Part shown: one piece after another, positions 1 through 8,429 of the stretch
How positions within the stretch are numbered: position 1 is the first letter of the stretch
Layout of the letters: every line of letters begins with the position of its first letter
Translations under genes and position numbers: made by a program
From: Promethearchaeota archaeon
GTDB taxonomy: Archaea > Asgardarchaeota > Odinarchaeia > Odinarchaeales > JBHLKK01
Reading direction: 5' to 3'
Length of the DNA: 8,429 bases
Assembly: GCA_048939465.1 (NCBI GenBank)
Contig: JBHLPL010000084.1
Location: 1-8,429 of the forward strand
The notes under the pieces: generated by a model
What the model saw: the letters and a program-made list of their open reading frames with translations, nothing else
Told to the model about the DNA's origin: nothing
Databases searched by the model: none

Positions 1-53
1 GATGAACCCAATTATCTTGAGAAAAGTTTTTTGTAAAAGGAATGGGATCACTC

Positions 54-77
54 AGTCAAAGGAATAGGTTTTTGACT
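54..77. terminator. Possible terminator hairpin at the PAC2 gene end
   Basis: AGTCAAA (54-60) and TTTGACT (71-77) form a 7-bp inverted repeat with a 10-nt loop, overlapping the PAC2 stop codon. T-runs occur on both strands nearby. The function is a guess. Confidence 0.2.
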
Positions 78-864
78 AGCTTATGTATGATTGACGGTCT
101 GAGCCTTCAGGGATTCTTTTATCAAGACGACCCCTAAGCTTCTCAAAGGCGCGCTCCATGGTCACAATCTGCTTGTCCAGTGCACTCACATCAATCCCGA
201 TATTGAACCATTTACCTAATATATCGACAATTGCCCTAGAGGCCTTTGGGTCCGTCGCCAAAATAGGCATTGTCTCCGCTAGTAAACAGACTCCGTCAAT
301 CCCATATTTGGCTTTTCCCCAAGCGGGGATTATACCATTTGCACCCATAATGACTCCTTCACCCATTACCTTGCATTGCTCAAGTTTCGTAAAGACATCA
401 AGAAGCTCGCGGGAAGTTGAGGAAACGAAAATGCTGGGCTCGGAAGAAACATTCTCTGTGACATACGCTCCTGTTGAAACAATAGTCTTCACACCGTGAG
501 ACTTGCAGAAGTTGCTAATGTAATCCGAAAATACAAATATACCGAGAGAAGTTGTTGGTTGAAAGTCGCCGCTTATGATGAATAAATCATTGACTCCTTT
601 TGGATTTTTCCAGAAGTAGATTGTTGATCGCGGTACGTGAAGCTTTCCATCTGCCCCCACAGCAACCTGGGCTGGGAAATCGTGGTAGAAAATCAAGGCG
701 ACCTTCTCAGCCTTTAGGCTTTCAGCGATGCTTAGAACAGCCCCTTTGCCGACCATTGCTATTCCAGGTAGCCCTACGATAGCCACAGGGTTATTTAACT
801 TAGCATGATCTAGTTTCTTCAGTATTTCTGTACGGGGCCCATTCATTCGGTGCACATTCTTCAC
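76..864 (-). CDS. PAC2-family proteasome assembly chaperone-like protein (COG2047/TIGR00162 type)
   Basis: N-terminal IVGLPGIAMVGK (family motif GLPGxGxVGK), YHDFPAQV, IISGDFQP, GANGII, GVCLLAET, DPKAS, and a C-terminal ..SYIS matching the YIG-type tail. The start is either GTG at 864 (overlapping AAGGAGTG) or ATG at 846. Confidence 0.9.
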   Translation of the reverse strand: MKNVHRMNGPRTEILKKLDHAKLNNPVAIVGLPGIAMVGKGAVLSIAESLKAEKVALIFYHDFPAQVAVGADGKLHVPRSTIYFWKNPKGVNDLFIISGDFQPTTSLGIFVFSDYISNFCKSHGVKTIVSTGAYVTENVSSEPSIFVSSTSRELLDVFTKLEQCKVMGEGVIMGANGIIPAWGKAKYGIDGVCLLAETMPILATDPKASRAIVDILGKWFNIGIDVSALDKQIVTMERAFEKLRGRLDKRIPEGSDRQSYIS

Positions 865-894
865 TCCTTACTGGAAAATGGAGGCAAACTCTCC

Positions 895-901
895 TTAAAA
901 A
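895..901 (-). promoter_or_regulatory. Candidate TATA box for the PAC2 gene
   Basis: TTTTTAA on the minus strand, about 30 nt upstream of the GTG at 864, which is compatible with archaeal TATA spacing. AT-rich motifs like this also arise by chance. Confidence 0.3.
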
Positions 902-922
902 GCTATTGAATATGCATATTTC

Positions 923-930
923 AAGAAAGA
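923..930 (-). terminator. Candidate T-rich terminator that followed the original stop of the longin/DENN gene
   Basis: TCTTTCTT on the minus strand lies 4 nt after the reconstructed original TGA (937-935). The IS insertion now separates it from the gene. Confidence 0.25.
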
Positions 931-934
931 CTGT

Positions 935-938
935 TCAT
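935..938 (+). other. Inferred target tetranucleotide/TAM (TCAT; TTCAT with 934) of the IS200/IS605 insertion
   Basis: It lies 15 nt before GAGA (954-957), which sits at the foot of the left-end hairpin. This gives the +16..+19 guide geometry known for IS608. GAGA pairs with TCAT by the IS608 rule (guide 1,2,4 with cleavage 2,1,4). Joining 938 to 1317 restores an in-frame stop for the neighbouring gene. Confidence 0.65.
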
Positions 939-953
939 TTGAAACACCTCGAG

Positions 954-977
954 GAGACTCCATCCTGAAGGACGAAG
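954..977 (+). repeat. Left-end subterminal hairpin with guide tetranucleotide
   Basis: GAGA-CTCCATCC-TGAA-GGACGAAG, with 6 of 8 stem pairs intact. Positions 955-977 match the minus-strand hairpin at 3102-3080 at 18 of 23 positions without gaps. Confidence 0.65.
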
Positions 978-1022
978 AGGAACTCAGGTTAACATTAAAT
1001 GGGTCCGTCAAATGATTAGAAT

Positions 1023-1237
1023 CTCGAAGTAGTTTATGTCAGCCCTAACTACACCAGCAAAGAATGTAACAGATGTCACTGTAGAGACACTTCCCGACAT
1101 TAGGATGCCCAGAATGCAAGGTGTGCGGACACACCCCCAACTCGGACCTGAATGGTGCAAGAAACACAGCCCGACGCTACATGCGGATTACCAAGCTGGG
1201 CTTTTGTAAACAAGCCCCCCGATTTAGCGTGTTGTGA
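1023..1237 (+). pseudogene. tnpB: tnpB C-terminal remnant (zinc finger plus RuvC-III), truncated and frameshifted
   Basis: The frame from 1023 reads LEVVYVSPNYTSKECNRCHCRDTSRH* (TnpB VxPxYTSxxCxxC). After a frameshift at about 1101-1103, the frame from 1103 reads GCPECKVCGHTPNSDLNGARNTARRYM...SVL* (CxxCG..NxDxNAAxN, with the RuvC-III Asp at 1145). RuvC-I/II and the N-terminus are absent. Confidence 0.9.
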
Positions 1238-1336
1238 AGTCGAGACTATCCCTAACGGCATAAGATTGATACCGAGCACAGCTACAAACTTCATTTGTTA
1301 GGGCGGAGTAGCTTACGATTCAGTAGGATTCGTGAA
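1198..1336 (+). ncRNA. TnpB omegaRNA/reRNA-like scaffold (to 1316) plus flank-derived guide (about 1317-1336)
   Basis: Hairpin GGGCTT-TTGTAAAC-AAGCCC (1198-1217). Long stem TAGC/GCTA (1225-1228 with 1281-1284) plus GTGTT/AGCAC (1229-1233 with 1275-1279). Terminal hairpin then TAGCTTAC. This layout matches IS605-type tnpB 3' ends as I recall them. The 5' boundary and expression are unknown. Confidence 0.62.
1285..1316 (+). repeat. Right end of the element (degenerate hairpin plus terminal TTAC)
   Basis: ACTTCATTT-GTT-AGGGCGGAGT-AGC-TTAC. The stem now relies on several G-T pairs and has one mismatch. Positions 1286-1316 match 3102-3072 (minus) at 22 of 31 positions without gaps. Confidence 0.8.
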
Positions 1337-2236
1337 TCGAGACTCAATATCAGGCACTCGGATTTCAGCAAGCCCGATGACTTTCGAAACCATGGTCTCT
1401 TCTATGTCCAATTCTCTAATTAACTCGTCTTTTGTGATTTTCTCTTTAAACCGGACTATGTTACTAATCCTAGTAACATAGCTATACAAACGACTAATTC
1501 TATTCTTGAGAATTTCAAGTGCTCTTGGATCTTCCATATCTTTTACCTCCAAAATAATCTGAAGCAGGGAGGTCATCCAAGACACATTCTCTGGTTTCGA
1601 GATTCCATGTTTCTCGAACAGTCCAGTATCAACATAGTACACAATATATCTGTCTGGTCTTTTAACAGAGGGGAGCTCATCCAGTTTGACGCCTATCAAT
1701 TGGGATTCTTCTAAATTATCCTCTTCAGTTAGCTGCGCTATTGAAACACTCTCAGGAGAGATGCTGGACAAAGTGCAAAGCAAGATACGGACTTCAATCT
1801 TATTATCCCCAACAATGAAGATTTTATCACCATTGACCAAGTGATAGATGAGCTTTGCAAGATCACCAGCAGAAACGACCTTCAGAGTGTCCTCTATCGA
1901 TTTTAGCGTAGCGATATCAATCATTGAAAACATATTGCGTTTATTGATATTTAGAATGAATGCGAGCGATATTTGGGATAGACGCCAGTTGATTTCTGAC
2001 CTTGAATAGTCCCTACTACTAACAACTATTAATATGTAATCACTCATCTTTTTGAACCAGAAGGTGAAATCGCTTGTGGATATTTCTTCAACGCTCTGAC
2101 CGGTTAATATGTTGAGGAAGCTATTTTGAGCGCTGAAATATCCAGAGATTAGGGTGGGATCAACTGCGATGCTTCCGTACACTCTAGAAACAAGGGGGAT
2201 CCCATCTGTCTCCAAAATGTAAACATTGTGTATCAT
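1313..2236 (-). CDS. Longin-domain protein with a DENN/folliculin-like central domain (307 aa)
   Basis: MIHNVYILETDGIPLVSRVYGS..DPTLISGYFSAQNSF..EEISTSDFTFWFKK..YILIVVS fits the longin beta-beta-alpha-beta-beta-beta-alpha pattern. LIYHLVNGDKIFIVGD..VRILLCTLSSISP (1852-1754) resembles the DENN core helix-strand-helix. I place the start at ATG 2236 rather than 2392. The ORF is solid, the longin call is likely, and the DENN call is less certain. Confidence 0.75.
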   Translation of the reverse strand: MIHNVYILETDGIPLVSRVYGSIAVDPTLISGYFSAQNSFLNILTGQSVEEISTSDFTFWFKKMSDYILIVVSSRDYSRSEINWRLSQISLAFILNINKRNMFSMIDIATLKSIEDTLKVVSAGDLAKLIYHLVNGDKIFIVGDNKIEVRILLCTLSSISPESVSIAQLTEEDNLEESQLIGVKLDELPSVKRPDRYIVYYVDTGLFEKHGISKPENVSWMTSLLQIILEVKDMEDPRALEILKNRISRLYSYVTRISNIVRFKEKITKDELIRELDIEETMVSKVIGLAEIRVPDIESRFTNPTES

Positions 2237-2416
2237 CAAAAATCGCCATTTCCGAGGTTCATGAGGTGCTCTTGCTTCGTAATAATTAATGTTTCTTAAG
2301 AATATTAAGTTGTGGGTTTCATAGAGCTGTGAATAGTCTACAACTAGATTACTCTGAACTTCAAATAGAAGAAGGATAGAATACGACACCATAAGAACTG
2401 CTGGAAGTTATTAAGA

Positions 2417-2887
2417 TTGAAGGGTATTTACACTCTGTTGTTTGGAGTTTCAGAAACAATGCAAATCAGAGTCGGAAGCTTGGGAGTAGTCAGAGTTGAG
2501 AGTGGTGTTTATGCCTATACTGGCTCGGCGCTGGGCAGCGGAGTATCAAGTCTAGAGTGTAGAATAAGAAGACATCTCTCAGAGAAGAAAAGAACCTTTT
2601 GGCACATCGACTATCTCCTGATGCATGAAAAATCACGAATCATTGAGGTCATCTATGCTAAAACCGACCAGAATGTAGAATGTGAGGTTTTTAAAAAGCT
2701 TAGTAGGCGTTCCGGAGTTACTATTCCCGTTGAAGGATTTGGTGCTTCCGACTGCAAGAGTAAATGCGATAGTCATCTCTGCTTTATCAAGACAAGTGTG
2801 GGAGAAGCACTGCGGACGATTATGGATTGCTATCGAGAAGCAAAACAGGAACCAGAGAGATGGAAAGGCAAGGTACTAAAACGTTAA
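2417..2887 (+). CDS. DUF123 / GIY-YIG (Uri superfamily, COG1833) endonuclease
   Basis: GIYTL, GVYAYTGSA, RIRRH, WHIDYL, conserved Glu in ECEV, and GFGASDC..CDSHL. TTG start. Confidence 0.92.
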   Translation: MKGIYTLLFGVSETMQIRVGSLGVVRVESGVYAYTGSALGSGVSSLECRIRRHLSEKKRTFWHIDYLLMHEKSRIIEVIYAKTDQNVECEVFKKLSRRSGVTIPVEGFGASDCKSKCDSHLCFIKTSVGEALRTIMDCYREAKQEPERWKGKVLKR

Positions 2888-3071
2888 CGTTTAAGCTCAC
2901 GTCATTGGCGAGAACTCTGACTGCAGAGATCTATTCCGCATAAATACTGAAAATAGATAGTGATTTAGAAGCTTAAGTTCCTTTACGGCGTCAACCTTCC
3001 AGCTGCATTGCGGGCATAAGGATTCTTCACACCGCCTGACCCTTCCACTACTTCATGAATTCTGGGGGTAT

Positions 3072-3104
3072 GTGAACTACTCCATCCTTTCGGATGAAGT
3101 CTTC
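3072..3104 (-). mobile_element. Isolated IS200/IS605 end, most likely a right end
   Basis: The minus strand reads GAAG-ACTTCATCC-GAAA-GGATGGAGT-AGT-TCAC: a 9-bp stem with one G-T pair, a GNRA loop and terminal TCAC. GAAG pairs with TCAC under the IS608 guide rule. No tnpB lies upstream of it. Confidence 0.7.
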
Positions 3105-3168
3105 TTGCAAAGAAGAAGACAAAAAGCCACCTTCCAATAGTAAGTCCTTAAGGCTATTGTTATAACTT

Positions 3169-3513
3169 CTACTTCCTGACCTTCAGAGGAAGCTTCCTGA
3201 AGAATGATTTTGTAGCAGATAGCAATCTGGAGATGACATTGTCATATTTGGCCAGTGAAACCGAGATATCTGAAGAAAGGGATAGAACAGTAAATATTCC
3301 TTGTTCAGTTTTAAGTGCGCTGGATGATATTTCAACTTTCTTGAATCCTTCTCTCTTAAAAACTTCTTTTGCATCCTCAATCTCCATGAATTCCCAGATG
3401 TTGACAGGGGGATGAAATTCTATCTTTAGGTTACACTTCGTGAGATTCTTTATCTCCTGGAATTTTATGGTAATCCGTGTAGGCGAAAATCTTCCAGACG
3501 GACTAGGCAACAA
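3169..3513 (-). CDS. Hypothetical protein (about 114 aa)
   Basis: Open frame with GGAGG 4 nt upstream of TTG 3513 (7 nt upstream of TTG 3510), protein-like composition, and no overlap with other credible genes. I recognise no family. Confidence 0.7.
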   Translation of the reverse strand: MLPSPSGRFSPTRITIKFQEIKNLTKCNLKIEFHPPVNIWEFMEIEDAKEVFKREGFKKVEISSSALKTEQGIFTVLSLSSDISVSLAKYDNVISRLLSATKSFFRKLPLKVRK

Positions 3514-3555
3514 GAATCCTCCGTTCAGTCCTTAATATTCCTAGAGTGAGAGAGC

Positions 3556-3572
3556 CTTTTATGCTTTTCTTT
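3556..3572 (-). promoter_or_regulatory. Candidate BRE/TATA for the 114-aa gene
   Basis: The minus strand reads AAAGAAAAG-CATAAAAG (a purine run, then a TATA-like box), about 35 nt upstream of the GGAGG. Confidence 0.3.
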
Positions 3573-3602
3573 TGATTCTCGGAGCAAGACTTCAGCAAGA
3601 TT

Positions 3603-6600
3603 CTATTCAAGTGCCTTTTCATAGATAGTCAACATTCTTTGAGTGACTCTATTCCAGGAACATAATCTTGTTACCAAATCCCTGGCGTTCCTTCCCATCT
3701 CTCTCCGTTTCTTATCATCATTGAGTAGAGAAGAAATAGCCTCGGATAAATTTCCCACAAGTTCAGAATCCAGACTTATTAGTCGTCCCACGTCTCGGTT
3801 TACAAATTCTTCGAAGGCTTCTATCCTCGAGGCAATCGTGGGCACACCGCATGCCATAGCCTCCAAAACAGATATGCTCATCAGTTCCATCTTCGTCATG
3901 GTAACAAACAGGTCGGCATGCCTTAGGAGCCTAATCTTCTCTTTCTCAGGAACATAGCCGGCAACAATAATATTATCCCCGCCATATCTACTTCTCAGGG
4001 AATTATACAAAGGACCTTTTCCAACAATTATCAGACGAACCTCTTCGCCAAAATCACACTTCAAATATGCCTTGATAAGCGGGCCTATGTTCTTTTCAGG
4101 AGACAGTCTTCCAACATATAATATTGTCTTTTCTTTCCTCTTTTTTAACGGCAGTGGTCTGAATACATTTACGTCCACCCCTGTTGGAACGTGATTCACA
4201 TTGGGAAAACCCACACTCTTAACAAAGCTCTCCTGCGATTTGGAAGTTACTATTATCTGATCTGATTGTCTTAGATAGCGCTTACCTATTTGATACATTA
4301 AGCGGGAGAGATACCCATAGGCTGTATTTTGAAGCGATAAGGCATAGTGGAGACTACACACAATAGGAATGTTCAGTTTTCTTGCAGCTTTAAAGGCATA
4401 AGCGTCCCAAGTCGTAGTAGGCCAGTGCAGATGAAGAAGCTGGAACGGTCGCTTCTTATGATTCCTCACTATTGTGCTTACTGCTTCTTTGCCTTTGGGG
4501 AGCACAAAATAAAACTCACCAACCTTAATTCGTGTGGGAAGAGGGATGTCCTTAGGAGAAATGGGATCTATACCTCTCTCCTCCGGGAAATAAAAGCCAA
4601 CTGTCTTGTTGTTATCTTTTTGTAAATGCTTGCGAAGGTGTGTAACATAGTGATATATGCCGTGAGTTGCCCCAGGGTATATTATGCCTATGTTAAGACC
4701 TTTTTTCTCGACATCTTCTTTCTTTCTAAGACCTACTGTGAGCTTCGTTTCTTTTCCAGGACGGTGTTCTATGCTTCCAATAAGATTGTGGGGCATCGCT
4801 ATTGATTTTCCAGTTGCTAAGATTTCTTCTGGATTCTTGCTCTCAATAAGCGAAAGTGCAGAAACTTGTCTGTAGATTCCTGCATGAATCCAGTTCGTAC
4901 GAAGGCTTACATCAATACCAAGAACGTCTTTCTTCTGAAGCAATCGGTCAAATGATTGTCCAGTAGTCTTATCGGGGTTACATATCTCCCAAACAAGTGT
5001 GTTGTTTGACCTGCCAATAATAACCGATCTATTCTCATTATCGACAAAAACTTCAGATCCGTTTGTGTTCAATCCGATATAAGGAACCAAAGCTTGCCGA
5101 CAGTCTGTATCTTCAGCCAGCGTTTCTATCTGAAGCGGATTAAACAGAAGCATTGGTGTTCCATTGATATTGAAGGCATATACTCTGAAGCTAAGTCTAT
5201 GAAAATCAGTTGCAAATTCACCCGAGAATCTTACACAGAATGGGCCTTCTTTGTTGCCCAGAACCAGCTTAGAGATCTTCTTCTTGACTCTTTCCCACTC
5301 GTGTACCTTGATGCTGTCTTCTGCTTCTTTTGGTCCTACACCGTAAAGGGCATCTTTTACACTACTTGAGGCCAGGAGAAGTCGGAAGTAGTATTGCCGT
5401 AGAGTTCTTTTTATCGTTCTTTTGAGTCTTGCATATCGAGAGTAACAGGGCCAAAATGAAACGCCGACTCCTCTTTCATTAAGAAAATTCTCGCCGAAAT
5501 TGTTCTTTAACGATTCAATTACGCCAGTTTCTTTGTTTATTCGGCAGAATTCTCTCCAGCTGTTATTTTCTCTTACTTCAATCAATAGATGATCTCGGCC
5601 AAGGCTGCACCTTATTCTACTCGGTATTCTCTTCCTTGTCCTAGCTTCGTCATCAAAATAGATGAAAAGCTCTGTTTGGGGGTGCTCAACAGGTATGAAA
5701 GCAACGATCTCATCATTCGGGCGCAGTTGAGTCTTACTTCTCCCTATGACCTGAGAGGGAATCAGCTTACCGTTATGAATTACTCGAATAGACTGAGGAT
5801 TTATTGCAGCGTTCAGATTATCGAGCAAGTGTTTGGCGGGTACGACAAGAGGAATCGTTGTCAAATTCGAAGACAAATCAAGCAAGACAAGAGGAACGCG
5901 GTACTTCCAGCGCTTGTTCCACCATTTCTTTGTCTCTTTGCCTCTTCCATGTAATCGAATGACATGTTCACCACTTGGAACCGAAATTCCTCTGGATTTC
6001 AAATCTTCCTTACTTAGCTTGGCCAAGACCTTTTTGCCAATGGAAACAAAGATTTCTTCAAAAGGGGAGTTCCTCACAAGGACCGTAGGGTGAGTTCCGC
6101 TATACCAAATCTTAATTCTCTGATTCTCAGGATTCCAAAGAGCAAGCAGATTATTAACTGATTCTCCCGTGATTCTCATATCTGAGCTATTCCTTCTGGT
6201 GACCAAGACAGTCAGGGTCTGACCTTCTTTAAGGTTGATACCAAAAATACTCCTATTGCTTCTTGAGACAATCTCTTCATTATCTATCTCAGCCTGTCGT
6301 CCGACTAGGTATGGCGAACGGATTTCGATTCCTGATACTTCAGCATCTGAATTGTTCTTTAGGACAATGTGCACGATTCCCTTTTCCAGGTAGACTTTCT
6401 GAAGAAAGCTGCATTTTTCCAGAAGTTCGATTTTGTTTCCTTTTACTTCGAAACTGATCTTCTTGTCCAGCGTCTCACATTCCATGGACGCTAATAGAAG
6501 TTCGCTTGCGGCGAAGGTCTGCTGGACTGGTATGTCTTCTAGCCCATGGATATAATTGAAGAAATAGGTTTCACTAAGTCCGCCATCTTTTTCTATGAAA

Positions 6601-8321
6601 TCAAGTGCCTTCCGATAGACATAATTGAAGATCTTACTCCAGAAGGGGTTTCCAGTTATCCTATATAATCTTGAATAGACTGACAGGACCATGACTGTCT
6701 CATAAGGTGCCACTCGAGGAGTTATGGAAAACGAGAGCGGATCAAAACCGCCACGGATTTTGAGCCTATCTGATTCCCACCAGAAGTGCCATGTTAGGAG
6801 GTATTTTGCCCAAGCCAATGAATAGTCTAGGAACTTCCTTTTATGAAGTGTTTCGTAGGCGTCCAGATTGGCATGAGCAGCGATGATTGCAGATATTCCT
6901 TCTTCCTCGTCAACTCCGGCGTCTCTCAGATAATTATACCCTAGGCAAGCAAAACCCCCTGGATTAAGCCAGTCTAACCCCTTCAGTGCTGCAGAACGAT
7001 ATATCTTCTCCCCGGTTATTCTATGGGCGAGGAGAAGAGCCCTTATGCATTCCGCGCTTCCACCCACAGACTCTTTGGATTCAAAATCTAATCTACGGGC
7101 AGGATATTCCCCAAAAACCTTTATTCCGAGTCGCCAAGCTCCATTGTCCTTCTGGGTTCTTAATATCCAATCAAGCGCGTCCAAACCCGCATTTAAGGCT
7201 CTTCTATCCTCTCGGTCTTCCCAGTCTCGCCGGATATGGTACAACTCTAAGAATTTCAGAGCAATAGTTGCCTGACCCCCCGGATATCCCGCATATCCGC
7301 TCTTAAGATATGAGTATCCTTCAGCCGTTACTCCATTGTAAGCAATACTATTGTGCCATATTCTACAGTTGTTCTTTATCTCCGATAGATTCCTGGAAAG
7401 CAATAGTTTTCTCAACCGGTTTGACCAATTGAGGAAAGACTTGCTGCCACTCTTCAAATAGTAGCGGTAGAAATTCACCATTCGTTCTGCTTCAAAGGAA
7501 GTGAGACTAAAGAGCAAATCATCAAACAAGAAAGATGGATGATCCTTATAAGGAAGCTGCAAGAAAGTGCCTAGCCTATCATCCCAGGCTCTCCAAAAAG
7601 CGTTCTGGGTTTTGGCAGCAACTCTTCTACAAGTCTCCAAATCCGTTGACAGTTGTTCCAGCGGCTTTACTTGGAAGAATCCATCTACAGCTTCAGTCCA
7701 GATACCGTACCCATAAATGATAGACGCTGTTGTCTTTATCTCCTCTCCCGCATCCAAAACTATTGGAAGAGGCTCAGGTCTTGGATGACGGCCAAGCCAA
7801 ATGTTCCTTTTTAACATCAATTCTTGGGAGCAATAAGCCAAGGCCGCAACACTATCACCTGTTTCAGACGATCTCCTGCCCTCAAACCTGATGGAGTGAA
7901 CAAGATTCTGATCAAGACTCGACTTTTCAATAGGAGAGAACACAACTCCGAAGTACGAGTTGGAGGAATTGAACATAATAAGAGGCATCTTGCAGTACAT
8001 CGCACTTCGATAGCAATTCCCGTCAATGGTTGCTGGTGGGATTTTGGACTTGTAGTAGGTTGAGAAAGGATAAGGAAAATCGAATCTTCGATTAACTATA
8101 TCAAAATCGTCGGACCGAACGTAGCGCATGCCACCGACAAAGGCGTAATTCACTGGAAGCGAGCAGCACAATATGGGGTTCTCGAAGAGAACTAATTCAA
8201 CTCTATCCGGAGAAGTGCATGTTGTTATTATTTGAGGAAAAGACTTCGAGAAATCCCAAATAGTGTCAATTTTCCACCTTTCAGATTCGCCTGAAAGTCT
8301 TATTTCGTTCTTTCCAACCAC
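3603..8321 (-). CDS. 1572-aa multidomain carbohydrate-active protein: six-hairpin glycosidase-like domain, beta-rich domains and C-terminal GT4 glycosyltransferase
   Basis: Uninterrupted 4.7-kb ORF with a GTG start bounded by an in-frame TGA at 8339-8337. See the separate domain entries. No signal peptide or transmembrane segment is visible. Confidence 0.9.
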   Translation of the reverse strand: MVGKNEIRLSGESERWKIDTIWDFSKSFPQIITTCTSPDRVELVLFENPILCCSLPVNYAFVGGMRYVRSDDFDIVNRRFDFPYPFSTYYKSKIPPATIDGNCYRSAMYCKMPLIMFNSSNSYFGVVFSPIEKSSLDQNLVHSIRFEGRRSSETGDSVAALAYCSQELMLKRNIWLGRHPRPEPLPIVLDAGEEIKTTASIIYGYGIWTEAVDGFFQVKPLEQLSTDLETCRRVAAKTQNAFWRAWDDRLGTFLQLPYKDHPSFLFDDLLFSLTSFEAERMVNFYRYYLKSGSKSFLNWSNRLRKLLLSRNLSEIKNNCRIWHNSIAYNGVTAEGYSYLKSGYAGYPGGQATIALKFLELYHIRRDWEDREDRRALNAGLDALDWILRTQKDNGAWRLGIKVFGEYPARRLDFESKESVGGSAECIRALLLAHRITGEKIYRSAALKGLDWLNPGGFACLGYNYLRDAGVDEEEGISAIIAAHANLDAYETLHKRKFLDYSLAWAKYLLTWHFWWESDRLKIRGGFDPLSFSITPRVAPYETVMVLSVYSRLYRITGNPFWSKIFNYVYRKALDFIEKDGGLSETYFFNYIHGLEDIPVQQTFAASELLLASMECETLDKKISFEVKGNKIELLEKCSFLQKVYLEKGIVHIVLKNNSDAEVSGIEIRSPYLVGRQAEIDNEEIVSRSNRSIFGINLKEGQTLTVLVTRRNSSDMRITGESVNNLLALWNPENQRIKIWYSGTHPTVLVRNSPFEEIFVSIGKKVLAKLSKEDLKSRGISVPSGEHVIRLHGRGKETKKWWNKRWKYRVPLVLLDLSSNLTTIPLVVPAKHLLDNLNAAINPQSIRVIHNGKLIPSQVIGRSKTQLRPNDEIVAFIPVEHPQTELFIYFDDEARTRKRIPSRIRCSLGRDHLLIEVRENNSWREFCRINKETGVIESLKNNFGENFLNERGVGVSFWPCYSRYARLKRTIKRTLRQYYFRLLLASSSVKDALYGVGPKEAEDSIKVHEWERVKKKISKLVLGNKEGPFCVRFSGEFATDFHRLSFRVYAFNINGTPMLLFNPLQIETLAEDTDCRQALVPYIGLNTNGSEVFVDNENRSVIIGRSNNTLVWEICNPDKTTGQSFDRLLQKKDVLGIDVSLRTNWIHAGIYRQVSALSLIESKNPEEILATGKSIAMPHNLIGSIEHRPGKETKLTVGLRKKEDVEKKGLNIGIIYPGATHGIYHYVTHLRKHLQKDNNKTVGFYFPEERGIDPISPKDIPLPTRIKVGEFYFVLPKGKEAVSTIVRNHKKRPFQLLHLHWPTTTWDAYAFKAARKLNIPIVCSLHYALSLQNTAYGYLSRLMYQIGKRYLRQSDQIIVTSKSQESFVKSVGFPNVNHVPTGVDVNVFRPLPLKKRKEKTILYVGRLSPEKNIGPLIKAYLKCDFGEEVRLIIVGKGPLYNSLRSRYGGDNIIVAGYVPEKEKIRLLRHADLFVTMTKMELMSISVLEAMACGVPTIASRIEAFEEFVNRDVGRLISLDSELVGNLSEAISSLLNDDKKRREMGRNARDLVTRLCSWNRVTQRMLTIYEKALE
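3606..4697 (-). other. GT4 (GT-B fold) glycosyltransferase domain, aa about 1209-1572
   Basis: LLHLHW, IPIVCSLH, VPTGVD..FRP, ILYVGRLSPEKN, LIIVGKGP, ADLFV, EX7E motif ELMSISVLEAMACGVPTIAS, and C-terminal MGRNAR..SW..V..IYE. Confidence 0.95.
4767..5609 (-). other. Beta-supersandwich-like region, aa about 905-1185
   Basis: CRINKETGVIESLKNNFGENFL resembles the start of GH38 C-terminal/galactose-mutarotase-like supersandwich domains and is followed by alternating beta-strand patterns. Boundaries are approximate. Confidence 0.4.
5652..5924 (-). other. DUF2341-like beta module, aa about 800-890
   Basis: It opens with WWNKRWKYRVPL (the WWxxxWxYRxxI motif that precedes DUF2341-type modules), then INPQSIRVI..IPSQV and LFIYFD. 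Confidence 0.45.
6477..7634 (-). other. (alpha/alpha)6 six-hairpin glycosidase-like barrel, aa about 230-615
   Basis: Repeated helical hairpins typical of this fold: ALDWILRTQKDNGAW, ALLLAHRITGEKIYRSAALKGLDWL, AYETLHKRKFLDYSLAWAKYLL, LYRITGNPFW. It also has an acidic cluster RDAGVDEEEG. The specific GH family cannot be assigned. Confidence 0.7.
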
Positions 8322-8429
8322 AATTTCATAAGGTCTTCAATCGAATTTGCCTGTTTAGTCTCTCTTTCAATTATCTGATTTAATTTACCCCGTTCAGCTC
8401 TTCTATACTGATATACCGTGATTGGTTCA

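What the first reader, a model, noticed from the sequence alone, without database searches (positions are those of the whole stretch)
935..1324. IS insertion into a stop codon that rebuilds the stop: protein-silent integration
Seen: the gene now ends ACT GAA TCG TAA (T-E-S-stop), where G-TAA is the reverse complement of the element's terminal TTAC (1313-1316). Joining 938 to 1317 gives ACT GAA TCA TGA, the same T-E-S-stop, where A-TGA is the reverse complement of the target TCAT (935-938). The left boundary was derived independently from IS608 guide geometry, so the in-frame stop is a real cross-check. Established: IS200/IS605 elements insert 3' of a 4-5 nt target, create no duplication, and carry the right-end tetranucleotide inside the element. 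Inference: elements with TCAN/TTAN targets and TTAC/TCAC/TCAA ends can land antisense on host stop codons and replace them in register, which would make every such stop a safe site. I do not know whether this has been described as a general strategy.
Basis: partly seen in the sequence, partly recalled or inferred. Interest (0 to 1): 0.8.

Follow-up and report, generated by a model that had tools for sequence, protein, structure and literature searches.

The report
Transposon end rebuilds host stop codon
A broken 378-base jumping element of a well-known family landed exactly on the stop codon of an Asgard archaeal gene and its own last letters supply a new stop, so the protein is unchanged; about a fifth of such elements in this genome do the same, most likely because these landings are harmless and last long, not because the element seeks them.

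Summary
Confirmed. Window 939-1316 is an internally deleted tnpB-type IS200/IS605 element (PATE-like), inserted 3' of TTCAT (934-938) and ending in CTTAC. The host gene (longin-like, minus strand) ends TCG TAA; removing the element gives TCA TGA. A sister species (88% nt) is empty and matches the rebuilt junction with no base gained or lost, although its stop lies one codon earlier. Genome-wide, 18 of 87 right ends (21%) sit in this register, against 1.1% of all target sites and 5.9% of non-coding ones (OR 5, p 4e-7; my own gene calls). Congeners show independent cases, and 13 of 115 right ends from other archaea and bacteria do too. The rebuild is automatic: target and right end differ at only two positions, both read A/G-stop on the other strand, and A-to-G at a wobble position is silent except Ile to Met. 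Stop-landed copies are more decayed than others, which favours survival over targeting. 'Every such stop is safe' is overstated. I found no paper on this for IS200/IS605; REP termini supplying stops is a precedent. The scan already noted it at other sites here and in other genomes.

The parts
934..938 (+). Target / transposon-adjacent motif TTCAT; on the minus strand the old A-TGA-A stop context, now orphaned
   Evidence: Commonest pentamer before left ends in the genome (20 copies); ATGAA is kept in the empty sister species
939..1316 (+). 378-nt non-autonomous IS200/IS605 (tnpB-type, IS1341-like) element, internally deleted
   Evidence: 77% identical over the first 85 nt and 81% over the last 289 nt to a full-length 1246-nt element (C70 joined to C55) with a 381-aa TnpB; about 877 nt are missing
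953..977 (+). Left end: putative DNA guide GGAG (953-956) and decayed subterminal hairpin (958-977)
   Evidence: Guide base co-varies with target position -3 across copies (C with G 14, T with A 19, off-diagonal 13; p 0.006); this copy's hairpin is no more stable than shuffles
1028..1301 (+). Frameshifted remnant of the tnpB 3' end (zinc finger and RuvC-III motif NSDLNG), overlapping the presumed omegaRNA scaffold
   Evidence: Weak Cas12f1-like_TNB match, E 0.0012, below cut-off; 80% nt identity to the intact C55 tnpB end, which matches at 7e-21. The omegaRNA is inferred, not tested
1285..1316 (+). Right end: decayed guide (CAAA against consensus TAAG), decayed hairpin 1289-1308, terminal motif CTTAC 1312-1316, whose reverse complement gives the wobble G and the TAA stop
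   Evidence: Family right-end profile hit E 8.6e-6; alignment to the C55 copy; two other runs of the species keep C at 1291 as in the consensus
1313..2236 (-). Host gene, 307 aa (longest frame runs to 2392), longin-like domain; its last base of Ser and its stop come from the element
   Evidence: (Fuz_longin_1, E 0.003, below cut-off); orthologues end at the same or the preceding codon
894..911 (-). Conserved AT-rich motif between the host gene and the PAC2 gene, a putative promoter left intact by the insertion
   Evidence: Nearly invariant in five empty alleles; promoter function is inference
76..864 (-). Downstream PAC2-family gene, now separated from the host gene by the element
   Evidence: Pfam PF09754 E 2e-30; same neighbour 84-90 nt after the stop in empty relatives
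3072..3118 (-). Second, 47-nt ends-only element of the sister family (target TTTGT from TTTAT, end TTCAC); not on a stop

Best explanation
A tnpB-carrying IS200/IS605 element was pasted by TnpA (supplied in trans) 3' of TTCAT on the template strand of a gene whose stop read A-TGA-A. Insertion leaves the target on the left and places the element's terminal pentamer (family consensus TTTAC, here CTTAC) against the gene. Target and end are near copies because both are read by similar DNA guides. On the gene's strand A-TGA therefore becomes G-TAA in the same frame, and the A-to-G wobble change is silent. The frame in which the end gives a stop is necessarily the frame in which the target gave one, so landing on a stop rebuilds it automatically. 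TnpA does not see stop codons. Such copies are over-represented because insertions in coding DNA are purged, many intergenic sites are costly, and stop-landed right ends are hard to lose: a deletion removing them must cut coding sequence or abolish the stop. This copy is, or became, an internally deleted relic with decayed hairpins, and appears fixed in the species. Shown: identity, boundaries, empty allele, enrichment, greater decay of stop-landed copies. From established knowledge: insertion chemistry. Inferred: neutrality, lock-in, immobility.
For: Empty alleles. Family boundaries and guide/target covariation. Intact TnpA at C105 and intact TnpBs. Occupancy of target sites: stops 12% (18/149), intergenic 2.6%, tail-to-tail gaps 4.7%, coding 0.03%; 3-4% within 100 nt after a stop; both families about 12%. 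Stop-landed right ends are more decayed (nearest-neighbour score 27.9 against 29.7, p 0.003; mismatches 1.06 against 0.58, p 0.017), and two more very decayed ones were found on stops. Two stop landings are shared between species (C84 gene in G000 and G002; C106 orthologue in G001 and G002). TAM and TEM differ only at positions 3 and 5 (10.1101/2023.03.14.532601); insertion 3' of the target with no gain or loss (PMC3201880).
Against: The roughly four-fold excess over sites just 3' of stops (OR 3.5, p 4e-4) is not obviously explained by harmlessness alone, because a stop landing also separates a gene from its 3' end. The age signal is modest and rests on short sequences. Gene calls are from my own hexamer caller, so some 'intergenic' sites may be coding or regulatory, which would inflate the excess. 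No fitness or RNA data.
Confidence: 0.72

Rival explanations
1. TnpB homing favours stop sites. For a stop-landed element the omegaRNA guide is the antisense of the gene's last codons, a conserved sequence, so TnpB cutting of empty alleles and recombinational repair would fix these copies faster than copies in variable intergenic DNA, as inteins and homing introns favour conserved sites.
For: The geometry is direct from the sequence (guide = 1317 onward); intact TnpBs exist in the genome and one sits on a stop; TnpB biases inheritance by cutting empty sites (10.1101/2023.03.14.532601); no empty allele seen in five same-species data sets; excess over nearby intergenic sites.
Against: Several stop-landed copies are 46-47-nt ends-only elements with no omegaRNA scaffold, though they may have shrunk later. 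3' codons are among the least conserved parts of these genes. Greater decay is explained without homing.
Confidence: 0.15
2. True targeting or selected end design: TnpA prefers gene ends (single-stranded DNA there), or the target/end pair evolved because it preserves stops.
For: Very sharp peak at offset -3; recurrence in about 11 lineages; one stop is occupied by elements of different families in two species (C69 gene).
Against: The peak is expected because that single offset holds about 7% of gene ends as ready targets (133 of 1891). Target recognition is base pairing with a short guide (PMC3201880). Target/end similarity has a known chemical reason. Stop-landed copies look older, not younger. 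One shared site among about nine is what 12% occupancy gives by chance.
Confidence: 0.08
3. One-off coincidence or artefact: the stop is a premature truncation made by the element, or the boundaries are wrong.
For: The exact predicted empty junction was not found; two of twelve paired stop-landed copies have targets that no longer read as stops.
Against: Orthologues without the element end at the same codon for this gene and for at least five other G000 genes, including those two; reciprocal cases in congeners have A-TGA or A-TAA in G000; p about 1e-17 against all target sites.
Confidence: 0.02

Closest known systems
IS200/IS605 tnpB elements and PATE-like derivatives of Geobacillus stearothermophilus, ISGst1-5 (Meers et al., 10.1101/2023.03.14.532601)
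   Same: TAM before the left end, TEM at the right end (TTCAC reported for ISGst2), guide covariation, TAM and TEM differing at positions 3 and 5, non-autonomous copies
   Different: No mention of stop codons in that paper; this family uses TTCAT/TTTAC; this copy is a decayed relic
PATEs of Haloquadratum walsbyi (PMC3119063)
   Same: Transposase-free IS605 derivatives, internal deletions leaving C-terminal tnpB remnants, about 50-nt ends-only forms, heterogeneous copies, no target duplication
   Different: Landing on host stop codons was not among the passages retrieved; different phylum
IS608 of Helicobacter pylori (PMC3201880)
   Same: Insertion 3' of a short target, no gain or loss, right cleavage site inside the element, DNA guides 5' of hairpins
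   Different: TTAC/TCAA pair would change G to T at the wobble base, so it would be silent less often; IS608 is autonomous
GTAG REP elements moved by RAYT, an IS200/IS605-related transposase (PMC3733652)
   Same: The paper states that REP termini often provide the TAG stop codon of flanking ORFs
   Different: REPs are 20-40-bp repeats; the paper gives no empty-allele test, null model or mechanism
IStrons (10.1101/2023.11.20.567912)
   Same: IS605/IS607 elements whose insertion leaves the host protein intact
   Different: They achieve silence by group I intron splicing; here silence is at DNA level, only at stop codons, with no ribozyme (no Rfam match)

Membership tests
IS200/IS605 | Conserved 4-5-nt target immediately 5' of the left end | tested here: met
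   TTCAT 934-938; TTCAT 20 and TTTAT 13 among paired copies
IS200/IS605 | No target duplication, no base lost | tested here: met
   Empty sister allele aligns to the reconstruction without indel at the joint
IS200/IS605 | Subterminal hairpins at both ends instead of terminal inverted repeats | tested here: inconclusive
   Clear in the family consensus, decayed in this copy: fold z-scores +0.9 to -1.1
IS200/IS605 | DNA guides 5' of the hairpins that co-vary with target and right-end motifs | tested here: met
   Left p 0.006; right TCAC with GAAG 37, TTAC with TAAG 12; this copy's right guide has decayed
IS200/IS605 | tnpB and/or Y1 tnpA in the element or available in trans | tested here: met
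   tnpB remnant here; 381-aa TnpB in the full-length relative; intact Y1_Tnp at C105, E 7.5e-37
IS200/IS605 | TnpA-dependent single-strand excision and insertion | not testable with these tools
   No excised joint seen in contigs; needs an assay
PATE | Too short to encode a transposase; derived from an IS605-type element by internal deletion | tested here: met
   378 nt; about 877 nt deleted relative to the 1246-nt relative
OMEGA / TnpB-omegaRNA module | Expressed omegaRNA whose guide extends into the 3' flank | not tested
   Only DNA runs were available in the single run search; no Rfam match
IStron | Group I intron spanning the element | tested here: not met
   No Rfam intron match in the window; element only 378 nt

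The most novel reading that the evidence does not exclude
Stop codons are a general, selected niche for TT(C/T)AT-TT(T/C)AC IS200/IS605 elements across archaea and bacteria: landing there is protein-silent, locks the right end in place, and gives TnpB a guide against a coding sequence that the host cannot freely change, so these copies fix and persist preferentially, a splicing-free counterpart of IStrons and inteins.
Probability: 0.2. Interest if true: 0.7.

Novelty: new variant of a known kind. Interest (0 to 1): 0.5.

Why it matters
It explains how an abundant IS family (the most widespread in archaea, PMC13343696) can sit inside compact operons without changing proteins, and gives a countable rule: about 7% of gene ends here are ready targets and about 12% of those are occupied. 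It warns annotators that 3' ends of such genes, including the stop, belong to a mobile element, and that any omegaRNA from these copies would run antisense into the gene's last codons. It offers a simple test of selection against targeting, and natural protein-silent landing sites for TnpA cargo insertion. The element, the chemistry and the logic are known or follow directly, so the surprise is moderate.

Tried and rejected
Exact empty junction in the same species: not found; three runs of contigs cover the site with the element and no joint, the one raw-read run laid nothing; contigs drop rare variants, so this is not proof of fixation. Hairpin folding of this copy's ends was not significant. 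Rfam: one chance match only. The bacterial promoter/terminator scan was at chance level and is unsuited to archaea. An HMM search for further decayed ends on stops failed through a poor family split; a pairwise version found two clear extras but no excess over control offsets at loose thresholds, so I kept 18 as the count. Loss of the left end is not clearly commoner at stops (6/18 against 13/69). Premature truncation was rejected by orthologue ends; two orthologue comparisons were uninformative because the ends had diverged (C25, C66), and L049 is a read-through extension, not a native stop. Ten literature searches found no paper describing stop rebuilding by IS200/IS605; the library lacks most subscription papers. 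The cross-lineage null is rough: assumed targets, simple ORF calls, non-independent genomes, scan stopped at 120 loci.

Full report
Setting. The window is contig C5 of a 1.96-Mb, 91% complete genome. Close homologues of the host protein are labelled Promethearchaeota, Ca. Hodarchaeota and Ca. Odinarchaeia by their depositors, so the organism is an Asgard archaeon; the DNA occurs in mangrove and sediment metagenomes. A 307-aa longin-like gene (1313-2236, minus) is followed on the same strand by a PAC2-family gene.

The observation. TCAT is at 935-938 and TTAC at 1313-1316. The gene ends ACT GAA TCG TAA, and removing 939-1316 gives ACT GAA TCA TGA. The sister species, 88% identical in the gene, has no element and aligns to the rebuilt junction with no indel there; it reads GAA TAA TGA A, one base from the reconstruction, and keeps the ATGAA target. 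Two more distant congeners end E-S-TGA at the same position. All same-species data I could inspect carry the element.

What the element is. The genome holds at least 87 related right ends in two families: A with target TTCAT and end TTTAC, B with TTTAT and TTCAC. Putative DNA guides co-vary with both motifs, as described for ISGst elements and IS608. Contigs C70 and C55 overlap by 77 nt and give a full-length 1246-nt relative with a 381-aa TnpB; the window copy keeps its first 85 and last 289 nt. An intact TnpA with a second TnpB lies on C105. The window copy's hairpins and right guide have decayed. It is a PATE-like relic in the sense of PMC3119063.

Is it more than chance? With my own hexamer gene caller, 18 of 87 right ends overlap a convergent gene's stop at exactly the same offset. 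Only 1.1% of all TT(C/T)AT sites are such stops (p about 1e-17), and 5.9% of non-coding ones (observed 22.5%, odds ratio 5.1, p 4e-7). Occupancy is 12% at stops, 2.6% intergenic, 4.7% in tail-to-tail gaps and 0.03% in coding DNA; stricter gene calls and 4-nt targets give the same picture. Sites within 100 nt after a stop are 3-4% occupied, and both families show about 12% at stops. Ten of twelve paired copies reconstruct A-TGA or A-TAA; the other two have mutated targets, and their empty orthologues stop at the same codon. Congeners are empty with the same or nearly the same protein end at C96, C139, C69, C38, C48 and C77. Conversely, elements in G001 and G002 sit on stops of genes that are empty in this genome with A-TGA or A-TAA (C31, C73, C46, C138, C106). 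Among 115 TTCAC ends from other genomes, 13 sit on the stop of an ORF of at least 100 codons, in methanogens, other Asgard groups, an actinomycete and a deltaproteobacterium, against roughly 0.9% of all and 4% of non-coding target sites (odds ratio 3.6, p 6e-4; rough null).

How it works. Established: the element inserts 3' of its target and carries its right-end motif, and target and end motif differ only at positions 3 and 5. It follows that on the opposite strand A-TGA-A or A-TAA-A becomes G-TAA or G-TGA. The frame in which the end reads as a stop is the frame in which the target read as one, so in-register overlap means the native stop was hit. NNA to NNG is silent except Ile to Met, which is 3.7% of targetable stops here and was seen once in silico. 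A conserved AT-rich motif ahead of the PAC2 gene stays on the left flank, so the downstream gene may keep its own promoter (inference). Why stops are about four times fuller than nearby intergenic sites is the open point. Stop-landed right ends are more decayed than others (p 0.003 and 0.017), two further very decayed ones sit on stops, and two landings are shared between species. That fits longer survival, through harmlessness and because the right end cannot be deleted without damaging the gene. TnpB homing to coding targets and true targeting are not excluded but have less support.

Comparison and novelty. The element is an ordinary member of a known kind. I found no paper that describes or counts stop-codon rebuilding by IS200/IS605 elements. 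The nearest published statement is that GTAG REP termini often provide stop codons (PMC3733652); IStrons reach protein silence by splicing. Earlier notes of this scan report the same thing at other sites of this genome and in other genomes, with a similar one-fifth figure; I tested it independently and add the near-identical empty allele, the cross-lineage count and the age difference. Verdict: observation confirmed, interpretation partly supported, new variant of a known kind, interest 0.5.

Noticed in passing
window 3072-3118 (-): A 47-nt ends-only element of family B. Congener loci L027-L030 carry a 383-aa Pyr_redox_2 gene in this interval, between the 113-aa gene and DUF123, which the window lacks.
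   Followed up: partly
G000 C70:1-1005 joined to C55:5721-6043: The two contigs overlap by 77 nt and give a full-length 1246-nt element with an intact-looking 381-aa TnpB (TAM TTCAT) whose right end also supplies a stop; a candidate active nuclease.
   Followed up: partly
G000 C105:996-2845 (L120): tnpA plus tnpB cassette preceded by a 47-nt mini-element; the only Y1 transposase found in the assembly.
   Followed up: partly
G000 C139, C66, C69 (28447-28752): Three elements sit in stop/start overlaps (ATGA), and seven more lie directly before a start codon, since the target reads ATGAA on the other strand.
   Followed up: partly
G000 C69:28749 and L037 (G001): The same stop codon is occupied by a family A element in one species and a family B element in the other.
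   Followed up: partly
L021-L026, L033: The sister species has TAA TGA in tandem where the window lineage had TCA TGA, so its protein is one residue shorter.
   Followed up: yes
G000 C38, C66, C10, C96, C23 and others: Many family A copies are about 300 nt long with a shared internal segment unlike the window's tnpB remnant, suggesting a separately amplified gene-less lineage.
   Followed up: no
window 3603-8321 (-): A 1572-aa protein (1645 aa in relatives) with a C-terminal GT4 glycosyltransferase and about 1200 residues without a Pfam match.
   Followed up: no
G000 C23:17142 and C61:5594 (element coordinates): Two elements lie in the last codons of genes in another frame; the ORF runs 14 nt into the right end before stopping.
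   Followed up: no

Follow-up and report, generated by a model that had tools for sequence, protein, structure and literature searches.

Palindrome-associated transposable elements (PATEs) were described in Haloquadratum walsbyi as derivatives of IS605-/IS1341-type transposons (Dyall-Smith et al. 2011, PMC3119063). Deletion of the core between repeats is one route by which they originate, and the remains can be substantial or minimal: the PATE HqIRS71 retains a disrupted C-terminal coding segment, while other versions consist of 52 bp of terminal sequence only (PMC3119063). PATEs often encode omegaRNAs, which would need the TnpB of other elements in trans (Meers et al. 2023, 10.1101/2023.03.14.532601). 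The kind of element reported here is already described, and the use of PATE omegaRNAs in trans is already published as a proposal.

We analyzed a stretch of 8429 bp (hereafter the window), which is the entire contig C5 of a metagenome-assembled genome (MAG) of an Asgard (Odin-type) archaeon. This MAG (G000) has 1.96 Mb in 152 contigs; relatives from the same order have small genomes, of 1.3-1.4 Mb. A first-pass annotation had read in this DNA an orphan omegaRNA whose guide is antisense to the end of a longin-domain gene, and which would either home in trans with a TnpB supplied by another element or regulate the gene as a cis-antisense RNA. Our analysis suggests that the locus is likely a decayed and neutrally drifting PATE-type derivative of a tnpB-only transposon of the IS200/IS605 family (IS1341-type). 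The features of the window are listed in Table 1.

Table 1. Position and strand of the genes and element features in the window.
Feature	Position	Strand	Remarks
PAC2-family gene	76-864	-	Left flank of the element; Pfam PF09754, E 2e-30
TAM TTCAT	934-938	+	Left flank; the ancestral longin TGA stop was within its reverse complement, ATGAA
Left end (LE)	939-1017	+	Alignment with the intact element's LE extends to 5 nt short of the tnpB ATG
TATA-like ATTAAAT	994-1000	+	Within LE; conserved in the LE of the family
Deletion junction	1016-1024	+	Remnant of a single TTAAAGG repeat
tnpB 3' remnant	1020-1301	+	About 92 C-terminal codons with zinc-finger and third RuvC motifs; frameshifts and a stop
OmegaRNA-type scaffold, degraded	1158-1316	+	Overlap with the end of the tnpB remnant; reaches the right end
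Terminal hairpin (subterminal palindrome of the right end)	1288-1309	+	1288-1296 with 1301-1309; 8/9 pairs left, 4 of them G-T, one A-C mismatch
TAA stop codon of the longin gene	1313-1315	-	Contributed by the final four transposon bases (..TTAC)
Longin-domain (folliculin/C9orf72-like) gene	1313-2392	-	Weak Pfam match to Fuz_longin_1, E 0.0033
Predicted guide template (right flank)	1317-1336	+	Antisense to longin codons ..FTNPTES
DUF123 gene	2417-2887	+	
1572-aa protein with GT4 glycosyltransferase C-terminus	3603-8321	-	

Ends, class and origin of the element

The right end (RE) had been placed at 1316 in the first-pass annotation, with the following 20 positions as the source of the guide, and our alignments agree. 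The window copy and 21 related ones all finish with ...GGAGTAG(T/C)TTAC at this position, where similarity among the 22 copies ceases, so that 1317-1336 is the flank from which a guide would derive. We also considered a right end at 1312, with the TTAC belonging to the host, and ruled it out: ..TT(T/C)AC is present in all 22 copies, and the T at position -1 of the TAM is invariant. The TTCAT that had been taken as the TAM precedes the left end in 12 of the 23 family copies, and 22 of the 23 have a T at -1. The description of the RNA as an orphan was mistaken. Both the LE and the TAM are retained, and 939-1316 is, as judged from these alignments, a complete two-ended non-autonomous element of 378 nt.

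Homology of the LE to that of the intact element was confirmed by global alignment, blastn-short having returned only chance 7-9-mers; the window LE also aligns with the LE of about 16 mini-elements (see below). The ATTAAAT box it contains is a putative promoter. The possibility that 865-1027 is merely the promoter of the PAC2 gene was ruled out, since only 865-938 aligns with the element-free relatives. Mini-elements, terminal-only forms and four intact-type copies from two congeners share a common start, TTCAT/CT(A/G)AACCACC.. (slashes mark element boundaries or insertion points), and a common end, ..GGAGTAGTTTAC/.

Assignment to the IS200/IS605 family is based on several properties. Both ends are homologous to those of tnpB-carrying elements, namely the full-length relative split between contigs C55 and C70 of the same genome and the four intact-type copies of congeners. 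Insertion occurred 3' of a short motif, with neither target-site duplication nor terminal inverted repeats: in the empty sites of two relatives the left flank joins the right flank directly, without duplication, and the two ends of the element are not inverted repeats of each other. The element is too short and broken to encode a transposase or TnpB (its longest sense frame has 58 codons), and a Y1 TnpA is present in trans in the genome (PF01797, G000:C105:1180-1545, E 7.5e-37). Subterminal palindromes are found at both ends in the family and in the intact copy. In the window, the count of 8 pairs of 9 for the RE hairpin depends on including G-T pairs, and folding of the LE as single-stranded DNA does not yield its hairpin.

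The genome has one closely related full-length element, at the ends of contigs C55 (..6043) and C70 (1..), whose overlap of exactly 77 nt falls inside tnpB; the repeat is the probable cause of the break in the assembly. Once joined, the element measures 1246 nt, is preceded by TTCAT (TTCAT/CTGAGACACC..) and ends with ..GGGGTAGTTTAC. Its TnpB, a join of two MAG contig ends whose integrity is assumed, has 381 aa, the three RuvC motifs (GVDLG, IEDL and SDLNGA) and a CxxC..CxxC finger, and matches PF01385 and PF07282. The first-pass annotation had made its reading depend on a cognate TnpB somewhere in the genome, and this intact protein is one.

The tnpB of the window had been called dead, rightly so. 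Only C-terminal pieces are left, in three stop-to-stop frames (VVYVSPNYTSKECNRCH; CPECKVCGH..NSDLNGARN; and ..PDLACCEVETIPNGIRLIPSTATNFIC, followed by a stop), and they give a weak PF07282 match with an internal TAG. The region 1020-1316 has 81% DNA identity with the 3' end of the C55/C70 element. More broadly, the window copy has 80-81.5% identity with every one of five intact-type copies, which are 85-90% identical among themselves. One of three intact-type copies of a congener, L065 (G002:C110:5132-8420), also has a broken tnpB, with a longest frame of 210 aa; its omegaRNA region shows the same degree of conservation as those of the intact copies. In the intact element, TTAAAGG occurs at element positions 79 and 946. 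An element of 379 nt would be expected after loss of the intervening 867 nt, and the one in the window has 378 nt. From this sequence comparison, the window element is a repeat-mediated core deletion of the 1246-nt element, independent of the mini-elements. We found no second copy with this deletion junction in the genome.

The presence of both ends and of the TAM raises the question of whether the 378-nt element is still mobile as a non-autonomous transposon, with the only TnpA of the genome acting on it. This enzyme exists, the element that encodes it ends in a similar ..GGAGTAGTTCAC, and the related mini-elements, of about 300 nt, have reached a copy number of at least 16. However, the window junction occurs in one copy only, this copy diverges by 18.5-20% from all its relatives, and the palindromes of its LE and RE form poor hairpins as single-stranded DNA. 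The window LE (939-992) yields -3.3 kcal/mol (z +0.67), which is no better than shuffled sequences, whereas the intact LE forms a hairpin of -6.5 kcal/mol; at the other end, the terminal hairpin is not the preferred fold as DNA. We thus regard continued mobility as very unlikely. Given the poor end hairpins and the single copy with this junction, the element is probably immobile. If excision is indeed impossible, the donor joint would never arise and the guide would not be under selection.

The genome contains other short elements of this kind. At least 16 gene-less copies of 291-304 nt consist of LE, a TATA-like box, an omegaRNA-type scaffold of about 210 nt and RE, next to a TTCAT TAM (e.g., C38:1583-1878, C66:3252-3549, C118:3635-~3935 and C10:14655-14958). 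There are also terminal-only forms, four of 47 nt and two of 100 nt. A second mobile-element relic in the window itself is a terminal-only micro-element of 47 nt (3072-3118, minus strand; TTTGT/CTTCTTCTTTGCAAGAAGACTTCATCCGAAAGGATGGAGTAGTTCAC/), in which the LE hairpin is fused straight to the RE end. It is part of a different family of mini-elements, of about 220-230 nt and with at least 8 copies, ending in ..GGAGTAGTTCAC; the right end of this family resembles that of the tnpA+tnpB element of contig C105. The latter (G000:C105:1029-2845) carries the only Y1 tnpA of the genome, adjoining a tnpB of 433 aa. A right-end-like motif, GGTGGAGTAGTTTAC, is found just upstream (1029-1043), and 2831-2845 is the right end of the element itself, GGTGGAGTAGTTCAC; this arrangement may be a tandem or nested insertion.

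Insertion at the stop codon of the longin gene

Longin-domain proteins are abundant in the phylum. For the one encoded next to the element, the nearest named clusters in the protein atlas are Folliculin and C9orf72-like (scores of 0.77-0.82, to be taken as leads only), and a sequence search against the PDB returned nothing meaningful (E 0.11). Orthologues in the congeners are 73% identical and have the same C-terminus. The true start of the open reading frame is probably later than that of the longest frame, as suggested by the atlas record, which begins at residue 53 (M), and by the orthologues, which align only from residue 23 on.

In the two same-genus genomes that lack the element (G001 and G002), synteny is otherwise kept: the PAC2 gene adjoins the longin gene, and the longin protein ends with ..ES followed by TGA. 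The empty sites read ..GAATTCAC/GACTCAATAGG.. and ..GAAGTCAC/GATTCAGCATT.., with TTCAC/GA.. and GTCAC/GA.. at the positions of the TAM. In the window, the gene strand reads ..GAA TCG TAA, where the final bases of the transposon account for the TAA and for the G of the Ser codon. The reverse complement of the TAM (ATGAA) holds a TGA and that of the right end (GTAA) holds a TAA. Hence, the insertion replaced the stop codon and left the protein unchanged.

The flank had been described as the exact antisense of the last codons of the gene. This is correct and follows directly from the overlap with the minus-strand frame at 1313-2392. To assess how common this arrangement is, we can compare it with the other right ends: for 10 of the 64 right-end motifs, the stop codon within the right end is precisely that of an open frame of at least 80 codons on the other strand, versus 2 of 128 control frames. 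The right ends that supply a stop have TTAC or TCAC as their last four bases, i.e., GTAA or GTGA on the other strand, and include those of C66, C38, C69, C96 and the intact C55 copy. A guide thus comes to be antisense to the last codons of a gene through insertion at a TGA stop that lies within the TAM, a matter of target preference combined with survivorship. The antisense relation is a by-product of insertion and not a locus-specific design.

These counts bear on the proposal that the element acts as a cis-antisense regulator, with transcription that passes 1316, reaches the 3' end of the longin gene and modulates its mRNA. The convergent orientation and the possible promoter in LE are consistent with it; no strong T-run terminator is visible after 1336 upon inspection of the sequence, and in archaea, the 3' ends of IS1341-type tnpB genes are reported to give rise to sotRNAs (PMC4615843). 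But the same geometry recurs at about 10 of the 64 right ends, beside unrelated genes, which argues for insertion preference and survivorship. The sequence lacks the conservation that such a role would leave, and both congeners, with longin genes that do not otherwise differ, lack the insertion. This makes a regulatory role in cis barely credible.

By its position, 1317-1336 would be the template of a guide. It has a single exact match in the genome, and a second TAM-adjacent site is absent. The predicted target is the element-free allele, TTCAT followed by GATTCAG.. (TTCAT followed by GATTCAGTAGGATTCG; TTCAT followed by GATTCAGTAGGATTCGTGAA), so the anatomy proposed in the first-pass annotation, in which the guide matches the empty allele next to the TAM, is right. 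The empty alleles of the relatives have several mismatches to the guide, and TTCAC and GTCAC in place of TTCAT. In public metagenomes, a search for empty or occupied alleles with the 29-mer starting at 1317 resulted in 0 matches.

The omegaRNA-type module and its decay

A covariance-model search had been suggested as a check of the RNA. Curated models were of no help: at E ≤ 1, the scan of the whole window with Rfam 15 revealed no omegaRNA or IS605-related family, the only match being a chance one to HOTTIP_4 (a lncRNA) at 2328-2500. We therefore report the results of R1, a home-made covariance model built from 22 copies, which matches the window at 1158-1316 (120.6 bits, E 2.4e-29). This score is the lowest among the 18 training copies from the same genome. 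The conserved structured module starts near 1158, and not at 1198 as initially thought. R1 has 27 matches in the genome, versus one cognate intact tnpB.

At the level of the family, the omegaRNA-type module is real, as judged by its location and covariation. The intact tnpB stops 14-18 nt before RE, and the equivalent of this stop in the window is at 1299-1301, with RE at 1316. The structure predicted by RNAalifold from 18 copies has a closing helix next to the right end, an AGCCCG/CGGGCT stem, a GGGGCG/CGCCCC hairpin, an internal domain and the terminal hairpin. In this structure 91% of the cells are paired, compared with 35-51% when the partners are slid, and 14 of the 36 pairs changed on both sides, compared with 7.3±1.9 in shuffles (none of 500 reached 14). 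The covariation is a property of the family only; the window copy taken alone has 8 of 45 pairs broken and zero compensated.

The first-pass annotation held that the stems of the scaffold remain pairable. We counted pairs in the structure predicted from the five intact-type copies, which has 45 pairs, all paired in the consensus. The window copy has 13 specific changes at paired positions, of which 8 break the pair and 5 keep it, with no compensatory double changes; random transitions would be expected to break 5.3±1.8 pairs, versus the 8 observed. The initial claim holds for the terminal hairpin, where 5 of the 6 changes keep the pair (3 as G-T), and fails elsewhere, where all 7 changes at paired positions break it. 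In the conserved AGCCCG/CGGGCT stem, two adjacent pairs are broken (1171/1194 and 1172/1193), a combination unique to the window among the aligned copies; the GGGCTT/AAGCCC hairpin remains intact.

The pairing left in the terminal hairpin is not in itself a sign of constraint. Most changes in the window are transitions, and transitions alone turn G-C or A-T pairs into G-T about half of the time. In the terminal hairpin, about two thirds of random transitions would keep pairing (reckoned from its pairs), so its G-T pairs are expected by chance under transition-biased decay. Moreover, LE and RE of these families bear a similar hairpin, and the terminal hairpin doubles as the DNA palindrome that TnpA needs; its conservation is therefore not evidence specific to RNA.

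Substitution rates lead in the same direction. We considered the sites with the same base in all five intact-type copies: in the omegaRNA region, the window departs from them at 20 of 125 (16%), and in the coding remnant at 8 of 94 (8.5%), a difference that concerns one lineage and few sites (Fisher p 0.11). Hence, the omegaRNA part evolved no slower than the dead tnpB remnant; constraint is not seen, and its lack is unproven. The 159-nt scaffold of the window has a minimum free energy (MFE) of -38.9 kcal/mol (z -0.86) and a fold that is not that of the family. For comparison, the scaffold of the intact copy has -50.7 (z -1.84), and that of the mini-element in C118 has -53.1 (z -3.55) with the family fold. 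The scaffold is still recognizable and is the most degraded of its family. Neutral-looking substitutions in the stems, without compensatory double changes, are what the first-pass annotation had said would speak against its reading, and this is essentially what we observe.

These data weigh on the main functional proposal, in which a working omegaRNA, transcribed from the LE promoter and loaded in trans on the sister TnpB, cuts empty alleles and so retains or spreads the insertion among chromosome copies. Some observations are consistent with it. LE has a TATA-like box, the scaffold is recognizable, and most of the terminal hairpin, adjacent to the guide, can still pair as RNA; the genome also encodes a cognate TnpB whose catalytic triad is intact. 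The guide has no TAM-adjacent off-target, the right end reads CTTAC, which differs from the TAM and would spare the occupied allele, and the concept is published for PATEs (10.1101/2023.03.14.532601). The terminal hairpin with 8 of its 9 pairs, the GGGCTT/AAGCCC hairpin and the 120 bits of the R1 match make residual binding to TnpB possible. On the other hand, no constraint is seen in a scaffold whose rate of change equals or exceeds that of the dead coding part, the broken pairs are uncompensated and include the two adjacent mismatches of the AGCCCG/CGGGCT stem, and the family fold is lost in the MFE structure. The ends seem too degraded for excision by TnpA, which would leave no donor joint to re-cut, and the empty alleles of the two relatives mismatch the guide next to TTCAC or GTCAC. 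Overall, we find a functional omegaRNA at this locus unlikely, and no result of the analysis backs the functional claim, be it homing in trans or cis-antisense regulation. If the mechanism were true, it would be an application of the published proposal.

A broader version of the idea is that the decayed scaffold and the roughly 20 sister mini-elements form a dispersed guide-RNA repertoire of the single TnpB, with guides that protect their own insertions through cleavage of the empty allele. We think this quite improbable. Since many of the guides are antisense to the 3' ends of genes, they would, if this were true, also be positioned to act on convergent mRNAs.

History of the locus and comparison with known systems

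The reading we prefer, that of a decayed PATE-type derivative, suggests the following order of events. A full-length element would have inserted 3' of a TTCAT that overlapped the TGA of the convergent longin gene. The ..TTAC of its right end, GTAA on the gene strand, would have rebuilt the Ser codon and given a new TAA, such that the insertion was tolerated. Later, recombination between the 7-nt TTAAAGG direct repeats would have removed the core of 867 nt. This would have left LE with its TATA-like box, about 92 broken codons of tnpB, the overlapping omegaRNA scaffold and the right end. The entire remnant, RNA scaffold included, would then have drifted as neutral DNA. If it were transcribed and bound by TnpB, the guide (from 1317 to about 1336) would direct the cutting of the element-free allele, as in the homing/retention mechanism already published; most likely, the window copy no longer does so.

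What appeared to be an orphan guide RNA aimed at a eukaryote-like trafficking gene is then likely the worn end of a PATE-type derivative of IS200/IS605. The locus shows a right end that rebuilds the stop codon and leaves the host protein unchanged, together with a core deletion between 7-nt repeats. In the annotation of Asgard MAGs, remnants of this type should be labelled as relics of mobile elements rather than regulatory RNAs.

Among the systems close to the window element are the mini-elements of about 300 nt in the same genome, which share with it the start of LE, the TAM, the right end and the architecture of the scaffold. They make up a distinct, compact and well-folding subfamily, in which 0-8 of the 36 consensus pairs are unpaired (8 in C106). 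In contrast, the window copy is a recent-type deletion of the full-length lineage (80% identical), with codons of tnpB that are still recognizable. As in the omegaRNAs of Meers et al., the scaffold of the window overlaps tnpB at its 3' end and terminates at the right end, the guide would come from the flank, and the predicted target, TAM plus flank, is the donor joint or empty site. It differs from them in that its family is known from sequence alone, lacks an Rfam match, and that the scaffold is decayed rather than conserved.

The resemblance to the PATEs of Haloquadratum is in the general plan. Like them, the window element is gene-less, has IS605-type ends with neither inverted repeats nor target duplication, and lies beside a short target oligonucleotide; the 47-nt terminal-only forms of this Asgard genome also parallel the 52-bp ones. 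The differences are in the repeats that flank the deletion, which have 7 nt here and 19-22 nt in Haloquadratum, and in the copies, since the window one is single and decayed whereas those of Haloquadratum form an expanded and homogeneous family. The host also differs, being an Asgard archaeon of the Odin type and not a haloarchaeon. The locus adds an Asgard example to a class known from haloarchaea and bacteria.

Follow-up and report, generated by a model that had tools for sequence, protein, structure and literature searches.

A compact predicted longin-DENN protein encoded upstream of a PAC2-family gene in an Odin-lineage Asgard archaeon

The analysis of an 8,429-nucleotide stretch of archaeal DNA (contig JBHLPL010000084.1 of assembly GCA_048939465.1, hereafter the window) points to a 307-residue protein that is probably a soluble, complete and very compact DENN module of a divergent subfamily, with one of the ~18 GTPases of its own genome as the most likely binding partner. 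In the predicted architecture, an N-terminal longin domain (uDENN) would be followed by a central alpha/beta core (cDENN) and by a helical dDENN tail. DENN-module proteins such as folliculin (FLCN), C9orf72/SMCR8 and the DENND Rab GEFs, several of them the products of disease genes, have central regulatory roles in the membrane traffic and nutrient signalling of eukaryotes. The origins of the module bear on how far a eukaryote-type GTPase circuitry already existed in the Asgard archaea, a question to which the protein described here adds a previously unannotated longin-DENN member from an Odin-lineage order and no new principle. The first-pass annotation was correct in stating that DENN-like domains had already been reported from Asgard archaea (Liu et al. 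2020/21), and the novelty of our finding is limited because longin+DENN proteins from these organisms, including folliculin-like ones from the Heimdall group, were described in that work (bioRxiv 10.1101/2020.10.19.343400; Nature 2021).

The gene occupies positions 1,313-2,236 of the minus strand, from an ATG at 2,234-2,236 to a TAA at 1,313-1,315, and both the ORF list and the translation confirmed the 307-residue product originally assigned to it. The same frame extends without a stop as far upstream as an ATG at 2,392, from which an alternative product of 359 residues would result. We regard the ATG at 2,236 as the right start because the full-length homologues all measure 300-310 residues, most of them with M-I-H-N-V-Y at the N-terminus, because the upstream in-frame stretch has no Met in two genomes of the same genus, and because a start at 2,392 would leave only 24 bp to a divergently transcribed gene that starts at 2,417. 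Alignment with these two same-genus genomes also revealed a 378-bp insertion in the window (938-1,315), placed between the last sense codon of the gene and its ancestral stop. In both genomes the gene reads TCG directly into TGA, and the TAA found at present in the window comes from the inserted sequence, which also parts the gene from its downstream neighbour. Intact full-length orthologues with 30-89% identity in six genomes of the order establish that this is a real gene.

The longin (uDENN) domain spans residues 1-100 (1,937-2,236, minus strand), as delimited by the AF2 model, VIA structure comparisons, hhalign and sub-threshold Pfam matches. In the AF2 model, strands at residues 2-9, 14-19, 50-53, 57-64 and 67-74 and helices at 27-41 and 79-95 follow each other in the order beta-beta-alpha-beta-beta-beta-alpha, with no N-terminal helix. 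Over residues 1-112, VIA gave Z scores of 12.5 to 11.7 against known longins, headed by synbindin (2zmv_B, Z 12.5) and the longin domain of VAMP7 (4afi_A, Z 12.2), with Sec22b and Bet5 also in this range, whereas the Pfam model Fuz_longin_1 matched this part below its cut-off (E 0.0022). The N-terminal longin noticed in the sequence is in this way borne out as a predicted fold, and the model contains the uDENN/longin part of a DENN module. The closest paralogues of this longin are found in two longin-GTPase fusions on contigs C31 and C138 of the same genome, which share its MIH-VY start and align with it over 119 residues with 32% identity and an hhalign probability of 98.6%.

The rest of the chain was predicted to fold as the two remaining parts of the module. 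The cDENN alpha/beta domain (residues ~123-215; 1,592-1,870, minus strand) was delimited from VIA, a C-terminal model, the alignment and hhalign, and contains the nearly invariant G143 and P161; a shared motif is visible in the widened alignment. The helical dDENN-like part (residues 216-307; 1,316-1,591, minus strand), based on the helices of the AF2 model (218-233, 239-263, 269-276 and 280-290) and on the VIA alignments, ends in a helix-turn-helix-like tail at residues ~266-300, which is weakly wHTH-like. The whole-protein model has a pLDDT of 80.1 and a pTM of 0.77, in a fold that rests on an alignment of 8 sequences. Its best Foldseek matches in the PDB span full-length longin-DENN proteins, namely C9orf72 (E 1.6e-7), DENND10, DENND1B, DENND1A and FLCN/FNIP2 (the last at E 1e-5). 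For the DENN part of the same model, VIA gave Z 11.7 against DENND1B (3tw8_A; rmsd 3.6 over 144 aligned residues, model 112-260), 11.6 against DENND1A, 11.5 against DENND10 and 10.8 against the C-terminal domain of FLCN, and the alignments to DENND1A, DENND10 and FLCN extend to model residues 294-299. Moreover, the C-terminal domain was folded alone (pLDDT 80.2) and compared by VIA with 48,161 PDB representatives, among which the six best were all DENN-module proteins: DENND1A (Z 12.1, 176 aligned), DENND10 (11.7, 188), two entries of FLCN (10.8 and 10.7, 178), C9orf72 (10.1, 199) and SMCR8 (9.3, 175). All six alignments reach residues 196-207 of the 208 in this model, and DENN proteins also fill ranks 1-9 when it is searched with Foldseek. 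The predicted structure therefore holds a cDENN core and a helical dDENN within residues ~112-300. The first-pass annotation had staked its reading beforehand on a DENN core and a longin fold, and the AF2 model contains both of them.

Below the DENN proteins, the C-terminal model retrieved P-loop NTPases (secretion ATPases and others) with Z scores from 8.8 to 6. The general alpha/beta layout is common to the DENN core and to P-loop NTPases. These matches raise the reading that the C-terminal domain is no DENN at all but a P-loop or pseudo-GTPase domain that has degenerated after descent from the longin-GTPase fusion paralogues, in which the same longin is joined to an Arf/Ras-like GTPase; the strand-loop-helix at residues 138-159 has in fact a superficial resemblance to a decayed Walker A region. 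Asgard fusions of this kind, with Rag/Arf-like GTPases, are already on record (Liu et al. 2020; Tran et al. 2024, PMC10933270). We consider this origin extremely improbable, given that the NTPases cover 90-149 residues at lower scores and the DENN proteins 175-199, that Ras/Arf-type GTPases are absent from the 50 best structural chains, and that the sequence has no GxxxxGK[ST] (Walker A) motif. That it is a decayed copy of the paralogues' own GTPase domain is not supported by hhalign, whose alignment to the fusions is confined to residues 1-119 and leaves their GTPase domain unmatched. Despite the close longin, the C-terminal domain of the 307-residue protein thus differs from that of the fusions in being DENN-like and in lacking a P-loop.

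At the sequence level, the case for a DENN domain is one of faint but concordant signals. The 33-residue segment in which a parallel to folliculin was first noticed corresponds to residues 129-161 (1,754-1,852) and falls within the cDENN, and the folliculin counterpart that had been quoted is exact, being residues 364-396 of human FLCN (E 1.5e-16 to 6ulg_L). The parallel agrees with the structure alignment, which pairs model residue 112 with FLCN 347 and so sets residue 129 opposite FLCN 364, a register that presumes no indel in the first 17 aligned residues; identity between both segments is just 6/33. Folliculin_C (PF16692, positions 3-55) matches residues 111-163 with E 0.053, scoring 13.5 bits where the cut-off is 27, and the sub-threshold Pfam matches that three family members show in their C-terminal domains, which are Folliculin_C for the 307-residue protein, Avl9 and FNIP_C, all come from DENN-superfamily models. 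Using hhalign, residues 123-301 align at 86.8% (E 4e-6) with a family widespread among Asgard archaea, in which a GP-type longin is combined with a DENN-like domain. Language-model neighbours were the Folliculin, C9orf72, SMCR8 and DENND11 clusters, with scores that serve as leads only. Above threshold, Pfam yielded no curated DENN or longin model for the protein and no match to DENN (PF02141) in the whole genome, the relatives gave only sub-threshold matches to curated DENN models (including Avl9, PF09794), and NCBIfam returned nothing relevant for the protein. When PDB sequences were searched with the single protein, the family profile and the widened profile, no DENN protein reached a significant E-value; the top matches were an MK-D1 roadblock protein (E 0.017) and SMCR8 (E 0.15). 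In the same line, the widened profile retrieved from a set of 5.8 billion proteins only unannotated Asgard proteins, with no eukaryotic bridge. Because curated models and PDB profiles gave nothing significant, it is on the predicted structure that we infer homology with the eukaryotic DENN proteins.

If the fold is accepted, the next issue is what such a protein would do. FLCN-FNIP and C9orf72-SMCR8 are longin-DENN heterodimers that act as GAPs for RagC/D and Arf, while DENND1A and DENND1B are GEFs for Rab35. The structural comparisons and the weak Folliculin_C and FNIP_C matches bring the 307-residue protein close to the first group. A folliculin/SMCR8-type GAP is one reading to be weighed: its longin would supply the catalytic Arg, and the partner would be either a second copy of itself or, by longin-longin pairing, one of the longin-GTPase fusions, whose longins are so similar. 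FLCN, SMCR8 and C9orf72 are all among the best structural matches, and the loop between beta1 and beta2 carries G12-I13-P14 (2,195-2,203, minus strand), which the family alignment shows as G-[IL]-P in 7/7 full-length members and which stands at the position that the GP motif has in GAP-type longins. R18, in strand 2, is also invariant in those seven sequences, yet it is not conserved in the wider DENN-like alignment. Helix alpha1, where Arg164 of FLCN lies, has neither Arg nor Lys in this protein. The GP motif is defined as standing immediately before longin strand 2 in GAP longins, which have also been described from Asgard archaea, and is absent from non-GAP longins, DENND proteins included (PMC12290439); in the family studied here, a strict GP is missing at that position, with the G-[IL]-P in its stead. 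Moreover, when the 91%-complete genome was searched with a profile built on the DENN-like domain, just this one gene came up, leaving no second DENN-like gene for a FLCN-FNIP-like pair. An ORF on contig C33, beside a Rab-like GTPase gene, was considered as a second DENN gene (E 0.1) and discarded, as it is coiled-coil/wHTH-like and matches the tail only. A co-fold of two copies with the family alignment scored 0.28 against a mark of 0.42, a value that counts for neither dimer nor monomer. With strict GP and a second DENN subunit both missing, and R18 no more than a candidate arginine finger, a GAP of the FLCN/SMCR8 type seems unlikely to us.

A closer likeness is offered by the DENND proteins. 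DENND1A and DENND1B (6ekk, 3tw8) and DENND10 (8p0v_M) are the best cDENN/dDENN structural matches (Z 12.1-11.5, 144-188 residues aligned) and have the same single-chain longin-cDENN-dDENN order, although identity is only 9-13%, there is no significant sequence match and the archaeal protein is ~50-70 residues shorter. It also lacks the long disordered insertions found in eukaryotic FLCN/C9orf72. Because the strict GP and the second DENN subunit are missing, an exchange factor of the DENND type or a non-catalytic platform is likelier than a folliculin-type GAP. Searches of the genome gave 18 matches to the Ras superfamily and 8 to roadblock. By analogy with the eukaryotic proteins of like structure and with distant Asgard relatives, one of these ~18 GTPases would most likely be bound by the 307-residue protein, which may then act on the nucleotide state or the localisation of its partner. 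The initial proposal of a GTPase regulator with a longin-DENN fold stands for the fold, as a predicted structure; that the protein binds a GTPase, and in which direction it would act, is what we infer. Gene order in this subfamily links it to no such partner, and the strict GP of GAP-type longins is absent.

The gene neighbourhood offers a different kind of partner. Directly downstream and in the same direction lies a PAC2-family gene, a homologue of proteasome assembly chaperones (76-864, minus strand; Pfam PAC2, E 2.1e-30), whereas upstream a DUF123 gene (2,417-2,887, plus strand; Pfam E 7.6e-27) is transcribed divergently. The remainder of the window has a 114-residue ORF without family and a 1572-residue ORF whose orthologue in locus L004 has GT4 glycosyltransferase domains. 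ORF list and Pfam agree with the earlier remark that the window is free of small GTPase and roadblock genes, and neither kind was found as a neighbour in any orthologous locus examined. DUF123 is found upstream in orthologous loci L004, L006, L008 and L009 and not in L005. On the other hand, the order longin-DENN, PAC2 and a ~120-residue gene with weak SCP2-type matches recurs in all the orthologous loci examined, the genes being 24-90 bp apart, and persists down to 30% protein identity amid rearranged surrounding genes. From this constancy one could argue that the protein, with its longin-DENN fold, works with the PAC2 homologue, perhaps together with the small SCP2-like protein, and not primarily with a GTPase. 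Several observations weigh against it: the pair is confined to one order, where adjacency may be mere inheritance; 23 loci from other families of the phylum, with PAC2 proteins 36-47% identical, have no longin or DENN-like neighbour; one sister-family genome retains DUF123, PAC2 and the 120-residue gene without any remnant of the longin-DENN gene; and in the window itself the insertion now splits the two genes. We hold a primary role with PAC2 to be quite unlikely.

Liu et al. described an operon in which a DENN-domain gene stands beside genes for a LAMTOR1-like roadblock protein and a Rab-like GTPase. The orthologous loci do not have this arrangement, and the subfamily differs from the Asgard DENN proteins of that work in lying always upstream of PAC2 and never in a roadblock/GTPase operon, as well as in its shorter length (300-310 against ~350-390 residues) and in its longin, which is Fuz/Mon1-like or roadblock-like with G-I-P, in contrast with the GP type of the other Asgard family. 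Shared features are the Asgard host and the order of longin and DENN. Distant DENN-like relatives of the protein do resemble the published operon, 9/24 of their loci having, at most 1.5 kb away, a gene for a Ras-like GTPase, for a roadblock protein or for both, and two of them (L024 and L028), which adjoin GTPase and roadblock genes, share the G-I-P. We give a very low probability, slightly below that of a PAC2 partnership as such, to the scenario of a minimal single-chain DENN module that left a GTPase/roadblock operon and became a fixed transcriptional partner of PAC2 and the SCP2-like protein. In that case the archaeon would have tied a trafficking regulator of eukaryotic type to proteostasis, or to bringing a proteasome factor to membranes, with a paralogous longin-GTPase fusion as a conceivable client through longin-longin pairing.

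The preferred reading, a compact DENN module that would bind a GTPase, concerns a narrowly distributed gene. Tight orthologues were found in its own order only, where they occur in 6/7 genomes (own genome counted), among them a small closed one. The gene is wholly absent from one species of a sister family, and is for that reason dispensable there. Entries of the family that bear a name are all labelled either 'hypothetical protein' or 'roadblock/LC7 domain-containing', an annotation that can now be improved. As a small and complete predicted module of 300-310 residues with no long disordered insertions predicted, the protein would lend itself both to experimental structure determination, the first on an archaeal DENN module, and to GEF/GAP assays with the limited set of ~18 GTPases. 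Among public sequencing runs, no RNA dataset is listed as containing this DNA, which is present in mangrove and sediment metagenomes.

The AlphaFold2 model of the 307-aa protein P0001, encoded on the minus strand at 1313-2236, was built from an eight-sequence alignment and reached a pLDDT of 80.1 and a pTM of 0.77. Its residues 1-95 are predicted to run beta-beta-alpha-beta-beta-beta-alpha and lack an N-terminal helix, in the model the order of a longin and not of a roadblock domain. In line with the N-terminal longin domain proposed in the first-pass annotation, VIA-align superposed this part on synbindin with a Z of 12.5. A short helical linker follows, and then an alpha/beta core with five strands (aa ~123-215) and, at the C-terminus, four helices. 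When the whole model was compared with the PDB by Foldseek, full-length longin-DENN proteins led the matches, namely C9orf72 (E 1.6e-7), DENND10, DENND1B, DENND1A and FLCN/FNIP2. For the C-terminal part of this whole-protein model, VIA-align gave DENND1B (Z 11.7, rmsd 3.6, 144 residues aligned), DENND1A (11.6), DENND10 (11.5) and the C-terminal crystal structure of folliculin (10.8).

So that the longin domain could not carry the list of matches, aa 100-307 were folded separately (pLDDT 80.2) and compared, Foldseek not being used, with all 48,161 PDB representatives. The first six ranks were all occupied by DENN proteins: DENND1A (Z 12.1, 176 aligned), DENND10 (Z 11.7, 188), FLCN (10.8 and 10.7, 178), C9orf72 (10.1, 199) and SMCR8 (9.3, 175). 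Below them came the secretion ATPases GspE (Z 8.8) and FlaI (Z 8.5), and further down assorted P-loop NTPases with Z from 8 to 6, covering only 84-132 residues. A Foldseek search with the same model also placed nine DENN chains at the top. The DENN/folliculin-like C-terminal domain suggested previously is thus recovered in the model, and the identification of P0001 as a longin-DENN protein is supported at the level of the predicted fold. The C-terminal tail (aa ~266-307, window 1316-1440) shows a helix-turn-helix-like pattern and superposes on dDENN helices; its sole sequence echo in the same genome is a coiled-coil/wHTH-like ORF on another contig, C33 (E 0.1).

At the sequence level, no Pfam match of P0001 or its relatives rose above the curated cut-off. 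The sub-threshold matches of P0001 were Fuz_longin_1 over aa 5-103 (E 0.0022) and Folliculin_C, whose profile positions 3-55 aligned with aa 111-163 (E 0.053), and those of the C-terminal parts of two relatives, Avl9 for P0005 (E 0.012) and FNIP_C for P0008 (E 0.0085), agree with them in direction. Remoter Asgard relatives gave weak Folliculin, C9orf72-like, Longin and DENN matches, and profiles of the P0001 family searched against the PDB reached no DENN protein at a significant E-value. Language-model neighbours in the ESM Atlas fell in Folliculin, C9orf72, SMCR8 and DENND11/Avl9 clusters, with scores of 0.75-0.80 that serve as leads only. The segment likened to folliculin at first pass does lie at aa 129-161 in the translation of ORF 1313-2236, and the folliculin sequence given as its counterpart matches FLCN 364-396 in every letter. 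The structural alignment begins with model residue 112 opposite FLCN 347, which, barring an indel early on, brings aa 129 level with FLCN 364 and puts the proposed pairing in register, despite only 6 identical residues out of 33.

The ORF that ends at 1313 has no in-frame stop as far back as the ATG at 2392, a start that would give 359 aa. The ATG at 2236 was accepted as the start because full-length homologues are 300-310 aa long and mostly begin with M-I-H-N-V-Y, the upstream in-frame stretch holds no Met in two same-genus genomes, and a start at 2392 would leave only 24 bp before the divergent DUF123 gene (start 2417). At the other end, a 378-bp insertion (938-1315) sits precisely where TCG, the final sense codon, once met the TGA that was the ancestral stop; in the two same-genus genomes these codons follow one another directly, without the insertion. 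The present TAA stop is supplied by the insert, so the protein is unaltered, and the PAC2 gene is moved to ~450 bp away.

Among the genomes of the phylum searched, tight orthologues (DENN-like domain, E < 1e-58) occur only in the order of this archaeon, in all three genomes of its family (its own counted) and in three of the four of the sister family. In every orthologous locus the longin-DENN gene is followed after 24-90 bp by a co-directional PAC2-family gene and then by a conserved ~120-aa gene (L004:9967-10329, L005:9812-10168, L006:7828-8187 and L008:7774-8139), whose position falls past the end of the window contig; weak SCP2-fold matches (SCP2, E 0.0021; Alkyl_sulf_C, E 0.13-0.21) suggest that its product may be a small lipid-binding protein. 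A divergent DUF123 gene usually precedes, and the outer genes are rearranged. This constant order amid rearrangement could reflect a functional link with PAC2, a reading to which we give low probability. The fourth sister-family genome (G024, 93% complete) keeps the DUF123, PAC2 and ~120-aa genes at its locus L060 on contig C14 but has a 423-bp non-coding gap (1063-1485) in place of the longin-DENN gene; tblastn detected no remnant there, and a genome-wide profile search was also negative. At 23 loci that belong to other families in the phylum, PAC2 orthologues lack any longin or DENN-like neighbour. The association is accordingly specific to this lineage, and plain inheritance may account for it.

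Two further proteins of the same genome, on contigs C31 (~19781-20758, minus strand, locus L002:811-1788) and C138 (locus L003:1501-2358), share the MIH-VY start and much the same longin domain (35% identity to P0001 over the first 96 residues and 31% over the first 86, respectively), continued by an Arf/Ras/Rag-like GTPase domain whose P-loop, DxxGQ and NKxD motifs are intact. The C-terminal domain of P0001 could accordingly be imagined as a decayed GTPase, but profile-profile comparison with the fusions aligned residues 1-119 only (98.6% probability, 32% identity), P0001 lacks a Walker A motif, and no Ras/Arf chain appears among the 50 best structural matches of the C-terminal model, and we reject this explanation. 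The paralogy is informative in its own right, since in this genome one longin module has been joined to a GTPase in two proteins and to a DENN domain in a third.

Beyond the order, DENN-like matches of lower significance (E 1e-4 to 1e-7) were found in 34 of the 301 phylum genomes searched, in proteins of 280-390 aa that keep the core motif around G143 and P161. Their N-termini are a GP-type longin, a G-I-P longin as in P0001, or a CxxC zinc module in place of the longin (L025:574-2262, L031:1252-2262, L037:1453-2286 and P0008), a CxxC plus DENN-like shape of which one Atlas cluster is auto-named 'CpXC domain-containing'. The widespread family that combines a GP-type longin with a DENN-like domain aligns with aa 123-301 of the P0001 family (hhalign probability 86.8%, E 4e-6). 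A Ras-like GTPase and/or roadblock gene lies within 1.5 kb in 9 of 24 distant-relative loci, matching the roadblock/Rab-like GTPase/DENN operon described in Asgard archaea by Liu et al. As noted at first pass, the window has no such gene; the ~18 Ras-superfamily and 8 roadblock matches of the genome all lie outside it.

With the gene, its conservation and its predicted fold established, we infer that P0001 binds a small GTPase. A folliculin-type GAP is one possible role, from which we lean away: the loop ahead of strand 2 reads G-I-P and not GP, a motif reported to be specific to the longins of GAPs and to be lacking in DENND proteins (PMC12290439), the wider family has no conserved arginine, and the genome (91% complete) yielded no second DENN-like gene and hence no second DENN subunit. 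For these reasons we favour a protein that would act as a DENND-type GEF or platform.

Liu et al. reported DENN-domain proteins from Asgard archaea, among them Heimdall-group proteins with a longin+DENN architecture resembling that of folliculin. Folliculin/SMCR8-type longins have been described in Asgard archaea (PMC12290439), DENN domains are counted among Asgard trafficking homologues (Arf-family preprint), and DENN-fold relatives are noted in Archaea and Bacteria (PMC13392464). The earlier statement that DENN-like domains are reported from Asgard archaea is borne out by the operon of Liu et al. and the Arf-family preprint, and P0001 is an unannotated, unusually compact (307 aa, as proposed) member of these known longin-DENN proteins. 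Only three points were not found described in the literature searched: the association with PAC2, the confinement of tight orthologues to a single order, and the relationship of the longin domain to its paralogues in the GTPase fusions.

The window makes up the whole of contig C5 (8,429 bp), from a genome of 1.96 Mb. The order in which the genome search places it also includes a set of genomes of 1.3-1.4 Mb, of which one is closed, a placement in keeping with an Odin lineage of Asgard archaea; the closest proteins to P0001 are labelled Promethearchaeota, Hodarchaeota or Odinarchaeia archaeon by submitters, and DNA of the window recurs in mangrove and sediment metagenomes. Between DUF123 and a 1572-aa glycosyltransferase fusion, a 114-aa ORF of no family (3169-3513, minus strand) is probably a real gene, since ORFs of 113-114 aa occupy the equivalent position in L004 and L008.
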